A DNA stretch of 64,000 nt from Bacillota bacterium (lineage in GTDB: Bacteria; Bacillota_I; Bacilli_A; RFN20; CAG-826). How positions within the stretch are numbered: the stretch's first letter is position 1; every line of letters begins with the position of its first letter. The stretch is taken from NCBI GenBank assembly GCA_030537155.1, contig JAUNOH010000002.1, forward strand, positions 59,816-123,815. Reading direction: 5' to 3'. The notes beneath the pieces were generated by a model that was not told the origin of the DNA, made no database searches, and saw nothing but the letters and a program-made list of their open reading frames with translations. Below are positions 1 through 64,000 of the stretch, one piece after another. A program made the position numbers and the translations under genes.

Positions 1-2378
1 GCAGGAACTGGCCGGAGTCATCACGGGAGAAGCCCATGGTGAGCTGGGTCAGGTCGTTGGTGCCGAAGCTGAAGAACTCAGCCTCTTTGGCGATATCCCC
101 GGCACGGAGAGCGCCGCGCGGGATCTCGATCATGGTACCGACGTGATAGTGGAGCTTCTTGCCAGCGGCTTCAAGCTCAGCCTCAACGGCTTTGACGACC
201 ACGTTCTTGGCCCACATATACTCTTTGTATTCGCCGGCAAGCGGGATCATGATCTCGGGTTCGACATCATGGCCGAGCTCTTTGCTGGCTTTGACGGCGG
301 CCTGGATGATGGCCTTGGCTAAGACGGCATAGATTTCCGGATAAGCCACGCAGAGACGGACGCCGCGGAAGCCCATCATCGGGTTGGCCTGCTGGAGCTG
401 GCCGATCCTGTCGACGACTTTCTGCTCGGAGACGTTGAGCTTCTTGGCGAGCTCCTTGATGTTCTCCTTGTCGTGGATTTCGGGTAAGAATTCGTGGAGA
501 GGCGGATCCAACAAGCGGATGTTGACCAGCGAATCGGGGTTGGCCATATACATCTTGTAGAAGTCGTCGGCCAAGAAGGGACGGATCCTTTCGAGGGCGG
601 CTTCGCGCTGCTCAGTGGTATCGGAGAGAATCATGGACCTCATGTTGAGGATCCTATCCTCGGCGAAGAACATACGCTCAGTGCGGCAGAGGCCGATGCC
701 CTCGGCGCCGAACTTGTTGGCGTTGTTGGCATCTTCCGGAGTGTTGCAGTTGGCGCGGACTTTGAGGCGACGATATTTGTCGGCCCAGCCCATCAGACGG
801 CCGAAGTCGCCACCTAAGTCGGCGGGGACCATCTTGATGGAACCTTCGTAGACTAAGCCGGTCGAGCCGTTGACGGAGAGGATGTCACCTTCGTGGTAGA
901 CCTTATCACCGACGGTGACGGTCTTCTTCTCTTCGTTGACGATGATCTCGGTAGCACCGGCGACGCAGCATTTGCCCATGGAGCGGGCAACGACGGCGGC
1001 GTGGGAAGTCATACCACCGCGGGCGGTTAAGATGGCCTCGGAGTTGACCATACCGATGATGTCCTCAGGGGAGGTTTCGGCACGGACTAGGACGACCTTC
1101 TTGCCGGCATCATGCCATTCTTTGCACTCTTCGGCGGTGAAGACGATGGCGCCAGTTCCGGCACCCGGGGAAGCCGGGAGGCCTTTGATGACGGGATCGT
1201 GAGCCTTGAGGTCAGCTTCGTCGAAGGTCGGGTGGAGCAGGTCGTTGAGCTGCTTCGGCTCGACGCGGAGGACGGCTTCCTCTTCGTCGATTAAGCCTTC
1301 GTCGACTAAATCGCAGGCGATCTTGAGGGCGGCGCGGGCAGTCCTCTTGCCGTTGCGGGTCTGGAGGAAGTAGAGCTTGCCCTTTTCGATGGTGTACTCC
1401 ATATCCTGCATATCATGGAAGTAGTTCTCCATGCGCTTGATGGTGGCCATGAAGTCTTCATAGACATCCGGCATCCTCTTCTTGAGCTCATCGATGTGGA
1501 GCGGGGTGCGGACGCCGGCGACGACATCTTCGCCCTGGGCGTTGGGAAGGAACTCGGCGTAGATCTCTTTGGTGCCATCGGAGGGCGACCTGGAGAAGGC
1601 GACGCCGGTACCGGAATCTTCGCCCATGTTGCCGAAGACCATGGTCTGGACGTTGACGGCGGTGCCCCATTCATAGGGGATGCCGTTCATCTGACGATAG
1701 ACGTTGGCGCGGGGGTTGTCCCAGCTGCGGAAGACGGCCGCGACGGCCTCTTTGAGCTGGACGTAGGGATCCTGCGGGAAATCTTCGTTGAAGACTTTCT
1801 TGTAGTACTCTTTGAACTGTTTGACGAGACCCTTCAATTGCTCGGCGGTGACTTCGGTGTCGAGCTTGTAGCCGTTCTCTTCCTTGAGGCGATCGAGCAT
1901 GCCGTCCATTTCGGTACGGGGATGGCCTTTGGCGATGTTGGTGAACATCAGGATGAAACGACGGTAGGAGTCCCAAGCGAAGCGCTCGTTGCCGCTGGCT
2001 TCAGCTAATTCGAGGACGGTCTTGTCGTTGGTGCCGAGGTTGAGGATGGTGTCCATCATACCAGGCATGGACTGACGGGCGCCGGAACGGACGGAGACCA
2101 ATAGGGGCATGCCCTCTCCGCCGCCGAACTTCTTGCCGTTCAGCTTTTCGATCTCGTGGATGTGATCAACGATATCGTTCCACACGAAGTCGGGGATCTG
2201 CTTTCCCGAATCGTAGTAGAGGTTGCAGGCTTGGCAGCTGATGGTGAAGCCGGCGGGGATGTTGATGCCCGCTGCGGTCATTTCAGCCAGACCGAAGCCT
2301 TTTCCGCCAAGGACGTCTTTGCCAAGTTTGGCATCTTTACCTTCCTTGAAGGAGTAGACATATTTTTTTTCTGCCATG
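1..2378 (-). CDS. ppdK: pyruvate, phosphate dikinase (N-terminal ~790 aa; C-terminus runs off the window start)
   Basis: Minus-strand ATG at 2376-2378 has an AGGAGGA RBS 7 nt upstream. Translation reads MAEKKYVYSFKEG... in one open frame down to position 1. It contains the PEP-utilising phospho-His motif ARGGMTSHAAVVARSMGKCCVAG. It is absent from the ORF track only because it has no in-window stop. Confidence 0.93.
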
Positions 2379-2545
2379 TTGTCCTCCTATGACAATCATT
2401 TTTGGGTTTCTGTCTAACCCAGCTGAGAAATATTAACACAAACTAGATTGTTCCTTGAACAACATTGGAACGACTGGTGCAAATTGAGCGTTTTACCGAC
2501 TTATTTAAAACATTTTTTCGTAAGTGTTAGAATTAGTTCACGTTT

Positions 2546-4099
2546 ATGGAAAACGGAGATTTAATCCTAACAATCGATTTTGGTACTCAATCGGTTAGAG
2601 CTTCGATATTCGACGCCCAGGGCAACGCCCTTTGCATGGAAAAGGAAACGTATGCGCCTGCATACTTTTCGCCTAAGCCCGGGTATGCGGAGCAGGACCC
2701 AGATTATTACTATCAGTGCCTCTGCAAATGCACCAACCGCATAAAGGAAAATAACCCCGAGCTTTTAAAGCGGGTTAAAGGCATCACCGAAACCTGCTTC
2801 AGGGATTCGGCGGTCCTCCTCGATAAGGAACGCAACGTCGTCAGGCCCATGATCCTTTGGCTCGACCAGAGGTTTGCCAAATGCGAAAAGCCGCTGCCCT
2901 GGTATCTTCGGGCGATTTTTGGAATCGTTGGGATGGGCGATGTCATCAAGATGAATCGCAAGAGGACGATCGCCAACTGGATCATAGAGAACGAACCCGA
3001 GAATTGGGCCAAGGTCGATAAATACGTCGCCGTCTCCACCTACTTCATCTATCGTTTGACCGGCCAATTGAAGGATTCGGCCGCCAACTGCACCGGACAC
3101 TATCCGATCGATTTCAAGAAAAAGAAGTGGTACCGCCGCCCCGAAAAACACATGAAAGGGCGCATTTTCTCTGTCAAATCCTCAATGCTTTGCGAATTAG
3201 TCAAGGAAGGCGGTCTCATCGGCACCATCACCAAAAAATGCAGTTTGGAGAGTGGCATCCCAACCGGGGTTCCCGTCTTCGCCTGCGGGTCGGATAAGTC
3301 ATGTGAGACCCTAGGGGTTGGGGTTATGGACGATAAGACCGGGGCCATCAGTTTAGGCACCGCCTGCACCTTCGAGACCACCGTCACCAAATACACGGAA
3401 CCCGTAACCTTCCTTCCCTGCTATCCATCCTGCATCGACGGCTATTACAACATGGACGTCCAGATCTACCGCGGATATTGGATGATCAACTGGTTCCTTA
3501 AGGAATTCGGCGGCGAACAAATCAACGACATCACCCTCGACGAAGGTGATCCGCAATACTGGGACAAGCAAATGGCCAATGTTCCCGTCGGGAGCGACGG
3601 CCTCATCCTCCAGCCTTACTGGGGCTCGATGCTCGATAGGCCCGAGGTAAAAGGTTCGATCGTCGGATTTTCCGACGTCACCACCAGGGCCCATTTTTAC
3701 CGTGCCCTAATCGAGGGCATCGGCTATGCCCTCCGCGAAGCGGCGGAAGGCTTCCAGAAGAAGCTCCATCATAAATTCACTTCTCTAAGGGTCTCCGGCG
3801 GCGGGGCCAAAAGCAACGAGATCTGCCAGATCATGGCCGACATCTTCGGGGTGCCTGTCTCCAGGGTCCACACGACCGAATCATCCTCTTTGGGGGCGGC
3901 GATGGCGGGCTTCCTAGCCATCGATAGGTATGAGACTCCTCAGCAGGCTATCGAGAACATGGTCCGCTTGGAGGATACCTTTAAACCCAATATGGAAAAC
4001 CATAAGGTTTACGACGACCTATTCTATGGGGTATATATGAAGCTATACCCCGATTTGAAAAAGGAATATAAATTCCTTTGGAACTACACCGCAAGGTAA
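2546..4099 (+). CDS. FGGY-family carbohydrate kinase (xylulokinase / glycerol-kinase-like), 517 aa
   Basis: N-terminal LILTIDFGTQSVRASIFD actin-fold ATPase motif. C-terminal GGGAKS motif. Length typical of FGGY kinases. Confidence 0.8.
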   Translation: MENGDLILTIDFGTQSVRASIFDAQGNALCMEKETYAPAYFSPKPGYAEQDPDYYYQCLCKCTNRIKENNPELLKRVKGITETCFRDSAVLLDKERNVVRPMILWLDQRFAKCEKPLPWYLRAIFGIVGMGDVIKMNRKRTIANWIIENEPENWAKVDKYVAVSTYFIYRLTGQLKDSAANCTGHYPIDFKKKKWYRRPEKHMKGRIFSVKSSMLCELVKEGGLIGTITKKCSLESGIPTGVPVFACGSDKSCETLGVGVMDDKTGAISLGTACTFETTVTKYTEPVTFLPCYPSCIDGYYNMDVQIYRGYWMINWFLKEFGGEQINDITLDEGDPQYWDKQMANVPVGSDGLILQPYWGSMLDRPEVKGSIVGFSDVTTRAHFYRALIEGIGYALREAAEGFQKKLHHKFTSLRVSGGGAKSNEICQIMADIFGVPVSRVHTTESSSLGAAMAGFLAIDRYETPQQAIENMVRLEDTFKPNMENHKVYDDLFYGVYMKLYPDLKKEYKFLWNYTAR

Positions 4100-4109
4100 A
4101 AAGAGTGAA

Positions 4110-4140
4110 AAGCGGCCTCAGATGAGACCGCTTTTTAATT
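4110..4140 (+). terminator. rho-independent terminator after the FGGY kinase gene
   Basis: GC hairpin AAGCGGCCTCA..TGAGACCGCTT followed by TTTTT. Confidence 0.5.
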
Positions 4141-4177
4141 TGTTCCGTCCTTTCGCCCCCATATAATAGCGGCGGCT

Positions 4178-4978
4178 ATGAAAAGACTTCTCGTATTTGA
4201 CGTGGACGGAACCCTCATCACCCACGAAGGAGTGATTCCGGAAGCTAACCTCAAGGCCATCAACGAAAGGCTGGCTGAAGGGGATGCGGTGGCAATCGCC
4301 TCCGGAAGGCCCTTCACTGGGATAAATATTTTCCTTTCTCAATTAATCGACGGGGAAAAGTATGCCTGCGCGGCCAACGGGGCGGCTGTCTACGACAAAG
4401 ACGGAAACGTCCTCTATACGAACGGGCTTAAACCGAAGGATTTCGAATCATTTTGCAAGCGGCACCCGGAAGTTCGGGAGGCTGGAGTTCCCCTATATTG
4501 CTATTTGGCTAACAACATCGGCTATTACGAATACGATTGGGCCATCGATTGGGAAATCAAATGTAACCTAATCCCCGGACGTGATTTAACGAAGGAACCA
4601 TTCAAGGAAAACGACGTTCTTCTCAAGTTTATGATCGCCTCGAAAGAGCCCTCTTTTATTGACGGTTTTAAACTCGTAGAAGAAGACCTCAAATACAGAT
4701 GCATGAGGACTAACCCCTGCTATCTCGAATTCGTTAATCCCGGGACCGACAAAGGCATCGCCGTTGAGTTCTTGAAACAAAAATTAAAGATCGATAATAA
4801 ATACGTTTTTACCTTCGGCGACCAGGGGAATGACGTCAAGATGATCGAAGACTTCCAGGGCATCGCCATGGGCAACGCCATACCCGCCTGCAAAAAAGTG
4901 GCGAAATACATCACTGAAAATTGCGAAAAAGACGGCGTGGCATCGGCGATTTATAACTTTGTTTTGAAAATGAAATAA
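4178..4978 (+). CDS. Cof-type HAD-IIB family hydrolase
   Basis: FDVDGTL motif I at the N-terminus. GDQGNDVKM motif IV near the C-terminus. 266 aa. Confidence 0.85.
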   Translation: MKRLLVFDVDGTLITHEGVIPEANLKAINERLAEGDAVAIASGRPFTGINIFLSQLIDGEKYACAANGAAVYDKDGNVLYTNGLKPKDFESFCKRHPEVREAGVPLYCYLANNIGYYEYDWAIDWEIKCNLIPGRDLTKEPFKENDVLLKFMIASKEPSFIDGFKLVEEDLKYRCMRTNPCYLEFVNPGTDKGIAVEFLKQKLKIDNKYVFTFGDQGNDVKMIEDFQGIAMGNAIPACKKVAKYITENCEKDGVASAIYNFVLKMK

Positions 4979-4979
4979 C

Positions 4980-5576
4980 TCACCTTATCTGAAACAATTT
5001 TATTAAGGTATCCGCGTTAATTTCCTTATTATTTTTATAACCTAAAATAATTCTTTGATCGAGGGTTCCGAACACGAGGTTTACAAAGGCCTCGCTCGCC
5101 TGTTCGGTCGGGATTTGGATTATCTCGCCATTCGCTTGACCCTGTTTTATTAAGGACTTTATAACCGGATACGGATCAAGACCTTTAATCCCGCTTTTAT
5201 TGACTTTGTTATGCTGGCGGATTTGAAGAAGCATTTTCGCGTATTCGGCCTCTTCGTCTTTCTTAGCTTTTGCGGCTCCTGAATAGTATTGGCAAAGCTT
5301 CTTCAAACCGGCTAATCCTCCGGCTTCTTTGGCTTCGGATAAAGGCGCCAGAAGATTTGGCTTCTCCTTGGCATTAGATAGCAACTCCACAAGCACCTCA
5401 TTGAGGTCTTTGTAGTAGTGGTAAAAAAGCCCGTGCGCACAGCGGGCCTTTTTCGTTATTTCATCGATTGAGGTCGCATCAAACCCTTCCGTGGCGAATA
5501 GATATAAAGCTGCCGAAAGGAGTTTAGCCTTCCTCTTTTCCTGCATTTGCCTGAACTGCTCGGCAGATCTAGGCAT
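4980..5576 (-). CDS. TetR/AcrR family transcriptional regulator (199 aa)
   Basis: HTH LLSAALYLFATEGFDATSIDEITKKARCAHGLFYHYYKDL. Start moved to the internal ATG at 5574-5576. The longer ORF-track N-terminus is a low-complexity read-through into the upstream gene. ATG overlaps the upstream stop by 8 nt. Confidence 0.8.
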   Translation of the reverse strand: MPRSAEQFRQMQEKRKAKLLSAALYLFATEGFDATSIDEITKKARCAHGLFYHYYKDLNEVLVELLSNAKEKPNLLAPLSEAKEAGGLAGLKKLCQYYSGAAKAKKDEEAEYAKMLLQIRQHNKVNKSGIKGLDPYPVIKSLIKQGQANGEIIQIPTEQASEAFVNLVFGTLDQRIILGYKNNKEINADTLIKLFQIR

Positions 5577-6537
5577 TTTCTTCCTCGGAGGGCTTTTCCT
5601 CCATTTGGATTTGGCTGGCGTTTTGCTCGGCCCTCTTCCAGCTCCACCTGATGGCCAGGTATAAAGCGAAGAAGCCGGCCACGAACAAGAAGGCGCCGAT
5701 GAGGTAATGCCACCAGGCAGCCCCTGATTCGTAGTAGGACCAGATGTTGTTATTAACAAAGATCGAGGCAACCGAGCCGAGGATGAAACCGAGGACGATG
5801 GTGAAGGTGGCCTGACGGTGGTTTTCCTCCAGTTTCCTCATGACCTTGGCGAAGCAGACCAGACCCATGATAACCCCAACCAACAAGATTAGGGTCAATA
5901 GCAAACCGGTGCCGATGCGGTCGTGGTTATGGAGCATGGAGTTATCCCCGGAGTAGAGGGCGATGATCGGGTTATAGATGCCGAAGATGAATAGGACCAT
6001 GGAACCTGAGATGCCGGGCAATAGGCAAGCCACAGCGGCGATGAAGCCGGCCACGAAAGTCACCGGATACACCCAGATGTTCTCGTTGGGGTTTTCAAAG
6101 GCGGCAGCCACGTCGAACCACTGGAATTTATAGGCCAAGACCGAGAGAACACCGATGCCGGCGGCGACGATAAAGCCTATCAATATTCGCAAAACATCCG
6201 ATTTCCTCAGGTTCTTCCAATCGATGGCCTTGATGATGACCGGGGTTCCACCAAGGGTTAAGCCACCGAATAGGGCGGTGATCTCAAAGGGGATGTATTC
6301 GCTGAGGTAGGAATAGCCGATTAAGATGATGAGGGCGGAAATCACGCAGCCCAAAGCCAAGGGCAATAAAGCCATCGCGGCCTTGAAGAAGTGCTTAGTT
6401 AGGCCCGAAATGGAATCGAGCAATTTGTCATAAACGTTGACGATGAGGCCGATCGTTCCTACGGAGACGCCGGGTATCATGCCAAGCCCAAGCGAACTAC
6501 CGCGGGCGAAGTCGGAAAACCAATCTTTAGCAGTCAT
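5569..6537 (-). CDS. polytopic membrane protein, DUF368-like (internal duplication)
   Basis: 322 aa with about 8 predicted TM segments. Duplicated PGVSVGT / PGISGSM motifs resemble the DUF368 family. Family assignment is tentative. Confidence 0.55.
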   Translation of the reverse strand: MTAKDWFSDFARGSSLGLGMIPGVSVGTIGLIVNVYDKLLDSISGLTKHFFKAAMALLPLALGCVISALIILIGYSYLSEYIPFEITALFGGLTLGGTPVIIKAIDWKNLRKSDVLRILIGFIVAAGIGVLSVLAYKFQWFDVAAAFENPNENIWVYPVTFVAGFIAAVACLLPGISGSMVLFIFGIYNPIIALYSGDNSMLHNHDRIGTGLLLTLILLVGVIMGLVCFAKVMRKLEENHRQATFTIVLGFILGSVASIFVNNNIWSYYESGAAWWHYLIGAFLFVAGFFALYLAIRWSWKRAEQNASQIQMEEKPSEEENA

Positions 6538-6599
6538 GCTAACAACTATATTTGTTTTTACCCCGCATTCCTAGTTCGATGTGATAGACTTCTCTCGCT

Positions 6600-7136
6600 A
6601 TGCGGACATTAGTTTTATACGAAACCGAGCAAGGCTCGACCCAAAAATATGCCGAGGATATCGCCAAGGCCGTCGGCGGCACCGTTTTGCCGTTAAAGAA
6701 GTTCAAACCGAAGACGATCGATGACTACGACGTCCTCGTTTTCGGCGGCTGGGTCAGGGGCAATCAGATCATGGGCCTCAACAAGTTCCTATCTTATTGG
6801 GACGCCATGGAGGGGAAGGACGTCATCGTCTTCTCCAGCGGACTTTCGGTCGTAAGCAAAGACGGAAGGGAGGAGATGATTCAGCTAAATGTCCTTTATC
6901 CATATCACCTCCGTTACTACATGCTCCGCGGCTCCTTTGACTTCAAGAAGCTCTCCTTTAAGAACCGCTTGATGATGAATATGTCGCTCAATAGGCTGGC
7001 CTCCCAGCAAGAGCTTTCGGTTAACGATCAGCAACTGCTCGCGATTAAGGACACTCCGGTCACCTATTATGACCAGGAAGGCGTCAACAGAATCGTCACG
7101 GTCATCAACAAAATCGCCTTGGAAAAAATCTCATGA
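6600..7136 (+). CDS. flavodoxin-like domain protein
   Basis: LVLYETEQGSTQKYAEDIA...VLVFGGWV pattern typical of the flavodoxin fold. 178 aa. Confidence 0.55.
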   Translation: MRTLVLYETEQGSTQKYAEDIAKAVGGTVLPLKKFKPKTIDDYDVLVFGGWVRGNQIMGLNKFLSYWDAMEGKDVIVFSSGLSVVSKDGREEMIQLNVLYPYHLRYYMLRGSFDFKKLSFKNRLMMNMSLNRLASQQELSVNDQQLLAIKDTPVTYYDQEGVNRIVTVINKIALEKIS

Positions 7137-7690
7137 AATTGATCGTCGGTTTGGGAAACCCGGGCAAGCAATATGAACATACCCGGCACAACATGGGCTA
7201 CGATGCGATCGACGAGTTCGCCGAGATGGTCGGAGCCGATTTCGACCGCAACAAATTCAACGGCGATTTTTCGATCGTGAAAGACGACCGTTTCCCCGAC
7301 GACTTCATCTTGGCCAAACCGTTGACCTTCATGAACCTCTCCGGCGAGTTCGTCAGACCGTTGATGGATTATTTCAAAATCCCTGTTGAGGATGTGCTCG
7401 TCATTTATGACGACATGGCCTTAAAACCGGGAAACATCCGTCTTAGGCCGGGTGGTAGCCACGCCGGGCATAACGGCATCAAAAACATCATCCAAATGAC
7501 CGGGACTGAGCAGATTAAGCGCATCAGGGTCGGCATCGGAGAACCTCTCCATACCGGCGTCGATTGGGTGCTTGGGAAAGCCTCCGGCGAAGAGGCTGAT
7601 GCCTTAAAGGAAGGCTGCCATAAAGCCGCCCTCGCCCTCCGCGATTACCTGCTCCATGGCTTCGAGTATGCGATGAACCACTACAATTGA
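7133..7690 (+). CDS. pth: peptidyl-tRNA hydrolase
   Basis: MKLIVGLGNPGKQYEHTRHNMGY signature. 185 aa. Overlaps the upstream stop by 4 nt. Confidence 0.93.
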   Translation: MKLIVGLGNPGKQYEHTRHNMGYDAIDEFAEMVGADFDRNKFNGDFSIVKDDRFPDDFILAKPLTFMNLSGEFVRPLMDYFKIPVEDVLVIYDDMALKPGNIRLRPGGSHAGHNGIKNIIQMTGTEQIKRIRVGIGEPLHTGVDWVLGKASGEEADALKEGCHKAALALRDYLLHGFEYAMNHYN

Positions 7691-7691
7691 G

Positions 7692-10600
7692 GTGATATCC
7701 ACGGACGATCTAAACAAACTGATACAAAACCTCGTGTCGACCTCCCCCCTCCATGGCAAGAAGGGGCGTTTTGTCGTGGACGACACCATTGGATCGGCCC
7801 TAATTTTCGCCTCCGAATTCCTACAGAAAAAAGACGATTATGTGATCGTTGCCAACAACCAATATTCCGCCGAGAAAATCTATAACTTCCTTTTGAATTT
7901 CCTATCTGAGGAAGATGTCGTTTTCTTTCCGTCCGACGAACTACTTAGAGCGGAGGCGATATCCTCTGGAAGGGAGCTCCTCTCCCAAAGGCTATACGCC
8001 CTCGACCGCCTTCTCGATCCAAGGAAGAAGATATTGGTTTGCCACCCGTCGTCATTGCTTAGATATCTTCCTTCCCCCAAGGATTTTTCGGCCTTCTGTT
8101 TGGATTTTGCGGTAGGGGAGGAGCACTCCTTATCAAAAATCAAAGCCCGCCTCGTCGATATGGGTTATCAGGGCGTCAACAAAGTTGACCATTCCCTCCA
8201 ATTCGCCTCCCGCGGGGACATATTGGATATATATTCCGTCTCCTACCTAAATCCTGTCCGCATCGAATTCTTTGGCGATGAAATTGAGTCCATCCGCCTT
8301 TTCGATATCGGCACGCAACAAAGTAAGCAGGAACTAAAATCCGTCCGCATCATTCCGGCCACCGACATCTTCCTGACTGATGAGCAGCTAAGCGACTTCG
8401 CCGCCAGGGCCAGGGAGCAATTGGATGCGGATAAAAAGCTTTTGGATAGGCCGACGGCGGAGCTATTGGAGCAAAACGTATCCCTCGACCTCGAGGATTT
8501 CGTAAACAGGAACTACAAGCCGAGCCTTTATAAGTATTTCGGCTATGCCGCCGGCTCAACTTATTCGGTCCTAGACTATATAAAGGCCAAGGCGGTTTAT
8601 ATCGCCAACGAGGAGGCCTTTGACTCCGCCGCCGACCTGCTAATAAGAGAAGCCCAATCCTATTTTTTGGAGCTGAGGCTTAAAGGCCGTCTTTTATCTC
8701 ATTTAGAGGAATACATCCAACCCGAGAAGGTGTTCCAGAAACAGAAGGTCCTCCGTTCCAACGCCTTCATAACCAGCCCTGACGACTTCATCTTCCAGGT
8801 TTCCTCAATCGTGACGACCGGCCGCTCCCTCGCAAGCGTCGTCCCAACCATCCAAACCTATTTGGCTAACGACGGCAAAGTCGTTTTATCCCTCAAGGAG
8901 AGGCAACAATACCAAACCGTCACCTCCCTTTTGGACGACGCCAAATTGCCTTATGAAGATGTCGAGGGATTCAATCTTCCTGAAGGAAATCTCGGAATCA
9001 CCAGAAGTTTTTTGAACGAAGGCTTCTATTTACCCAAGCAGAAATTGGCTTATATCTCGCCCTCCGAAATCTTTGGGAGGAAGAGCGCCTCCTCCCGCTT
9101 TACCGGGAGATTCCAAAACGCGACCATCCTAAGGTCGTATGAAGATCTCCACCCCGGGGATTACGTCGTCCACGAATATAACGGCATCGGCCAATATCTC
9201 GGCATCAAGACCATTGAAGTCGATGGCATCCATAGGGACTATCTCCACATCGCCTATGCCGGGAACGAATTCCTCTATGTCCCCCTCGAGCAATTTAGGC
9301 TCGTCCGTAAATACGCCGGCAGGGAAGGGGCCGCCCCGGCCCTGAGCCACCTTTATAGCGGCGACTGGGAAAAGAAGAAGGCCAAAATCAAAAAGAGGGT
9401 CAACGAATTGGCCGAGAGGTTGATTGCCCTCTATGGCGAAAGGGCCAGCGTTAAGGGGTTTGCCTTTCCGCCCGATGACGAACTTCAGATGCAATTTGAA
9501 GGCGAATTCCCCTACGAATTGACGCCGGATCAGCAGACTTCCCTCGACGAAATCAAGGCGGATATGGAAAAGGAAGAAGCCATGGACCGCCTCCTATGCG
9601 GGGATGTCGGCTTTGGGAAAACCGAGATTGCCTTCAGGGCCGCCTTTAAAGCCATCTCGGCCGGGAAACAGGTCGCCTTGCTTTGCCCAACCACCCTATT
9701 GGCTAGGCAGCATTATGAGGTCGCCCTTCAGCGCTTTGCCGGATATGGCATAAAAATCGCCCCTTTCTCCCGCTTAATCCCGCCCTCCGAGCAAAAAAGG
9801 GACATCGATTTAATCGAAAAAGGGAAAATCGACCTGGCCATCGGAACCCATCGTCTTTTATCCAAGGATTTCCACTTCAAGGATCTCGGGCTTTTGATAG
9901 TCGATGAGGAGCAGCGCTTCGGCGTCGAGCAGAAGGAGAGGATTAAGGAACTGAAGACCAACGTTGATGTCTTGACCCTTTCGGCCACCCCGATTCCAAG
10001 GACGATGCAGATGTCATTAGTCGGCATCAGGCAACTATCCCAAATCAACACCGCCCCTAACACCAGGCAGGCCGTCCAAACCTATGTCACCCCCTTCAAG
10101 CAGGAAGTGGTGAATGAGCTCATCCAAAGGGAGCTGACCCGCGGTGGCCAGGTCTTCTACATTCATAACCGCGTAGACTCGATATATGCGGTGGCCTCCC
10201 GTTTGGAAACCGCGGTCAAGGGCTCCGCGGTCGGGGTCGTCCACGGCAAGATGGACAAGGAGATGGTCGAGGAGGTCATGGGCCGATTCTATGAGGGGGA
10301 GATAAACGTCCTGGTGGCGACCTCCATCGTGGAAAACGGGATCGATGTGCCTAACGCCAACCTCATAATCGTCGAGGACGCGGATAAATTTGGTTTATCG
10401 CAGCTATATCAGATCAAAGGCCGCGTTGGCCGCGGTGATAGAATCGCCTACGCCTATTTGATGTATCGCGAGAAAAAGGAAATGAACGAAGACGCCGCCA
10501 AACGTCTTAAGGCCATTCAGGAATTCACCGAGCTAGGTTCCGGCTATAAGATCGCCCAACGCGATTTGATGATCCGCGGGGCCGGGGACATCTTGGGCCC

Positions 10601-11168
10601 CGAACAGGCCGGGTTCATCGACTCGATCGGCTTGGATCTGTATCTGAAGATGCTAAACGAGGCCGTGGCCGCCAAAAAGGAAGGCAAGGAAAGCGAGCCG
10701 CCCAAGGCCGCAAAGCTTTTCAAAATCGACGCCTATATCCCCGGGGAGTACGCCAATGAATCCGACAAGATCTCGATGTATCAGGAACTCCAGGACATCA
10801 AAGATGCCGCCGGACTCCGCGAGTTCGAGAAGAAGACAAAAGACATTTACGGTAAGATCCCCGAGCAGACCAAATTGCTTTTACAGAAAAAGCGGATCGA
10901 TTTGATTGCCGAGAAAGAGGAGTTCTCCTCCATGGATGAAGGGCCGGATTATGTCGACTTGGTATTAAGCGACTCCTTCACCAGGATCCCCGGCATGGGC
11001 TCGGAGCTATTCGACGCCTTAATCGACTACATCGACGACATCAAGATCTCCTTCATCAACAAGCGGCTGAAGATTCGAATGAACAAAAGAGGCAAATGGG
11101 CCGATGACCTCGAGAAGATTTTGAATAAGATCGACAAGCTCTATCTAAAAAGGGCGGAGCAGAAGTGA
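7692..11168 (+). CDS. mfd: transcription-repair coupling factor
   Basis: 1158 aa. DEAD/DEAH helicase motifs (GDVGFGKTE, DEEQRFGV, SATPIPRT). Lies downstream of pth as in Bacillus. Confidence 0.93.
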   Translation: MISTDDLNKLIQNLVSTSPLHGKKGRFVVDDTIGSALIFASEFLQKKDDYVIVANNQYSAEKIYNFLLNFLSEEDVVFFPSDELLRAEAISSGRELLSQRLYALDRLLDPRKKILVCHPSSLLRYLPSPKDFSAFCLDFAVGEEHSLSKIKARLVDMGYQGVNKVDHSLQFASRGDILDIYSVSYLNPVRIEFFGDEIESIRLFDIGTQQSKQELKSVRIIPATDIFLTDEQLSDFAARAREQLDADKKLLDRPTAELLEQNVSLDLEDFVNRNYKPSLYKYFGYAAGSTYSVLDYIKAKAVYIANEEAFDSAADLLIREAQSYFLELRLKGRLLSHLEEYIQPEKVFQKQKVLRSNAFITSPDDFIFQVSSIVTTGRSLASVVPTIQTYLANDGKVVLSLKERQQYQTVTSLLDDAKLPYEDVEGFNLPEGNLGITRSFLNEGFYLPKQKLAYISPSEIFGRKSASSRFTGRFQNATILRSYEDLHPGDYVVHEYNGIGQYLGIKTIEVDGIHRDYLHIAYAGNEFLYVPLEQFRLVRKYAGREGAAPALSHLYSGDWEKKKAKIKKRVNELAERLIALYGERASVKGFAFPPDDELQMQFEGEFPYELTPDQQTSLDEIKADMEKEEAMDRLLCGDVGFGKTEIAFRAAFKAISAGKQVALLCPTTLLARQHYEVALQRFAGYGIKIAPFSRLIPPSEQKRDIDLIEKGKIDLAIGTHRLLSKDFHFKDLGLLIVDEEQRFGVEQKERIKELKTNVDVLTLSATPIPRTMQMSLVGIRQLSQINTAPNTRQAVQTYVTPFKQEVVNELIQRELTRGGQVFYIHNRVDSIYAVASRLETAVKGSAVGVVHGKMDKEMVEEVMGRFYEGEINVLVATSIVENGIDVPNANLIIVEDADKFGLSQLYQIKGRVGRGDRIAYAYLMYREKKEMNEDAAKRLKAIQEFTELGSGYKIAQRDLMIRGAGDILGPEQAGFIDSIGLDLYLKMLNEAVAAKKEGKESEPPKAAKLFKIDAYIPGEYANESDKISMYQELQDIKDAAGLREFEKKTKDIYGKIPEQTKLLLQKKRIDLIAEKEEFSSMDEGPDYVDLVLSDSFTRIPGMGSELFDALIDYIDDIKISFINKRLKIRMNKRGKWADDLEKILNKIDKLYLKRAEQK

Positions 11169-11188
11169 ATGGGTGGTAGAATCAACTT

Positions 11189-11443
11189 ATGAGAATCGAC
11201 AAATTCCTCAAAGTCAGCCGCCTCATCAAGCGGCGGGAAATCGCCAAGGAACTCTGTGAGGCCGGGAGCGTCTCCATCAATGGCAAAAAGGCCAAGCCGA
11301 TGAGTGAGGTCAACGCCGGGGACGAGCTGGAGATTAAACTCGGTCATCGCGTGCTGACGGTCAAGGTAAACGAGACAAGAGAATTCGCCTCCAAAGAGCA
11401 GGCGGGGGCTATGTTTAGCCTTCTCAACGATATTTCACATTGA
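11189..11443 (+). CDS. S4-domain RNA-binding protein (YabO/Hsp15-like)
   Basis: 84 aa. MRIDKFLKVSRLIKRR S4 motif. Confidence 0.75.
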   Translation: MRIDKFLKVSRLIKRREIAKELCEAGSVSINGKKAKPMSEVNAGDELEIKLGHRVLTVKVNETREFASKEQAGAMFSLLNDISH

Positions 11444-11561
11444 AAATCATTTTTGATGCAATTGCGGCATAAAAAATATTTTAATAGAGCCTAGCGTGAT
11501 ATAATCCTCGCGCTGCTCTAAAGAGCACCCATTACCCACAACCCCAAGAAAGGACGCCCCC

Positions 11562-13673
11562 ATGAACGACGGAGATAAGCAGCCAAGACGCAGTATATTG
11601 TCCTATATCCTCCCCTATCTTCTGATGGGCTTGACCATCGGCCTTTTCATTTGGCTGATCGTCTCCCAGCTATCGACTGGAACCGACACCTGGTATGTCT
11701 CCCAGTTGGATGAATACCTCGGATACACTTCCCACGTCGAGAAAAAAGAAGACGGTTCCTATGAGGCTTATTACGATTACGAATCAACCACTGATAGGAC
11801 CATCGTCAACGTCTCGGTGTCCCAAAGCTATAAAGCCGTCACCGTCACCGGTACCTATGTCAACCAAGCCCAATCGACCCGTTATTTCACGGTGACCATG
11901 GAAGAGGAGAAGTGGAATTCCGCCTTCGACTCCGTCATCAGCTACACCGCGGATAGCACCACCTACTCGATCACCGTTCAGCACGCCTCCTATTCCACCA
12001 TCTTCACGGCCCGCGCGACCGGTGTCATCTCCGTGACCGACGCCTTCGCCCAGTCCTGGTGGGATGTCTGGGGCCCGACCATCATCATGATGGGCGTCGT
12101 CATCCTCATCGGCATCTTCTTCTACTCGAGGCTCAATGCCTCCGTCAATGGCGCCAATAGGCAAGCCATGGATTTCAACCGCTCACCGGCCAAGAAAGAT
12201 AAGATCTCCAACGTCAAATTCGACGATGTGGCCGGCTGCGACGAGGAGAAGGCCGAGATGGTCGAATTGGTCGAATACCTCAAAGAACCGCAGAAGTACT
12301 CTAAGCTCGGCGCTAGGTTACCCAAAGGCGTCTTGCTCATCGGTAACCCCGGTACCGGTAAGACCCTATTGGCCAAAGCCGTCGCCGGAGAGGCCAAGGT
12401 TCCCTTCTTCAATATCTCGGGTTCCGACTTTGTCGAAATGTATGTCGGCGTCGGTGCCTCCCGTGTCAGAAACCTCTTCCGCCAGGCCAAGCAAAACGCC
12501 CCCTGCGTCGTCTTCATCGATGAAATCGACGCGGTCGGCCGTCAGCGTGGCGCCGGCTTAGGCGGTGGCAATGATGAGCGTGAGCAGACCCTCAACCAGT
12601 TGTTAGTCGAGATGGATGGCTTCGCCCCGAACTCCGGCGTCTTGATCATCGCCGCCACCAACAGGCAAGACATCCTCGACCCGGCTCTCCGCCGTCCCGG
12701 TCGTTTCGATAGGACCGTCACCGTCTCCCTCCCCGACAAAAAGGGACGCGAGGCCATCTTCAAGGTCCACGCCCGCAACAAGAAGATCGACCCCAACATC
12801 GATTGGGGCGCTCTCGCCAAGCGCACCGTCGGCTTCTCGGGCGCCGATATCGATAACGTCCTGAACGAGGCCGCCATCTTGGCCGTCCGCCGCAACCACG
12901 AATCCGTCCAAATCGAGGATATCGACGAGGCCATCGACCGCGTCATCTCCGGTCCGGCCAAAAACGGCCAGCGCATGACCGATCACGAGCGCAAGACCGT
13001 GGCCTACCACGAGGCTGGCCACGCCGTCATCGGCCTCAACTTGCCACATAGCGACAAAGTCCAGAAGATTACCATCATCCCGCGCGGCAACACCGGTGGC
13101 CATGTATTGATGACTCCCGAGGATGATCGCTTCCTGCTCACCAAGAGCGAGCTCCTCGCCCGCATCACTGGTCTATTGGGCGGTCGCACGTCGGAAGAAA
13201 TCTTCTTCCAGGACGTCTCCACCGGCGCCAGCAATGACATCCAGGAAGCCACCAGGCTCGCCCGCTTGATGGTCACCGAATTCGGTATGTCCGAACTCGG
13301 CCCCATCCAGTATGAGAACGCCACCGGCTCCGTCTTCCTCGGTAGGGATTACACCAACACCCAGAAGAACTTCTCGACCCAAGTGGCCTACGAGATCGAT
13401 AAAGCCGTCAGGCAGATCATCGATGACGCCCATGAGCAGGCCAGGAAGCTTCTCACCGAGAAGAAGGATCAGGTCATCCTCATCGCCGAGACCTTGCTCG
13501 AAAACGAGACCATCACGGCTGAGGAGATCGACGAGCTATTAGCCAACGGCAAGATCGCCAAGCACGACCGCAACGGCAACATCGTCTCCCCCGATACTCC
13601 GGTTGAAAAACCGGCTGAAGCCGAAGTGGTGGAGGCCCCTAAGGCCGAAAACGATCCGCCCAAAGGCGAATAA
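11562..13673 (+). CDS. ftsH: ATP-dependent zinc metalloprotease FtsH
   Basis: Two N-terminal TM segments. AAA Walker [12 protein letters not shown] region. HEAGH zinc motif. 703 aa. Confidence 0.95.
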
Positions 13674-13686
13674 AGCAAAAACGAAT

Positions 13687-13715
13687 AGGCGCGTTAACCG
13701 ACGCGCCTTTTCTTT
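13687..13715 (+). terminator. rho-independent terminator after ftsH
   Basis: AGGCGCGT-taaccg-ACGCGCCT hairpin followed by TTTCTTT. Confidence 0.6.
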
Positions 13716-13781
13716 GCTGGAGCGTATCCCCAGGATAACGCACGCATCAGGCGTAGAATATAGAAAAGGAAAAACACACAA

Positions 13782-14321
13782 ATGAAGAAAATCTTATTTA
13801 TAGTCGGATCCACCAGAAAGGGATCCTTCAACCGCCAACTCGCAGAAGTCGCCAAAGGGCTTCTTGAAGGCAAGGCCGAGGTGTCTTATCTCGACTTCTC
13901 CGCCCTCCCCTTCCTCAATCAGGACGAGGAATACCCGGCCTCTGCTGAATTAGGCAGGATTCGTCAGGAAATTAAGGACGCGGACGCCCTCTGGGTTTTC
14001 ACCCCGGAATATAACTCCAGCTATCCCGGCTATCTTAAAAACCTGATCGACTGGCTCTCGAGGCCGGTTGTCCCCAACGATTATTCATCCCCGGTCATCA
14101 TCGGGAAGAAGGTTGCCATCTCCGGCGTGGCCGGGAAAAGCGCCGCGGCGGGGGCTCGCGGAAAGCTGCGCGAGCTATTGACGCTTGTTAAAGCGGTGGT
14201 GGTCGAGAAAGAAACCGGCGGTTCCTTAAACCGCGAAGCCATCGTCAGCGGCACCTATACCCCCGACGAGGCGACCCTCCTCGCCCTACAGGAAGAGGCC
14301 GAAGCCATCCTCTCCGATTAA
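13782..14321 (+). CDS. NAD(P)H-dependent FMN reductase family protein
   Basis: MKKILFIVGSTRKGSFNRQLA... flavodoxin-like NADPH-dependent FMN reductase pattern. 179 aa. Confidence 0.8.
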   Translation: MKKILFIVGSTRKGSFNRQLAEVAKGLLEGKAEVSYLDFSALPFLNQDEEYPASAELGRIRQEIKDADALWVFTPEYNSSYPGYLKNLIDWLSRPVVPNDYSSPVIIGKKVAISGVAGKSAAAGARGKLRELLTLVKAVVVEKETGGSLNREAIVSGTYTPDEATLLALQEEAEAILSD

Positions 14322-14385
14322 TCGTGAGCCCGTTGGTCGTTATCCGATGACCTCCGGGCTTTTTGTTTATATAATTCCCGCGATG

Positions 14386-15342
14386 AAGATCGGAGACGTC
14401 GAGATAAAAGGTAAGGTCGTCCTCGGCCCGATGGCCGGGATAACTAGCCTCCCATACCGCGAATTCATGAAGGGATTCGGCGTCGCCCTTTCCTATAGCG
14501 AGATGATCTCCGACTGCGGTCTTATTTATGGCAATGAAAAGACGGAGGAATACGTCGCCACTTCCTCTAGCGATCGTCCGGTTGGATTGCAGCTATTCGG
14601 CCATTCGGCTGAGCATGCGGTTAAAGGTATCGCCATCCTCGAAAAGATCGCCTCGTATGACATTTTGGACATCAATTTGGGATGCCCTGTTCATAAAGTC
14701 GTGAAAACCGGGGCCGGCAGCGCTTGGCTAAAAAATCCGCCAGCCCTCTATGACTACATGAAGGCGATATGCGAGGCCTCCCATAAACCCGTTACCGCCA
14801 AGATAAGGCTTGGCTGGGATGATAATTCCATCAATGTATTTGAGGTTGCCCCGATGTTAGAAAAAGCCGGGGTTAAGGCCATCACCGTCCATTGCCGGAC
14901 CTCAACCCAGATGTATTCCGGGAAGGCCGACTACCACAAAATCGCCGGTTTAAAAGAAAAGCTATCCGTGCCCCTGATAATCTCCGGGGATATCTTCAGC
15001 GTCGATGATGTGAAATGTGCGCTTGAGGTTAGCAACGCCGACATGGTCATGGTGGCTCGGGGAGCGGTTGGGCATCCCTTCCTCGTCAAGCAGATCGATA
15101 CCTATCTGACCACGGGGGAGATATTGCCAGACCCCGCTTTGAAGCAGCAGGTCGAATACGCCTTAACCTTCGCCAAGATGCTGGTGGAGGATAAAGGCGA
15201 GGATGTCGCCATCCGTCAGCTCAAGGGCATCATCCCACACTTCCTAAGCGGGTTCCCCGGATATAAGAAAGTCAGGCTGGCCATAACCCAGGAAATATCG
15301 TCATTAAAACAGCTGGAAGCGCTTTTATCCCAACTGGCCTAA
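14386..15342 (+). CDS. dus: tRNA-dihydrouridine synthase
   Basis: LGPMAGITSLPYREF and NLGCPVHKVV motifs of the Dus family. Start placed at the internal ATG (MKIGDVEIKG). The ORF-track start is 14347. Confidence 0.8.
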   Translation, partial: KIGDVEIKGKVVLGPMAGITSLPYREFMKGFGVALSYSEMISDCGLIYGNEKTEEYVATSSSDRPVGLQLFGHSAEHAVKGIAILEKIASYDILDINLGCPVHKVVKTGAGSAWLKNPPALYDYMKAICEASHKPVTAKIRLGWDDNSINVFEVAPMLEKAGVKAITVHCRTSTQMYSGKADYHKIAGLKEKLSVPLIISGDIFSVDDVKCALEVSNADMVMVARGAVGHPFLVKQIDTYLTTGEILPDPALKQQVEYALTFAKMLVEDKGEDVAIRQLKGIIPHFLSGFPGYKKVRLAITQEISSLKQLEALLSQLA

Positions 15343-15431
15343 AAATAAATGTCTCACAATGTGAAAAAATGTCTTCCAATTCATTTTGAATTGCGATAAA
15401 TAATACGCCGTTAGGAGTATATAGCCGTTAT

Positions 15432-17276
15432 ATGGATAACGAAGAAGAAAGAAAGATAGCCGCACTTAAGGCGCGTGACGAGCAAGCTATCAAAGAAAGC
15501 AAGAACCTCCATATCATTAAGCGTTTGGCTAAGTATATGGCAGGCTATTGGCCCTACGTTTTCGCCGCGTGGGGATTGTGCGTCTTAGAGGTCACCTGCG
15601 AGGTCCTCGTCCCATTCTTTAGCCAATACCTAGTGGCCGCCATCGAAGCCGACGCCGGAGTCGATGTCTCCGCCCTCTGGTTTTGGGCGATCATCATGTT
15701 GGTGATGGCCGTGGCCTCAACCGCCTGCGGCATAATCGCCGGCTTCATGGCCGCCAAAGCCTCGGCCGGCTTTGCCAGAAACCTCAGGCAGGCCATGTAT
15801 TACAAGGTCCAGGAATACTCATTCGCCAACATCGATAAGTTCTCCGCCTCCTCCTTAGTCACCAGGATGACGACCGACGTCACCAACGTCCAATTCTCCG
15901 TCCAGATGATCATGAGGATGGTCATCAGGGCCCCATTGATGATGATCGCCGCCCTCGTTTTGGCCACCGTCACCGCCTGGCCACACTGGCAAATTCCCGT
16001 CACCTTCCTCTGCATCATCCCCTTCCTGGCCATCGTGCTATTTGGCATCGCGGCCATCGTCCACCCGACCTTCGTCAGGATTTTCAACGCCTACGACGGC
16101 TTGAACGCCTCCGTTCAGGAAAACCTCGAGGGCATCCGCGTCGTCAAGAGCTATGGCCGCGAGGATTTCGAGGGCGAGAAGTTTGGGAAAATCTCCTATT
16201 TCATCTACCGTAACTTCGTCAAAGCCGAGACGCTACTGGCCTTCAACTCCCCGGCAATGCAGATCGCCATCTACACCGCCACCTGCTGCATCTCCTATTT
16301 CTGCGGAAAGATGATCATCGACAGCAACGGAACCGATTTCTCCATCGAGCAGATCACCCCGTTACTCAGCTACATCATGATGATCCTCAACTCCCTGATG
16401 ATGCTCTCGATGGTCTTCGTCATGGTCACCATGTCCCGCAACTCCGCCGAGCGTATCGTCCAGGTCGTCATCGAGGAGCCGAGCTTAAAGAGCCCGGAAA
16501 ACCCCATCATGGAAGTCCCCAACGGCGAAGTCGTCTTCGAGCACGTCAATTTCCGTTACTTCAAAGACTCCCAAAAGAACGCCTTGGATGACATCAACAT
16601 CAATATCCCCTCCGGCTCGACCGTCGGCATCATCGGGGCCACCGGATCGTCCAAGACCACTTTAATCTCTTTAATCGCCCGTCTATATGACGTGAGCGAG
16701 GGCTCAGTCAAAGTCGGGGGCCACGACGTCCGCGAATATGACCTCAAAGTCCTCCGCGATTCCGTCGCCGTCGTCTTGCAGAAAAACGTTCTTTTCTCGG
16801 GCACCATCCGTTCCAACCTGCTTTGGGGCAACGAGAATGCCACCGACGAGGAAATCAAGCACGCCGCCCATCTGGCCTGCGCCGATGAATTCATCGACCG
16901 CTTCCCCGATGGTTACGATTCCAAAATCGAGCAGGGCGGCACCAACGTATCAGGCGGCCAGAAGCAGAGGCTTTGCATCGCCAGGGCCCTATTGAAGAAG
17001 CCGAAGATCCTCATCCTCGACGACTCCACCTCGGCCGTGGATACCGCCACCGACGCCAAGATCCGCCGCGCCTTCAAGGAGGAGATCCCCGACACCACCG
17101 AGTTCATCGTGGCCCAGCGTCTTCTCTCCATAAAGGATTGCGATCAGATCCTCATTTTGGACGATGGAAAGATCATCGCCCACGGTACCAACGACGAATT
17201 GATGAAGACTTCGCCGGTTTACCAAGAACTATATGAAACCCAGATGAGTGGAGGTGACTTCGATGCCGCAGAATAA
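15432..17276 (+). CDS. ABC transporter permease/ATP-binding protein (exporter half-transporter, subunit 1)
   Basis: Six-TM domain followed by an NBD with Walker A GATGSSKTT, signature LSGGQKQR and Walker B ILILDD. Confidence 0.88.
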   Translation: MDNEEERKIAALKARDEQAIKESKNLHIIKRLAKYMAGYWPYVFAAWGLCVLEVTCEVLVPFFSQYLVAAIEADAGVDVSALWFWAIIMLVMAVASTACGIIAGFMAAKASAGFARNLRQAMYYKVQEYSFANIDKFSASSLVTRMTTDVTNVQFSVQMIMRMVIRAPLMMIAALVLATVTAWPHWQIPVTFLCIIPFLAIVLFGIAAIVHPTFVRIFNAYDGLNASVQENLEGIRVVKSYGREDFEGEKFGKISYFIYRNFVKAETLLAFNSPAMQIAIYTATCCISYFCGKMIIDSNGTDFSIEQITPLLSYIMMILNSLMMLSMVFVMVTMSRNSAERIVQVVIEEPSLKSPENPIMEVPNGEVVFEHVNFRYFKDSQKNALDDININIPSGSTVGIIGATGSSKTTLISLIARLYDVSEGSVKVGGHDVREYDLKVLRDSVAVVLQKNVLFSGTIRSNLLWGNENATDEEIKHAAHLACADEFIDRFPDGYDSKIEQGGTNVSGGQKQRLCIARALLKKPKILILDDSTSAVDTATDAKIRRAFKEEIPDTTEFIVAQRLLSIKDCDQILILDDGKIIAHGTNDELMKTSPVYQELYETQMSGGDFDAAE

Positions 17277-19224
17277 GAAACCCCACAGGGGTGAACGTCT
17301 CAACATGCGCCAGTCCCTCAAGATGTTCGGGCGCTTAGTTGGGATCATGTTTAGGAAATATCCCGTCTTGTGCGTGGTGGCCATATTGGCCATCTGCCTC
17401 TCCGTCTTAGCCTCGACCATCGGTAGCTTCTTCACCGGCTCCGTCTTGGTTGGCGGCTACATTACCTACGCCCTCACCGGCGCGGTCGAAACCTCCGGCA
17501 GCTCCCTCCAGCCAGTCATCGAGGCTTTGGTTGAAAACACCACCCTCATTCAGGGCGTGCTGATTTTGGCCGGCATCTACACCGTCGGCTTCCTCTGCAC
17601 CTACGTCTACCAGATTTTGGTCTGCGTCATCGGGCAGGGGACCCAGAAGTCGATCAGGGATCAGCTGTTCAAGCACATGGAGACCTTGCCGTTATCCTAC
17701 TTTGATCAGCGCGTCCACGGCGACATCATGTCGGTCTACACCAACGACGTCGACACCCTCCGCGAGCTTACCTCCCGCGTCTTGCCGATGATGATCCAAT
17801 CCATCGTCCAGATGCTGGCTTGCTTCGTGATGATGGTCATCCTCAGCTGGTATTTGACCATCGTCGTCATCTTCTTCACCATCCTCATCCTCGTCACCAT
17901 CTCCTTCACCACCAGCCGTTCCTCGAAATACTTCATCGCCCAGCAGAGGGCCTTGGGTGCCACCGACGGCTACATCGAGGAGATGATCTCTGGGCAGAAA
18001 GTCGTCAAGGTCTTCAACCACGAGGAAAAGGCCAAAGAGGGCTTCGATGAGTTAAACGACGCCCTTTGCGAATACACCACCAAGGCCCAGAAATACTCGA
18101 TGATCTCCGGCCCGGTGGCCAATAACTTAGGCAACATCCAATACGTCACCCTCGCCTTGATCGGCGGCCTCATCATCGCGGCCAACACCGAAAACCCGAT
18201 CCTTGGCGTCGGGGTCATCATCTCCTTCCTCTCCCTGGGCAAAGCCTTCACCATGCCGATCGCCCAGCTAGCAAACCAGATCAACATGTTCATCCTCGCC
18301 ATGGCCGGGGCCGAGAGGATCTTCGCCATCATGGATGAGCAGAGCGAAACCGATGAGGGCTACGTCACCTTAGTCAATGCCATCGAGGGCAGCGACGGCG
18401 AGCCCGTCGAGGTCTCCGAAAAAACCGGCAAATGGGCCTGGAAACACCCCCATACCGCCACCGGAGACGTCAGCTATACCTGGTTGAAGGGCAAGATCAA
18501 CATGTATGGCGTCGACTTCGCCTATATTCCTGGCAAGACTGTCCTCCACGACATCTCGCTCTGGGCCGAGCCGGGCCAAAAAGTCGCCTTCGTCGGACCC
18601 ACCGGGGCTGGCAAGACGACCATCACCAACCTCTTAAACCGCTTCTACGACATCGAAGATGGCAAGATCAGGTTCGACGACATCAACATCAACAAGATCA
18701 AGAAGGGAGACCTCCGCCGGGCCATGGGTATGGTCCTCCAGGACACCAACCTCTTCACCGGAACCGTCAAGGAGAACATCCGTTATGGCAACCCCGAAGC
18801 CACCGACGAGCAGGTCATCGAATCGGCTAAATTGGCCAACGCCCACAACTTCATCATGATGCTCCCGCAGGGTTACGACACCGTCTTGGAGAAAGCCGGC
18901 GCCGACCTCTCACAGGGCCAGAGGCAGTTGCTCTCCATCGCCAGGGCCGCCTGCGCCAACCCGCCGGTTTTAGTCCTTGACGAGGCCACCTCCTCCATCG
19001 ACAGCCGCACCGAGAAATTGGTCCAGCAGGGGATGGACGCCATCATGAATGGCCGCACCGTCTTCGTCATCGCCCACCGCCTCTCGACCATCCAAAACTC
19101 GGACGTCATCATGGTCCTCGAGCAGGGTCACATCATTGAACGTGGCTCCCACGACGACCTCATCAAGGCCAAAGGCAAATACTATCAGCTCTACACCGGG
19201 GGACAGGTCACTTCCAACGAATGA
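17263..19224 (+). CDS. ABC transporter permease/ATP-binding protein (exporter half-transporter, subunit 2)
   Basis: TMD plus NBD (GPTGAGKTT, LSQGQRQL, LVLDEAT). Start placed at ATG 17263, which has a GGAGGTG RBS. The ORF track gives 17248. Adjacent to subunit 1, suggesting a heterodimeric exporter. Confidence 0.85.
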   Translation: MPQNKKPHRGERLNMRQSLKMFGRLVGIMFRKYPVLCVVAILAICLSVLASTIGSFFTGSVLVGGYITYALTGAVETSGSSLQPVIEALVENTTLIQGVLILAGIYTVGFLCTYVYQILVCVIGQGTQKSIRDQLFKHMETLPLSYFDQRVHGDIMSVYTNDVDTLRELTSRVLPMMIQSIVQMLACFVMMVILSWYLTIVVIFFTILILVTISFTTSRSSKYFIAQQRALGATDGYIEEMISGQKVVKVFNHEEKAKEGFDELNDALCEYTTKAQKYSMISGPVANNLGNIQYVTLALIGGLIIAANTENPILGVGVIISFLSLGKAFTMPIAQLANQINMFILAMAGAERIFAIMDEQSETDEGYVTLVNAIEGSDGEPVEVSEKTGKWAWKHPHTATGDVSYTWLKGKINMYGVDFAYIPGKTVLHDISLWAEPGQKVAFVGPTGAGKTTITNLLNRFYDIEDGKIRFDDININKIKKGDLRRAMGMVLQDTNLFTGTVKENIRYGNPEATDEQVIESAKLANAHNFIMMLPQGYDTVLEKAGADLSQGQRQLLSIARAACANPPVLVLDEATSSIDSRTEKLVQQGMDAIMNGRTVFVIAHRLSTIQNSDVIMVLEQGHIIERGSHDDLIKAKGKYYQLYTGGQVTSNE

Positions 19225-19739
19225 TGGCCACCCCGAAGCTAGAAAGGCAATCTCACGGATTCGGGCCCTGCTACGGGCCCGGATCCGTTATTTTGATTCT
19301 CGGCTCCTTTCCCTCCCTAAAAAGCCGGGAAATCGGTTTCTACTATTCCCATCCATCGAATCGGTTTTGGAAGCTCCTGGAGGCGATTTACGGCGATTTG
19401 GCGCCCTCGACGCCAGAAGGCCGGGCTGAGTATGCTATAAAGCACGGCTTGGCCCTCTATGACTCTATAGAGTCCTGCCACATAAAGGGGAGCGAGGACG
19501 CCAGCATAAACAAGGTCGTGCCCACCGACTTAAAGCCCATCTTCGAAGCCTGCCGGATAAAGACCATCATCCTAAACGGCAAAGCGGCCGAGAAGTATTT
19601 CCATCGATATCAAAAACCACCCCAGGGAATTGAGGTGGTTGTTCTTCCTTCGACTTCCAGCGCGAACGCCAAATACTCGTTGGATGATTTGACCAGGGAA
19701 TACGGTCCTTATTTGGTCTCTTCCTTAGGGGCTTTGTAG
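19221..19739 (+). CDS. uracil-DNA glycosylase superfamily protein (DNA-deoxyinosine / mismatch glycosylase-like)
   Basis: ILGSFPS...YYSHPSNRFW motif pattern of the UDG superfamily. ATGA overlap with the upstream ABC gene. Confidence 0.55.
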   Translation: MMATPKLERQSHGFGPCYGPGSVILILGSFPSLKSREIGFYYSHPSNRFWKLLEAIYGDLAPSTPEGRAEYAIKHGLALYDSIESCHIKGSEDASINKVVPTDLKPIFEACRIKTIILNGKAAEKYFHRYQKPPQGIEVVVLPSTSSANAKYSLDDLTREYGPYLVSSLGAL

Positions 19740-20269
19740 ATGAATAGCTTCCTCGTCACGAAGTTCCAGACCATCGTGAAGGCCGTCTTAAGGGCGAAGG
19801 TTATCGAATAAGCCCAGAAGGTGGCGACGTCGCTGGAGAAGAGGGTGGAGAAGTTGATGTTGATGATGTTGATGTCCCAGCCGCTCCACTCAAGGCAGAT
19901 CATGTAGCCGAGGAAGGAGATGATCGAGCCGCCGATCAAGCCCAATAGGCTCCATAGGAGGAACTTCAAGGTCCCTTTGATCGACTTGGCCTCCTTTTCG
20001 GATTCCTCGCTGACGTTTTGAAAGCCCCAAACGGAAGTGAGGGCCCAGGAGGCGGGGGTCGAGATGACGAGACCCAACACCGAGATCAGGAAGAGGATGA
20101 AGAAGGCGGCGATGTGGTTTTCCGCATTCGCGGATACCCAACCCTGCAATAACGAGGTCAGCCACACCTCGATGACGTAATCCAGGATGGTGGCATACAC
20201 CCCGATCACCACGAAGCGGATGATCTCCCAGAGGAGGCTGTTGCGGTTTTTCAGATCCATAAAACGCAT
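19709..20269 (-). CDS. GtrA-family membrane protein
   Basis: 186 aa with 4 TM segments. RFVVIGVYATILDY N-terminal and FVTRKLFIY C-terminal motifs typical of GtrA. Confidence 0.65.
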   Translation of the reverse strand: MRFMDLKNRNSLLWEIIRFVVIGVYATILDYVIEVWLTSLLQGWVSANAENHIAAFFILFLISVLGLVISTPASWALTSVWGFQNVSEESEKEAKSIKGTLKFLLWSLLGLIGGSIISFLGYMICLEWSGWDINIININFSTLFSSDVATFWAYSITFALKTAFTMVWNFVTRKLFIYKAPKEETK

Positions 20270-20380
20270 AGACTTTATACCTTGCCAGCCCCTTTGCCAA
20301 CACCCGCGGGGGCAAAAGCGGGCCTGCGCGTTTATTTTCGGCGCCTGTTGGGGTATATTACTTCAGCGCGAGGTTAGAGT

Positions 20381-22294
20381 ATGGAAGAGAAATTAACCGA
20401 TCAAGAGCAAGCTAGGCAAGCCAAGCTCCCCAAATATGAAGCCCTGGGCGTCGATCCCTTCGGCAGCCGTTACGACTGGACCGACAGGATCTGCGACATC
20501 AGGAAGAAAGTCGAAGGCAAGACCGCCGAGGATTTAGAGAATAGCCCCATCGAAGTCGATGTGGCCGGCCGTCTGATGGCCATCCGCATGATGGGCAAAG
20601 CCAGCTTCGTCAACCTCAAGGATGAGTTCGGCCAGATCCAGGCCTGGATCGGGCTCAACGTCATCGGCGAGCACGACTACTCCGTTTTCAAATTGGCCGA
20701 TCTGGGCGATATCGTCGGATTGAAGGGGACGTTGATGTTCTCCAAAACCGGCGAGCTAACCATCAGGGTCGAGAAATACACCCACATCAGCAAATGCCTT
20801 AAGCCGCTCCCCGAGAAATACCACGGCCTCACCGACACCGAGGACCGTTATAGGAAGCGTTACCTCGATTTGATCGTCAACGACGAGGCCCGCCGCATCG
20901 CCATCCTCCGCCCCAACATCGTCAAGGCCATCAGGAACTATTGCGACTCCCTCGGCTTCATCGAGGTCGAGACCCCGGTCTTATCGCCGATATTAGGCGG
21001 CGCCGCGGCCCGTCCCTTCATCACCCATCACAATGCCCTAGACCGCGACTTTTACCTGCGAATCGCCACCGAATTGAACCTCAAAAAGTGCATGGTCGGC
21101 GGAATCGACAGGGTTTATGAAATCGGCCGCATCTTCAGGAACGAGGGCATCGACATCAAGCACAACCCCGAATTCACCACCATCGAGCTATACCAGGCCT
21201 ATGGCGACCTCCAGTCCATGCGCGATTGGATGCAGGGCATGGTCCGTTATGTCTGCGAACACGTGATGGGCACCTATGAGCTCGAGTGGAACGGCACCAA
21301 GTTCGACTTCTCCAAACCCTTTGGCTGGGTCTCGATGACCGACGCCATCAAGGAGAAGTGCGGCGTCGACTTCACCAAGGAATATACCTTTGAGGAAGCG
21401 GTGGAGTTAGCCAAAAAGCATAACGTTCCCCTGGAGCCGAGCTGGAACTCCGTCGGCTATATCATTCAGGGCTTCTTCGACGAACTCGTCGAGCCGACCC
21501 TCTTGCAGCCGACTTTCATCCACACCTACCCCATCGAGGTATCCCCGCTCACCAAGAAGAGCCCCGACCCCCGCTTCGTCGAGAGGTTTGAGCTATTCGT
21601 CAACGGGTCCGAGCTCTCCAACGCCTATTCCGAGATCAATAACCCCATCGACCAGAAGGAGCGTTTCTTAGCTCAGTTAGCCGCCCGCGAAAGGGGCGAT
21701 GACGAGGCCAACGAAATGGATTACAGCTTCCTCGATGCCCTGAGTTACGGCATGCCCCCGGCCGGCGGTATCGGCGTCGGCATCGACCGCTTGGTCATGA
21801 TGTTCGCCAATGCGCCGACCATCCGTGAGGTTCTATTGTTCCCGACCCTCAAGACCCTGGGCGAGAAGGAGAGCAAAACCAAAACCTCCCCGGCCCCCGA
21901 AACCCCGGTCAGCAAACCCGATTTCTCCAAGGTTAAGATCGAGCCCCTCTTCACTGAGATGGTCGATTTCGAGACGTTCTCCAAATCCGACTTCAGGGCC
22001 GTTAAGGTCAAGGAATGCGTCGCGGTGGAAAAGAGCAAGAAGCTATTGAAGTTCACCCTCGATGATGGCTCTGGCAACGACCGCGTCATCCTCAGCGGCA
22101 TCCACGAATACTATGAGCCCGAGGAATTGGTCGGAAAGACCTGCATCGCCATCGTCAACCTCCCCCCGCGGAGGATGATGGGGATCGATTCCTGCGGCAT
22201 GCTCATCTCGGCCGTCCACGAAGAAGACGGGCACGAGGGGTTGCACCTGTTGATGGTCGACGAGGCCATCCCGGCTGGCGCCAAACTCTATTAA
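20381..22294 (+). CDS. lysS: lysine--tRNA ligase (class II) with fused C-terminal tRNA-binding (Trbp111/EMAP/CsaA-like) domain
   Basis: 637 aa. N-terminal OB anticodon-binding domain and class II core (FRNEGID..., GGIGVGIDRL). A Pro/Lys linker precedes about 110 C-terminal residues, VKIEPLFTEMVDFETFSKSDFRAVKV...DGSGNDRVILSG. Confidence 0.9.
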   Translation: MEEKLTDQEQARQAKLPKYEALGVDPFGSRYDWTDRICDIRKKVEGKTAEDLENSPIEVDVAGRLMAIRMMGKASFVNLKDEFGQIQAWIGLNVIGEHDYSVFKLADLGDIVGLKGTLMFSKTGELTIRVEKYTHISKCLKPLPEKYHGLTDTEDRYRKRYLDLIVNDEARRIAILRPNIVKAIRNYCDSLGFIEVETPVLSPILGGAAARPFITHHNALDRDFYLRIATELNLKKCMVGGIDRVYEIGRIFRNEGIDIKHNPEFTTIELYQAYGDLQSMRDWMQGMVRYVCEHVMGTYELEWNGTKFDFSKPFGWVSMTDAIKEKCGVDFTKEYTFEEAVELAKKHNVPLEPSWNSVGYIIQGFFDELVEPTLLQPTFIHTYPIEVSPLTKKSPDPRFVERFELFVNGSELSNAYSEINNPIDQKERFLAQLAARERGDDEANEMDYSFLDALSYGMPPAGGIGVGIDRLVMMFANAPTIREVLLFPTLKTLGEKESKTKTSPAPETPVSKPDFSKVKIEPLFTEMVDFETFSKSDFRAVKVKECVAVEKSKKLLKFTLDDGSGNDRVILSGIHEYYEPEELVGKTCIAIVNLPPRRMMGIDSCGMLISAVHEEDGHEGLHLLMVDEAIPAGAKLY

Positions 22295-22302
22295 TATCAA
22301 AC

Positions 22303-22336
22303 GGCGGTTTCCCGATTCGGAAAGCCGCCTTTTGTT
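22303..22336 (+). terminator. rho-independent terminator after lysS
   Basis: GGCGGTTTCC...GGAAAGCCGCC hairpin followed by TTTTGTTTTG. Confidence 0.55.
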
Positions 22337-22612
22337 TTGCCTCAACTATGTTGGATGATGAAAAAGCGTCTTTTTTCTTTTGGGCGTCACGCAACTTTTT
22401 GAACGAGTTTTGACACAAAAGGCGATTTGCCTTCCATTAAATAGTAGGGGGATATGTGCCACCTCCCCCTAACAGGGGCGGAAAAAACTTTTCTTGTAAA
22501 CCCGTTTTGACACCTATAGAATAGGTGGGCTTTCTGGAAGGAGAAAGCACATACTCTTATGGTCGCACAGCCGAGGCTGAGGCGATCCAAAAGACCGAAA
22601 TTAGGAGGTGTA

Positions 22613-22903
22613 ATGATGGGAAAGTACGAGATTATGTACATCTTGACGGCCACCCTCGATGATGAGGCCCGCAAGAATGAAATCGCCAAGCTCAACAAGA
22701 TCCTGACCGATAACAAGATTCAGGTTATCGCCACCAAGGAATGGGGGCTCCGCGACTTCGCCTATCCGATCAAGAAGCAGACCAAAGGCCACTATGTCAT
22801 CCTCACGGTGAACGGCGGCTCCGAGGGCTTAAAGGAATTTGATCGTTTAGTCAAACTCGACCAAGCAGTGCTCCGTCACTTAATCACTGTGGCACAGGAA
22901 TAA
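22613..22903 (+). CDS. rpsF: 30S ribosomal protein S6
   Basis: MGKYEIMYILTATLDDEA... GGAGG RBS 5 nt upstream of ATG 22613. The ORF-track start at 22559 is too long. Confidence 0.9.
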   Translation: MMGKYEIMYILTATLDDEARKNEIAKLNKILTDNKIQVIATKEWGLRDFAYPIKKQTKGHYVILTVNGGSEGLKEFDRLVKLDQAVLRHLITVAQE

Positions 22904-22916
22904 GGAGGACCTAACT

Positions 22917-23363
22917 ATGGTCAATAGCGTTGTCTTAGTCGGTCGCTTAACCCGCGACCCCGAACTCCGTCGGACTCAATCGAATATGAGCGTGGCTTCC
23001 TTCACCCTCGCCTGCGATGAGACCCGCCGCGGCCCCAATGGGGAAAAAACCACCATCTTCATCGGAGTTTCCGTCTTCGGCAATTCCGCCGACTCGGTGG
23101 CTAAATTCACCAGGAAGGGATCGCTTGTCGGAGTAGTGGGGAGGCTCACTCAAAGGAAATACACCAACCGCAACGGCGTTGAGGTCACCGCGACCGAGAT
23201 CGTCGCCAATCAGGTGGAGTTCCTCGAGCCCAAGGGAAATGGACCTACCAATGACGCCGGCTACACTCCCGATGCCCCTTCGCCGAGGATGAGCAACCAA
23301 GCCTCCGAGGCGAGCAGCAACGTGGATTCCATCGACATCGTCGATGACGATCTGCCTTTTTAA
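22917..23363 (+). CDS. ssb: single-stranded DNA-binding protein
   Basis: MVNSVVLVGRLTRDPELR OB fold. C-terminal acidic tail DIVDDDLPF. Sits between rpsF and rpsR. Confidence 0.92.
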   Translation: MVNSVVLVGRLTRDPELRRTQSNMSVASFTLACDETRRGPNGEKTTIFIGVSVFGNSADSVAKFTRKGSLVGVVGRLTQRKYTNRNGVEVTATEIVANQVEFLEPKGNGPTNDAGYTPDAPSPRMSNQASEASSNVDSIDIVDDDLPF

Positions 23364-23390
23364 CCCAAAACACGAAAGGAATTTCTAGCA

Positions 23391-23621
23391 ATGGCTTTCA
23401 GGAAAGTGAAATCCCGCAGGAAGGTCTGCTACTTCAAGAAGAACCACATCAAGTTCGTCGACTACAAGGACGTCGAACTGTTGCAGAAGTTCGTGGCTCC
23501 CGATGGAAAGATCGAGCCCCGCAGCAACACCGGTACTTCCGCCAAGTATCAGAGGCAGCTGGCCAAAGCGGTCAAAAACGCCCGCTTCATGGCTCTGCTC
23601 CCCGAACCCGGACAGAGGTAA
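23391..23621 (+). CDS. rpsR: 30S ribosomal protein S18
   Basis: 76 aa. [25 protein letters not shown] signature. Confidence 0.92.
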
Positions 23622-23637
23622 TCTCAAACCAAGAATC

Positions 23638-23665
23638 GGTCGCCGGAAACGGCGGCCTTTTTCTT
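23638..23665 (+). terminator. rho-independent terminator after rpsR
   Basis: GGTCGCCG-gaaa-CGGCGGCC hairpin followed by TTTTTCTT. Confidence 0.6.
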
Positions 23666-23731
23666 ACTCATTCCGGAGCATAGTTAAAACTATGAGGAAA
23701 AATGGCGGCGAGAGGCTATAATTTGACTACT

Positions 23732-25762
23732 ATGGGAAATTTCATGAGAAAGCTTCGACTCGCCTGCTTTATCGGGTCGCTTATCGAAATCGCCTTCGTC
23801 GGGGTTCTAACCGCCCTATATTTCGTCAATATCCCCTCTGGTATCAGGGAGTATCTGACAACCGGGTTTTGGGTCATCACCCTCTGCTCGATCATGCTCA
23901 TCGATCTGCTATTCTGCGCGATCATCCTCCGTTTAGCGGCCTCCAGCCGCCAGAAGAGCGACCTCAAGGCCGCCGACCTCATCGGGAGCGACGTCCAGGA
24001 AGCCTATAACTTCGGCCAGATCGGCATGGCCGTCACCGACGAGAACGACATCGTCATCTGGACCAACAACCTCTTCAAGGAGAGGAACATCGAGATCCTG
24101 GATAAAAACATTCTCGATTGGCAAAACATCCTCGGCGATCTAAAAGACGGCAATCCGGATCGGACCGCCAATTTGGAGATCGGCACCCATAGCTATGAGG
24201 CCAAATACCTATCCGAGGCCCACCTATTCATCTTCAAAGACACCACCGAGCTCGTCAACCTGACCGCGTATGAACGCGCTCACGCGATGGTCATCGGCAT
24301 GGTCGTCATCGATAACTACGCGGATATCGTCGGCAACACCGAGGACGATAACAACGACATCGTCTCCCGCGTCAGGGCCGAGATCATGAATTACTTCAAC
24401 GACTACCACGTCGTCTTGCGCCGTTTCAGGAACGACTCCTATTTGGCCATCACCAACTACGAGGCCCTCTGCAAGATGGAGGAAGATGGCTTTGATATCC
24501 TCAATAAAACCAGGGCTTTAGCCGGACCAAATGACGTCCGCCCGACTTTATCCATCGGCTTTGCCCACGACTTCCCGGAGCCCGATAAAATCAACGCCAT
24601 GGCCTCGAGCGCCATCGATATCGCCATGTCCCGCGGCGGCGACCAGGCCGTCGTCTCCCAATACAACAAGGAGCTGAAGTTCTTCGGTGGCAAGACCGAA
24701 GCCGTTGAGAGTCAGTCCAAGGTCAAGATCCGTAACTCCGCGGATGGCTTCATCGGTTTGGTCAAAGGAGCCAAAAACGTCTACGTCATGGGCCACGCGG
24801 TGGCCGATATGGACGCCATCGGCGCCTGCTTGGGCGTCATGGCCATCGCCGAATACTGCCACGTTCCCTGCAAAGTCGTCTACGACCCCAAGAACACCGA
24901 AAAGAAAACCCGTCTGGCCTTCCAGAGGGCCTTTGGCAAAATCGAATTGGAGAAGATGACCATCTCCCCCAAGGAAGCCTATGATAGCATCAAAAGCTCA
25001 ACCCTATTGGTCGTGGTCGACGTCTCCGTGCCCGAGAGGACCCACGCCCCCAAGCTATTGGATAAATCCAATAAGACCGTGGTCATCGACCACCATCGCC
25101 GGGCCTCCTCCTTCATCGCCCCGACCGTCCTCGAATACATCGAGCCCTCGGCTTCATCCGCCAGCGAGATTTTGGCGGAGATGATCCGTTATGCGACCGC
25201 CAACCCCCGCATCGAGATCAAGCCGGCCTACGCCACCATCATGCTCTCTGGCATGTTCCTAGATACCAACTTCTTCAAGTCGAAGACGGTTGGCATTTCC
25301 ACCTTCGACGCCGCCGAGGTGCTGAAGACTTATGGCGCCGATAACGGCTTGGCCGACGATTACCTAAAAGACGAGTACGAGGAGTACTCCTTGACCACCA
25401 AGATCGTCTCGACCATGAAGACGCCCTATTACGGGGTCGTCTATTGCTTGGCCGACGATCACGATGTCATCGACAGGGCCGCCATCTCCAAGGTGGCCAA
25501 CCAATTAATGCAGCTTAAGGGCATCAACGCCTCCTTCGTCATCGGCCGCACCGAGCAGGATACGATTTCCATCTCCTGCCGGAGCGACTCCACCATCAAC
25601 GTCCAGCTATTGGCCGAGAAGATGAATGGCGGCGGACACTTCTCAATGTCGGCCGCATCATTTAAGAACCAGACCGTCAGCGGCGTGGAGAACATCCTCC
25701 TCGCCACCTTGGCCACCTATCTGAATGAGGCCAAGTCGTTTGCCCCGAAACAGGAGGATTGA
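23732..25762 (+). CDS. gdpP: cyclic-di-AMP phosphodiesterase GdpP (TM - degenerate GGDEF - DHH/DHHA1)
   Basis: Two N-terminal TM segments. DHH motif VYVMGHAVADMDAIGA. DHHA1 GGGH at the C-terminus. Located between rpsR and rplI as yybT/gdpP is in Bacillus. Start is ambiguous (23702, 23732 or 23744). Confidence 0.85.
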   Translation: MGNFMRKLRLACFIGSLIEIAFVGVLTALYFVNIPSGIREYLTTGFWVITLCSIMLIDLLFCAIILRLAASSRQKSDLKAADLIGSDVQEAYNFGQIGMAVTDENDIVIWTNNLFKERNIEILDKNILDWQNILGDLKDGNPDRTANLEIGTHSYEAKYLSEAHLFIFKDTTELVNLTAYERAHAMVIGMVVIDNYADIVGNTEDDNNDIVSRVRAEIMNYFNDYHVVLRRFRNDSYLAITNYEALCKMEEDGFDILNKTRALAGPNDVRPTLSIGFAHDFPEPDKINAMASSAIDIAMSRGGDQAVVSQYNKELKFFGGKTEAVESQSKVKIRNSADGFIGLVKGAKNVYVMGHAVADMDAIGACLGVMAIAEYCHVPCKVVYDPKNTEKKTRLAFQRAFGKIELEKMTISPKEAYDSIKSSTLLVVVDVSVPERTHAPKLLDKSNKTVVIDHHRRASSFIAPTVLEYIEPSASSASEILAEMIRYATANPRIEIKPAYATIMLSGMFLDTNFFKSKTVGISTFDAAEVLKTYGADNGLADDYLKDEYEEYSLTTKIVSTMKTPYYGVVYCLADDHDVIDRAAISKVANQLMQLKGINASFVIGRTEQDTISISCRSDSTINVQLLAEKMNGGGHFSMSAASFKNQTVSGVENILLATLATYLNEAKSFAPKQED

Positions 25763-25764
25763 AA

Positions 25765-26226
25765 ATGAAAGTCATATTGACCCAAGACGTAAAGAAAGTC
25801 GGCAAGAAGGGTGAGACCGTCACCGTGGCCGATGGCTATGGGAAGAATTTCCTCATCGCCCGTGGCTTAGCCATCCTCTCCACCGATTCCAGCCAGAAGA
25901 GCCTGGCCAAATCCAACGCCCAGGAAAGCGCCCGTCAGGTCGAGCTGAAGAAACAGGCCGAAGTGGTGGCCGAAAAGCTTAAATCCATCAACCTCGAATT
26001 CACCGCCAAGGTGAGCGGCGACGGGAGGATGTTTGGTTCCATCTCGCCTAAGCAAATCGAGGCCGAATTGCTGGAGAAATACGGGATTGAGATCGATAAG
26101 CGCAAATTCATCGACAAATACCCCGCGAATGCCCTGGGATTCACCAGGTTACGGATTGAGCTATATAAAGGCGAGGCGGGCCAAGTTATCGGCACCGTCA
26201 ACGTCCACATATCCGAGGAGAAATAA
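25765..26226 (+). CDS. rplI: 50S ribosomal protein L9
   Basis: MKVILTQDVKKVGKKGETV. GGAGGA RBS before ATG 25765. The ORF-track start is a TTG at 25759. Confidence 0.9.
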   Translation: MKVILTQDVKKVGKKGETVTVADGYGKNFLIARGLAILSTDSSQKSLAKSNAQESARQVELKKQAEVVAEKLKSINLEFTAKVSGDGRMFGSISPKQIEAELLEKYGIEIDKRKFIDKYPANALGFTRLRIELYKGEAGQVIGTVNVHISEEK

Positions 26227-27717
26227 ATGGCCAAGACCATCACCCTTCCCTCCAACGTTGAAGCCGAAAGGGCCTGCCTGGGATCGATGCTGCTCGATGC
26301 CGAGGCCGTGGCCATCGGAACGTCCTCATTGACCGAGGATTCCTTTTCCAACGTCGAACCGAGGAATAAGTTGGTCTTCAGGGCCATCGCCTCGTTATCC
26401 GAAAAGCGCTCCCCCGTCGACCCCCAGACCGTTCACGACGAATTAGTTAACCTAAAGCTCGACCAGGAAGCCGGGAGCCCGGAATATTTGATGACCTGCA
26501 TCGACGCCAGCGTCTCGCCGGATAACATCGATTTCTACATCAAATCCGTCCGTGACCAGGCTTCTTTGCGGAACCTTCTTCTGACGATGCAGGAGATCAA
26601 CGACGACTACGCCGAAAACGGCGTGAGTGACATCTCCGATTTCATCGCCAACGCCTCCAACAAAATCCAGGCCGTCTCCTCCTCGAGGCAGGTCGGCGAC
26701 TTCAAGTCGGCCGGCGAGGTGGCCCAGGCCGTCGTCAACAAAATCGAATCGGCGAAAGCCACCGAGGTAAGGGACGTCACCGGCGTCGACACCGGCTATT
26801 CGAAGATCAACGCCCTCACCCATGGCTGGCAGAAGGAAGATTTAATCATCGTCGCCGCCCGCCCCTCGATGGGCAAGACCGCCTTGACGATGAACTTTGC
26901 CATGAACGCCGCCAAAAGCGGCAAGACCGTGGCCTTCTTCTCCTTGGAGATGTCCTCGATGCTCATCATGCAGAGGATGCTGGCCAATAAAGCCTCCGTC
27001 TCCAATGACTCCATCCAAACCGGCCATATAAGCGAACTGGAAAAGACGAAGCTGGCCTCGGCCGTCAGCCAGATCCAGAACATGAATCTATATATCGATG
27101 ACACCGCCAACTCCAAACTTGGAGACATCATGGCCAAGGCCACGAAACTTAAGGCCCAGCACGATGATTTGGCCTTAGTGGTCATCGATTACCTCGGCAG
27201 GATCTCCACCGGGGATAATAGCAAAAACAAAAATGAATCCCGTGAACGGGAGGTTAGCATCATCTCGGGCTCTTTAAAAACCTTAGCCCGTCAGCTCCAC
27301 GTCCCCGTCATCGTCGTCTGCCAGTTAAATCGCGGCGCCGAACAGACCGAGAGCAAGCGCCCGATGCTTTCTAACCTCCGTGAATCCGGCTCCATCGAGC
27401 AGGATGCCGACTTAGTCTTGTTGCTATATCGTCCCGACTACTATGCCGGCTATGGCAAGAAGAAGAAATCCAACTCCCCCAATCCCCAGCCGGGATCGAT
27501 GGAGGATATGGCCGATGAGAGCATCAAGAATACCCTCAAGGGCGAAGGCGATAACTCGATCATGGAAGTCATCGTCGCCAAAAACAGAAACGGCAAAACC
27601 GGCTCGGTCAACCTGATTTTCGAAAAGGCCTATTCCCGCTTCTCCAACACCTCCAATGAGTTCGACGATAGTTGGGCCAACTACATGGCCAAGCAAAGCG
27701 CCGGCTTCGACGAATAA
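26227..27717 (+). CDS. dnaB: replicative DNA helicase
   Basis: N-terminal ERACLGSMLLD. Walker A ARPSMGKTA. RecA-like core. 496 aa. Immediately downstream of rplI. Confidence 0.93.
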   Translation: MAKTITLPSNVEAERACLGSMLLDAEAVAIGTSSLTEDSFSNVEPRNKLVFRAIASLSEKRSPVDPQTVHDELVNLKLDQEAGSPEYLMTCIDASVSPDNIDFYIKSVRDQASLRNLLLTMQEINDDYAENGVSDISDFIANASNKIQAVSSSRQVGDFKSAGEVAQAVVNKIESAKATEVRDVTGVDTGYSKINALTHGWQKEDLIIVAARPSMGKTALTMNFAMNAAKSGKTVAFFSLEMSSMLIMQRMLANKASVSNDSIQTGHISELEKTKLASAVSQIQNMNLYIDDTANSKLGDIMAKATKLKAQHDDLALVVIDYLGRISTGDNSKNKNESREREVSIISGSLKTLARQLHVPVIVVCQLNRGAEQTESKRPMLSNLRESGSIEQDADLVLLLYRPDYYAGYGKKKKSNSPNPQPGSMEDMADESIKNTLKGEGDNSIMEVIVAKNRNGKTGSVNLIFEKAYSRFSNTSNEFDDSWANYMAKQSAGFDE

Positions 27718-27719
27718 AG

Positions 27720-28475
27720 ATGCGTTTCCTCAATATCGCCAGCGGCTCGAAGGGCAACGCGACCTTAATCTATGAGGGGGACACCCTCATCCAAATAGAT
27801 ATGGGCGTGCGCATATGCGATGCCCGAGAGGCTTTGAAGCGGATAAACAAAAAGATTCCTGACATTCAGGCCCTTTTGATCACCCACGAACATAGCGACC
27901 ACATCAAATCCGTTTATTGCTATCGGGATAGAGTCCCGGTGTACGCCAGCGAGGGTACGATGGAATGCGACTACACCGAGATTAAGCCGTTCTCGCCCTT
28001 TGTGATCGGCGATTTCAACATCGTTCCCTTCTCCACCCATCACGATGCCTTAAATCCCTTGGGCTTTTTAATCGAGGGCCGGGGAGATAGATTGGCCTAT
28101 GTCACCGATACGGGGATGTTGGACGACGAGGTTTTGGAGTTATTGAGGGATTGCGACTATTACTATTTTGAGAGCAACCACGACCTCAAGATGCTGAAGA
28201 AGTCGAAAAGGCCCAAATGGCTGATTGATAGGATAAGGTCCGACTGCGGGCATCTTAATAACGTCGATTCGGCCATCTATATGTCGGAATTGATCGGGCC
28301 CCATACCAAGCAGATTTATCTGGCTCACCTATCCGAGGAGTGCAACACCCCGGAAATCGCCTTAAAAAGCTATTACGACACCTTTGAGAGAAAGGGGATC
28401 GATCATACGAACATCATCATCAAGCCGTGCGCCCAGCATTGCTTCACCTTTGGTGGTGAGGGGGTTTTGGAATGA
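27720..28475 (+). CDS. MBL-fold metallo-hydrolase (YycJ/WalJ-like)
   Basis: HEHSDH metal-binding motif. Start at ATG 27720 just after the dnaB stop. The ORF-track start overlaps dnaB. Confidence 0.8.
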   Translation: MRFLNIASGSKGNATLIYEGDTLIQIDMGVRICDAREALKRINKKIPDIQALLITHEHSDHIKSVYCYRDRVPVYASEGTMECDYTEIKPFSPFVIGDFNIVPFSTHHDALNPLGFLIEGRGDRLAYVTDTGMLDDEVLELLRDCDYYYFESNHDLKMLKKSKRPKWLIDRIRSDCGHLNNVDSAIYMSELIGPHTKQIYLAHLSEECNTPEIALKSYYDTFERKGIDHTNIIIKPCAQHCFTFGGEGVLE

Positions 28476-28951
28476 AGATCTCCATCCACTGCATCGGCTA
28501 TCTTAAAGAGGCGTATTGGAAGATGGCCGTCGAGGAATATCTAAAAAGATTAATGCCCTATGCCCAGGTGAAGATTGAGGAATACCCCGATGTCCCGAGC
28601 AAGGAAAACGCCACCTCAGCCATGCAGGAGAAGGTGAAGGATGAAGAGGGGAATAAGATCCTTAAAAAGCTTAAGGACAACGACTACCTAATCGCCCTCG
28701 ATTTGAATCAAAAACAATACGGATCCGAGGAGTTTTCCGCCCATCTAATGAACGCGATGGAAAAAGGCGGGAGCCACGTCCATTTCGTGATAGGTGGAAG
28801 TCTGGGTTTATCTGACGCTTTAAAGAAAAGGGCCAACGAATCCGTCTGCCTATCGAAGATGACCTTCACCCATCAGATGACGAGGATCATCTTGTTAGAG
28901 CAAATATACCGGGCCTTTAAAATCGCCCATAACGAGCCATATCACAAATAG
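28472..28951 (+). CDS. rlmH: 23S rRNA (pseudouridine1915-N3)-methyltransferase RlmH
   Basis: 159 aa SPOUT fold. MKISIHCIGYLKEAYWKMAVEEYLKRL matches the RlmH N-terminus. ATGA overlap with the upstream gene. Confidence 0.88.
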   Translation: MKISIHCIGYLKEAYWKMAVEEYLKRLMPYAQVKIEEYPDVPSKENATSAMQEKVKDEEGNKILKKLKDNDYLIALDLNQKQYGSEEFSAHLMNAMEKGGSHVHFVIGGSLGLSDALKKRANESVCLSKMTFTHQMTRIILLEQIYRAFKIAHNEPYHK

Positions 28952-28961
28952 TCCATTTCAC

Positions 28962-29053
28962 AAAATTGCAAGAACTTGCAAAAATGTAAAACAAACACAT
29001 CCTATTTACTAAACCGTGATATAATTTTATAAAATTGCAAGAACTTGCAAAAA
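28962..29053 (+). repeat. two perfect 24-nt direct repeats AAAATTGCAAGAACTTGCAAAAAT (28962-28985 and 29030-29053)
   Basis: Read directly. Each copy holds two self-complementary TTGCAA hexamers. The second copy abuts the start of the DUF4143 ATPase gene. An extended -10 TGATATAAT lies at 29018-29026. Confidence 0.8.
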
Positions 29054-29059
29054 TATTCA

Positions 29060-30370
29060 ATGGAATTAAATATGCGTTACGATCGAAAAAATTACGTAGA
29101 CAAGTTGCTGCGAAAAAGAAACAACGGGCTCGTCAAGGTTGTGACCGGCATAAGAAGGGTTGGCAAGAGCTTTATCCTTAACGAGCTGTTGAGAGAGAAG
29201 TTAATAGAAGGCGGATTTAATAAGGAAAATATCATTTCCTTCTCTTTTGATTCAGCCTTTGATTTGGAGAAAATAGGAGAGGATTTGCTCGACATCAAGG
29301 AAAAAAACAGAAAAGTGGACCCCCATAAATTCCTCCCCTTTATCCGGGAATTGACCAAAGGGGAAGGGCCTTATGTTTTGCTGCTTGATGAAATTCAGGA
29401 ATTAGGCAATTTCGAAGCCGTCTTAAATGGGTATCTTCGCCAAAATAACGTCGATGTCTATGTGACTGGGAGTAACGCACGCACACTTAGTAGGGATGTC
29501 TCGACAGAATTTGGCAAAAGGGGCGACGAAATCAAGGTTTACCCCTTGTCGTTCTCCGAATTTTACGAACATTCTGATCTTGGTTCACAAAAAGCTTTAA
29601 ATGATTATCTGCGCTTTGGCGGCATGCCGACCGTCGCCAATTGCGGTTCCGACGAGGAAAAGGCGGAGGAACTCAATGGTTTATTAGAAAAGATTTATCT
29701 ACGCGACGTTATCGTCAGAAACGGAGTGAATAACGAAGCCGGGCTTTCCGCGCTCCTTGATATCATGGCCTCCAACGTTGGGTCTCCGACCAATCCCAAA
29801 AAGATAGCCGATTCGTTTCAAAGCAAGGAAAAATTATCTTTAAGTCAGGCGACAATATCCAAATATCTGGAATATTTTGAAAACGCCTTTCTTTTAGAAC
29901 AATGCGCCCGTTACGACATCAAGGGGAAGGGCTACATCGAAACCCCAAAGAAATATTATTTTGAGGACCTCGGTTTAAGGAATTCGCGCCTGCGGTTTAG
30001 GCAATTCGACGAGGGTCATCTATTCGAGAATATGGTGTATCTGGAGTTATCCAGGAGAGGCTATGCGATTGACGTCGGGACCCTATTCCACAGCGAGCCA
30101 AATCACAACGGAAACTATGTGAGAAAGGAAATCGAAGTGGACTTTGTCGCCAGAAAAGGAGACAAAGAGATTTATATCCAATGCTGCAACACACTTCCGG
30201 AAGATGAGAAGGAGAAGGTGGAGAAAAGAGGTCTCATAAAGATTGGAAACTCCTTCAAGAAGATACTGCTGGTCAACAAGGAAATACCCCATTTCTACGA
30301 CCCGGACGGCATATTGACCTTAGGTGTTTTCGATTTTCTGCTTAGCGAAGATTCTATCGAAAGATACTAA
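29060..30370 (+). CDS. AAA_14 / DUF4143-family ATPase (COG1373-like), paralog 1
   Basis: Walker A GIRRVGKS. Walker B LLLDEIQ. C-terminal DUF4143-like region (restriction-endonuclease-like fold). Start is uncertain (TTG 29045, ATG 29060 or ATG 29072). Confidence 0.8.
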   Translation: MELNMRYDRKNYVDKLLRKRNNGLVKVVTGIRRVGKSFILNELLREKLIEGGFNKENIISFSFDSAFDLEKIGEDLLDIKEKNRKVDPHKFLPFIRELTKGEGPYVLLLDEIQELGNFEAVLNGYLRQNNVDVYVTGSNARTLSRDVSTEFGKRGDEIKVYPLSFSEFYEHSDLGSQKALNDYLRFGGMPTVANCGSDEEKAEELNGLLEKIYLRDVIVRNGVNNEAGLSALLDIMASNVGSPTNPKKIADSFQSKEKLSLSQATISKYLEYFENAFLLEQCARYDIKGKGYIETPKKYYFEDLGLRNSRLRFRQFDEGHLFENMVYLELSRRGYAIDVGTLFHSEPNHNGNYVRKEIEVDFVARKGDKEIYIQCCNTLPEDEKEKVEKRGLIKIGNSFKKILLVNKEIPHFYDPDGILTLGVFDFLLSEDSIERY

Positions 30371-30423
30371 GTTAGCGCAGAGGAATATCCAAAACGAAAA
30401 AAGACGCCTATTCGGCGTCGTTT

Positions 30424-31221
30424 TCATATGAGTCCGTAATGCTCCATGGCCTTGGCCCAGCCATCGTCATCGATATCCGCGGTGACGTAGTCGGCGATGG
30501 CCTTTAAGCCGGGGGTGGCGTTACCCATGGCCACACCAATTCCGGTGTAGACGGTCATCTCCATGTCGTTGTTGTTATCGCCCAAGCTCATGGCCTGTTC
30601 GGGTTTTAACCCGAGATAATCAAGCACCGATAAGATGCCCTTTGATTTATCGGAGTCCTTCAGCATGATGTCGACCGCATATTCCTCCCAACGGGCGGAT
30701 TTGCAGTTTTCCAGGTGGGGGAGGATGAGGCTTTCCTCAAACTCGTCGCAGAAGGCGATCATCTGATAGACGACGCGGTCATAATGGTCGGGGAAGGTGC
30801 GGGGCTGGGGGAACCTGGTCCCGTATTTTTCGTGGGCCGAGATGACGCGTTCGTCGATCATGTTGATGTGGCCCTCGTTCTCCTCGATGAGGGTTAATCC
30901 GAATTTAAGCCTTTTGGCGAACATGATCATCTTATCGACCACCGTTGAGGGGATGGGGTAGCGGTAGATGATGTTGCCGTCGATGATGGCGTTCGATCCA
31001 TTCATCGTCACCATCCCGTCGGGGCGGACGATGTCTAAGATTCCGGATTTGCGGATCAGATAGAAGTTACGGCCCGAGCAGAGGAAGACCTTGATGCCAT
31101 TTCTTTGTAATTGCTCTATGGCCCTGATGGCCGATTTTGGTACTTGGTGGGTTTTGTGGGAGAAGAGGGTGCCGTCGATATCGGTGAACACTATCTTGAT
31201 GTCCTTTGGATCGCTTGCCAT
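30424..31221 (-). CDS. Cof-type HAD-IIB family hydrolase (second copy)
   Basis: IVFTDIDGTL motif I. LGDNNNDMEM motif IV. 265 aa. Confidence 0.85.
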   Translation of the reverse strand: MASDPKDIKIVFTDIDGTLFSHKTHQVPKSAIRAIEQLQRNGIKVFLCSGRNFYLIRKSGILDIVRPDGMVTMNGSNAIIDGNIIYRYPIPSTVVDKMIMFAKRLKFGLTLIEENEGHINMIDERVISAHEKYGTRFPQPRTFPDHYDRVVYQMIAFCDEFEESLILPHLENCKSARWEEYAVDIMLKDSDKSKGILSVLDYLGLKPEQAMSLGDNNNDMEMTVYTGIGVAMGNATPGLKAIADYVTADIDDDGWAKAMEHYGLI

Positions 31222-31313
31222 ATCAATTCCTCCTTTCCCTATTTGCTATTATAAAGCGCCTTTTCCTAAGGCGCGCCGGCGAATGGGTGTATATTTATTA
31301 GGCGTTATCTTAT

Positions 31314-31649
31314 ATGGATTACCCAGAATTTAGCAAGTACAAACTAACCCCCGATAAATCGACCCTATCGGCCCATTACCTAACTGAAAAAGGGCATTCC
31401 TTCTACGTCGAGCCCGGTTTCTATATGGGCCTATTGGGCTATAAGGAGAAGAGGCTATCCGACTACCCCCGGATATTGGAGGCCATCTATCAAATAATCG
31501 ATAAGGAGGAGAGGGTCGTCTTCACCGGCGACTTCGAATCCCCCTTCACCCTCAAAGAGGGTTATATCTATAAGGAGATTGGGGATATAACCGATCCCCT
31601 GGGTATCTTCGTCGAGGATAAATCCCGGGGCTCCGACTACGGGGATTAA
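31314..31649 (+). CDS. hypothetical protein (111 aa)
   Basis: Uninterrupted ORF in intergenic space with no recognisable motifs. Confidence 0.45.
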   Translation: MDYPEFSKYKLTPDKSTLSAHYLTEKGHSFYVEPGFYMGLLGYKEKRLSDYPRILEAIYQIIDKEERVVFTGDFESPFTLKEGYIYKEIGDITDPLGIFVEDKSRGSDYGD

Positions 31650-31694
31650 ATTAGGCAAAAGAAAACCGCCATCGCTGGCGGTTTTTCATTGTCT

Positions 31695-32882
31695 TTATTG
31701 ACGGTTGGGGCTCAAGGTCCTCATCGACATCCACATGATCCTCATGCCGACTAGGAAGATGTAGGCATAGGCCATGATGGAGGAGACCCCGAAGGCGAAG
31801 CCCAGAATCAATTGGAGGATGGCCGGGGTGAAGCAGGCCCAGTAGACGATCTTCTGGCTGTGCCAGGCGTTGATGATGCGGAAGGGGTTGTTCTTGCCGC
31901 GGGTCATCAAGAACACCAATAGACCCATGAAGGCCGGGAAGCCGACGAAGACGGCGGCCATGATGCCGGTCTGGACCCAGGCGGTCATGTTCTTATAGTC
32001 GCGATAGGCCAAGTCGAAGTATTCGGACCAGACGTGGGTGACCCCGTTGACGTAACGGTAGTAGGCTTCGGCATAGTCCATATCGGTGGCATAATCCTCG
32101 GCCTGGGGGATGCTCATCTCATAGAAGGGGAGATCCTCGTTGGCGGGATATTTGAAGTTGACCCCATAGCCACCGGCCGATAGGGAACCGGCCGAATTGT
32201 ACTTGAAGATCCTGAAGCCATCCTCGCCCAAGATGAGGGTGTTGACGGCGTAGATCGGGGAATCGGTGGGGTTTAGCCCGGCGATGGCCTCATAAGTCGG
32301 CATCGTCCAGCTGCTGGTGGAGGCGGAAGCCCCGGCGATGGCGATGATCGAGGAGGCGTAGCTGGAGAGCTCAGAGCCGCTGAATTCGCAATAGAAGACC
32401 TGGAAGTCGACGTTCCCGGTGTTGGAGTTGATGTGCCGGTACCAGTGCCAGTCATCCAACTGGGATTCCTCCGGACGGGAGGCGTTGAGGTTGGCGTTAT
32501 AGGCGGTGGTGAATTCGACCCATTTCTCCCTGGTCATCGAGAGGGTTCCATCGGAATCCAGAGTCGATAGATAGGAGCTGATGGCGTAGGAGTCATCGTC
32601 GCTATCGTTCTGGAAGTGGGCGAGGCCTACTTCGTAGCCATAGCTATTGGTCGTGAGCATCGTGCCTCCGGAGACCGTCATGTAGGTGGTGAAGGTCGGG
32701 ATCAGGGCGATGATGGTCGAGAGGATGAAGACGATGACGGCCGCATACCAGGGCCTGGTGTGGCCGAGGTCATAGCAGGCGTCGTTGCTCAATATGGAGC
32801 GGAAGCCGAGCAGCAGATTCTCCTTGGTCCTCGGATTCATCTGCTTTTTGGCTTTGGTGTTTTTCTTGTTGTTTTTGGACAT
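31695..32882 (-). CDS. hypothetical membrane protein (395 aa)
   Basis: Lys-rich N-terminus. One TM segment. A Ser/Tyr/Asp-rich extracytoplasmic domain of about 230 aa. Three C-terminal TM segments. No recognisable family. Confidence 0.55.
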   Translation of the reverse strand: MSKNNKKNTKAKKQMNPRTKENLLLGFRSILSNDACYDLGHTRPWYAAVIVFILSTIIALIPTFTTYMTVSGGTMLTTNSYGYEVGLAHFQNDSDDDSYAISSYLSTLDSDGTLSMTREKWVEFTTAYNANLNASRPEESQLDDWHWYRHINSNTGNVDFQVFYCEFSGSELSSYASSIIAIAGASASTSSWTMPTYEAIAGLNPTDSPIYAVNTLILGEDGFRIFKYNSAGSLSAGGYGVNFKYPANEDLPFYEMSIPQAEDYATDMDYAEAYYRYVNGVTHVWSEYFDLAYRDYKNMTAWVQTGIMAAVFVGFPAFMGLLVFLMTRGKNNPFRIINAWHSQKIVYWACFTPAILQLILGFAFGVSSIMAYAYIFLVGMRIMWMSMRTLSPNRQ

Positions 32883-32973
32883 GTTCGTTAGTTAACCTTG
32901 CTAGCAAGGTAAACGATACACGCATTGACGGCCTTTTTAAATAAAAAGGGTGTTCCAGTGCGTTTTGCTCGAC

Positions 32974-33002
32974 TTGTTAAACAAACTCCCGGTCCCTATA
33001 AT
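32974..33002 (+). promoter_or_regulatory. sigma-A type promoter for ssrA (-35 TTGTTA, 17-nt spacer, -10 TATAAT)
   Basis: TTGTTA at 32974-32979 and TATAAT at 32997-33002, about 34 nt upstream of the tmRNA 5' end. Confidence 0.55.
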
Positions 33003-33035
33003 CAAAAGGCCCGAGAGGGCATAGTTCTTTGAAAT

Positions 33036-33438
33036 GGGGCCGTATTGGTTTTGACGGGGATGTCATTCGGTAGCGGCTGCAGTAGAGCGGCGATCTATAA
33101 CGCCAAAACAAAATAACTGACAACAGTTACATGTATCGCAACACCAACCGTGTTGCGTATGCTCGCGCCTAATTTAATTTAGACACCTAATGGGTCCTGC
33201 ATAGAGTCAGGGCGGCACGCTCCCTGCGGTTTCTTCGTCTCATGCGCAGCAAGAGTGTCATAACAAGACGATAAGCTGGTTCGCTCGGCTAGGCGGATCG
33301 GACGAAAATCCTATAGTCTCGCCTGGGGGTATTCTGGTTGTGTCCTCGACCTCAGGTTAAATCCCGACGCAGCCTAAACTGTAGAGGCTGTTATTGGATC
33401 ATCTTCGGACCGGAGTTCGACTCTCCGCGGTTCCACCA
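33036..33438 (+). ncRNA. ssrA: transfer-messenger RNA (tmRNA, SsrA), about 403 nt
   Basis: 5' GGGGCCGUAUUGGUUUUGACGGGG. 3' GGACCGGAGUUCGACUCUCCGCGGUUCCACCA (T-arm plus acceptor plus encoded CCA). The acceptor stem has a G3:U pair. Tag ORF runs GAC (33119) to TAA (33170-33172), encoding (A)DNSYMYRNTNRVAYARA. Confidence 0.88.
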
Positions 33439-33449
33439 TTCAGAAACAA

Positions 33450-33477
33450 CATCGGGTCAAAAAGCCCGATGTTTTCT
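33450..33477 (+). terminator. rho-independent terminator after ssrA
   Basis: CATCGGG-tcaaaaag-CCCGATG hairpin followed by TTTTCT. Confidence 0.65.
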
Positions 33478-33702
33478 ATACTTTTTGGGCTTTTTGGAAA
33501 GTTTATTTGAACGTTGGGTCACGATTTTGTTTGATGCCCAAGCTACCGGGTTTGATTCGATTTCCCTTAGGACCTACATATTTTCTCTCTTTCGCCTCTG
33601 TTGATCGATTGTCGCATGCCTTCCTATTTGGGGAAGCGCGGCTATTTATATGGTTTGGCGTGTCTACTTTTAGGTTACCGGTGCAACCTTTGGGCAAAAA
33701 CC

Positions 33703-33782
33703 TGTAAAAAGGTGCATTCAATTAGGAAAAAATAGTGTAAAAAGGTGCAAGTAACTATATAATATCTATGTAAAAAGGTGAA
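33703..33782 (+). repeat. three direct repeats TGTAAAAAGGTG(C/A)A phased exactly 33 bp apart (33703, 33736, 33769)
   Basis: Read directly. The third copy overlaps the start region of DUF4143 ATPase paralog 2. Confidence 0.75.
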
Positions 33783-33795
33783 AGCAAATCTTGAT

Positions 33796-35160
33796 ATGGA
33801 TAGAAAATATTTGGTGGATTTAATCAGGTGGAATCAGGACGAAAATAGAAAGCCTCTTTTGGTTTTTGGCGCTAGGCAAGTTGGGAAAAGTTACCTGATA
33901 GAGGAACTCTTTGCCAAAAAATATTATAAAAATGCCTATCTTAGGATCGATTGTTCTGATGATGGAGATTTCGTCGACTATGTCTATAAGAACGACAGTC
34001 TAGACAAAGTTTTGGATTATTTATATATCCGCTACGACTTTGTCCCCGATAAGAACCACCTACTCTTCGTCGACGAAGCGCAGGAGTGCTTGCCGATTAT
34101 TAAGATGATGAAGCATTTTTGTGAGCGAAGGAGAGAGATTCCTTTGATTGTCTCCGGTTCCTTGGTTCGAATCAAAATCAGCCGGGGTTCCAAGAAGGCG
34201 GGGCGAGAGGACAAGAAGTTTCTTTTCCCGGTTGGAAAAATAAATCAGCTCACGGTTTACCCACTAACCTTCGACGAGTTCCTATATAACTACAAGAAAA
34301 ACACCTACGATTATCTAACGAATTCATTCGCAGAAAAGAGTTTTATCAACGACGAGTTGCACCAGCAACTAATCGACATTTTCAATGACTATCTATTTGT
34401 CGGCGGCATGCCTGAGGCCGTTGACGTCTTCATCAAGAACAAAGAAAACAAAGTCTTTGCTTATGAGAAAGCCTACAAGACACTTTCCGACATCTATTCC
34501 AACTACCTGAGTGACATGGAACTCTATCAGGCTTCCAGCGAGTCTATTCTTAAGAGCAGGCTTATTTTTCGGAATATTTATTCTCAACTCAATAAGGAGA
34601 ACAAAAACTTTAAATGTTCCATGTTGAACGAGAAGTACAAGACTAGGGACGTCGTGGCCCCAATAGAATGGCTGGTAACCGCCAATGTCGTGAATAAATC
34701 CTTGCTTTTAAAAGAGCACGTTTCTACCCCGTTAGTCGAGGAAGACGGCTCCTTATATCGCCTATACCTTTCTGATATGGGTCTATTCACCTATCAGAGC
34801 GGATTGAAGGCGAAGGGTTTCGCCCTCGATAAGCAAAACAGCCTGTCCGGAATTTATTACGAGAATTATGTTTCCACGGAATTGGCCGCCAGAAATTTTC
34901 CATTGTTCTATTGGAAGGGAAAAAGAAGCAGCGAATTCGAATTCCTGCTGGATATAGATGGGAGGGTCGTTCCCATCGACTCCAAGAAGAAAAAGGGATC
35001 GCTCAATTCTATAAACGAATTTAGGATGCATAACAAAAGAGGGCCGGTGATCAAAGTTTCCATGAATCATTATGGTTACGACGAGGAAAACGAAATACTG
35101 ACGTTGCCATATTACTACTTCGCCTTCTATCTAAATTCCGTCATGAAAGGAATTTTATAA
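33796..35160 (+). CDS. AAA_14 / DUF4143-family ATPase, paralog 2
   Basis: Walker A GARQVGKS. Walker B LLFVDEAQ. DUF4143-like C-terminus. The ORF-track start is a GTG at 33778. ATG 33796 (MDRKYLV) is preferred. Confidence 0.8.
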   Translation: MDRKYLVDLIRWNQDENRKPLLVFGARQVGKSYLIEELFAKKYYKNAYLRIDCSDDGDFVDYVYKNDSLDKVLDYLYIRYDFVPDKNHLLFVDEAQECLPIIKMMKHFCERRREIPLIVSGSLVRIKISRGSKKAGREDKKFLFPVGKINQLTVYPLTFDEFLYNYKKNTYDYLTNSFAEKSFINDELHQQLIDIFNDYLFVGGMPEAVDVFIKNKENKVFAYEKAYKTLSDIYSNYLSDMELYQASSESILKSRLIFRNIYSQLNKENKNFKCSMLNEKYKTRDVVAPIEWLVTANVVNKSLLLKEHVSTPLVEEDGSLYRLYLSDMGLFTYQSGLKAKGFALDKQNSLSGIYYENYVSTELAARNFPLFYWKGKRSSEFEFLLDIDGRVVPIDSKKKKGSLNSINEFRMHNKRGPVIKVSMNHYGYDEENEILTLPYYYFAFYLNSVMKGIL

Positions 35161-35502
35161 TTCTAAAGGCCTACAACGCCGTTAACGACCGCCGTAATTT
35201 TATTGGTAACATTTTCGTGTGCTGCTAGAAAAATATTAAGAGACAGTGGAAAACTTCATAGGATTGGCTCAAACAAAAGCGGATATTGGGAAGTGGAACC
35301 AGGAGCGGAAGAAAGATGAATTTCACCGTAAGCCCTCTGGGAAATATGAAATTTCAACGCTGAACTTTCCGTTAGACGAGGCTCAACAAGGTACACAAAA
35401 AGTTTTTCGCCAATTTTTCCTGGAATACGCCTTCAAGAGAAAGGCCTTTTCTGAAGCGTTAGTCATAAGTTCTTAGCATCTTTATAACGGCTGAAGTTTT
35501 CC

Positions 35503-35562
35503 AAAATGTCCGTCCATCAACATTTTGGAAGGGAAAAATGTCCATCAATCAACATTTTGGAA
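35503..35562 (+). repeat. two tandem 28-nt palindromic elements, CCAAAATG-n12-CATTTTGG
   Basis: AAAATGTCCGTCCATCAACATTTTGGAA (35503-35530) and AAAATGTCCATCAATCAACATTTTGGAA (35535-35562). Each has an 8-bp inverted repeat. Confidence 0.7.
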
Positions 35563-35644
35563 AATCGGGGGCTAAAGAAGTCTGCTTAACCGAGGAAGGC
35601 CTCTACGAAACCATCAGGGAATCAAGGGGCACCGCAAAACCGAA

Positions 35645-36199
35645 CTAAGCAGACAACCCCTTCAGCTTTTTAAACGAATCATACCCAAACACCGATATAA
35701 ATAAGGCGTCAGCCACCTGTGAGGCATCACTTTGGCAGCCATCTTTTAGCCAGGCCAAGGAGACATTAAACAAAGCTCCGCAGTAGGTGTAGGGGAGATA
35801 CTTGTTATCGACTACCGACTTTGATTGGAAGTCGGCCGCGAAATTCTGGTTGAGGTAATCGAGGTATATATACTCCAAATGGCATTCGATGATCTTGTCA
35901 AATAGGTCTTTGTTCTTCTTTAACCCCTCTAAGACATGGATGATCACCCGGTAATACTCTTCGGGGGAGCTGGGGGAGTGGGGGTTATCCATCAGGAACT
36001 TCGCGCTTTCCTTGTTGAAGTAATAGATGATGACCGACTCCTTGGAGGCGAAGTTCCGATAGAAGGTAACCCTACCGACCCCGGCTTTCCTTGTTATCTC
36101 GGTCACGCTTATCTGCTGGAAGTCCTTTTCCTTCATCAGCTTGAAGAGGGCTTCGACTATGTAGTGTTTGCTATATTCGCTGGTGTCGTGGCTTGGCAT
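35645..36199 (-). CDS. TetR/AcrR family transcriptional regulator (185 aa)
   Basis: HTH ISVTEITRKAGVGRVTFYRNFASKE. Start placed at ATG 36197-36199, which has an AGGAGGAG RBS. The ORF-track N-terminal extension is not supported. Confidence 0.8.
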   Translation of the reverse strand: MPSHDTSEYSKHYIVEALFKLMKEKDFQQISVTEITRKAGVGRVTFYRNFASKESVIIYYFNKESAKFLMDNPHSPSSPEEYYRVIIHVLEGLKKNKDLFDKIIECHLEYIYLDYLNQNFAADFQSKSVVDNKYLPYTYCGALFNVSLAWLKDGCQSDASQVADALFISVFGYDSFKKLKGLSA

Positions 36200-36360
36200 G
36201 GAACAAATCTCCTCCTTTGTTTCAAATGGGGAAACAGATTTCCCCTTTTGTTTCGTTTTGGCTCGGATCCGTTGACCAAAATCCGATTTAAAAACATGAT
36301 ACAGGCGTTTCAGGCCGAAACAAGTGTTCCATGAGCCAAATAGGCAGGAAGGAGTAATAA

Positions 36361-36899
36361 ATGGACAATCACAACTTCGCGACATACGAATACATGTCGA
36401 AATCCGTCAAATCGAACGAGCAGTCCTCGTGCATCGACTGTTATGAGGCCTTCGGCTGGGAGGCCACTTCCACCGATCAGGCCCCGATCAACCAGGTGAC
36501 CATCGCCTTAAAAGGGACCGCAAGATCCCCCACAAGACCGAGTTAAACCGTCTGGAGAGGAAAGCCGAGAGTATCAAGGACGGCATCGACCAGCTGGAGA
36601 AGAGCAAGAGCAGGGGAGCCAATATCTTCGCCTATACCTTCGGGGTCTTTGCGGCCTTAGTCCTAGGCGGGGGCATGTGCCTATGCATGTATATGGGCAC
36701 GGTTAACATCGCCTTCATGGTCGTTGGGATCGTCATCGGCTTAGTGGGTATTGGGCTGGCCGGATTGAACTATCCGATCTACCAGGGCCTTAAAAGCCGT
36801 AAGAGCAAAGAGGTCAGCCCCATCATCGAGGAGAACCAGGAAAAGCTATCCACAATCCTGGAGCAAGCCCATAACCTCATCGTGAATCCCAATATCTAA
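36361..36899 (+). pseudogene. small membrane protein gene interrupted by a frameshift in an A4 tract (two-TM hairpin protein, divergent from TetR)
   Basis: ORF 36361-36546 (frame 1) and ORF 36675-36899 (frame 3) join into one reading frame if TTAAAAGGG (36508-36516) holds one more A. The restored junction reads ...IALKRDRKIPHKTELNRLERKAE... Confidence 0.6.
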
Positions 36900-36922
36900 T
36901 TATTAAGTGTACGCGTACGTGA

Positions 36923-36949
36923 GCCTGTCGAAAGACGGGCTTTTCTTTT
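36923..36949 (+). terminator. rho-independent terminator
   Basis: GCCTGTC-gaaa-GACGGGC hairpin followed by TTTTCTTTT. Confidence 0.55.
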
Positions 36950-37113
36950 AAGGCGGTGACAAAGGAAAGGGATTTTGAATCATCAAGTACAAAAAGAAAA
37001 AACGACAAATTTAATAACGAAACACCCTTGAAAAATTAGTTCGGAAAATAAAGGCTTTTTGTCGGAAATTAGTGAAAAATGCACATAAATCGATGGCGAT
37101 TCGCAACGTTTGC

Positions 37114-37122
37114 GGGGGGGGG
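37114..37122 (+). repeat. homopolymeric G9 tract in the upstream region of the SipW-cognate cluster
   Basis: TGCGGGGGGGGGTTAATG. Nine consecutive G, read directly. About 295 nt upstream of ATG 37416. Confidence 0.85.
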
Positions 37123-37415
37123 TTAATGAATGATAAATTTTTCATCAAAAACAATTCAAAAGGCGTCACTGTTCATAATGTAGCAAATCCTTTAAAAAAG
37201 TTGCATTTCGCGACCAAAAAATAGCAAAAATTCCGAAAAGTATCGATAAACACTGGACGTTTGCCTTAATTAACAAAACTAACTAATTCAACGCAATTTC
37301 AACCCCTGAGATTACTGTTAGAACTGTGTCGTTTTTTACCCCAGCATCCCCTTTGCTTTAATTTTTTTCCGAATCTATAAAGGAGTCAGAAAACCAAAGG
37401 GGGGATGTAAAACAC

Positions 37416-38198
37416 ATGCATAAAAAATATTTGGCTTTCGGGCTACCAGTCTTAGGAGCCCTCGCAGTTGTAGGAAGCGGCTTTTCCGCTTGGGCGTTCG
37501 GAGGAAACACCACTTATGATGATGCATCTATCAATGTTGCCGTTACTGAAGTGGCCCAGTATGGTCAGGTAACGCCATTTAGCGATACCGTTTATTTGTT
37601 GCTTGACCAAGGTGGCCAGAGCAACGCCAGTGGCCAGGATTATGGTATTTCCTTTGTTAAGGTTGCAACGTCTTCTACTGATGGCGAAACCATAACTTTC
37701 AATAAAGATGAACCTGATACTTTTGAGATGGTTACATCGTTAGGTGCTACTTATTCTATTGATCAGGATTTAGTTGATACTCTAATTAATTCGGGCTTTA
37801 CCAAGTACAACCTTTCCTCAGAGATTTCTTTGACTAGCCCCTTGACTAATTATGTCGAGTTTAAGGCTCTGACAACCGCACAGAATTCAGATTCTACTTA
37901 TACATATTCTTTGGATAACAACGTTTTTAAAATGGTTGAGACGGATTCTCAAAGTCTTCCAACTTCCGGTGGAATTTCAAACGATGCTTTCCCGTCAATT
38001 GACGTCTCCAGCACCGAATCCACCTCTTCTGGAAGTAAGATTTATAGCGCCAACAAATTGCTTCAATACGCGACCGTTCCCCAGGAAGAATCCAGTACTG
38101 TTGTTGGTAAACCGACCGATTCTGCCGCCCTTTCCTCAATGTCTACTGCCCTGACATCGGCAACCATCACCGTCACCTTCACCGTCACCTGTGCCTGA
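37416..38198 (+). CDS. secreted Thr/Ser-rich protein with TasA/camelysin-type (SipW-cognate) signal peptide, 260 aa
   Basis: N-terminus MHKKYLAFGLPVLGALAVVGSGFSAWAFGGN. Compare B. subtilis TasA ...ALVGGGTWAAFND and camelysin ...IGGGTFAFF. AAAGGGGGGA RBS upstream. Confidence 0.7.
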   Translation: MHKKYLAFGLPVLGALAVVGSGFSAWAFGGNTTYDDASINVAVTEVAQYGQVTPFSDTVYLLLDQGGQSNASGQDYGISFVKVATSSTDGETITFNKDEPDTFEMVTSLGATYSIDQDLVDTLINSGFTKYNLSSEISLTSPLTNYVEFKALTTAQNSDSTYTYSLDNNVFKMVETDSQSLPTSGGISNDAFPSIDVSSTESTSSGSKIYSANKLLQYATVPQEESSTVVGKPTDSAALSSMSTALTSATITVTFTVTCA

Positions 38199-38298
38199 TT
38201 TATATGGGGCCTCCTTCATCCCCTGGGGGAGGCCCCGCCTCTACACCTTATTTATCAAGCCTATTCGTGACCATTAGTCTAATGGGGCTGAGATGAAT

Positions 38299-38336
38299 GT
38301 GGCTTGAGGGCCTTTGTGGCCGTAAGCCACGTTTTT
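38299..38336 (+). terminator. intra-operon terminator/attenuator hairpin between cluster genes 1 and 2
   Basis: GTGGCTTgaGGGCC-tttgt-GGCCgtAAGCCAC followed by GTTTTT. A second GC-rich 9-bp hairpin without a U-tail lies at 38206-38236. Confidence 0.55.
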
Positions 38337-38345
38337 AATGACACT

Positions 38346-38996
38346 ATGAAATACCTGAGACTGATAACCGCCTTGACAGTCCCGGCTCTCTCTGCCGGAT
38401 CTTTAATCGCGGTCGGGTATGCGTCTTGGGTGTTCTTGGATGTGCAAACAGCTACCGCCTCTGGCGAAGTTGTGGTGGCCTCGGAGTCGGTCTTAAACGG
38501 AGCTCTTACCTTAAGCATGGACCAATACTATTCGGAATTCAGGATCGTTTTCTCTCAGGGCGGTGCAGAACATCGCTATGAGGCGAACTATGGCATCGAC
38601 TTTGTACCTGAAATAGACTTTACCTTCACCTTTACCACCTCAACCCTCAATACTGCCGAATTCGACGGAACTAAGTTTTATATCGACTGTTCTTTCACCA
38701 CTGAGTCGACGGTATTTAACAATTACGCTTACCTCGTTACCTCAGATAGCAAAGTTGAGCTATTTGGCATCAGTGATGTAACCGCCACATCAACCAACCC
38801 AACAATTGTCGAAGAAACCGATGGCATTACTTATACCTACACCGGTTCCTATACTCCCGCTTTTGCCTATGTGAGCGAGAACAAGCCGACTACCGAATCG
38901 GCTTATAACACCATGATCAACGAGCTTAACAACGATGATGTTGCTAAGACCATCACGTTGACGGTCGCTCTGGAAAAGGAGACGACTACCTCATGA
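38346..38996 (+). CDS. secreted protein with SipW-cognate-type signal peptide, 216 aa
   Basis: MKYLRLITALTVPALSAGSLIAVGYASWVFLD. Same hydrophobic helix plus G-[FY]-[AS]-x-W-x-F motif as gene 1. The ORF-track start is a TTG at 38304. ATG 38346 is preferred. Confidence 0.65.
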   Translation: MKYLRLITALTVPALSAGSLIAVGYASWVFLDVQTATASGEVVVASESVLNGALTLSMDQYYSEFRIVFSQGGAEHRYEANYGIDFVPEIDFTFTFTTSTLNTAEFDGTKFYIDCSFTTESTVFNNYAYLVTSDSKVELFGISDVTATSTNPTIVEETDGITYTYTGSYTPAFAYVSENKPTTESAYNTMINELNNDDVAKTITLTVALEKETTTS

Positions 38997-41830
38997 ACTG
39001 GCTCGGATTTAAAAAACATCTAACCGGCATACTAGTCGCCTTAGGAGCGATTGTTCTTTCGGTTGGTACCGGCTTCTCCACATTCTATTTCTATGAAGCC
39101 GCCACGGCTTCCTCTAGCGTTAATGATGTCCCGGACGACATCAGGGAAAATCAGACCTTTGGCACGAACGACGACTCCATTACCGACACGACTAAGTACT
39201 ATGACGTCTACTTCATGCCCCAGATGGTGGATTTGACTGATTACGAAGACACAGTAGACGAGACGACGAGCAGCGTTGTCACCACTGCCACTGACGCTTG
39301 GACTGGCATCAAATACACAAATCTTGAAGTGACCACCTCCAGTGGCAAAACCAAAACGGTTAGGAATTATGAGACATTGCCAGATAGAGATACACTATTT
39401 TACAGAGATGTAGATTTAGATGACAAAAGCATCGCCAAAAGTTTTACTAGCGACTCTGTCACATATACAAGCCTCAATTCCACAATAAACTACGACCCGT
39501 CCGTTGATTATACCGACGATAATGACACCACTACGCAGGGAATGTGGGTGCCCGCTTACGGATATATGGATCCGGACACGCGCAAATATTGGGGAGAGGA
39601 GGTTCTTTCCACCACTTTTGAAGGAAATGCTGCTACCAGCTCCACCGGCGCTAATGGGGGAACGGCTACTTGGTCTTCATACAAAGGCTCTGTCTACCCC
39701 CTAACCTATCGCAAATACTCCAATGTAAGGAAAATCACAAACGACATGCTTGCGCAAGTCGGAACCCCTAAGGCTTGCATGTATGACTGCATGACCACTA
39801 TGTATAAGCTTGCCTTTTGTTCTTGGTCGGTTTCTTACATTAGTGGTTCTTATAAATACTATTCGAACAAAACAGATGATTACACTGACACAGCCACGAA
39901 TTGGCCAGGCAACTATCCATTTGAAGTTTCTGGGAGCTTCCCTACTAATTTTGAAATCGCCTATTTTGGCACCAGCTTGGATTTATATGAAGAAAAAGCC
40001 GTTTACATCAACGGGACCCCGACCCTGTTCTTCTATCCTGTTTATAGTACCGGCAAAGGCTATTATGAACTTAATAAGGACGGGTATGGAAAAGACGCCA
40101 TCAGGACCCATTATTATACCGGCGGGAATCAAGTGGTAGAATCGCTTCCCAAAGGTTATAAGAATCCTACCTTTTTGCCATATGACACAACGAATACCAA
40201 CAGCATTTCTTCTATAAAAAGCGGGGACTCAACACCATTGGCAAATGTCGAATGTTACCGCTATTCAAACATCAATTTTACCAGCAAGGCCGAGGCCTAC
40301 ACCGATGAAAACGCGATAAGTTTCAGCACGGACCCCGGTGTCAATGGGTCCCGCTCATGGCTAGGCACTTGGCATCCCATTTACTACGAGGGCTCCCCTT
40401 TTATCATCAATCGAAATACCGGGGTTTTTAACATTTATGTTTTTGTTCTCGTCTCCACATCTTCATCGGAAACCGCCTTTACGTCTGATGAAACGGAATT
40501 AATCATCAATTGCATGATTAATTCCGATGTGGAACCATATGTCCAGCCCTATGAATCTTATGATTGTGAGACGATAACCGTTGATAGCAACTATCGTGAT
40601 TATTTCATCGTCTTTGAAAAAGTTTACGAGCCCAGACTCATTGCAGGCCCCACCAAGACCTTTGATTATGAAAGTACTGGTTCCATTAATACACCGGTGA
40701 TTCGCGAAGAGCCTACCGGCATTGAAAAAGATTCTTTTTCCTGCAGCGACATCACCTTCGACTTCGAGAACGATTATGTGACGTACGATTATACCTCCCC
40801 CAACACCGGTTACACCTATAGGTTTACGGATTATTTCTTCTCGTTCCAGTTAGCAAAAAACGATGCATACAATTCATATATCGTAAGCCCGGTTAATGAG
40901 AGTTCGACGTTCTCTTATTCCATACCAGAGATTCAATATGTGAATGCGTCCGCCGCAGAACAATACAAGTCGAAGTCCATACTCATCTCGATATTAGAGG
41001 AATACAACGTTCTTTATAAGTATGAACATACGTCGACCAGCTATTTAGCGTATGAGGCATACGTTGAGAGCTTCGCTTTGGATTTCCAGCGACTTGGCGT
41101 TTATATTAGCGGAAAATTTACGTGTTTAGCCGATCTGGAAAAGGTCACGACTGTTAATGGTGTGACCTCTGCTTCCCTTGGTTACACAAACTATCTTGAG
41201 TATGCCGTAACCACCATGCAAAACCTTATCAGGCCTTTGGAGATCGGGGTTTATAATCTGGCCGTCCACATCAACTACGACACCACCTCTCACCGACCAT
41301 CGACAATTGACGTTTGGGCACACAAGAAACACAACTATTTCGTTAACGTCAACGGCACCGACAAAGGAACCGAAGCGACTCAGGACAGTACCAGCAGTAG
41401 CAGTGGCGACGTCAGCTATTACGCTAATGTCACCGATTATGATTACCAATATAGCAGCTACTATTACCTGCTTTCGTATATCATGCCGACCGACGAGTAC
41501 AACTATAAGGTGACTACAACCGTTGATGGCACGGAAACCACAACGACGTCGACAACAACTTTCTTACAAATTCTTTCGAATTATCATCAGCAGGGCAAAT
41601 GCCTTCAGGATCGTGTAACCGGGAAATACATAACCTATCAGGATTACCAAAATTATTCTGACGCCTTGGCCGAATACTCGAGTAGTATCAGCGCCGGCTT
41701 AACCGCCACGGCGCCACAGGCAAGTGCCTATAACCTCTTCCAAATCACAGGAAACCACATCCTACAAGCCGTTGCCGAACCCTCTTGGGTAACCTCATAT
41801 TCATCATCTTCCGCGGAGGCCTTACTATGA
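38993..41830 (+). CDS. large (945 aa) Thr/Ser/Tyr-rich secreted protein with SipW-cognate-type signal peptide
   Basis: MNWLGFKKHLTGILVALGAIVLSVGTGFSTFYFYEA... No recognisable domains. 4-nt overlap with gene 2. ATGA overlap with the downstream sipW-like gene. Confidence 0.7.
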   Translation: MNWLGFKKHLTGILVALGAIVLSVGTGFSTFYFYEAATASSSVNDVPDDIRENQTFGTNDDSITDTTKYYDVYFMPQMVDLTDYEDTVDETTSSVVTTATDAWTGIKYTNLEVTTSSGKTKTVRNYETLPDRDTLFYRDVDLDDKSIAKSFTSDSVTYTSLNSTINYDPSVDYTDDNDTTTQGMWVPAYGYMDPDTRKYWGEEVLSTTFEGNAATSSTGANGGTATWSSYKGSVYPLTYRKYSNVRKITNDMLAQVGTPKACMYDCMTTMYKLAFCSWSVSYISGSYKYYSNKTDDYTDTATNWPGNYPFEVSGSFPTNFEIAYFGTSLDLYEEKAVYINGTPTLFFYPVYSTGKGYYELNKDGYGKDAIRTHYYTGGNQVVESLPKGYKNPTFLPYDTTNTNSISSIKSGDSTPLANVECYRYSNINFTSKAEAYTDENAISFSTDPGVNGSRSWLGTWHPIYYEGSPFIINRNTGVFNIYVFVLVSTSSSETAFTSDETELIINCMINSDVEPYVQPYESYDCETITVDSNYRDYFIVFEKVYEPRLIAGPTKTFDYESTGSINTPVIREEPTGIEKDSFSCSDITFDFENDYVTYDYTSPNTGYTYRFTDYFFSFQLAKNDAYNSYIVSPVNESSTFSYSIPEIQYVNASAAEQYKSKSILISILEEYNVLYKYEHTSTSYLAYEAYVESFALDFQRLGVYISGKFTCLADLEKVTTVNGVTSASLGYTNYLEYAVTTMQNLIRPLEIGVYNLAVHINYDTTSHRPSTIDVWAHKKHNYFVNVNGTDKGTEATQDSTSSSSGDVSYYANVTDYDYQYSSYYYLLSYIMPTDEYNYKVTTTVDGTETTTTSTTTFLQILSNYHQQGKCLQDRVTGKYITYQDYQNYSDALAEYSSSISAGLTATAPQASAYNLFQITGNHILQAVAEPSWVTSYSSSSAEALL

Positions 41831-44478
41831 GTACCGTTTTCCCTGTCTTTAACATCCTCGCCAGCGCCGACCAGATCGAGGGCATCTCCTTTGCCGTCTC
41901 CATCACCGTCATCGCCTTATTGACGATCGCCTATGGCGTCCTTTTCTTCATCTACTACAAGCTATACGCCAAATGCGTCAACGGCTCATTAGAGGACGAC
42001 TACCTAAAGAGAGAGGTCGTCTATGAGCATAAACGCTACTTCAAGAAGACGGAGCCCGTGGTCAACGACCACGACCTTCAGGAAAGCGACAAGCGCGAAG
42101 GAACCATAACCTTAGGTGAGCATGTCGAGCAGCATAAGCGGACCAGGAATGGCTTGAAGTTCCTCTCCAACTCCATCTTGGTCGTCACCTACCTCATCTT
42201 CGTCGCCCTTATGGCCAGCGCCATCTATGTCCGCCGGAGCGGCGATATCTTCACCATCGGCGGTCAGGGCTATCTAATCATCGAGACCTCCTCCATGGAG
42301 ACCGTCAGCACCTCCAACACGGCGGTCGTCGAGGCCGGATTGGATGATCAGATCGAGGCCTTATCCTTAATCAATATTGTCTCCCTTGAAGATGAATCCG
42401 ATGTCTCCTTGTTCGACATCGTCGCCTTCCATGATTCGGATGGCAACATCATCGTCCACCGCGTCGTCTCCATCACCCAGGATAACGACACTGGGGAGAC
42501 CCTCTATACCTGCAGGGGCGACGCCAACACCGGCTCGGCCCTCTATGAGGTCGGATTGACCTTTGATGACCTATTGGGCAAATATGGCGGATTCCAAAAT
42601 TTCGGCTTAGGCGTCTTCATCTACTACATGAAGAGCCCCATCGGCTTGATCACCCTGGCCTTCGCCTTGGTTTTGGTTGGATTCTATGACCTGATGGATA
42701 TCCTCTTAGGTCGACGTATCGCCCAAAGGAAGATGGTCATGGTCGGCATCATCGATAATGAAATCGATAAAGCCATCTCCGATGACGATGAGATCCACTA
42801 TTTGGATTGGATCAGCAACAAGAAACGCAAGAAGTCGTTCAAGCCCAAAGAAGAGGAGAAGAAGGTTGAAGAACCCGTAGCCGAGGAACCCGCGCCGGTC
42901 ATCGAAGAGCCTGTGCCCGCCCCGGAGGTAGTCGTGGTGGCCGAAGCAGCCGAGAAGAAGGAATATCCTCGCACCAGCTTCCTCGACAAGATGGCCAACA
43001 TCGACGACAACCTCAAGCAGAAGTACAACGAACTGAAGGCCCACTTGCTCTCCTGGGATTTGAAGAGCCGCATCTCAAAATCCGGGGACACCTTCAGGAA
43101 GTCTTATAAGATGTATGCCCGCATCACGGTCTCGGGCAAATCGCTCAAGCTCTATCTGGCCCTCGACCCGAAGAGCTATGAGGGAACTACCTATCCGGTC
43201 CAGGATGTCTCCGCCAAGAAGGCCTTTGCCGAGATACCCTGCATGATCAAGGTCAAATCCGACCTCTCCCTGAATAGGGCTAAGAAGCTAGTTGACGATA
43301 TGTTCATCGACTCCGGCATCACGCCCTGGGAGGTTATTGAGCACGACCACTGGTCCGATCTATTCGCCAACCCCATCGAGGATGAAGAGCCCGAAGCGGT
43401 GGAGGAAGATGTCGAAGAGGTGGTCGAGGAGCCCGTGGTGGCCCCCGAACCCGTCGTCGTACCGGTCCCCGAAGAGGCTGCCCCCGTCGTCTATCAGAGG
43501 ACGAGCTTCCTCGATAAGATGGCCGGCATCGATGATGACCTCAAAGCCAAATACAACGAGCTTAAGGACTACCTGCTATCCTGGGATCTGAAGAGCCGCA
43601 TATCTAAATCCGGCGATAGCTTCCGTAAGTCCTATAAGATGTACGCGAGGATCGCCGTATCCGGAAAGGCATTGAAGCTATACCTGGCTTTGGATCCCGC
43701 CGCATATGCCGATAGCCCGATCCCGGTGAAGGACGTCTCCTCCAAGAAGGTGTTCGCCGAGATCCCGGCCATGATCAAGGTCAAGTCGGATCTCTCCCTC
43801 AACAGGGCGAAGAAACTGATCGACGATATGTTCGTCGATTCGGGCATCACCCAGTGGGAGATAACCCCCGAAGATTATTATTCGGCCCTCTTTGCCGGAG
43901 ATGAGCCCATAGAGGACGATGAAGAGGTCGTGGACGAGGAATCTCCCGCCACGGAGGCTCCCGCGCCCGTAGAGCCCGAAATCGTGCCTGAGGAGCCTGA
44001 AAGCGCCCCCGAGGAGGAAGCCCCTGCCGAAGCGGCCGCCGAAGGATATAAGAGGTTATCCTTCTCCGATAGGCTCGATAACGCCTCCGAAAGCCAGATT
44101 GAGCAGTATAACGCCATCAAGCAGGCCTTCTACGAATATGGCCTAAAGGGCCGTTACTCGGCCTCGGGCGAATCCTTCAGGAAGCATGGAAAACGCTATG
44201 GCAAGCTATGCTTCACCCAGAAGGGTTTGAGGTTATACCTCTCGCTGGATCCCGCTTCCTTCGCGGATAGCCCGATCCCGGTGAAGGATTGCTCGTCCAA
44301 TAAGTCGGTCTCCGATGTGCCTTGCTCCATCAAGATCAGGAGCCCGCTCTCGTTAAAGAGGGCCCTCCAGATGATCGAGCAGGCCCTAGCCGAGGATGAT
44401 CTCCCAAAGAAAGAGGTTAAGCCCGTCGACCACTACGCCGAAATACTGGCTACCCTCGAGGAGAAATCCAAGTCTTAG
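41827..44478 (+). CDS. sipW: SipW-type (ER/archaeal-type Ser/His) signal peptidase I fused to a ~550-aa C-terminal repeat-containing tail (883 aa)
   Basis: LKFLSNSILVVTYLIFVALMASAIYV...GYLIIETSSMETV aligns with B. subtilis SipW LKRLLTWSVNIILIILLAFLSVYNA...LKAVLSGSMEPEF. IVHRVVSI aligns with VTHRIVDI. CRGDANTG aligns with TKGDNNAA. KSPIGLITLAFALVLV aligns with SQPIGTAVLLIVPGV. Catalytic Ser codon at 42292-42294. His codon at 42457-42459. The C-terminal tail has three tandem repeats starting at 42964, 43492 and 44047. Confidence 0.8.
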   Translation: MSTVFPVFNILASADQIEGISFAVSITVIALLTIAYGVLFFIYYKLYAKCVNGSLEDDYLKREVVYEHKRYFKKTEPVVNDHDLQESDKREGTITLGEHVEQHKRTRNGLKFLSNSILVVTYLIFVALMASAIYVRRSGDIFTIGGQGYLIIETSSMETVSTSNTAVVEAGLDDQIEALSLINIVSLEDESDVSLFDIVAFHDSDGNIIVHRVVSITQDNDTGETLYTCRGDANTGSALYEVGLTFDDLLGKYGGFQNFGLGVFIYYMKSPIGLITLAFALVLVGFYDLMDILLGRRIAQRKMVMVGIIDNEIDKAISDDDEIHYLDWISNKKRKKSFKPKEEEKKVEEPVAEEPAPVIEEPVPAPEVVVVAEAAEKKEYPRTSFLDKMANIDDNLKQKYNELKAHLLSWDLKSRISKSGDTFRKSYKMYARITVSGKSLKLYLALDPKSYEGTTYPVQDVSAKKAFAEIPCMIKVKSDLSLNRAKKLVDDMFIDSGITPWEVIEHDHWSDLFANPIEDEEPEAVEEDVEEVVEEPVVAPEPVVVPVPEEAAPVVYQRTSFLDKMAGIDDDLKAKYNELKDYLLSWDLKSRISKSGDSFRKSYKMYARIAVSGKALKLYLALDPAAYADSPIPVKDVSSKKVFAEIPAMIKVKSDLSLNRAKKLIDDMFVDSGITQWEITPEDYYSALFAGDEPIEDDEEVVDEESPATEAPAPVEPEIVPEEPESAPEEEAPAEAAAEGYKRLSFSDRLDNASESQIEQYNAIKQAFYEYGLKGRYSASGESFRKHGKRYGKLCFTQKGLRLYLSLDPASFADSPIPVKDCSSNKSVSDVPCSIKIRSPLSLKRALQMIEQALAEDDLPKKEVKPVDHYAEILATLEEKSKS

Positions 44479-44578
44479 CCCCCCGAAAAGAAACGGTTTT
44501 TGCCCATTTGTCTATTTATGACAAATTCCAGCGCAAATCCCGTTTCTTTTTTTGTTATATAACTAAAATAAACATCGT

Positions 44579-47098
44579 ATGGCTGGGGTACGCGGGATTT
44601 TATTCAAGAAGCTGTTTCGCGGTTTTAAAGGCAGTGGAAGCAATTCCTCTCCCTCTTCTTCATCGGCACGATGGCGATGTCGCTCTATATTGGCCTATAT
44701 GCCAACGCCCTTTGCTTAGAAAGCCGGGTGGAGTCGGTCTATACCGACGGGAATCTGGCCGACGTCAATATCGCCGTCTCCTCATATAACGAGGGGGATT
44801 TAACCCACGTTGAGTCTTTGGCGGAACCCTTTGGCTTTAACGATAGTGAATCCCGTTACGTACTAGGCGCCTCGATATCCGCGAATTCATGTAACCTCAT
44901 CATCGCCCCCTCTTTATCGTCCATCTCGATTAACAAACCCATTAATATTGTCGACCGCTCCTCGACGGACACCGAATTCTTTTTGACTTCCTCCCTCTAC
45001 CGCACCACCGAAAATTATGCCCGCGAGGTCGTCGTCTCGGCCTCGGAGATAACTAACATCCTTTATTACTCCGCCCAGAATAACGGGTATGAGGGTTCCA
45101 GGAGTGAGCTACTCACCGAGCTGGATTCCCTTTGCACAGCAACCGAGAATCCCTTTAGGGAGAATCAGCTTTCCCTTTCCTACCGCTATACCGGCTACAC
45201 CGATTCGCCGGAAGGCATCGTCAACGACACCTTCTCCATCCGCATGCTCTACATGGGCAAGAAGACCTTCCAAAGAGGGGTCGCTAGCTTCATAAGCTCC
45301 AACTTCTCAGACGCCACGAGGCTGAATGCCCTATTTGGCTTAACGACCGACGATATAGCCTCTCCTACGAGTTTCCCGCGCGATAACCAATATCTCCTGG
45401 ATATGGGCTCCCACGATGGCTTAGAGGGACTGGAGGAGGAGATAATCGCCTATTTCCAAAATGGCTCCACCGGATATGTCAGTTCCATCACCGACCGGAG
45501 CACCTATACCTTCGTCATCGCCACCTCCACCGAGATCGGGCAGGCCTATTCGCTTTGCTACGTCTTCCCGCCTTTCTTTTATCTAGTCGGCTTCTTGGTG
45601 TGCGTCACCACCAATAACCAGTTATTGACTAGGGAGAGGAAAAACATCGGGATCATGAAATCCCTCTCCGTCCCCAAAAAGTGGATATACCTCCATTATG
45701 GCCTATATACCGGACTGCCTATTTTCCTCTCCTGCGTGGCGGCCATGGGCTTTGGGCCCTGGATATTCCCAATCGCCGTCAACGTCAAATACCGGACGAT
45801 CTATGATCTCCCCTCGGTCTTTTATACCTTCCCGATCCTCCAGGCCCTATTGGGGACGGCAATCTTCCTTTTCGCCTCCTTGTTGGTCTCCTCGCTTTTG
45901 CTTAGGAAACAGATGAAGGAGAACCCCGTCGAATTGCTCCGCCCCAAAAGCCCGCCCTACACCAAAAGGCATGAGAGGAGCCTTAAGAGGCCTTCCCCCA
46001 TCAAACTAAACATCGTCATGGCCGTCCGGAACATGCGGGTCAACTTGGCTAAATCGATGATGGTCGTGGTGGGGGTATTTGGCTGCACCTCCCTTATGTG
46101 CGCGGCTTTCGGGATGCTCGATTCCATCGACTATGGGGTCAACCTCGAACTGTCCGAATTCTTCGATTACGACCTCAAGGCCAATTACACCGCCCGCGGG
46201 GATTATCAGGAGGAGCTATCCGCCATCTCCTGGATCAGCGAGTATGAGCAGTTCTCCCAAAACGGGACCGTGGTTACGGCGGTGAATGAAGGTGGCTTGA
46301 GCGGGAGCTCCTACGCCGGGGGATATCTTCGTCTTTGGGGATAGCAAACCCATCCATACGATTGAATTGCCCGAAACCGGCGGGGGCGTCACCATCAGCC
46401 AGAAGATAGCCACCCAGATATCGGTTGAGGTGGGGGATACGGTCTCATTCTCCTTTTTGGGCAACGAATACCAGGCCACCGTCGGGCGGATTGAGCACAC
46501 CTTCATAACCTTCGGCGTCTTCACCAGTTTCGAAGAACTCGGCATCGAGCCGACCTATAACATATGCGGCATTAGAATGAATGAGGGCATGACCCTAACT
46601 CAGGGCTATAACCTCATCAAAAAGCAATCCTTCGTCCAAGATGCCTATTGGGTTCAGCGGAACGCCGTAAACCAGATTTCCTCCGTTTATGGTGGGGTGG
46701 AGATACTATCCTGGATCATGGAGATATTCGCGGTCTTCATGGCTTTGGCGGTTTTATATAACCTGGCTTCCATGAATTACCGCGATAGGGTGCGTGACAT
46801 GATCATCATGAAGACGATGGGCTTTGACAAAATCAACGTCAGTGCCAGCCTCATCATGGAGACGCTTTTCCTCACCCTTTTGGGTGTGGCGGGTGGACTG
46901 GGCTTTGGCTATCCCCTGCTATATTGGATATTCCAGGTCAACAGCATGGCCATCGTCGATTTCTTCTACGTCATCGACCCGATCAGCTATTTCGCATCTT
47001 TCCTCATCAGCTTCGGGGTCGGCATATTGGTGAGCGTCATCCTCTGCCTATTGACCGATCGCATAAAGCTATCGGAGTCACTCAAGGAAATAGAGTAG
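44579..47098 (+). pseudogene. FtsX-domain ABC transporter permease (MacB/YtrF-like, two FtsX modules) disrupted by two frameshifts
   Basis: N-terminal MAGVRGILFKKLFRGFKGS (frame A, from ATG 44579) shifts near 44625 into ...WKQFLSLFFIGTMAMSLY... (ORF 44671-46344). FtsX motifs ERKNIGIMKSLSV and DRVRDMIIMKTMGFD. A second shift in a G5 tract at 46318-46322 joins ...SSYAG to DIFVFGDSKPIHTIELPETGGGVTIS (ORF 46367-47098). Confidence 0.65.
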
Positions 47099-47197
47099 GT
47101 CTTACCCACGGTTTTCTTTGGGCTTGGTATCCGATGAAACTTTGAAAATTGGGGAACAAATGAGCTTCTTAAAGCATAAAAAGTTCCCCAATTTGGC

Positions 47198-47728
47198 TTA
47201 ATTGGCGGAGAAGGTTATCGTCACATCCCCTTCGCCCAAAACGGAGAGCAGTCCATCTTTGGTCGCGTTCTCGATTTTGCCGAGCCTAGTGAAGTTCCAG
47301 CTATTCGTATCGTAATAGACGGTGATCTGATTGCCCTGATAGAGGATGATATCGCCCGGTTCGGTGGTGATGTACTCATCGTTTCTGGCGATGCTAGCTC
47401 CCAAAGGACCGACCTTTTCGAAATTCGCATAGTCGTGCATTTCGATGGTGACTGGCAGGAGTTGGTAAAAGGCTTCGGCGGAGGTGTTGTCCTCCAAAGT
47501 CGCATAGAGGGTTGAGCCGTTAACTTCCAATTTGATGTTCATTTCGTTTTCCTCGCTTGTAGAAGATTGTATTGATTCGCTTGATGTATCTGATGATTGG
47601 CTGGATGCGGCTGAAGATGACGCCGGATTGGACGTCGAGGAAGATTGGCTGGTAGATGATGAGGATGCGTTACTGCACGAAGCAAGCATCAGAGCCATTA
47701 ACGATAATAAAGCCAATCCCTTCTTCAT
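47198..47728 (-). CDS. lipoprotein with Ser-rich linker and cyclophilin-like-fold C-terminal domain (tentative)
   Basis: Lipobox LMLASC. A roughly 45-aa Ser/Thr low-complexity linker. A compact C-terminal beta-rich domain. Confidence 0.6.
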   Translation of the reverse strand: MKKGLALLSLMALMLASCSNASSSSTSQSSSTSNPASSSAASSQSSDTSSESIQSSTSEENEMNIKLEVNGSTLYATLEDNTSAEAFYQLLPVTIEMHDYANFEKVGPLGASIARNDEYITTEPGDIILYQGNQITVYYDTNSWNFTRLGKIENATKDGLLSVLGEGDVTITFSAN

Positions 47729-48693
47729 TTTTCGATACCCAAGTATTTATCGAGCAATTCCTCAATTTGGTTAAAAGGGATCTTGTCCTTTTGATCATAT
47801 AAGTCGGTATGGCTGGCTCTAGGGACGATAATCAGATGTTTGTTCTTTCCCTTGAGCAATGGGAAGACGCCTTCGCTCATATAACGGGAATGGGCTTTTT
47901 CGCCATGGATCAGGATGACCGCGTTTTCGATTTCATCCGCATAGGATAGCAACTTATCGTTCATTAAAGAAATCGATGATGTCACATTCCATCCGGCGTT
48001 GGAATTCAGGCTTCTTTCGGCATAGCCCCTGTCGGTTTTGTAATAGGCGTAATAATCCTTCACGAAATCCGGGGCATCCTCCGGCAGGGGATCGACGACG
48101 CCTCCCGCTCGGGCGGGGACGCCATGCCTATAGTCTAGAGTCCTTTGCCCTGATAAGGATTTCCTGAGCTTATTTCTCTCTTCCGCCGAATCGGCTGAAT
48201 CGAAATAGCCTTTCGCGGATACCCTAGTCATGTCATACATCGTCATGGCGAAGGTGGCTTTTATCCTTGGATCGGCGATGGCTGCGCTCACGGCGAAACC
48301 GCCGAAGCCACAGATACCGATGATCCCGATTTTCTCAGGGTCGATGAAATCCTGATTGATTAAGAAATCCACGGCGGCCGAGAAATCCTCGGTGTTGATG
48401 TCGGGCGAGGCGACGTTTCTAGCCTCTCCTCCGCTTTCGCCGATAAAGGAGGGGTCAAAGGCCAAGGCGGCAAAGCCTCGGCTAGCCATTTCCTCGGCGT
48501 AAAGCCCAGAGCATTGCTCCTTAACCGCACCAAAGGGACCGCTTACGGCAATTGCCGGCAATTTGCCCGTAAATCCCTTGGGCAGATATAGATCTCCGAC
48601 CAGTTTTATCCCATAACGGTTGGTGAAACTGACTTTGCTCCTAGTTACGCTTTCTCTAATTTGGAAGGTGTATCCATCGTATTTGGCTTTCAT
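47725..48693 (-). CDS. alpha/beta hydrolase (dienelactone-hydrolase / peptidase S15-like)
   Basis: Nucleophile elbow GICGFGGFA. Start at ATG 48691-48693 with an AAGGAG RBS. The ORF-track N-terminal extension is not supported. ATGA overlap with the downstream lipoprotein gene. Confidence 0.75.
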   Translation of the reverse strand: MKAKYDGYTFQIRESVTRSKVSFTNRYGIKLVGDLYLPKGFTGKLPAIAVSGPFGAVKEQCSGLYAEEMASRGFAALAFDPSFIGESGGEARNVASPDINTEDFSAAVDFLINQDFIDPEKIGIIGICGFGGFAVSAAIADPRIKATFAMTMYDMTRVSAKGYFDSADSAEERNKLRKSLSGQRTLDYRHGVPARAGGVVDPLPEDAPDFVKDYYAYYKTDRGYAERSLNSNAGWNVTSSISLMNDKLLSYADEIENAVILIHGEKAHSRYMSEGVFPLLKGKNKHLIIVPRASHTDLYDQKDKIPFNQIEELLDKYLGIEK

Positions 48694-48706
48694 TTGTCGT
48701 TCTCCT

Positions 48707-48943
48707 TTATTCGTAGGCCCCTTTATCGAGCTGATAGATGACGAAGTCGAGACAGTCCAGCCTCTTCCGTTCCGCCCGGATGTGGTTATTAAGTTCGTTA
48801 CGGAAGGCACTGAGGCTTTTTGAGATGGTCTCAAACTGTTTTTCCTCAGCTAATTGGGTCAGCCTTTCGAGTTCCTCTTCCGGTAACCCCAGTTCGCTTA
48901 GATATTCACCGAGCACGGCTATTTTGTTTTTCGCGCATCCCAT
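48707..48943 (-). CDS. small hypothetical protein (78 aa), first gene of the hydrolase operon
   Basis: ORF lies 13 nt upstream of the hydrolase start, divergent from the LysR gene. No family recognised. Confidence 0.45.
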   Translation of the reverse strand: MGCAKNKIAVLGEYLSELGLPEEELERLTQLAEEKQFETISKSLSAFRNELNNHIRAERKRLDCLDFVIYQLDKGAYE

Positions 48944-49014
48944 ATCTCTGCTAACAAATTAATTCCAAAATTGACGATTGACCAATATTCATAAAGCAAT
49001 TCAAGATATGAGAT

Positions 49015-49890
49015 ATGGAAATAAGGGTTTTACGTTACTTCGTCGAGATCGCCAGATGCGGCAGCATGTCGAAAGCCGCCGAATCGCTCCATGTCTCCCA
49101 AAGCGCCCTCTCCAAGCAGATGAGTGAGTTGGAGGATGAGTTAGGCAAGAAGCTTTTCAAGAGGGTGAGCAGGGGGTTGTTGCTCACCGACGAGGGGATG
49201 CTCCTTAGGAAACGGGCCGAGGACATCCTCGAGATGGTCGAGAAGACCGAGGATGAATTCAAGGAACTAGGCGAATTAAAAGGCGGGGACGTCAGGATCG
49301 CCTGCGCCGAGAGCCATCTTATTTCCCATCTGGCCAAGGCGGCGGCCTCCTTTAGGGAGGATTACCCCCTATTCCGTTATCACCTATATTCCGGCGATTC
49401 GGAAATCGTCTTGGATAAACTAGACCGCGGGGCGGTCGACTTCGCCATCATCGTCGAACAGCCGGATTTCTCCAAATATAACTACCTTGAGATCCCCGGG
49501 GAAGACGTGTGGGGGCTATTGGTCAAAAGCGACAGCGACCTCGCCAAGAAAGAGAAAATAACGGCCCAGGATCTCGTCGGACTTGAATTGATTTGCTCCC
49601 GTCAATCAATTGCCAACGATATTGCCAGATGGTGCCCGGAGACTGTTGATTCATTGAATTTCTCCGGCACGATGAACCTTAACTACAACGCCTCGGTATT
49701 CGTGGATGAGGGGCTTGGCTGCCTTTTGACCCTCGATAAGCTTTCCGATACCTCGGAGGAGAGCGGCCTTTCCTTCATCCCCCTGTATCCCAAATTGACC
49801 AGCAAGCTATTTTTGATTTGGCGTAAATATCAAATGTTTACCCCGATCGCGGAACGCTTCCTCGAGAGGCTGGAACAATACCTCGCCTGA
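49015..49890 (+). CDS. LysR family transcriptional regulator
   Basis: N-terminal HTH RYFVEIARCGSMSKAAESLHVSQSALSKQMSELEDELG. 291 aa. Confidence 0.88.
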   Translation: MEIRVLRYFVEIARCGSMSKAAESLHVSQSALSKQMSELEDELGKKLFKRVSRGLLLTDEGMLLRKRAEDILEMVEKTEDEFKELGELKGGDVRIACAESHLISHLAKAAASFREDYPLFRYHLYSGDSEIVLDKLDRGAVDFAIIVEQPDFSKYNYLEIPGEDVWGLLVKSDSDLAKKEKITAQDLVGLELICSRQSIANDIARWCPETVDSLNFSGTMNLNYNASVFVDEGLGCLLTLDKLSDTSEESGLSFIPLYPKLTSKLFLIWRKYQMFTPIAERFLERLEQYLA

Positions 49891-50105
49891 GCATAGACGC
49901 GCATTATCTTCGCGTTTATGCGTAAAAAAATTACTTTTTTCTTCAAAACGCGCAGGAATGCGAACCATTTTTGTGCCATTTGTTAACATTTGGGGGATAG
50001 CTTTGCTAGAATCGACAACAGATGCGCAACAGATCGATGAGTGATCGATAAGGGAACCCATCTTTTTCGCGCACCAAATCGGAATATCCATTGGAGGAAT
50101 AACAA

Positions 50106-51248
50106 ATGAACCGATTCATGCTTAACGAGACGTCATACCACGGCCATGGGGCCATCGAGCAGATCGTCCCCGAAATCAAAGCCAGGGGATTCAAGAAAGG
50201 CTTCGTCTGCTCCGACCCCGACCTCTTCAAATTCAAAGTCACCAACAAGGTCACCGATCTCTTAGACAAGGCCGGCGTCGATTACGTCACCTATGACGGC
50301 ATCAAACCGAACCCGACCATCGAGAACGTCAAAGAGGGCGTCGAGGCCTGCAAAAAGGCCGGCGCCGACTTCATCCTCGCCATCGGCGGTGGTTCTTCCA
50401 TGGATACCGCCAAGGCTATCGGCATCATCATCACCAACCCCGAATTCGAGGATGTCAGGAGCCTAGAAGGCGTGGCCCCCACCAAGAAGCCGACCCTCCC
50501 GATCATCGCCGTCCCGACCACCTCCGGCACGGCCGCCGAGGTCACCATCAACTACGTCATCACCGACGTCGAGAGGAAGAGGAAGTTCGTCTGCGTCGAC
50601 GTCCACGATATGCCGATCGTCGCCGTCGTCGACCCCGATATGATGGCCAGCATGCCAAAGGGATTATGCGCCGCCACCGGCATGGACGCCTTAACCCACG
50701 CCATTGAGGGCTATATCACCAAGGCCGCTTGGGAAATGTCTGATATGTTCCATCTCAAAGCCATTGAGATCATCTCCAAAAACCTCCGCAAATCGGTGGC
50801 TGGGGATATCGATGGCCGCGAAGGCATGGCCTTAGGTCAATATATCGCCGGCATGGGCTTCTCCAACGTCGGCTTAGGCATCGACCACTCCATGGCCCAC
50901 ACCTTAGGCGCCTCCTACGACGTCCCCCACGGCGTGGCCTGCGCGATGCTGCTTCCGATCGTCTTGGAATTCAACGCGGACGCCACCGGCGAGAAGTATC
51001 GTGAAATCGCCCGTGCCATGGGTGTCAAAGGCGTCGACTCGATGAGCCAGGAAGAATACCGCAAGGCCGCCATCGACGCCGTCAGGCAGCTTTCCGTCGA
51101 CGTCGGCATCCCGACTAAGTGCGAGAAGATCAAGGAGGAGGACCTCGAGTTCCTCGCCAAGAGCGCCCTTGCCGATGCCTGCTATCCCGGCAACCCGAAA
51201 GAAGCTACCCTCGAAGAGGTCATTGGCCTATTCAGGAAGCTGATGTAA
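50106..51248 (+). CDS. iron-containing alcohol dehydrogenase (lactaldehyde reductase / 1,2-propanediol oxidoreductase-like)
   Basis: GGGSSMDTAKA NAD-binding motif. Fe-ADH histidines. 380 aa. Confidence 0.88.
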   Translation: MNRFMLNETSYHGHGAIEQIVPEIKARGFKKGFVCSDPDLFKFKVTNKVTDLLDKAGVDYVTYDGIKPNPTIENVKEGVEACKKAGADFILAIGGGSSMDTAKAIGIIITNPEFEDVRSLEGVAPTKKPTLPIIAVPTTSGTAAEVTINYVITDVERKRKFVCVDVHDMPIVAVVDPDMMASMPKGLCAATGMDALTHAIEGYITKAAWEMSDMFHLKAIEIISKNLRKSVAGDIDGREGMALGQYIAGMGFSNVGLGIDHSMAHTLGASYDVPHGVACAMLLPIVLEFNADATGEKYREIARAMGVKGVDSMSQEEYRKAAIDAVRQLSVDVGIPTKCEKIKEEDLEFLAKSALADACYPGNPKEATLEEVIGLFRKLM

Positions 51249-51289
51249 AAAAGACGCATCAAAAGCTCTGGCCCCCATTGGGGGCCTTT

Positions 51290-52615
51290 TTATATGACCG
51301 AGAAGAATGTGAGCGGCGAATTGTAGTAACGGTGCTCCCCGCTTATGGCATAGCCAATGACCACGAAATCGTCCCCAGAATCCTCGATTGCAGGAGTATA
51401 GGTAAACGAAGTTGTATCGACGTCTAAAGTCGTGTTCCAGACCTCTTCGTCCTCCTCGACCAAACCCATTTTGGCAATAGTCACATATAAGCCATCTTCA
51501 GCGACTGAGAAGGGATTGTCATAGACGACGTCGAACGTGTATGTGGTTCCGCCTTTTATCTCGGATTCCAAATATTGTTCCCCCTCGTTTTCCACGGGCA
51601 GAGTGAAGCCGATGACATCCGGCGAATTGGCGTCGTAAATCTGCTCATCCACCAATAGGAAACACGGATAACTGTATATGGATGTTTTGTTATCGTGGCT
51701 GTCCTCTAGGATGAGGGTGATTACGACTAACGAGTTATGATACGTCGCGTTCTCGTCTAAGAGGCTGACATAGGCTGAGAAACCGGTTGCTCCAACCTCC
51801 CTTATTTGAATAGAGACGGCGGGCTCGCTGCAATAGGCGCTCCAGGTGAAGATGTATTCGTTATGGCGGGCGAAGAACGTTTCGTCCTCACATTTAAGAT
51901 GGAATTCGTTCATGCCGATCGTCACATACTCGGCCTCGTTGAGCGAGACGTTAATCTCGGGGACTTCCTCGGCGAAGAATTGCTTCTCCCCGATTATTTT
52001 TCCGTTGGCGTCCATATAAGTCTTCTTAAGTAGGCTGACGGCCAACAATGTACTGAGGCATACGAGGGCCATAGCGGCGATTATGGCCCCGATGATTATT
52101 AAAACGAGGCGCCTTTTCCCTATGCCCTTGTTGGATGGTGGTTCGCTAACTGGCGCGGCGGCGTAGTCCTCTATAAAAAGAAATTGTGGCTGGATTTTAT
52201 ATGTGCTGGCAGCCGAATAAAGAAAATCGGTGGTGGGGGTGGAGCGGCCGCTTTCATAGTTTCGGAGCGTCCTAAGCGAAATCCCCAATGCCTTTGCGGC
52301 CTCGGCCTGGGTCATCCCGGCCCGAGACCTTAAGGTTCTGATGCGCCGAGCAAAACGTTCCTGGTCAAAAGGCGGATTTTCATATCCCGATTTAGGTTCG
52401 GGAGTTAAAAGAAGTAAATCTCCGATTGAACATTCAAGCGAATCGGCAAGCTTTGGGATGACGCTGACGGAGGGGGCGATTTTGCCTTTTTCGAATAGGG
52501 AGAGACTTTGCGGGGAATAGCCCAAGGCCATTGCCAAAGATCTTTGAGAGACGCCTAGCGCCTTTCTCCTTTCGGCGATGTAAGCGCCAAGGTCTTTGGT
52601 CGAAATCGTGAGCAT
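51290..52615 (-). CDS. membrane-anchored XRE-family regulator with two HTH_XRE domains and an extracytoplasmic domain
   Basis: Two HTH domains: RKALGVSQRSLAMALGYSPQSLSLFEKGK and RSRAGMTQAEAAKALGISLRTLRNYESGR. One TM helix LVLIIIGAIIAAMALVCLSTLLAV. A C-terminal domain of about 240 aa. Start is uncertain (52615 or 52663). Confidence 0.75.
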   Translation of the reverse strand: MLTISTKDLGAYIAERRKALGVSQRSLAMALGYSPQSLSLFEKGKIAPSVSVIPKLADSLECSIGDLLLLTPEPKSGYENPPFDQERFARRIRTLRSRAGMTQAEAAKALGISLRTLRNYESGRSTPTTDFLYSAASTYKIQPQFLFIEDYAAAPVSEPPSNKGIGKRRLVLIIIGAIIAAMALVCLSTLLAVSLLKKTYMDANGKIIGEKQFFAEEVPEINVSLNEAEYVTIGMNEFHLKCEDETFFARHNEYIFTWSAYCSEPAVSIQIREVGATGFSAYVSLLDENATYHNSLVVITLILEDSHDNKTSIYSYPCFLLVDEQIYDANSPDVIGFTLPVENEGEQYLESEIKGGTTYTFDVVYDNPFSVAEDGLYVTIAKMGLVEEDEEVWNTTLDVDTTSFTYTPAIEDSGDDFVVIGYAISGEHRYYNSPLTFFSVI

Positions 52616-52699
52616 CAAATTACCTATTCCTACGAATCCCGTTTCCTTTCCCCCGATGGGCAAAACCTTATAGCGTTTGGCCCTTCTGCTTGATTATCA

Positions 52700-52993
52700 A
52701 TGTCTAGGGTTCAAATCAGAATTTGGAGGATACTCATGGGCCATCAGGCTCATCGAAGGGGGTCTGTTGTGAAATACGTCCGAATTCAGATTGTTCTATT
52801 GATGTCCTCTTTGTTGAGGGATCACGGTAGTTTTACGGAAGAGGATATCCGTCAGGCGATGCCTGTCAGCAAATCTTCTTTCAATCGCGCGATCAGCGAC
52901 TACCGCTCCTATTTGATGGAGTTCGAACAGGGTTATGAACTTGTGTTTGATAACCGGAATAAATCGTATAAGTTATTGAAACTCAGCTTTTGA
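52700..52993 (+). CDS. small putative HTH protein / remnant of a WYL- or DeoR-like regulator
   Basis: FTEEDIRQAMPVSKSSFNRAISDYRSYL resembles an HTH recognition segment. Weak. Confidence 0.3.
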   Translation: MSRVQIRIWRILMGHQAHRRGSVVKYVRIQIVLLMSSLLRDHGSFTEEDIRQAMPVSKSSFNRAISDYRSYLMEFEQGYELVFDNRNKSYKLLKLSF

Positions 52994-53216
52994 CATTGGC
53001 CTAACAAATAAATAAGTGTCGAAAAATCTTTATTTAGCCGACTACTGCTATATATTCGGCAATTTTTGTTTGGCTATTTTGAGCTGCCGAGAGCTTTCAA
53101 TATATGTATTTTTGGTTGCTGCGTCGTATAGCAACAATGAATTTTGATGTTTCTTTAGAACAAAGTTCTAAATATTTCTTTGGCTGATGAAAAATAACGA
53201 AAAGTAACGAAAAATG

Positions 53217-53231
53217 TTGAAAACGCTTTCT
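53217..53231 (+). promoter_or_regulatory. catabolite-responsive element (cre) upstream of fruR
   Basis: TTGAAAACGCTTTCT matches the WTGNAANCGNWNNCW consensus at every defined position. 38 nt upstream of the fruR ATG. Confidence 0.55.
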
Positions 53232-53268
53232 CATGGAGTAACCTTAAATTAGGAAAGGGGTTTCAGAC

Positions 53269-54012
53269 ATGTTAAAACAAGCCAGACTCTCCAAGATCGA
53301 ATCTTTGGTCAACGAGAAAAAATACGTTTCTTTGCACGAGCTTATGAGTGCGACAAAAAGCAGCGAATCCACCATCAGGGCCGATTTAATTGAGTTATCT
53401 GATAATGGAAAGCTGATCCGCCTACGCGGTGGCGCCCAGGCGCTGAATGACAACAGCCTCAGCTTTGAACTTAATGTTGAGGCCAAGATGAAAATCGAAC
53501 CTGAAGCCAAGAGGAAGATTGGTCAATTCGCCGCCTCCCTCATCCCTCATGATTCATTTGTTTATATCGACGCTGGGACTTCGACTTTTTTCCTTCTCGA
53601 TTACATCTCCACCGATAACGCCAAATTCGTCACCAACTCCGTCATCATCGCCCGCAAATTGAAAAGCCAGGGCCATACCGTCTACATGATCGGTGGGGAA
53701 TTCAAATCGACGACCGACGCCTTCATTGGCCCTTTGGCCATGGATACGGTCTCCAAATTCACCTTTGACCTCGGTTTCTTTGGCTGCAACGGCGTCGACA
53801 AGGAGCAGGGGATTACCACCCCCGAATTCGAGGAGGCCATGGTCAAAAAGGCGGCGATGGCCCAGTGCAAGAAACTTTATGTCTTAGCCGACCACACCAA
53901 GTTCGGGAAGAAGACGGCCGTCGTATTCCATCCCTATACTCCCGAGGAAATCATCACCGACTATTGCCCCGAGTCTTTCAAAGGGGAAGGAATTAAGGAG
54001 ATTGGCAAATGA
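53269..54012 (+). CDS. fruR: DeoR family transcriptional repressor of the fructose operon
   Basis: N-terminal HTH KKYVSLHELMSATKSSESTIRADLIELS. DeoR C-terminal sugar-phosphate sensor domain. Immediately upstream of fruK-fruA. Confidence 0.85.
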   Translation: MLKQARLSKIESLVNEKKYVSLHELMSATKSSESTIRADLIELSDNGKLIRLRGGAQALNDNSLSFELNVEAKMKIEPEAKRKIGQFAASLIPHDSFVYIDAGTSTFFLLDYISTDNAKFVTNSVIIARKLKSQGHTVYMIGGEFKSTTDAFIGPLAMDTVSKFTFDLGFFGCNGVDKEQGITTPEFEEAMVKKAAMAQCKKLYVLADHTKFGKKTAVVFHPYTPEEIITDYCPESFKGEGIKEIGK

Positions 54013-54911
54013 TCTACACCCTGACTTTCTCGCCAGCCATCGATTACGTCATCGACCTCAAGAAATTGGAAATCGGGGCCATCAACCGTTCCGAGTCCGA
54101 GCACATGATGCCGGGAGGAAAGGGCATCAACGTCTCCATCGTCTTGTCTAACCTCGGCAAGGAATCGGTGGCCACCGGCTTCATGGGTGGCTTCACCGGC
54201 GAATATGTAAAAAAGGAACTCAAGGCCAAAAACATCCATAGCGACTTCATCGAGGTCGAGGGCAACACCCGCATCAACGTGAAGATCCGCGGAGAAGAGG
54301 AAACCGCCATCAACGGCCAGGGTCCCCGCATCAGCAAAGATCACATCGAGGCCTTGATCAGCAAATTGGAAAAACTCGGAAAAGGTGACCTCCTCGTTAT
54401 CTCTGGAACCATCCCCTCAAGCCTTCCGGACGACATCTATCAGAGGATTCTCAGCCGGATCGATGGCAATGGGGCCGAGCTGATCGTCGACACCAATAAA
54501 ACCATTCTATTGAATACCCTCAAATACCACCCGCTTTTGGTAAAACCAAACAAGGAGGAGTTGGAGGAGATGTTCGAGACAAAGATCTCCACCGACGGGG
54601 AACTAATCGAAAACGCCGAGAAGCTTCTTAAACTAGGCGCCAAAAACGTCATCGTCTCCCTAGGTGGGGACGGGGCCTTATTGGTGGGGGAGGGCATCTC
54701 TCCCATCCTCCTACCGGCCCCAAAGGGAAAAGTAGTCAATACGGTTGGGGCGGGCGACTCCTTGGTCGCCGGCTTCATCGACGAATATATGAATTCCGGT
54801 AATATCGCGAAAGCCTTCAGAAGGGGCATCGCGACGGGAAGCGCCTCCGCTTTCTCCGAAGGCTTAGCCAGCAAGGAAGAAGTGGAAGCCCTCCTAAATA
54901 AGATGGCTTGA
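54009..54911 (+). CDS. fruK: 1-phosphofructokinase
   Basis: PfkB family. MIYTLTFSPAIDYV N-terminus. GAGDS motif near the C-terminus. ATGA overlap with fruR. Confidence 0.88.
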   Translation: MIYTLTFSPAIDYVIDLKKLEIGAINRSESEHMMPGGKGINVSIVLSNLGKESVATGFMGGFTGEYVKKELKAKNIHSDFIEVEGNTRINVKIRGEEETAINGQGPRISKDHIEALISKLEKLGKGDLLVISGTIPSSLPDDIYQRILSRIDGNGAELIVDTNKTILLNTLKYHPLLVKPNKEELEEMFETKISTDGELIENAEKLLKLGAKNVIVSLGGDGALLVGEGISPILLPAPKGKVVNTVGAGDSLVAGFIDEYMNSGNIAKAFRRGIATGSASAFSEGLASKEEVEALLNKMA

Positions 54912-54926
54912 TAGAAAGGAGCAAAC

Positions 54927-56954
54927 ATGAAGATCACCGATCTGCTATCACAGCAAACCATCTCCATCAGCGCGTCGGCCGCCTCCAAAGAAGACGTAAT
55001 CAGGCAAGCGGTTGCGCTCATCGCCAAATCAGGGGCGATCAGCGACGTGGAAACCTACACCAAAGGCGTCTTCAAAAGAGAGGAGGAATCGACCACCGGC
55101 ATCGGCGAGGGAATCGCCATCCCCCATTGCAAAAGCGACGCGGTCAATAAGCCCGCCCTCGCGGCCATGGTTTTGCCCGATGGAGTCGATTATGCCTCCT
55201 TAGACGGCGAACCCGTGCACCTGCTCTTTCTCATCGCCGCCCCCAATAGCGAGAGCAACGTCCACCTCGAGGTCTTGGCTAGGCTATCTGAGCTATTGAT
55301 GGACGAGAGCTTCAAAGACAAACTCGTAGGCGCCAAAAGCGTCGAGGAATTCCTCAGAGTCATCGACGAGGCCGAAGGAGCGAAAGTCAATGCCGTCGAA
55401 GAGGCCGATTCCGGTTTCCCGAGGGTGCTCGGCGTCACCGGCTGCCCGACGGGCATCGCCCATACCTACATGGCCGAGGAGGCCCTAAAGAAAGCCGCCA
55501 AGGAGATGGGAATCTCCATTAAGGTCGAGACCAACGGCCAAGGTGGCGTTAAGAATCTTCTCACCGATGAGGAAATCGAACATGGCGAGGGCATCGTCGT
55601 CGCGGCTGATGTCGACGTGAATGAGGGCCGTTTCGCTGGCAAAAGGCTGGTGAAAACCGCGGTCGCCAAAGGCATTCATGAACCGAAAGAATTAATCAGC
55701 AAGGCTTTAGACCCCAATACCCCGATCTATAAACCGGGCGAGGCGGCCGTCAAATCATCCGCCGGCGGAAAAGAGAGCGTCGGGCGCACCATCTACCGCC
55801 ATCTCATGTCGGGCGTAAGCCACATGCTCCCCTTCGTCATCGGAGGCGGCATCCTAACTGCCATCGCCTTCTTAATCGATACCATGTGCGGCAACGCCGG
55901 AAGCTCGAGTTTCGGCTCGGTCAACGCGGTCGCGGCCTGGTTTAAATCCATCGGCGGCTTCGCCATGGGCTTCATGCTCTGGGTGTTAGCCGGCTTCATC
56001 GCCCATTCGATCGCCGGAAGGCCGGGCTTGGTCGTCGGCATGGTCGGCGGCTATCTGGCCACTTTGACTGACTTCAATATTCAAGCCTCCATCCAGGGCA
56101 GCGAATATACCCTCACTTCCTCCGCCGGTTTCTTGGGCGCCATCCTCGCCGGCTTCTTAGCGGGCTACATAATCAAGTTGTTGACCCTCTGCTTCCAGTG
56201 GCTACCCAAATCATTGGAGTCGCTTAAATCCATCCTCATCTTCCCGGTCCTCGGCGTCTTGCTAATCGGCTTCGGGATGTGGTTATTAAACACCCCCTTC
56301 ATCTATCTCAACGTCGGCTTCACCAACGCCTTAAATTGGCTAAGCGATAACGGCTTGATCCTCGTCCTCTGCGCCTTGTTGGCCGGCATGATGGCCATCG
56401 ACATGGGCGGTCCGATCAACAAAGCCGCCTACGTCTTCGGCACCGCCATGTTGGCTTCGGCCGCGGCTGGCGAATTGGCCGATCCCAACACCGGCTACAT
56501 GATCATGGCCGCCGTCATGATTGGCGGTATGGTCCCGCCCCTTGGTATCGCCATCTCCTGCCACCTCTTCCCGCAGAAATATTCCAAAGATCAGCGCAAG
56601 GAAGGCTACGTCAACTACATTATGGGCGCCTCCTTCATCACCGAAGGTGCCATCCCCTTTGCCGCCAGCGATCCCTGGAGGGTCATCCTCTCCTCAGTCG
56701 TCGGCTCGGTGGTCGCCGGATTGCTCTGTGGTTTATTCGGCTGCACCCTGATGGCTCCCCATGGCGGCGTCTTCGTCGTCGCCGTCATCGGCAACTGGTA
56801 CTGGTACCTCCTCTCGGTGGTCATCGGCTCCTTCATCACCGCCTTCATGCTGGGCTTATTGAAGAAGGATAATGCCAACCCCGAGCTCGGTAAGTGGAAG
56901 GGACTCCACCTGCTTCCGAAGAAGAAGGAAGAAGAAGCTCCCGAAAGCAAATAA
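54927..56954 (+). CDS. fruA: PTS fructose transporter subunit IIABC
   Basis: EIIA(Fru) with IPHCKSD. EIIB with GVTGCPTGIAHTYMA. Polytopic EIIC. 675 aa. Confidence 0.9.
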   Translation: MKITDLLSQQTISISASAASKEDVIRQAVALIAKSGAISDVETYTKGVFKREEESTTGIGEGIAIPHCKSDAVNKPALAAMVLPDGVDYASLDGEPVHLLFLIAAPNSESNVHLEVLARLSELLMDESFKDKLVGAKSVEEFLRVIDEAEGAKVNAVEEADSGFPRVLGVTGCPTGIAHTYMAEEALKKAAKEMGISIKVETNGQGGVKNLLTDEEIEHGEGIVVAADVDVNEGRFAGKRLVKTAVAKGIHEPKELISKALDPNTPIYKPGEAAVKSSAGGKESVGRTIYRHLMSGVSHMLPFVIGGGILTAIAFLIDTMCGNAGSSSFGSVNAVAAWFKSIGGFAMGFMLWVLAGFIAHSIAGRPGLVVGMVGGYLATLTDFNIQASIQGSEYTLTSSAGFLGAILAGFLAGYIIKLLTLCFQWLPKSLESLKSILIFPVLGVLLIGFGMWLLNTPFIYLNVGFTNALNWLSDNGLILVLCALLAGMMAIDMGGPINKAAYVFGTAMLASAAAGELADPNTGYMIMAAVMIGGMVPPLGIAISCHLFPQKYSKDQRKEGYVNYIMGASFITEGAIPFAASDPWRVILSSVVGSVVAGLLCGLFGCTLMAPHGGVFVVAVIGNWYWYLLSVVIGSFITAFMLGLLKKDNANPELGKWKGLHLLPKKKEEEAPESK

Positions 56955-56975
56955 AAACAAAAGGAGAATAAAACA

Positions 56976-57233
56976 ATGAAAAGCTTCACCTATGTGATCA
57001 CCGACAAAGAGGGCATCCACGCCCGCCCGGCTGGCGAAGTGGTGGCGGTGGCCAAGAAATTCGCCTCCACCGTCAGTATCGAGAACAAGGGCAAGAAGGC
57101 CGACCTGAAGAGGATCTTCGGGGTCATGGCCCTCTGCGTCAAATCCGGCGAAAGCGTCACTATCACCTGCGAGGGGGCCGATGAGGCCGAGGCCGCCGAA
57201 GCCCTCGAGAAGACCTTCAAGGAAAAGCTATAA
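56976..57233 (+). CDS. ptsH: phosphocarrier protein HPr
   Basis: 85 aa. His-15 region GIHARPAG. Confidence 0.9.
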   Translation: MKSFTYVITDKEGIHARPAGEVVAVAKKFASTVSIENKGKKADLKRIFGVMALCVKSGESVTITCEGADEAEAAEALEKTFKEKL

Positions 57234-57235
57234 CC

Positions 57236-58882
57236 ATGAACGCGTATAAAGGCACCCGCGTCTTCGAGGGATATGCCCTCGGGAAGCTGGCCGTCTACGC
57301 TAAACCGCCCGAGGTCAAAAAGGAGGAGGGCAAGGGGAGCGAGCACGAATTCAAGCGCTTCGTGAAAGCGCGTGAGGAGACCGTGGCCGCCCTCGATACC
57401 TCCTTTATGGAGACCCTCTCCAAACTCGGGCAGGAGGAGGCCCAGCTATTCGCCACCCATAAGCTCATGGCCGAAGACCTCGACTTCGAGGATTTGGTCC
57501 GGGAGGGGGTGGAGGCCGGCTCCTCGGCCGAATACGCCGTAAAGCAGGCCGGCGAGCAATTATCGTCGATGTTCTCCTCGATGGATGACGCCTACATGAA
57601 GGAGAGGGCAAACGACGTCAAGGAGGTGGCGATGCGCATCATCTCCGCCCTCCGCAAGGACACCGAATCATTCAGTCTGAGTGAACCCTCCATCATCATC
57701 TGCGACGACCTTCCCTCCAGCGAATTGATGAAGCTGGACAAGAAGATGATCCTCGGGATTATCTTCGTTAAAGGCGGGAGCAATAGCCACGTCGCCATCC
57801 TCACTAGGATGCTGGAGATCCCAGCCCTCTGCGACATCGATAACCTCGAGGTCAAGAAGGGGCTAAACGGCACCTTCGCAATTCTAGATGCCGCCAAAGG
57901 GGATTTGATCCTCTCCCCCGGCATGAAGACGGTCACCCAATACTCCAAGAAAAAGAAGGAGTATGAGGACAATAAGGCCCGCCTTCAGGAGTTCCGGGGC
58001 AAGAAGACCCTGACCAAAGACGGCCGCGAGACCAAGATCTACTCCAACATCGCCTCCTCCTTCGAGGTCGAAAACGCGATCAGGAACGACGCCGAGGGCA
58101 TCGGCTTATTCCGGAGCGAATTCATCTACCTCGAAAGCAAGGACTACCCCACCGAGGAGGAGCAGTTCGTCCACTATAAACGCGTGGTCGAGGCCATGAA
58201 GGGGAAGCAGGTCATCATCCGCACCCTCGACATCGGGGCCGATAAGAAGATCGACTACTTCGACCTCCCCGATGAGGAAAACCCGGCCTTGGGTTTCCGT
58301 TCGATCAGGATCTGCAAGGAAAGACCCGAGATATTCGCCGCCCAACTGTGTGCCCTTTATCGGGCCTCGGTATACGGCAACCTCGCCGTCATGGTCCCGA
58401 TGATCATCTCCGGGAGTGAGGTTAAATTCGTCCACGAGATGGCTAAGCTCGCCCAGGAGAACCTCTCCGTCCGAGGCATACCCTTCAACAAGGATATGAA
58501 AATCGGCATCATGGTCGAGACCCCGGCGGCCGCCATCATGAGCGACCTCCTGGCCAAAGATGTCGACTTCTTCTCGATCGGCACCAACGACCTCAGCCAG
58601 TACACCCTGGCCATCGATAGGGTCAATCCGAGGATATCCAGTTGCTTCAACCCCCATCACAAGGCCATCTGCCGACTGATCAAACTCTCGACCGAAAACG
58701 CCCATAAGGCCGGTATCCCCATCGGCATATGCGGCGAATTGGCCAGGGACGAGGAGCTATTGCCCTTCTTCCTGAAAATCGGGGTCGACGAATTGTCGGT
58801 CTCCCCGGCCTACGTCTTATCCTTGAGGGAGCAGATTTCCAAGATCGATACCCGCGAGGTCGACGTCGAAAAATACATCTGA
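57236..58882 (+). CDS. ptsI: phosphoenolpyruvate-protein phosphotransferase (PTS enzyme I)
   Basis: GGSNSHVAIL phospho-His motif. PEP-utilising C-terminal TIM-barrel motifs. 548 aa. Confidence 0.92.
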   Translation: MNAYKGTRVFEGYALGKLAVYAKPPEVKKEEGKGSEHEFKRFVKAREETVAALDTSFMETLSKLGQEEAQLFATHKLMAEDLDFEDLVREGVEAGSSAEYAVKQAGEQLSSMFSSMDDAYMKERANDVKEVAMRIISALRKDTESFSLSEPSIIICDDLPSSELMKLDKKMILGIIFVKGGSNSHVAILTRMLEIPALCDIDNLEVKKGLNGTFAILDAAKGDLILSPGMKTVTQYSKKKKEYEDNKARLQEFRGKKTLTKDGRETKIYSNIASSFEVENAIRNDAEGIGLFRSEFIYLESKDYPTEEEQFVHYKRVVEAMKGKQVIIRTLDIGADKKIDYFDLPDEENPALGFRSIRICKERPEIFAAQLCALYRASVYGNLAVMVPMIISGSEVKFVHEMAKLAQENLSVRGIPFNKDMKIGIMVETPAAAIMSDLLAKDVDFFSIGTNDLSQYTLAIDRVNPRISSCFNPHHKAICRLIKLSTENAHKAGIPIGICGELARDEELLPFFLKIGVDELSVSPAYVLSLREQISKIDTREVDVEKYI

Positions 58883-58888
58883 TATGAA

Positions 58889-58917
58889 AGCCGTCTCTTT
58901 TGCGGAGGCGGCTTTTA
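58889..58917 (+). terminator. rho-independent terminator after ptsI
   Basis: AGCCGTCTC-ttttgcg-GAGGCGGCT hairpin followed by TTT. Confidence 0.55.
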
Positions 58918-59078
58918 TCAAAGATAAAAACCCTTTGACCGATATACCGGTAAAGCCCTTGGAAGCGCTTTTTGTAGGTAATTCGGTAAAAGAATACCAA
59001 AACCATTTATTTATGCACCGGCAACGCGTATAGTTTCGTCCGGTAAAAGAATACCGAATGAGTGAAAGGAACAAGAAA

Positions 59079-61718
59079 ATGCCTTCCAAAGTATTGAGTG
59101 AAGAAGAAAAGCTCCGCAAGAAACAAGAAGCGGAGGCGGAAGTGGATGAACTCGTCAAAAACGGCTTAAAGGCCCTCGAAGAATTCGCCGACTTCGACCA
59201 GGAGAAAATCGACTACATCGTCGCCAAAATGTCGGTCGCCGGTTTGGACCAGCACGGCGTGTTGGCTAAGTTAGCCATCGAAGAGACCAAGCGTGGCGTC
59301 TTTGAGGATAAAGCCACGAAGAACCTCTTCGCCTGCGAATACATCGTCAACAACATGCGCCACACCAAGACCGTCGGCGTCATCTCCGAGGATCCCGTCA
59401 CCGGCATCACCGAGATCGCCGAGCCCCTAGGCGTCATCGCCGGTGTCACCCCGGTCACCAACCCGACCTCGACCGTCATCTTCAAGTCGTTGATCGCCAT
59501 CAAGACCAGGAACCCGATCATCTTCGGCTTCCACCCCTTTGCCCAGCAGTGCTCCAAAGCCGCCGCCGTGGTCATGAAGGAAGCCGCTGAAGCGGCCGGC
59601 GCCCCCAAAAACTGCATCCAGTGGATCGAGCACCCCTCGATGGACGCCACCACGGCCCTTATGCATCACCCCGGCATCGCCACCATCTTGGCCACCGGCG
59701 GTAATGCTATGGTCGAGGCCGCCTATTCCTGCGGCAAACCGGCGCTCGGCGTCGGGGCCGGTAACGTCCCGGTCTATTTAGACTCCTCCGCCGAAATCAG
59801 GCGCTCGGTCAACGACATCTGCCTCTCCAAGGCCTTCGATAACGGCATGATCTGCGCCTCCGAATCGGCCGTCTTCATCCATCAGGATGTCTACGACGAG
59901 ATCATCAAGACCTTCAAGGAATACCGCGTTTATTTCGCCACCCCGGCCGAGGCCCGCAAGCTCGAGAAATTCATGTTCGGCGTCGTTAAGGGCGAGGAGA
60001 ACGTCGACCAGGCCCGTTTGAATTCGGCCGTGGCCGGCATGTCGGCCGCCGACATCGCCAAAAACTCCGGCTTCTCCATCCCTGAGGGCGCCCAGATCAT
60101 TGCCGTGCTTTGCGACGAGGTCGGCCCCAGCGAGCCGCTCTCCCGCGAGAAGCTGTCTCCCGTGCTCTCCATCTACAAGGTCAAAGACGCCAAGGAAGGC
60201 TTCGACATGTGCGAGAAGATGCTCGAATTCGGTGGCTTGGGCCACTCGGCGGGCATCCACTGCCACGATCAGAAGATGGCTGATGAGTTCGGTCACTTCG
60301 TCAAGGCCATCCGCATCATCTGGAACTCCCCGACCACCTTTGGTGGTATCGGTAACGTCTATAACTCCTTTATTCCCTCGCTTACCCTGGGCTGCGGCTC
60401 CTATGGCCACAACTCCGTCGCCGGGAACACCTCGGCCATCAACCTAATCAACATCAAGCGCGTCGGCAAAAGGAGAAACACCATGCAGTGGTTCAAAGTA
60501 CCCCAGAAGATTTATTTCGAGAGGAATTCCATCCAATACCTCCGCTCCGCCAAAGATGTCGGCCGCGTCTTCATCGTCACCGACCACTCGATGGTTGAGC
60601 TGGGCTTCCTAAACAAGATCATCGATGAGTTGGACGCCCGCCGTAACCCGGTCACCTATCAGCTATTCGCCGAGGTCGAACCGGATCCGGATATCACCAC
60701 CATCCAAAAAGGCGTCGAATTGATGAGGCAGTTCCAGCCCGACACCATCATCGCCTTGGGCGGCGGCTCCCCGATGGATGCCGCCAAGGGCATGTGGATC
60801 TTCTATGAGCATCCCGAAGTCAACTTCGATGACCTCAAACAGAAGTTCATGGACATTAGGAAGAGGGCCTTTAAATACCCCGAATTGGGCAGGAAGAGCA
60901 AGCTCATCTGCATCCCGACCACCTCCGGCACCGGCAGCGAAGTCACCCCCTTCGCCGTCGTCTCGGACAAGAAGAACAACAAGAAGTACCCGTTGACCGA
61001 CTACTCCTTGACCCCCTCGATCGCCATCGTCGATCCGGAGTTCACTACCAACCTCCCGCCTAGGGCCACCGCCTATCCGGGCATGGACGTGCTGACGCAC
61101 GCCATCGAGGCCTATACCTCGGTCATGGCCAGCGACTACACCGACGGCTTGGCCTTACAAGCCATCGAGTTGGTCTTCAAATATCTCCCCCGCGCGGTCA
61201 AAAACGGCAAGAACGACCTAAAGGCCCGCGAGAAGATGCATAACGCCGCGACCATCGCCGGCATGGCCTTCGCCAACGCCTTCCTGGGCATCGCCCACTC
61301 CTTAGCCCACAAGATCGGCGCCGAATTCCACACCATCCACGGTCAGACCTGCGCCATCTTGCTTCCGCACGTCATCAAATACAACGGCACCCAGCCGACC
61401 AAACTCTCGGTCTGGCCGAAGTATGAGGAATATTGCTGCGACGAGAAATACGCCCGCATCTGCAAGACGATGGATTGGGAGTGCAAGGACAAGAGCGAGG
61501 CCAAAGACGTCTTGGCCGCCCACGTCCTCGAACTAGGCAAGGAGATCGGCCTCGACATGAACCTTTGCTCCGTCATCCCCGACGAGAAGGCCTTCAACGA
61601 CAAGCTCGAGAGCCTAGCCTATCTGGCCTATGAGGATCAGTGCACCCCCTGCAACCCGAGGGAACCCCTGATCCCCGACATGATTCAAATCATGAAGGAC
61701 GCCTACAAAGGCAACTAA
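59079..61718 (+). CDS. adhE: bifunctional acetaldehyde-CoA / alcohol dehydrogenase
   Basis: N-terminal ALDH domain and C-terminal Fe-ADH domain. About 880 aa. Start placed at ATG 59079, which has an AAAGGAA RBS. The ORF-track start is 59058. Confidence 0.92.
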   Translation: MPSKVLSEEEKLRKKQEAEAEVDELVKNGLKALEEFADFDQEKIDYIVAKMSVAGLDQHGVLAKLAIEETKRGVFEDKATKNLFACEYIVNNMRHTKTVGVISEDPVTGITEIAEPLGVIAGVTPVTNPTSTVIFKSLIAIKTRNPIIFGFHPFAQQCSKAAAVVMKEAAEAAGAPKNCIQWIEHPSMDATTALMHHPGIATILATGGNAMVEAAYSCGKPALGVGAGNVPVYLDSSAEIRRSVNDICLSKAFDNGMICASESAVFIHQDVYDEIIKTFKEYRVYFATPAEARKLEKFMFGVVKGEENVDQARLNSAVAGMSAADIAKNSGFSIPEGAQIIAVLCDEVGPSEPLSREKLSPVLSIYKVKDAKEGFDMCEKMLEFGGLGHSAGIHCHDQKMADEFGHFVKAIRIIWNSPTTFGGIGNVYNSFIPSLTLGCGSYGHNSVAGNTSAINLINIKRVGKRRNTMQWFKVPQKIYFERNSIQYLRSAKDVGRVFIVTDHSMVELGFLNKIIDELDARRNPVTYQLFAEVEPDPDITTIQKGVELMRQFQPDTIIALGGGSPMDAAKGMWIFYEHPEVNFDDLKQKFMDIRKRAFKYPELGRKSKLICIPTTSGTGSEVTPFAVVSDKKNNKKYPLTDYSLTPSIAIVDPEFTTNLPPRATAYPGMDVLTHAIEAYTSVMASDYTDGLALQAIELVFKYLPRAVKNGKNDLKAREKMHNAATIAGMAFANAFLGIAHSLAHKIGAEFHTIHGQTCAILLPHVIKYNGTQPTKLSVWPKYEEYCCDEKYARICKTMDWECKDKSEAKDVLAAHVLELGKEIGLDMNLCSVIPDEKAFNDKLESLAYLAYEDQCTPCNPREPLIPDMIQIMKDAYKGN

Positions 61719-61737
61719 AAAGCCAAAAGCGAAATAG

Positions 61738-61773
61738 CCCCTGTCCCGATTAAACGGACGGGGGGCTTTTTAT
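61738..61773 (+). terminator. rho-independent terminator after adhE
   Basis: GCCCCTGTCC-cgattaaac-GGACGGGGGGC hairpin followed by TTTTT. Confidence 0.6.
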
Positions 61774-61905
61774 TGCGGCAAAAGCACAAAACAAACGGAA
61801 TGATTCCTTAAAAACCCAGTGGTAATCGGCACTCCGACTAATTCGACAATGGAATGTCAAAACAGTCGAAACTAGTTTATAATATATCCGACGAATGGAG
61901 AGAAT

Positions 61906-63159
61906 ATGCCTTATATCACCAGAGACATCGAGAACAAATTGAAAGAGGCGGCGAAGCAATTCGCTTCCATAACGATTTATGGGCCCAGACAAGTCGGGAA
62001 ATCCACCGTCGTCAAACGCCTCTTCCATGATGTTCCATCCATCAGCATGGATAACTTGGAATTACGAAACTACGCCTTAAAGGATCCCTCCGGTTTCGTC
62101 AGAAGCCTGGAGACCCCCATATTGATAGATGAGATACAAAAGGCCCCTGAATTATTGGAGGGCATTAAAGAAATCATCGACAAAAAGAAGCTCGAATGGC
62201 TGGAACAGGGGGAGGATGTAAAACTTCTCTATATCCTATCAGGCAGCAATCAATTCGAACTTCAGGAGGCGATATCCGAGTCGTTGGCCGGAAGGACGTG
62301 CGTCTTCAATCTCTCATCCCTTTCCTATAACGAGATTGTGAGGAGGGGTTCATCCGCCCCCTTTTCGCCCTCAATTGAGGTTTTACAAAGAAAGGCGGCC
62401 AACCTTGGGGAGACTCGTTCGAGGAGGGAGATATTCTCTTCCATCTTCCTAGGGGGGATGCCCGAATACATCGACAGGTCGCCTGACAGGGATATGTTTT
62501 TCTCATCCTACATATCCACCTACTTAGAGAAAGACGTCAGAAAGTTGGTTGAGGCCGATAAAATCACCGTCTTCCTGGACTTCATGAAATACGTCGCCTT
62601 GAGGAGCGCCTGCCAGATAAATTTTTCCGAAATCGCCAGGAGCATCGGAATCGACGCCAGGACCGTTAAGTCTTGGCTATCGATATTGGAGACCAGCGGG
62701 ATCATCAAGCAGATAACCCCGTATTACAAAAACCTATCCGATCGGATAACGAAGGCGAACAAACTCTATTTTATGGATACCGGGTTATGTGCCTATTTAT
62801 GCGGCATACCCTCCAGCGAGATTTTGGAAAGAAGCGCTTTTGCCGGAGCCTTCTATGAGACATATGTGGTGAGTGAGATAATCAAATCTTTCTATAACGG
62901 ATATAAAAGCGCCGACTGCATTTATTATTATCGGGACAAAGACCAAAAGGAGGTCGATCTCGTGATAGAGGAGTTCGATTCCGTCTATCCCATCGAAATA
63001 AAAAAGGGAGTCGGCAGCGTCTCCAGCAAAAAGAACTTCTCCTTCCTAAACAAATACGGGAAGAAGGTCAACGTTGGTTTAGTGATAGATTCCTCTGAGA
63101 GATTAATGCGGCTAAACGACGAGGCCTATATTTGCCCGATTGACACGATAGGTCTTTAG
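61906..63159 (+). CDS. AAA_14 / DUF4143-family ATPase, paralog 3
   Basis: Walker A GPRQVGKS. Walker B ILIDEIQ. DUF4143-like C-terminus. 417 aa. Confidence 0.8.
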   Translation: MPYITRDIENKLKEAAKQFASITIYGPRQVGKSTVVKRLFHDVPSISMDNLELRNYALKDPSGFVRSLETPILIDEIQKAPELLEGIKEIIDKKKLEWLEQGEDVKLLYILSGSNQFELQEAISESLAGRTCVFNLSSLSYNEIVRRGSSAPFSPSIEVLQRKAANLGETRSRREIFSSIFLGGMPEYIDRSPDRDMFFSSYISTYLEKDVRKLVEADKITVFLDFMKYVALRSACQINFSEIARSIGIDARTVKSWLSILETSGIIKQITPYYKNLSDRITKANKLYFMDTGLCAYLCGIPSSEILERSAFAGAFYETYVVSEIIKSFYNGYKSADCIYYYRDKDQKEVDLVIEEFDSVYPIEIKKGVGSVSSKKNFSFLNKYGKKVNVGLVIDSSERLMRLNDEAYICPIDTIGL

Positions 63160-63162
63160 GAT

Positions 63163-63762
63163 TTAGCGATAAGGCACTTCGTATGGGTCAAGCTCAAACG
63201 TCATTTTTCTTTTGACGGCCACCGCGATTGTATATCCGTTAAATGTAGTCGTTTTGACGGAATAGTTTTTGCCGAGATATCTGACTAATCCCTCTTCTTC
63301 CGGGATGGCCTTGAAGTCTCCGACCATGCCTTTTCCTTCGGCTTTGGCGATGGCCTCCTTTATACACCACCGACGTCGATTTTCCGAATCATCATTGGAG
63401 ACGGTTTTAAAACACTTTTCCAAGACGCTTGGGCTGATTTTCCTTTCGCCTTCGATATCCAATCCAACGGGATAGGCAGAGAAGACGATTCCGACGTAAT
63501 CGCCGGCATGGGAAATCGAGAAGCATGGCCCCCCGTCGAGATATGGCTTCCCATACTCATTGATATGGATTTCCCTATCGTGAAAGTAACCGCGGAGCAA
63601 ATACCCGGCCGCGATGCTCCTAAGGCGTTCTTGGGGATCGATTTGCCGGAGGGCCTTTTCCCGCCTCTGCTCCGAAAGCAGGGGCAAAATCTCATCCTCT
63701 TTGCCTTCGATGTTCCTAATGTCGAATAGCCATACTTTCATAGGCAATATGATAGCAAACAA
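63163..63762 (-). CDS. 4'-phosphopantetheinyl transferase (Sfp/EntD type)
   Basis: Motifs GKPYL, FSISHAGDYVG, VGLDIEGE and WCIKEAIAKAEGKG. Start is uncertain (63762 or internal MKVWLFD). Confidence 0.78.
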   Translation of the reverse strand: MFAIILPMKVWLFDIRNIEGKEDEILPLLSEQRREKALRQIDPQERLRSIAAGYLLRGYFHDREIHINEYGKPYLDGGPCFSISHAGDYVGIVFSAYPVGLDIEGERKISPSVLEKCFKTVSNDDSENRRRWCIKEAIAKAEGKGMVGDFKAIPEEEGLVRYLGKNYSVKTTTFNGYTIAVAVKRKMTFELDPYEVPYR

Positions 63763-63828
63763 TTGTCGCCCACTTAGGTGAAACTCCTTTATTTTCGGTG
63801 TTAGTTAAACTAAACTAACGCCGTTTTA

Positions 63829-64000
63829 TGGAAAACGAAGAGAAGAATAACGAAGTTGAAACCCAGCAGGAGCAGGGTTGGGAAGACGCCCGAAGCGTCG
63901 ATAAGGGCACGAAAGAGAAATACTTTCAGGTCCGGGACATCGTCTTTTTGGCCATATGCGCCGCGGCGGCTCTCCTATTCTCGGCCGTGATGCCCTTGGT
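63829..64000 (+). CDS. hypothetical membrane protein (N-terminal 57 aa; runs off the window end)
   Basis: ATG 63829. MENEEKNNEVETQQEQGWEDARSVDKGTKEKYFQVRDIVFLAICAAAALLFSAVMPL. Acidic N-terminus followed by a TM helix. Confidence 0.45.

Follow-up and report, generated by a model that had tools for sequence, protein, structure and literature searches.

Layout of the four-gene cassette

Four co-directional genes (g1 to g4) lie on the forward strand of the window, the 64,000-nucleotide stretch of DNA analysed here.

37416-38198, + strand: g1, 260 aa (ORF call); class-A small putative substrate of the 'LDQGG' type, first gene of the cassette
38205-38339, + strand: g1-g2 spacer, highly structured, with a 13-bp GC hairpin after the g1 stop codon
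38346-38996, + strand: g2, 216 aa from ATG; class-B small putative substrate of the '[IV]F[ST][EQ]G' type
38993-41830, + strand: g3, 945 aa; large putative substrate
41827-44478, + strand: g4, 883 aa; putative three-TM S26B-type signal peptidase with a repeat tail

The ORF coordinates and junction sequences confirm the four-gene cluster described in the first-pass annotation, with 4-nt ATGA overlaps at g2/g3 (TCATGAAC) and g3/g4 (CTATGAGT). Through its overlap, g2 is translationally coupled to g3, and a GGAGG sequence precedes g4. The lengths of all four ORFs agree with NCBI gene calls for identical proteins, each of which is named 'hypothetical protein'. The longest ORF of g2 opens at a TTG codon at 38304.

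The spacer between g1 and g2 has an MFE of -63.6 kcal/mol, compared to a shuffle mean of -44.9 (z = -4.5). In addition to the hairpin after g1, it contains a second hairpin and a U5 run immediately 5' of g2. Terminator-like sites were found, but their number was no higher than in shuffles. The spacer may be a partial terminator or an mRNA stabiliser.

The N-terminal signal and the three upstream proteins

The products of g1, g2 and g3 each begin with a K/R-rich n-region and a hydrophobic core, followed by a copy of a common motif (GSGFSAWAF in g1, AVGYASWVF in g2 and GTGFSTFYF in g3). Their consensus is a Sec-type signal ending in [IV]-V-G-x-G and then F-[SA]-x-W-x-F, and within the 64-kb window the motif occurs near a protein N-terminus only in these three genes. 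The following signal peptides are predicted.

37416-37481, + strand: signal peptide of g1 (aa 1-22), predicted cut VVGSG/FSAWAF
38346-38417, + strand: signal peptide of g2 (aa 1-24), predicted cut LIAVG/YASWVF
38993-39073, + strand: signal peptide of g3 (aa 1-27), predicted cut SVGTG/FSTFYF

A shared N-terminal motif had been proposed for the three proteins. It does not arise by chance, being near-invariant from P3 to P6' in a table of 45 small homologues taken from 20 loci and the window. Glycine occupies P3 in 40/45 and P1 in 43/45, while P1' is F in 43/45, P4' is W in 42/45 and P6' is F in 44/45. The large proteins carry G or A at P1 (14/14) and S, G or T at P3 (14/14). As the small and large families can be aligned over the signal region only (hhalign, 34 columns, E=4.9e-7) and have nothing else in common, the motif behaves as a sorting signal. 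We place the cut at G/F because this is the sole position that obeys the -3/-1 small-residue rule in both small and large proteins. Judged from these alignments, cleavage most probably falls between G (P1) and F (P1'), although the true position could be one residue off, or elsewhere.

The first-pass annotation had likened these signal peptides to those of TasA and camelysin, a resemblance that did not hold up. TIGR04088 (cut-off 19 bits) gave no match at E<=10 for five N-termini, those of g1 to g3 and of two homologues, while the TasA N-terminus used as a control scored 42.2 bits. In the reverse test, an HMM built from 59 signals of cassette substrates gave TasA 7.6 bits, which is background, and aligned only the generic n/h region. 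On these tests, the cassette motif is not of the TasA/camelysin signal class. A SipW-type peptidase gene adjoins the genes that encode these signals in 21/21 distinct loci, including the window.

The g1 product groups with upstream 'LDQGG' paralogues from 10 other loci and is a candidate for the major subunit. Its AF2 model is a beta-sandwich (pLDDT 70.5) in which residues 1-46 are low-confidence, and the best structural neighbours, which are weak, are Gram-positive pilin and macroglobulin-type domains. A comparison with the TasA fold had been suggested; TasA was missing from the structural matches of the model. The predicted fold of the substrates appears to be a generic beta-sandwich that is not detectably TasA-like. 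The low-confidence N-terminal stretch of about 45 residues in the g1 monomer model is the only hint of donor-strand exchange.

The g3 product is rich in Thr (12.5%), Ser (10.9%) and Tyr (10.1%), and its homologues in other loci are 730-945 aa long; we regard it as a candidate distal adhesin. As had been stated for this 945-aa protein, it contains no known domain: Pfam gave no domain in g1 to g3, no family in 15 large homologues and none in 38 small homologues at E<=0.01. The Peptidase_M73 match anticipated for g1 and g2 failed to appear, with no hit to Peptidase_M73/TasA (PF12389) among the 38 small homologues, and a profile of the family searched against the PDB retrieved no TasA, CalY or AbpA chain at E<=10. 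We conclude that the substrate families, which are without Pfam, PDB, PHROGs or PADLOC matches and are named 'hypothetical protein' at NCBI, are undescribed.

Among 62 substrates, none carries an LPXTG-like motif within its final 60 residues and none has a C-terminal TM segment. Sortase-assembled Gram-positive pilins were considered as an identity for these proteins and rejected for want of an LPXTG sorting signal in the 62 substrates. Two of the 62 have a mildly hydrophobic final beta-strand only.

The g4 peptidase and its repeat tail

Three TM segments were found in g4 (aa 24-42, 117-135 and 272-290), which confirms the additional N-terminal TM noted at first pass. Positive-inside topology predicts that the catalytic domain is outside the cell and the tail inside.

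41896-42174, + strand: extra TM1 (aa 24-42) and K/R-rich, putatively cytoplasmic loop (aa 43-116), from hydropathy and charge counts
42175-42696, + strand: TM2, putative extracytoplasmic catalytic domain and TM3 (aa 117-290), from boxes and model matches
42292-42294, + strand: Ser156, invariant column in four homologues
42457-42459, + strand: His211, invariant column in four homologues
42520-42522, + strand: Asp232, invariant column in four homologues
42952-43398, + strand: tail repeat 1 (aa 376-524); alpha+beta domain not described before, following an acidic linker rich in proline
43492-43926, + strand: tail repeat 2 (aa 556-700), 77% aa and 75-80% nt identity to repeat 1, 528-nt spacing
44035-44475, + strand: tail repeat 3 (aa 737-883), 34% identity to repeat 1

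Residues 113-287 of g4 correspond to a signal peptidase of the ER/archaeal type (S26B) in which Ser156, His211 and Asp232 are all intact, and four homologues show no variation in the SxSME, IVHR and GDAN boxes. In a first, weak segment, S156-M157-E158 aligns with SGSMEP of SEC11C, and I208-I209-V210-H211-R212 and G231-D232-A233-N234 align to ivHRV and GDnN of SEC11C and SEC11A. Bacterial S26A enzymes have Lys where the S26B type has its general-base His. The family profile matches human SEC11C (E=1.1e-4) and SEC11A. The SxSME, HR[IV]V and GDxN boxes of SEC11 and archaeal signal peptidase I (MEROPS S26B) align with the g4 family; however, SEC11 and the archaeal enzymes are general-purpose, with SEC11 acting in a multi-subunit complex, whereas g4 has three TM segments and is operon-linked to few substrates.

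The proposal that the fourth gene encodes a SipW-type peptidase was upheld by these alignments and by matches to two NCBIfam models, SipW (NF046067; E=8e-10, 38.6 bits) and archaeal-type signal peptidase I (sigpep_I_arch, TIGR02228; E=2.8e-9, 37.0 bits). The HMM search was positive only in part, since both scores are below the curated cut-offs (190 and 51.85, respectively) and no Pfam S24/S26 peptidase model matched g4 at E<=1. By sequence, then, g4 is an S26B homologue of a divergent subfamily, a SipW-like Ser/His signal peptidase. The TM1-loop region is conserved in four homologues, and most of the best 150 peptidase representatives align from profile positions 1-16. The extra TM1 is specific to the g4 peptidase family.

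The tail of about 550 aa, also described at first pass, resolves into three copies of a unit of about 145 aa. Repeat 2 is a recent tandem duplicate of repeat 1, and repeat 3 is an older copy. A tail is present in 27/151 peptidase homologues examined and is an optional module. Since topology predicts it to be cytoplasmic, it would not be part of any extracellular matrix.

PADLOC PDC-S18 models match all three repeats (E=7.6e-24), which raises the question of whether the cassette, or at least g4, has an anti-phage or mobile-element role through this PDC-S18-like tail. GC content also dips between 34 and 42 kb, and 4 kb upstream there is a tmRNA gene. However, each repeat matches only a C-terminal domain within the profile (positions 197-323 of 365), the majority of the peptidase family lacks the domain, no PHROGs matches were obtained, and neither a duplicate of the tmRNA end nor any other boundary of an island was seen. 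Furthermore, this domain of about 130 aa ends at least 80 metagenomic membrane proteins with unrelated N-terminal parts; the C-terminal domain, triplicated in g4, is all that g4 has in common with these proteins and with the PDC-S18 candidates. An anti-phage or mobile-element role is therefore very improbable. Full-length PDC-S18 membership was rejected, as the rest of g4 is peptidase. PDC systems are phage-defence candidates that are not known to have been tested.

The tail and the catalytic residues also bear on an account in which the N-terminal helix of the substrates is retained as an anchor, with F..W.F forming a belt at the membrane interface. The g4 protein would then be a regulated sheddase or a non-cleaving assembly factor like the streptococcal pilus chaperone SipA/LepA, with regulatory input supplied by its cytoplasmic tail. 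It is typical of interface belts to have aromatic residues immediately after a TM helix, and the large tail and conserved loop suggest coupling to the cell interior. Factors of the SipA/LepA type are not known to retain catalytic residues; SipA is an S26A-type protein and works with a sortase and LPXTG pilins. There is precedent for pilus assembly factors that resemble signal peptidases, and the pilus-island protein SipA/LepA of S. pyogenes is, as proposed for g4, a signal-peptidase homologue within a surface-polymer cluster, there with major, minor and tip components (PMC4049620). In contrast, the catalytic Ser, His and Asp are invariant in g4 and its four homologues, and LPXTG is missing from the cassette substrates. 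A cleavage site requires just such small residues at P3 and P1, and because most of the family is tail-less, the tail is not essential to the mechanism. We consider a retained anchor improbable.

Recurrence of the cassette and a model for its function

The peptidase profile recovered 233 clusters at E<1e-30, and the cassette recurs in 20 other distinct loci from gut MAGs. Its parts are class-A small proteins (one to four paralogues per locus), a class-B small protein directly before a protein of 730-945 aa, and the peptidase. Motif-bearing proteins flank the peptidase in 20/20 of these loci, and the class-B gene lies directly 5' of the large gene in 16/17 loci. GC content ranges from 24% to 54%, indicating that the arrangement has been maintained over long divergence. 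The earlier suggestion that the upstream proteins are likely substrates of the neighbouring peptidase is thus supported by an arrangement kept in 20 other loci.

The precedent for a peptidase encoded with its own substrates is tapA-sipW-tasA of B. subtilis (PMC9245690, PMC9674648). As in that operon, a dedicated ER/archaeal-type Ser/His peptidase is encoded among its putative secreted substrates, which have in common a special signal whose cut is surrounded by aromatic residues and include beta-rich products of about 200-260 aa, with a major and an accessory member. Unlike that operon, the cassette has substrates that are not homologues of TasA, TapA or camelysin, a signal (GxG/F[SA]xWxF) that fails TIGR04088, and always a third substrate of about 900 aa. 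Its peptidase is distinguished by an extra N-terminal TM and cytoplasmic loop, by some 15 residues inserted between the Ser box and the His box and, in a subset of members, by a long cytoplasmic tail.

A set of three substrates including a large one had been considered unusual. This is not so, as C. perfringens sipW-bsaA-bsaB-bsaC includes a 70-kDa third substrate and likewise combines a SipW-type peptidase with a pair of small matrix-type proteins and a large accessory protein bearing a signal peptide (PMC11580942). BsaA and BsaB of strain 13 also have no apparent LPXTG motif (PMC11580942). However, BsaA and BsaB are distantly homologous to TasA, and a VWA domain is present in BsaC (PMC11580942), whereas no known domain was found in the 15 large and 38 small cassette homologues. 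The analysis also yielded no evidence of residues that form isopeptide bonds in the cassette. The principle of a SipW peptidase with its own substrates is therefore known; the signal, the substrate families, the peptidase branch and the tail domain are new.

We think it fairly probable that the cassette is a self-contained export and processing unit that builds a surface fibre or adhesin structure. The products of g1 to g3 would be exported as pre-proteins by Sec-type signals in which a K/R n-region precedes a hydrophobic core 12-15 residues long and an [IV]-V-G-x-G c-region. Membrane-embedded g4 (Ser156/His211/Asp232), with its catalytic domain facing outward, would then remove the signal peptides, a step suggested by its homology, at the predicted cut site, and F-[SA]-x-W-x-F, an aromatic hexapeptide, would form the start of the mature proteins. 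If TasA and SipW are a guide, aromatic residues after the cut would make poor substrates for a housekeeping peptidase, and the need for a co-encoded, dedicated enzyme would follow from this. LepB, for instance, is blocked by an aromatic residue at P2' (PMC10269814). The processing part of this reading is well supported, while fibre formation we infer by analogy. As the substrates have no sequence or fold relation to TasA, camelysin or AbpA, it is only the operon logic that carries the fibre analogy.

Outside the cell, the mature proteins, which lack LPXTG or another C-terminal anchor, would join into a surface structure. Class-A g1 would be its abundant building block, class-B g2 an adaptor stoichiometric with the large protein, and g3 the distal or adhesive component, with the N-terminal aromatic segment and the flexible stretch that follows it as the leading candidate for a docking strand or donor strand. 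The tail would be an optional cytoplasmic add-on outside the secreted structure. Two paralogue classes in fixed positions, class B adjoining the large gene and a structured spacer after g1 point to a division of labour.

The products could instead be processed and secreted without polymerising. The peptidase and motif would then be a maturation pathway dedicated to a complex that is not filamentous, whether secreted or at the surface, such as an adhesin formed by the class-B and large proteins together with soluble class-A proteins. Coupling of the class-B and large genes suits a heterodimer as well as it does a tip complex, the g1 model seems to be a self-contained beta-sandwich, and no homology to any known fibre subunit was found. 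However, the one to four class-A paralogues per locus and the lack of an anchor on any substrate speak against such a complex, and the mature N-terminus conserved in all substrates suggests a common interaction after cleavage. In the cited characterised examples, moreover, dedicated SipW-type peptidases serve polymerising proteins (PMC9674648, PMC11580942). We regard the non-filamentous complex as unlikely.

A more specific version of the surface-structure reading is offered tentatively, and as a whole. The cassette may encode a new bacterial surface filament of uncultured small-genome gut Bacilli, independent of sortase, type IV pilus and chaperone-usher pathways and unrelated to TasA in sequence. 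Beta-sandwich subunits would be freed by a three-TM S26B peptidase and linked via their aromatic N-termini, with a tip adhesin of about 900 aa joined via a coupled adaptor; in some lineages, the cytoplasmic domain of the peptidase would tie assembly to the cell interior.

Almost nothing is known of the way in which such uncultured gut bacteria adhere to a host or to partner cells, and a surface-structure cassette, if true, would be a concrete handle. Absent from current annotation are the sorting signal GxG/F[SA]xWxF, the divergent three-TM SipW/Sec11-type peptidase branch, two secreted protein families, one large surface protein family and one widespread cytoplasmic domain. As an HMM, the motif could find the exported substrates of the peptidase genome-wide. 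Related loci that carry organism names belong to uncultured gut lineages, namely Ca. Enterosoma, uncultured Bacilli and an uncultured Firmicutes bacterium whose chromosome measures 1.06 Mb.

Organization of the cassette and its occurrence in other loci

The first-pass annotation had described a cluster of four genes, with overlaps at the last two junctions and an N-terminal motif common to the first three products, and all of these elements were recovered: there are four co-directional ORFs in 37416-44478, ATGA overlaps at the g2/g3 and g3/g4 junctions, and the shared motif.

37416-38198, + strand: g1, candidate substrate, 260-aa ORF
38346-38996, + strand: g2, candidate substrate, 216 aa counted from ATG; the longest ORF begins at TTG 38304
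38993-41830, + strand: g3, candidate substrate, 945-aa ORF
41827-44478, + strand: g4, signal peptidase, 883-aa ORF

Identical proteins are present in NCBI as MDO5330043-46, four consecutive "hypothetical protein" entries of a "Bacillota bacterium" MAG, and their equal lengths confirm the start sites of g1-g4. A GGAGG ribosome-binding site precedes g4, and an AT-rich spacer of ~470 bp, starting after a terminator-like hairpin, lies upstream of g1. The 150-nt spacer between g1 and g2 is unusually structured (-63.6 kcal/mol, z = -4.5), with a 13-bp GC hairpin immediately 3' of the g1 stop codon and a second hairpin plus U5 just 5' of g2. Scanning for promoters and terminators gave no excess over the shuffled expectation.

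We compared the window with the loci recovered through three peptidase homologues and with 18 loci found by scanning GTDB species genomes. Besides the window, 20 distinct loci carry the cassette, all in MAGs or metagenomes, with GC contents of 24%-54%. Without exception, genes for proteins of 190-260 aa (small proteins), one to four in number, flank the peptidase gene; where the contig is long enough, a single gene for a protein of 730-945 aa (large protein) is present as well. At their N-termini all of these flanking proteins carry a K/R n-region, followed by a hydrophobic core and the motif. The surroundings of the cassette differ among the loci whose flanks were read (secE-nusG in L001). 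Five contigs were binned as Bacteroides uniformis (L013), Sodaliphilus (L018), Prevotellaceae (L020), Prevotella sp. (L021) and Oscillospiraceae (L012). Since their GC (32-42%) and gene content resemble those of Bacilli-type loci, these bins are probably mislabelled or contaminated, and genuine occurrence in Bacteroidota is unlikely.

Substrate families and their common N-terminal signal

No Pfam family was found at E<=0.01 in 38 small or 15 large homologues. The small-family profile retrieved nothing relevant from the PDB, the substrates matched nothing in PHROGs or PADLOC, and LPXTG-like signals and C-terminal TM segments are absent from all 62 substrates analysed. An AF2 model of g1 (11-sequence alignment, pLDDT 70.5, pTM 0.68) predicts a beta-sandwich in which the first ~45 residues, comprising the signal peptide and ~25 mature N-terminal residues, are of low confidence. 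Comparison of the small proteins without their signals separates two main classes that differ in gene position. The gene for class A ("LDQGG" motif, including g1) opens the cassette and lies 5' of the peptidase gene in most loci, as it does in the window. The gene for class B ("[IV]F[ST][EQ]G" motif, including g2) directly precedes the large gene in 16 of 17 cases, irrespective of the position of the peptidase gene.

Residues around the predicted cleavage bond (between P1 and P1') in 45 small and, tabulated separately, 14 large proteins
P5: small, I, V or L
P4: small, V in 31/45
P3: small, G in 40/45; large, S/G/T
P2: small, S, A, T or V
P1: small, G in 43/45; large, G/A
P1': small, F in 43/45; large, L/F
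P2': small, S, A or G
P4': small, W in 42/45; large, F/W
P6': small, F in 44/45; large, F

Only the bond that follows the motif G/A obeys the rule of small residues at -3 and -1 in every member. With a cut at the TasA-equivalent position, many members would have Y, F, M or L as their P1 residue. When the small (38 sequences) and large (15 sequences) profiles were compared, only the first 34 columns aligned (probability 92.5%, E=4.9e-7). These otherwise unrelated families thus have nothing but the N-terminal element in common, a pattern typical of a sorting signal that one shared machine recognizes.

The signals had been labelled TasA/camelysin-type in the first-pass annotation, and this label did not hold. 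TIGR04088 does not detect the cassette signals (the TasA N-terminus, as control, gives 42.2 bits). In the reverse comparison, with an HMM of 59 cassette signals, TasA scores no higher than ordinary lipoprotein signals and aligns through the generic part alone. Kinship with TasA/camelysin was rejected from the signal peptides (TIGR04088, reverse HMM) and the sequences (Pfam, PDB), and it finds no support in the predicted fold, since TasA does not occur among the structures matched by the g1 model. The cassette signal is distinct from that of TasA/camelysin and represents a class of its own.

The peptidase and the proposed processing and assembly

A Pfam search with g4 returned no match. Residues 113-287 score 38.6 bits (E=8e-10) with the NCBIfam model for SipW and 37 bits (E=2.8e-9) with that for archaeal-type signal peptidase I; in both cases the curated cut-off is higher. 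S156-M-E, I-I-V-H211-R and G-D232-A-N are invariant in an alignment of g4 with three homologues, and the profile of these four sequences matches human SEC11C (E=1.1e-4) and SEC11A, with the His and Asp boxes aligned. Together, these matches and invariant boxes place g4 in the ER/archaeal (S26B) branch that includes SipW, as a divergent member with intact catalytic residues, and bear out its earlier designation as a SipW-type peptidase.

Hydropathy gives three TM segments in g4 (aa 24-42, 117-135 and 272-290). The catalytic domain, between TM2 and TM3, must face outward; this would leave the acidic N-terminus outside the cell and put into the cytoplasm both the K/R-rich loop 43-116 and the whole part that follows TM3 and begins with RRIAQRK. 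Word-indexed searches returned only 3, 9 and 2 homologues, and it was an exhaustive search with the family profile against 1.84 billion representatives that revealed a large family (614 clusters at E<1e-10, 233 of them at E<1e-30). Of the best 150 matches, most align from the first profile positions, indicating that most of these relatives share the extra TM1. The g4-type peptidases are thus a sizeable, previously unnoticed subfamily and not a one-off.

In the mechanism we propose, g1-g3 would be exported via Sec and g4 would cut their signal peptides between G and F, the aromatic P' side calling for a dedicated enzyme. LepB copes poorly with aromatic P2' residues, which is why TasA needs SipW (PMC10269814). 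That the upstream proteins are cognate substrates, as had been suggested, is backed by their shared signal and by the recurrence of the cassette in 20 other loci. Alternatively, the signals could be kept as membrane anchors, with g4 serving in regulated shedding or as a chaperone; this is improbable, given that the catalytic residues do not vary and that P3 and P1 resemble those of a cleavage site. A processing module, taken by itself, is very likely on these sequence features.

After processing, extracellular assembly would follow, in which we propose that class A supplies the main subunit and the translationally coupled class-B/large pair an adaptor and a distal adhesin. The predicted, invariant mature N-terminus, F-[SA]-x-W-x-F with a flexible segment behind it, would be an obvious donor-strand candidate by analogy with tapA-sipW-tasA and sipW-bsaA-bsaB-bsaC, where cleavage frees an N-terminus that serves as donor strand. 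The tapA-sipW-tasA operon (PMC9245690, PMC9674648) is among the closest precedents, and sipW-bsaA-bsaB-bsaC of C. perfringens, with two small proteins and one 70-kDa protein, is especially close (PMC11580942). Fibre formation is plausible, and we somewhat favor the combined statement of processing and fibre formation. That the processed proteins instead form a non-polymeric surface complex seems a less likely outcome, although it is a more credible one than retained anchors. Encoding a dedicated SipW-type peptidase together with the proteins that it processes is a known principle. For the signal motif, the architecture of the peptidase subfamily, both substrate families and the tail domain, we found no description in Pfam, NCBIfam, the PDB or the literature searched.

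The peptidase tail and the surrounding chromosome

The C-terminal tail of g4 (~550 aa) consists of three ~145-aa units (42952-44475), between which lie acidic Pro/Glu/Val linkers. Units 1 and 2 (77% amino-acid and 75-80% nucleotide identity, 528-nt spacing) appear to be a recent tandem duplication, and unit 3, at 34% identity, an old copy. The first-pass annotation had listed the tail as unusual; by predicted topology it is cytoplasmic and so no extracellular feature, and it is optional. A metagenome scan found the domain at 140 further loci. In the 80 examined (L023-L102), from digesters, rumen and gut, it occurs singly at the extreme C-terminus of proteins of 400-1020 aa that have N-terminal multi-TM regions, long charged low-complexity (E/K/P-rich) linkers and no Pfam family. 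We conclude that this domain of ~130 aa is an undescribed, widespread cytoplasmic module, probably shared by hundreds of membrane proteins that are otherwise unrelated, and that it is unconnected with an extracellular matrix. Its fold class is YdhG/YjbR/MotA-CTD-like. A different fusion context is seen in P0161 (183 aa, ENA metagenome), where the domain follows an N-terminal segment of ~40 aa (MKEYKFKINGNDYTVAINSVEGN...) that presumably resembles the N-terminus of biotin-carboxyl-carrier-type decarboxylase subunits.

A further match of the tail domain is to the C-terminal portion of PDC-S18, a PADLOC candidate (E=7.6e-24) on which we found no literature, and this could point to a defence or mobile function for the cassette. 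However, the match is limited to this promiscuous domain, PHROGs gave no matches and no island boundary was found, so that we dropped a phage or defence origin and give such a function almost no weight. Elsewhere the window is unremarkable chromosomal DNA (pth, mfd, ftsH, dus, lysS, gdpP, dnaB, a tmRNA gene, PTS genes and adhE). Despite lowered GC over 34-42 kb, a genomic island at the tmRNA gene was dismissed: neither a duplicated tmRNA 3' end nor any other direct repeat brackets the region, and the lack of such a duplicate downstream leaves no indication that an island has integrated.

The tmRNA gene itself (33036-33438, Rfam 118 bits) has an ARAGORN-predicted tag peptide, DNSYMYRNTNRVAYARA, whose end differs from the usual ALAA, and is bracketed by paralogous AAA_14 + DUF4143 ATPase genes (29045-30370 and 33778-35160). 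At 44671-47098 an FtsX-type permease is divided between two consecutive ORFs of 557 and 243 aa, both of which have a single FtsX domain; an ABC ATPase domain was found in neither. Frameshifting or degeneration of a MacB-like transporter may account for this arrangement. A MacB-like transporter is encoded upstream of the cassette in three related loci (L013, L015 and L018). As these genes have no detectable similarity to the window ORFs and are missing from other loci, a link between cassette and permease was abandoned.

Upstream of the cassette, a coding-looking stretch at 36400-36899 (TAA at 36897-36899), absent among ORFs of at least 80 aa and followed by a good terminator hairpin at 36921-36942, may represent a small membrane-protein gene that has been disrupted. 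Three tandem 33-nt units with common TGTAAAAAGGTG (33689-33787) lie directly 5' of the second ATPase gene and run into its start. Between that gene and a divergent TetR-family gene (35645-36385, minus strand) are two 28-nt copies of AAAATGTCC(G/A)TC(C/A)ATCAACATTTTGGAA, 32 nt apart (35503-35562), and this pair may be an operator.

Follow-up and report, generated by a model that had tools for sequence, protein, structure and literature searches.

A three-module, predicted cytoplasmic tail on an ER-type signal peptidase of a Bacillota bacterium

The locus described here raises the question of what a signal peptidase does with a C-terminal tail of 590 residues that contains three repeated modules. 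The gene lies in a window of 64,000 nucleotides (the whole stretch of DNA that was analysed) from contig JAUNOH010000002.1 of an uncultured, gut-type bacterium of the Bacilli (Bacillota), within an open reading frame at 41785–44478 of the forward (+) strand, the strand of all features given below. The coding sequence (41827..44478) begins with an ATG at 41827, which overlaps, as ATGA, the stop codon of the preceding reading frame and lies 7 nt after a GGAGG ribosome-binding site, and it yields a product of 883 amino acids plus stop. A scan for promoters and terminators gave nothing above chance.

The gene product belongs to the ER-type signal peptidases (S26B, SipW/Sec11-like). The peptidase domain (aa 136–262; 42232..42612) is recognised by family profiles and contains Ser156 (42292–42294), His211 (42457–42459) and Asp232 (42520–42522), which are invariant in the family alignments and lie in the motifs SGSME, HR and GD(A/N)N of Bacillus subtilis SipW and eukaryotic SEC11, human SEC11A/C included. 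In SipW, Ser47, His87 and Asp106 are essential and the cytoplasmic C-terminus is functional (PMC8767453). A profile of the peptidase family matches SEC11C/SEC11A at E = 2e-6, with SGSME, IVHRV and GDAN aligned; this was the only query to reach SEC11, since sequence searches of the PDB with the whole protein, the module profile or the single peptidase domain gave no match. The NCBIfam SipW model (NF046067) is matched at E = 8e-10 with 38.6 bits against a cut-off of 190, TIGR02228 at E = 2.8e-9 with 37 bits against a cut-off of 51.85, and a Pfam scan of the protein gave no peptidase match (S24/S26). These scores, below the curated cut-offs, together with the lack of a Pfam peptidase match, indicate a divergent relative and not a SipW equivalog. 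The likeness to SipW and SEC11 extends to an ectodomain flanked by transmembrane segments and to a cytoplasmic C-terminus, both predicted for the window protein, and in the case of SipW perhaps also to a gene set in an operon with secreted proteins that have a special signal in common. The window protein differs from both in its extra N-terminal transmembrane segment with a conserved cytoplasmic loop of 68 aa and in a stretch of ~25 additional aa inserted after the Ser motif and before the His motif, and from SipW in the length of its tail, 590 aa as against ~20 aa. Canonical SipW indeed has no such tail, as had been pointed out in the sequence-only reading from which this work started; its model covers ~189 positions.

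That reading had also assigned three transmembrane segments, and hydropathy agrees, the last of them ending near aa 296 (~295 in the earlier estimate). TM1 (aa 21–44; 41887..41958) is the segment without a counterpart in canonical SipW; it falls within a helix at aa 14–48 of an AlphaFold2 (AF2) model, and the absence of Lys or Arg from aa 1–20 places the N-terminus, by prediction, outside the cell. There follows a conserved, predicted cytoplasmic loop (aa 45–112; 41959..42162), with 14 K/R in 68 aa and the pattern YYxxYxKC...EDxY...E...F, the residues of which are invariant across family members, tail-less ones included. This loop is the sole well-predicted part (pLDDT 83–88) of the N-terminal AF2 model, which, made for the N-terminal 340 aa from 5 sequences, has a pLDDT of 56, with the peptidase domain at <50, and is too poor for a fold search. 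TM2 (aa 113–135; 42163..42231) and the TM3 region (aa 263–296; 42613..42714), the latter running from out to in and followed by RRIAQRK, enclose the peptidase ectodomain, which has a net charge of −16. The density of K/R residues is 0.21–0.22 in the loop and in the segment after TM3, compared to 0.04 in the ectodomain. On the basis of hydropathy and this positive-inside count, the catalytic domain is predicted to sit outside the cell, between TM2 and TM3, with the C-terminal 590 residues in the cytoplasm.

The cytoplasmic position of the tail, as originally proposed, gains further support from proteins that carry the same module. In one of these (P0134) the modules come after the GGDEF and EAL domains of a single, cytoplasmic GGDEF-EAL enzyme, and in many other proteins they lie behind single-TM anchors that have no K/R ahead of the TM segment and a K/R cluster behind it, which indicates an N-out/C-in orientation. 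It is scarcely credible, in this regard, that the tail is either an artefact, in which a frameshift or a chimeric assembly has joined a separate gene to that of the peptidase, or a part of the protein exposed outside the cell. No support for either was found; the N-terminal AF2 model is too poor to confirm the topology independently. An extracellular tail is contradicted by the positive-inside pattern and, in other module proteins, by the fusion to GGDEF-EAL domains and by the N-out anchors, each of which puts it inside. Against an artefact, the 883-aa product is called identically by gene callers in two other independent assemblies, a contig of 295 kb encodes a 99%-identical cluster, and in-frame peptidase fusions with 1–3 modules are found in several MAGs and protein clusters. 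Both possibilities, which the sequence-only reading had named as its own potential refutation, are rejected: one intact gene encodes peptidase and tail, the latter being in frame and conserved.

The tail opens with the post-TM3 segment (aa 297–379; 42715..42963), containing a Lys/Glu-rich stretch and a Pro/Glu/Val linker, and continues with module R1 (aa 380–518; 42964..43380; core pI 9.3, net charge +6), acidic linker 1 (aa 519–555; 43381..43491; net charge −17 over aa 506–555), module R2 (aa 556–694; 43492..43908; pI 9.3), acidic linker 2 (aa 695–740; 43909..44046; net charge −23 over aa 682–740) and the diverged module R3 (aa 741–883; 44047..44475; pI 9.4), which reaches the C-terminus. The repeat starts assigned earlier, 42964, 43492 and 44047, are exact, corresponding to aa 380, 556 and 741 and thus to periods of 176 and 185 aa, and the acidic Pro/Glu/Val spacers quoted then are present in the sequence. 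R1 and R2 are identical at 109 of 141 residues (77%; local score 555), R1 and R3 at 49 of 135 (36%; 263) and R2 and R3 at 56 of 135 (41%; 295), scores that lie 40–90 standard deviations above shuffled controls (mean ~31, sd ~6, maximum 53). R3 is therefore diverged, as had been claimed, at ~36–42% identity to the other two. The high identity of R1 to R2 likewise stands, slightly under the ~80–85% first put on it: the 126-aa core has 79% identity at the protein level (72% in DNA). For this core, pS is saturated at 0.775 with pN at 0.15, which argues, in agreement with the earlier suggestion, for an old duplication under purifying selection. TRF reports only a 21-nt periodicity in the linkers (43380–43435 and 43972–44016) and misses the modules, whose copies have diverged too far in DNA. 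The repeats are confirmed independently by a model from outside this analysis, the PADLOC HMM for PDC-S18, which has three distinct matches along the tail.

The module is no orphan feature of this peptidase, and on this point the earlier reading needs correction. An exhaustive HMM search with a module profile finds 3,351 representative clusters, at the 50% identity level, with E ≤ 1e-3 (3,010 with E ≤ 1e-10), and these include unrelated proteins; the module is a very large, promiscuous and uncurated domain family of Bacillota proteins. It occurs in 1–7 tandem copies per protein, in the top-scoring matches almost always C-terminal to TM segments and mostly facing the cytoplasm, the membrane proteins concerned being unrelated; many soluble module proteins without a signal peptide also exist. 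At least four S26B-like lineages carry it. Modules group by lineage, and copy number shifts fast by tandem duplication inside lineages. Across the family the modules are basic (median pI 9.5, 93% net positive) and the linkers acidic (median net charge −9), and in 12 columns of the module alignment K/R make up ≥70%, several of these columns falling on beta strands. Such a basic charge would also fit anionic lipids, or the protein's own acidic linkers, as the ligand. A word-indexed protein search, with one repeat or with a 41-module profile, yielded only unannotated proteins of <250 aa, which give no information on partners. Two stand-alone module proteins lie in genomic surroundings that suggest no function for them, and a search of PHROGs matched neither the tail nor the operon proteins.

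In terms of structure, the module is a basic alpha/beta domain of ~125–135 aa in which two helices are followed by a four-stranded meander, one or two more strands and a final helix, as seen in an AF2 model of R2 (pLDDT 84.9, pTM 0.80). This arrangement is the alpha+beta sandwich, or 'double-wing', fold of the superfamily of DUF5655, DUF1801 (YdhG) and YjbR. In the BFVD the model is matched best by a protein of DUF5655 (probability 1.00, E = 3e-3, TM 0.56), and Foldseek gave no significant match in the PDB. At the sequence level, 6 of 41 modules match DUF5655 (best E = 2e-4) and 2 of the 41 match DUF3788, all below threshold, and DUF1801 matches the module of one protein (P0018) at E = 6e-5 with 23.8 bits against a cut-off of 27.2; the window's own repeats give no such match. 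The earlier statement that the module matches no recognisable domain holds, then, insofar as no Pfam or NCBIfam model exceeds its cut-off, but not beyond that, as remote relatives exist in DUF5655, DUF1801 and YjbR and the module is contained within the PDC-S18 HMMs. Fold and weak HMM evidence together suggest a place for the module near the DUF5655, DUF1801 (YdhG) and YjbR/MmcQ double-wing group, as a remote relative. Members of the YjbR family have been described with a MotA-like double-wing DNA-binding fold (PMC7641849). For the C-terminal domain of MotA the binding of nucleic acids is reported, and for YjbR it has been proposed. From YjbR/MmcQ (PF04237, DUF419), DUF1801 (PF08818), DUF5655 (PF18899) and the C-terminal domain of T4 MotA, the module differs in being only 8–18% identical to the solved structures and in its arrangement, in which tandem copies joined by acidic linkers are attached to membrane proteins on their cytoplasmic side. 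We know of no report of such membrane-side arrays for these families. The same fold also serves to bind iron or proteins, in frataxin and in the chaperones of type III secretion. Frataxin binds iron via an acidic ridge; a frataxin-like role was considered for the module and rejected, given that the module is basic and the iron site of frataxin acidic.

Further indications come from the domains with which the module keeps company, although the survey of these was of 95 top-scoring, mostly multi-copy proteins and its frequencies are biased accordingly. A domain homologous to residues 66–144 of B. subtilis uL15 (E = 1.3e-9), that is, to the C-terminal part of this ribosomal protein, is present in 16 of the 95, including an S26B-like peptidase with a module array (P0133), and DUF2357 is present in ~15 of the 95. 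In the PDC-S18 models (PDLC04946 and PDLC04945) the C-terminal ~130 positions are the module, and the window protein matches at E = 7.6e-24. The match, however, covers only positions ~187–325 of models of 302–365 positions, such that the N-terminal half is absent from the window protein, and the window gene lies in a secretion operon and not inside a BREX, DISARM or RM system, its immediate neighbours encoding secreted proteins, an FtsX permease and a cyclophilin-like protein. Neither a full-length match nor a location in a defence system is thus found. PDCs are themselves only candidate phage-defence systems (bioRxiv 10.1101/2024.01.29.577857). A search of the literature found nothing on the tail, on PDC-S18 or on uL15-like fusions to membrane proteins, and for DUF5655 a Methanobrevibacter genome report was the sole match.

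Within its operon, the peptidase gene is preceded by three genes (37416–38198, 38346–38996 and 38993–41830; together 37416..41830), homologues of which adjoin the peptidase gene in related MAG loci (L003–L012 and L014). Their products have in common an N-terminal signature, M[HK]KK...VGSGFSAW[VT]F, and match neither the NCBIfam model of the SipW-cognate signal nor any other model; judged by this signature and its neighbourhood, the VGSGFSAW proteins are probable, candidate substrates of the peptidase. A TetR-family gene lies upstream on the opposite strand, and no conventional regulator is present inside the operon. Orthologous peptidases in the conserved operon carry 0, 1, 2 or 3 modules, a tail-less orthologue (L007) having a K/R-rich tail instead. 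It is evident from this variation that the tail is accessory, in other words an optional add-on and not part of the enzyme.

What, then, might such an add-on do? The reading we prefer, with a probability of roughly 0.55, is that the tail acts as a multivalent cytoplasmic tether for polyanions or nucleic acids, a function suggested by the basic modules, the conserved K/R columns, the double-wing-like fold and the uL15-like, DUF2357 and PDC-S18 partners. Each module would be a weak binder of polyanions, most probably DNA or RNA, and their tandem arrangement would provide multivalent avidity, such that the peptidase, and with it the site of secretion or assembly of the VGSGFSAW proteins, could be tethered to the nucleoid, transcripts or ribosomes just inside the membrane. 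The module would do the same job on many unrelated membrane proteins, and the chemistry of the peptidase should run independently of the tail. Against this reading count the use of the fold by binders of iron or proteins, the fit of the basic charge to other ligands, the uninformative contexts of the two stand-alone module proteins, the lack of a Pfam match above the gathering score and the bias in the survey of partner domains. An unlikely alternative, in line with the scaffold or platform that the sequence-only reading proposed, is that the modules bind a specific cytoplasmic protein, be it the unfolded pre-proteins of the operon in a chaperone-like manner or a component of another machine, and thereby couple it to the peptidase; the evidence leans to generic polyanion or nucleic-acid binding over a peptidase-specific partner of this kind.

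Two narrower proposals involving nucleic acids need to be set beside the generic tether. It would be consistent with the basic, double-wing-like module, and with the absence of a conventional regulator from inside the operon, for the tail to be a membrane-tethered regulator that signals to gene expression by binding DNA directly near the operon, the more so as the 20 cytoplasmic C-terminal residues of SipW activate matrix genes without a need for peptidase activity. Such a role nevertheless appears improbable, as the occurrence of 0–3 copies in orthologous operons speaks against an essential regulatory function, and sequence-specific regulators are rarely arrays of 1–7 copies that duplicate fast on dozens of unrelated membrane proteins. 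Equally doubtful is a tether for ribosomes or mRNA in particular, by which the array would keep translating ribosomes or transcripts at the membrane for co-translational action of the peptidase: whilst the modules are basic and the uL15-like homologue caps many arrays, that of the S26B-like P0133 among them, the window protein has no uL15-like domain, and the links of the module with DUF2357 and PDC-S18 favour DNA over ribosomes. Moreover, we know of no binding of a free uL15 C-terminal domain to assembled ribosomes.

Beyond this locus, the domain family, with over 3,000 clusters at the 50% identity level, is named in no curated library, and a family model of its own would allow thousands of 'hypothetical' tails to be annotated consistently. 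Its fast-evolving tandem arrays are attached to many membrane proteins of Bacillota on the side of the cytoplasm, and their co-occurrence with the uL15-like domain hints at a wider theme of membrane-to-ribosome or membrane-to-nucleoid tethering. At its most speculative, and with little expectation on our part that it holds, module arrays, often capped by the uL15-like domain, would be a general, hitherto unrecognised Bacillota system that anchors the machines of the membrane to ribosomes, transcripts or the nucleoid, and the ER-type peptidase would then act co-translationally, as does the eukaryotic signal peptidase complex. If true, this could supply a mechanism for the effect of SipW C-termini on gene expression; to our knowledge there is no established mechanism for the peptidase-independent function of the SipW tail. 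With at least four peptidase lineages having gained the module, a folded, probably nucleic-acid-binding tail offers a concrete hypothesis in this respect. An analogy exists in insertases of the YidC2/Oxa1 type, which have ribosome-binding basic C-terminal tails and so, as secretion-pathway membrane proteins, likewise bear a basic cytoplasmic extension, although the insertase tails are short and unstructured whereas the tail of the window protein consists of folded, repeated domains.

The protein is shown to be an intact ER-type peptidase with an optional tail in the cytoplasm, where three basic folded domains are strung on acidic linkers. It is classed as a divergent peptidase of the SipW type, joined to an uncurated domain from a known fold superfamily. 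Its tail is real, in-frame and optional. The open reading frame (41785-44478, plus strand) contains an ATG at 41827 that overlaps the stop of the ORF before it (ATGA), with a GGAGG at a 7-nt spacing upstream; translation from this ATG gives 883 aa. Gene calls on contigs of two other sequencing runs yield the identical 883-aa protein, and a cluster 99% identical to it lies on a 295-kb contig. The sequence-only reading had considered that the tail might be a separate downstream gene joined by a frameshift; such an artefact of sequencing or assembly is contradicted by the independent contigs.

The three repeats begin exactly where that reading had placed them, at 42964, 43492 and 44047 (aa 380, 556 and 741). 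Repeats 1 and 2 are identical at 109 of 141 positions (77%, local score 555), with lower values for repeats 1 and 3 (36%, 263) and 2 and 3 (41%, 295), against a mean score of ~31 (sd ~6) for shuffled-sequence controls. The DNA of repeats 1 and 2 is only 72% identical, with pS at 0.775, such that synonymous sites are saturated, and pN at 0.15; it follows that the duplication is old and that purifying selection acts on the copies, as had been proposed. This divergence is also why Tandem Repeats Finder misses the modules and detects just a 21-nt periodicity in the acidic linkers. The latter, an imperfect 7-aa period between modules at 43380-43435 and 43972-44016, suggests that the linkers grew by short tandem duplication.

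With regard to the peptidase itself, a Pfam scan of the protein returned no match, and the NCBIfam matches to SipW (E 8e-10, profile positions 43-160 of 189) and to TIGR02228, the archaeal-type signal peptidase, both fall below threshold. A profile of 15 family members, however, matches human SEC11C and SEC11A (E 2e-6), with the SGSME, IVHRV and GDAN motifs aligned. Ser156, His211 and Asp232 are invariant in the family alignments and correspond to Ser47, His87 and Asp106 of Bacillus subtilis SipW, a triad that is essential in that enzyme (PMC8767453). Hydropathy gives three TM segments, and Lys/Arg residues number 0 of 20 in aa 1-20, 14 of 68 in the loop at 45-112, 5 of 127 in the ectodomain at 136-262 (net charge -16) and 9 of 41 in the segment after TM3. 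By this distribution the catalytic domain faces outward and the tail lies within the cell, which bears out the cytoplasmic location first suggested and contradicts an extracellular tail. An AF2 model of residues 1-340 is poor (pLDDT 56) and uninformative on topology; its sole confident part is the helical cytoplasmic loop that joins the extra TM1 to TM2 (41959-42162, aa 45-112; pLDDT 83-88), which is kept in relatives without a tail and has many invariant residues (Y43, Y44, Y47, C50, E56, D57, Y59, E63, E67 and F72).

The module is not private to this peptidase but common to thousands of other proteins. When a profile made from the window's three repeats plus four initial matches was searched against 1.84 billion cluster representatives, 3,351 representative proteins matched at E<=1e-3, 3,010 of them at E<=1e-10, with one to seven copies in each. 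Among the best 150 of the 3,351 are proteins in which an N-terminal single-TM anchor leads into an acidic linker and then modules, proteins with 4 or 12 TMs that carry modules at the C-terminus, proteins of 1,600-2,800 aa whose modules come after a signal peptide, a very large ectodomain and a TM, and soluble multi-module proteins. The single-TM anchors have a Lys/Arg cluster after the TM and none before it, and are therefore N-out/C-in; together with P0134, in which the modules follow cytoplasmic GGDEF and EAL domains, this places the modules in the cytoplasm. Other S26B-like peptidases with the module include P0017/P0063, P0061 and P0133; P0064 and P0150 resemble signal peptidases by eye, yet the peptidase HMM does not match them.

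The earlier view that the module matches no recognisable domain holds for curated domains, none of which matches, but the module does have relatives. Across 41 diverse modules, Pfam gave DUF5655 in six and DUF3788 in two, all sub-threshold, and one P0018 module matched DUF1801 (E 6e-5). The AF2 module model is confident (pLDDT 84.9, pTM 0.80, from a seven-sequence alignment) and shows a four-stranded meander plus further strands between two helices at the N-terminus and one at the C-terminus. Foldseek found nothing significant for it in the PDB; among viral models, a DUF5655 protein is the best fold match (probability 1.0, E 3e-3). Three independent weak lines thus place the module in the DUF5655/DUF1801/YjbR group, members of which are described as having a MotA-like 'double-wing' DNA-binding fold (PMC7641849). 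Median pI is 9.5 over 364 modules, 93% of them net positive, and 9.3-9.4 for the window's three cores; linkers are acidic (median net charge -9), and Lys/Arg accounts for at least 70% of residues in twelve module alignment columns. From this fold family and these conserved basic positions, the array is a putative multivalent binder of polyanions, most probably nucleic acid, by which the peptidase and its site of secretion would be anchored to the nucleoid, to transcripts or to ribosomes. That the modules form instead a specific protein-binding platform is unlikely.

Partner domains point the same way as the fold. DUF2357, which accompanies a PD-(D/E)XK nuclease domain, occurs in ~15 of the 95 top module proteins scanned with Pfam; P0008, P0021, P0048 and 11 others are soluble proteins of 1,000-1,500 aa with three or four modules and DUF2357. 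The C-terminal ~130 positions of the PADLOC PDC-S18 HMMs are the module, and these HMMs match the window protein in three stretches (E 7.6e-24); PDCs are phage-defence candidates defined by embedding in BREX, DISARM or type I RM systems (bioRxiv 10.1101/2024.01.29.577857). Taken together, these associations suggest that the module is used in defence or in DNA processing. Many module-bearing membrane proteins terminate in a ~75-aa uL15-like domain, and Ribosomal_L27A (uL15 family) lies at the extreme C-terminus in 16 of the 95; it aligns to B. subtilis uL15 residues 66-144 (E 1.3e-9), and a literature search found no report of this fusion. This homologue of the uL15 C-terminal globular domain caps P0025, P0058, P0077, P0119, P0187, P0212 and the S26B-like P0133. 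The polyanion-binding reading draws on the uL15-like caps as well as on DUF2357 and PDC-S18; that the array is specifically a ribosome tether is rather improbable.

Module number varies from zero to three while the operon context stays constant: none in L007, L008 and L010-L014, one in L003, L005, L006 and P0148, two in L009, P0190, P0191 and P0036, and three in the window and L004/P0028. Copies within a protein are more alike than positional counterparts in relatives (80% identity for the window's first two, 86-97% for the three of P0017); tandem duplication within individual lineages therefore accounts for the changes in copy number. In L007 (9001-10140) the orthologous peptidase ends, without modules, in a ~80-aa tail very rich in Lys/Arg, with two similar short segments (GKIEFKVP and GKIEARVP). 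This tail may stand in functionally for the basic modules, and the replacement is a further ground for the polyanion-binding reading. A regulatory tail of the SipW kind is a doubtful explanation. The finding bears on what this very large domain family does, and links to the second role of the SipW C-terminus.

Among GTDB species genomes, a scan found 12 related loci. Eleven are in MAGs whose labels read uncultured Bacilli, Firmicutes or 'bacterium', and the twelfth, the weakest match (L014), is in a bin labelled Prevotellaceae. At all the loci but one, the short contig L013, the peptidase gene adjoins homologues of the window's upstream genes, namely small proteins of ~200-250 aa and, in 10 of these 11, one copy of a large protein (~700-945 aa) directly upstream. 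The three upstream genes in the window (37416-38198, 38346-38996 and 38993-41830, plus strand) have a strongly conserved N-terminal signature in common, M[HK]KK...PVLGAA.VGSGFSAW[VT]F, which is found on one to four small proteins beside the peptidase in each related MAG locus but L013 and, in several loci, on the large protein. Pfam, NCBIfam and PHROGs gave no match for any signature protein. These proteins are probable dedicated substrates of the peptidase, and the whole resembles a dedicated system, for secretion or fibres, that has a signal class to itself.

Downstream of the peptidase, two adjacent ORFs 22 nt apart (44671-46344 and 46367-47098, plus strand) each contain an FtsX-like permease domain, with no adjoining ABC ATPase gene; the split is probably genuine, since it is called alike in the independent assemblies L001 and L002. 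Upstream of the operon lies a paralogous pair of AAA_14/DUF4143-type ATPase genes (29045-30370 and 33778-35160, plus strand), less than 5 kb apart.
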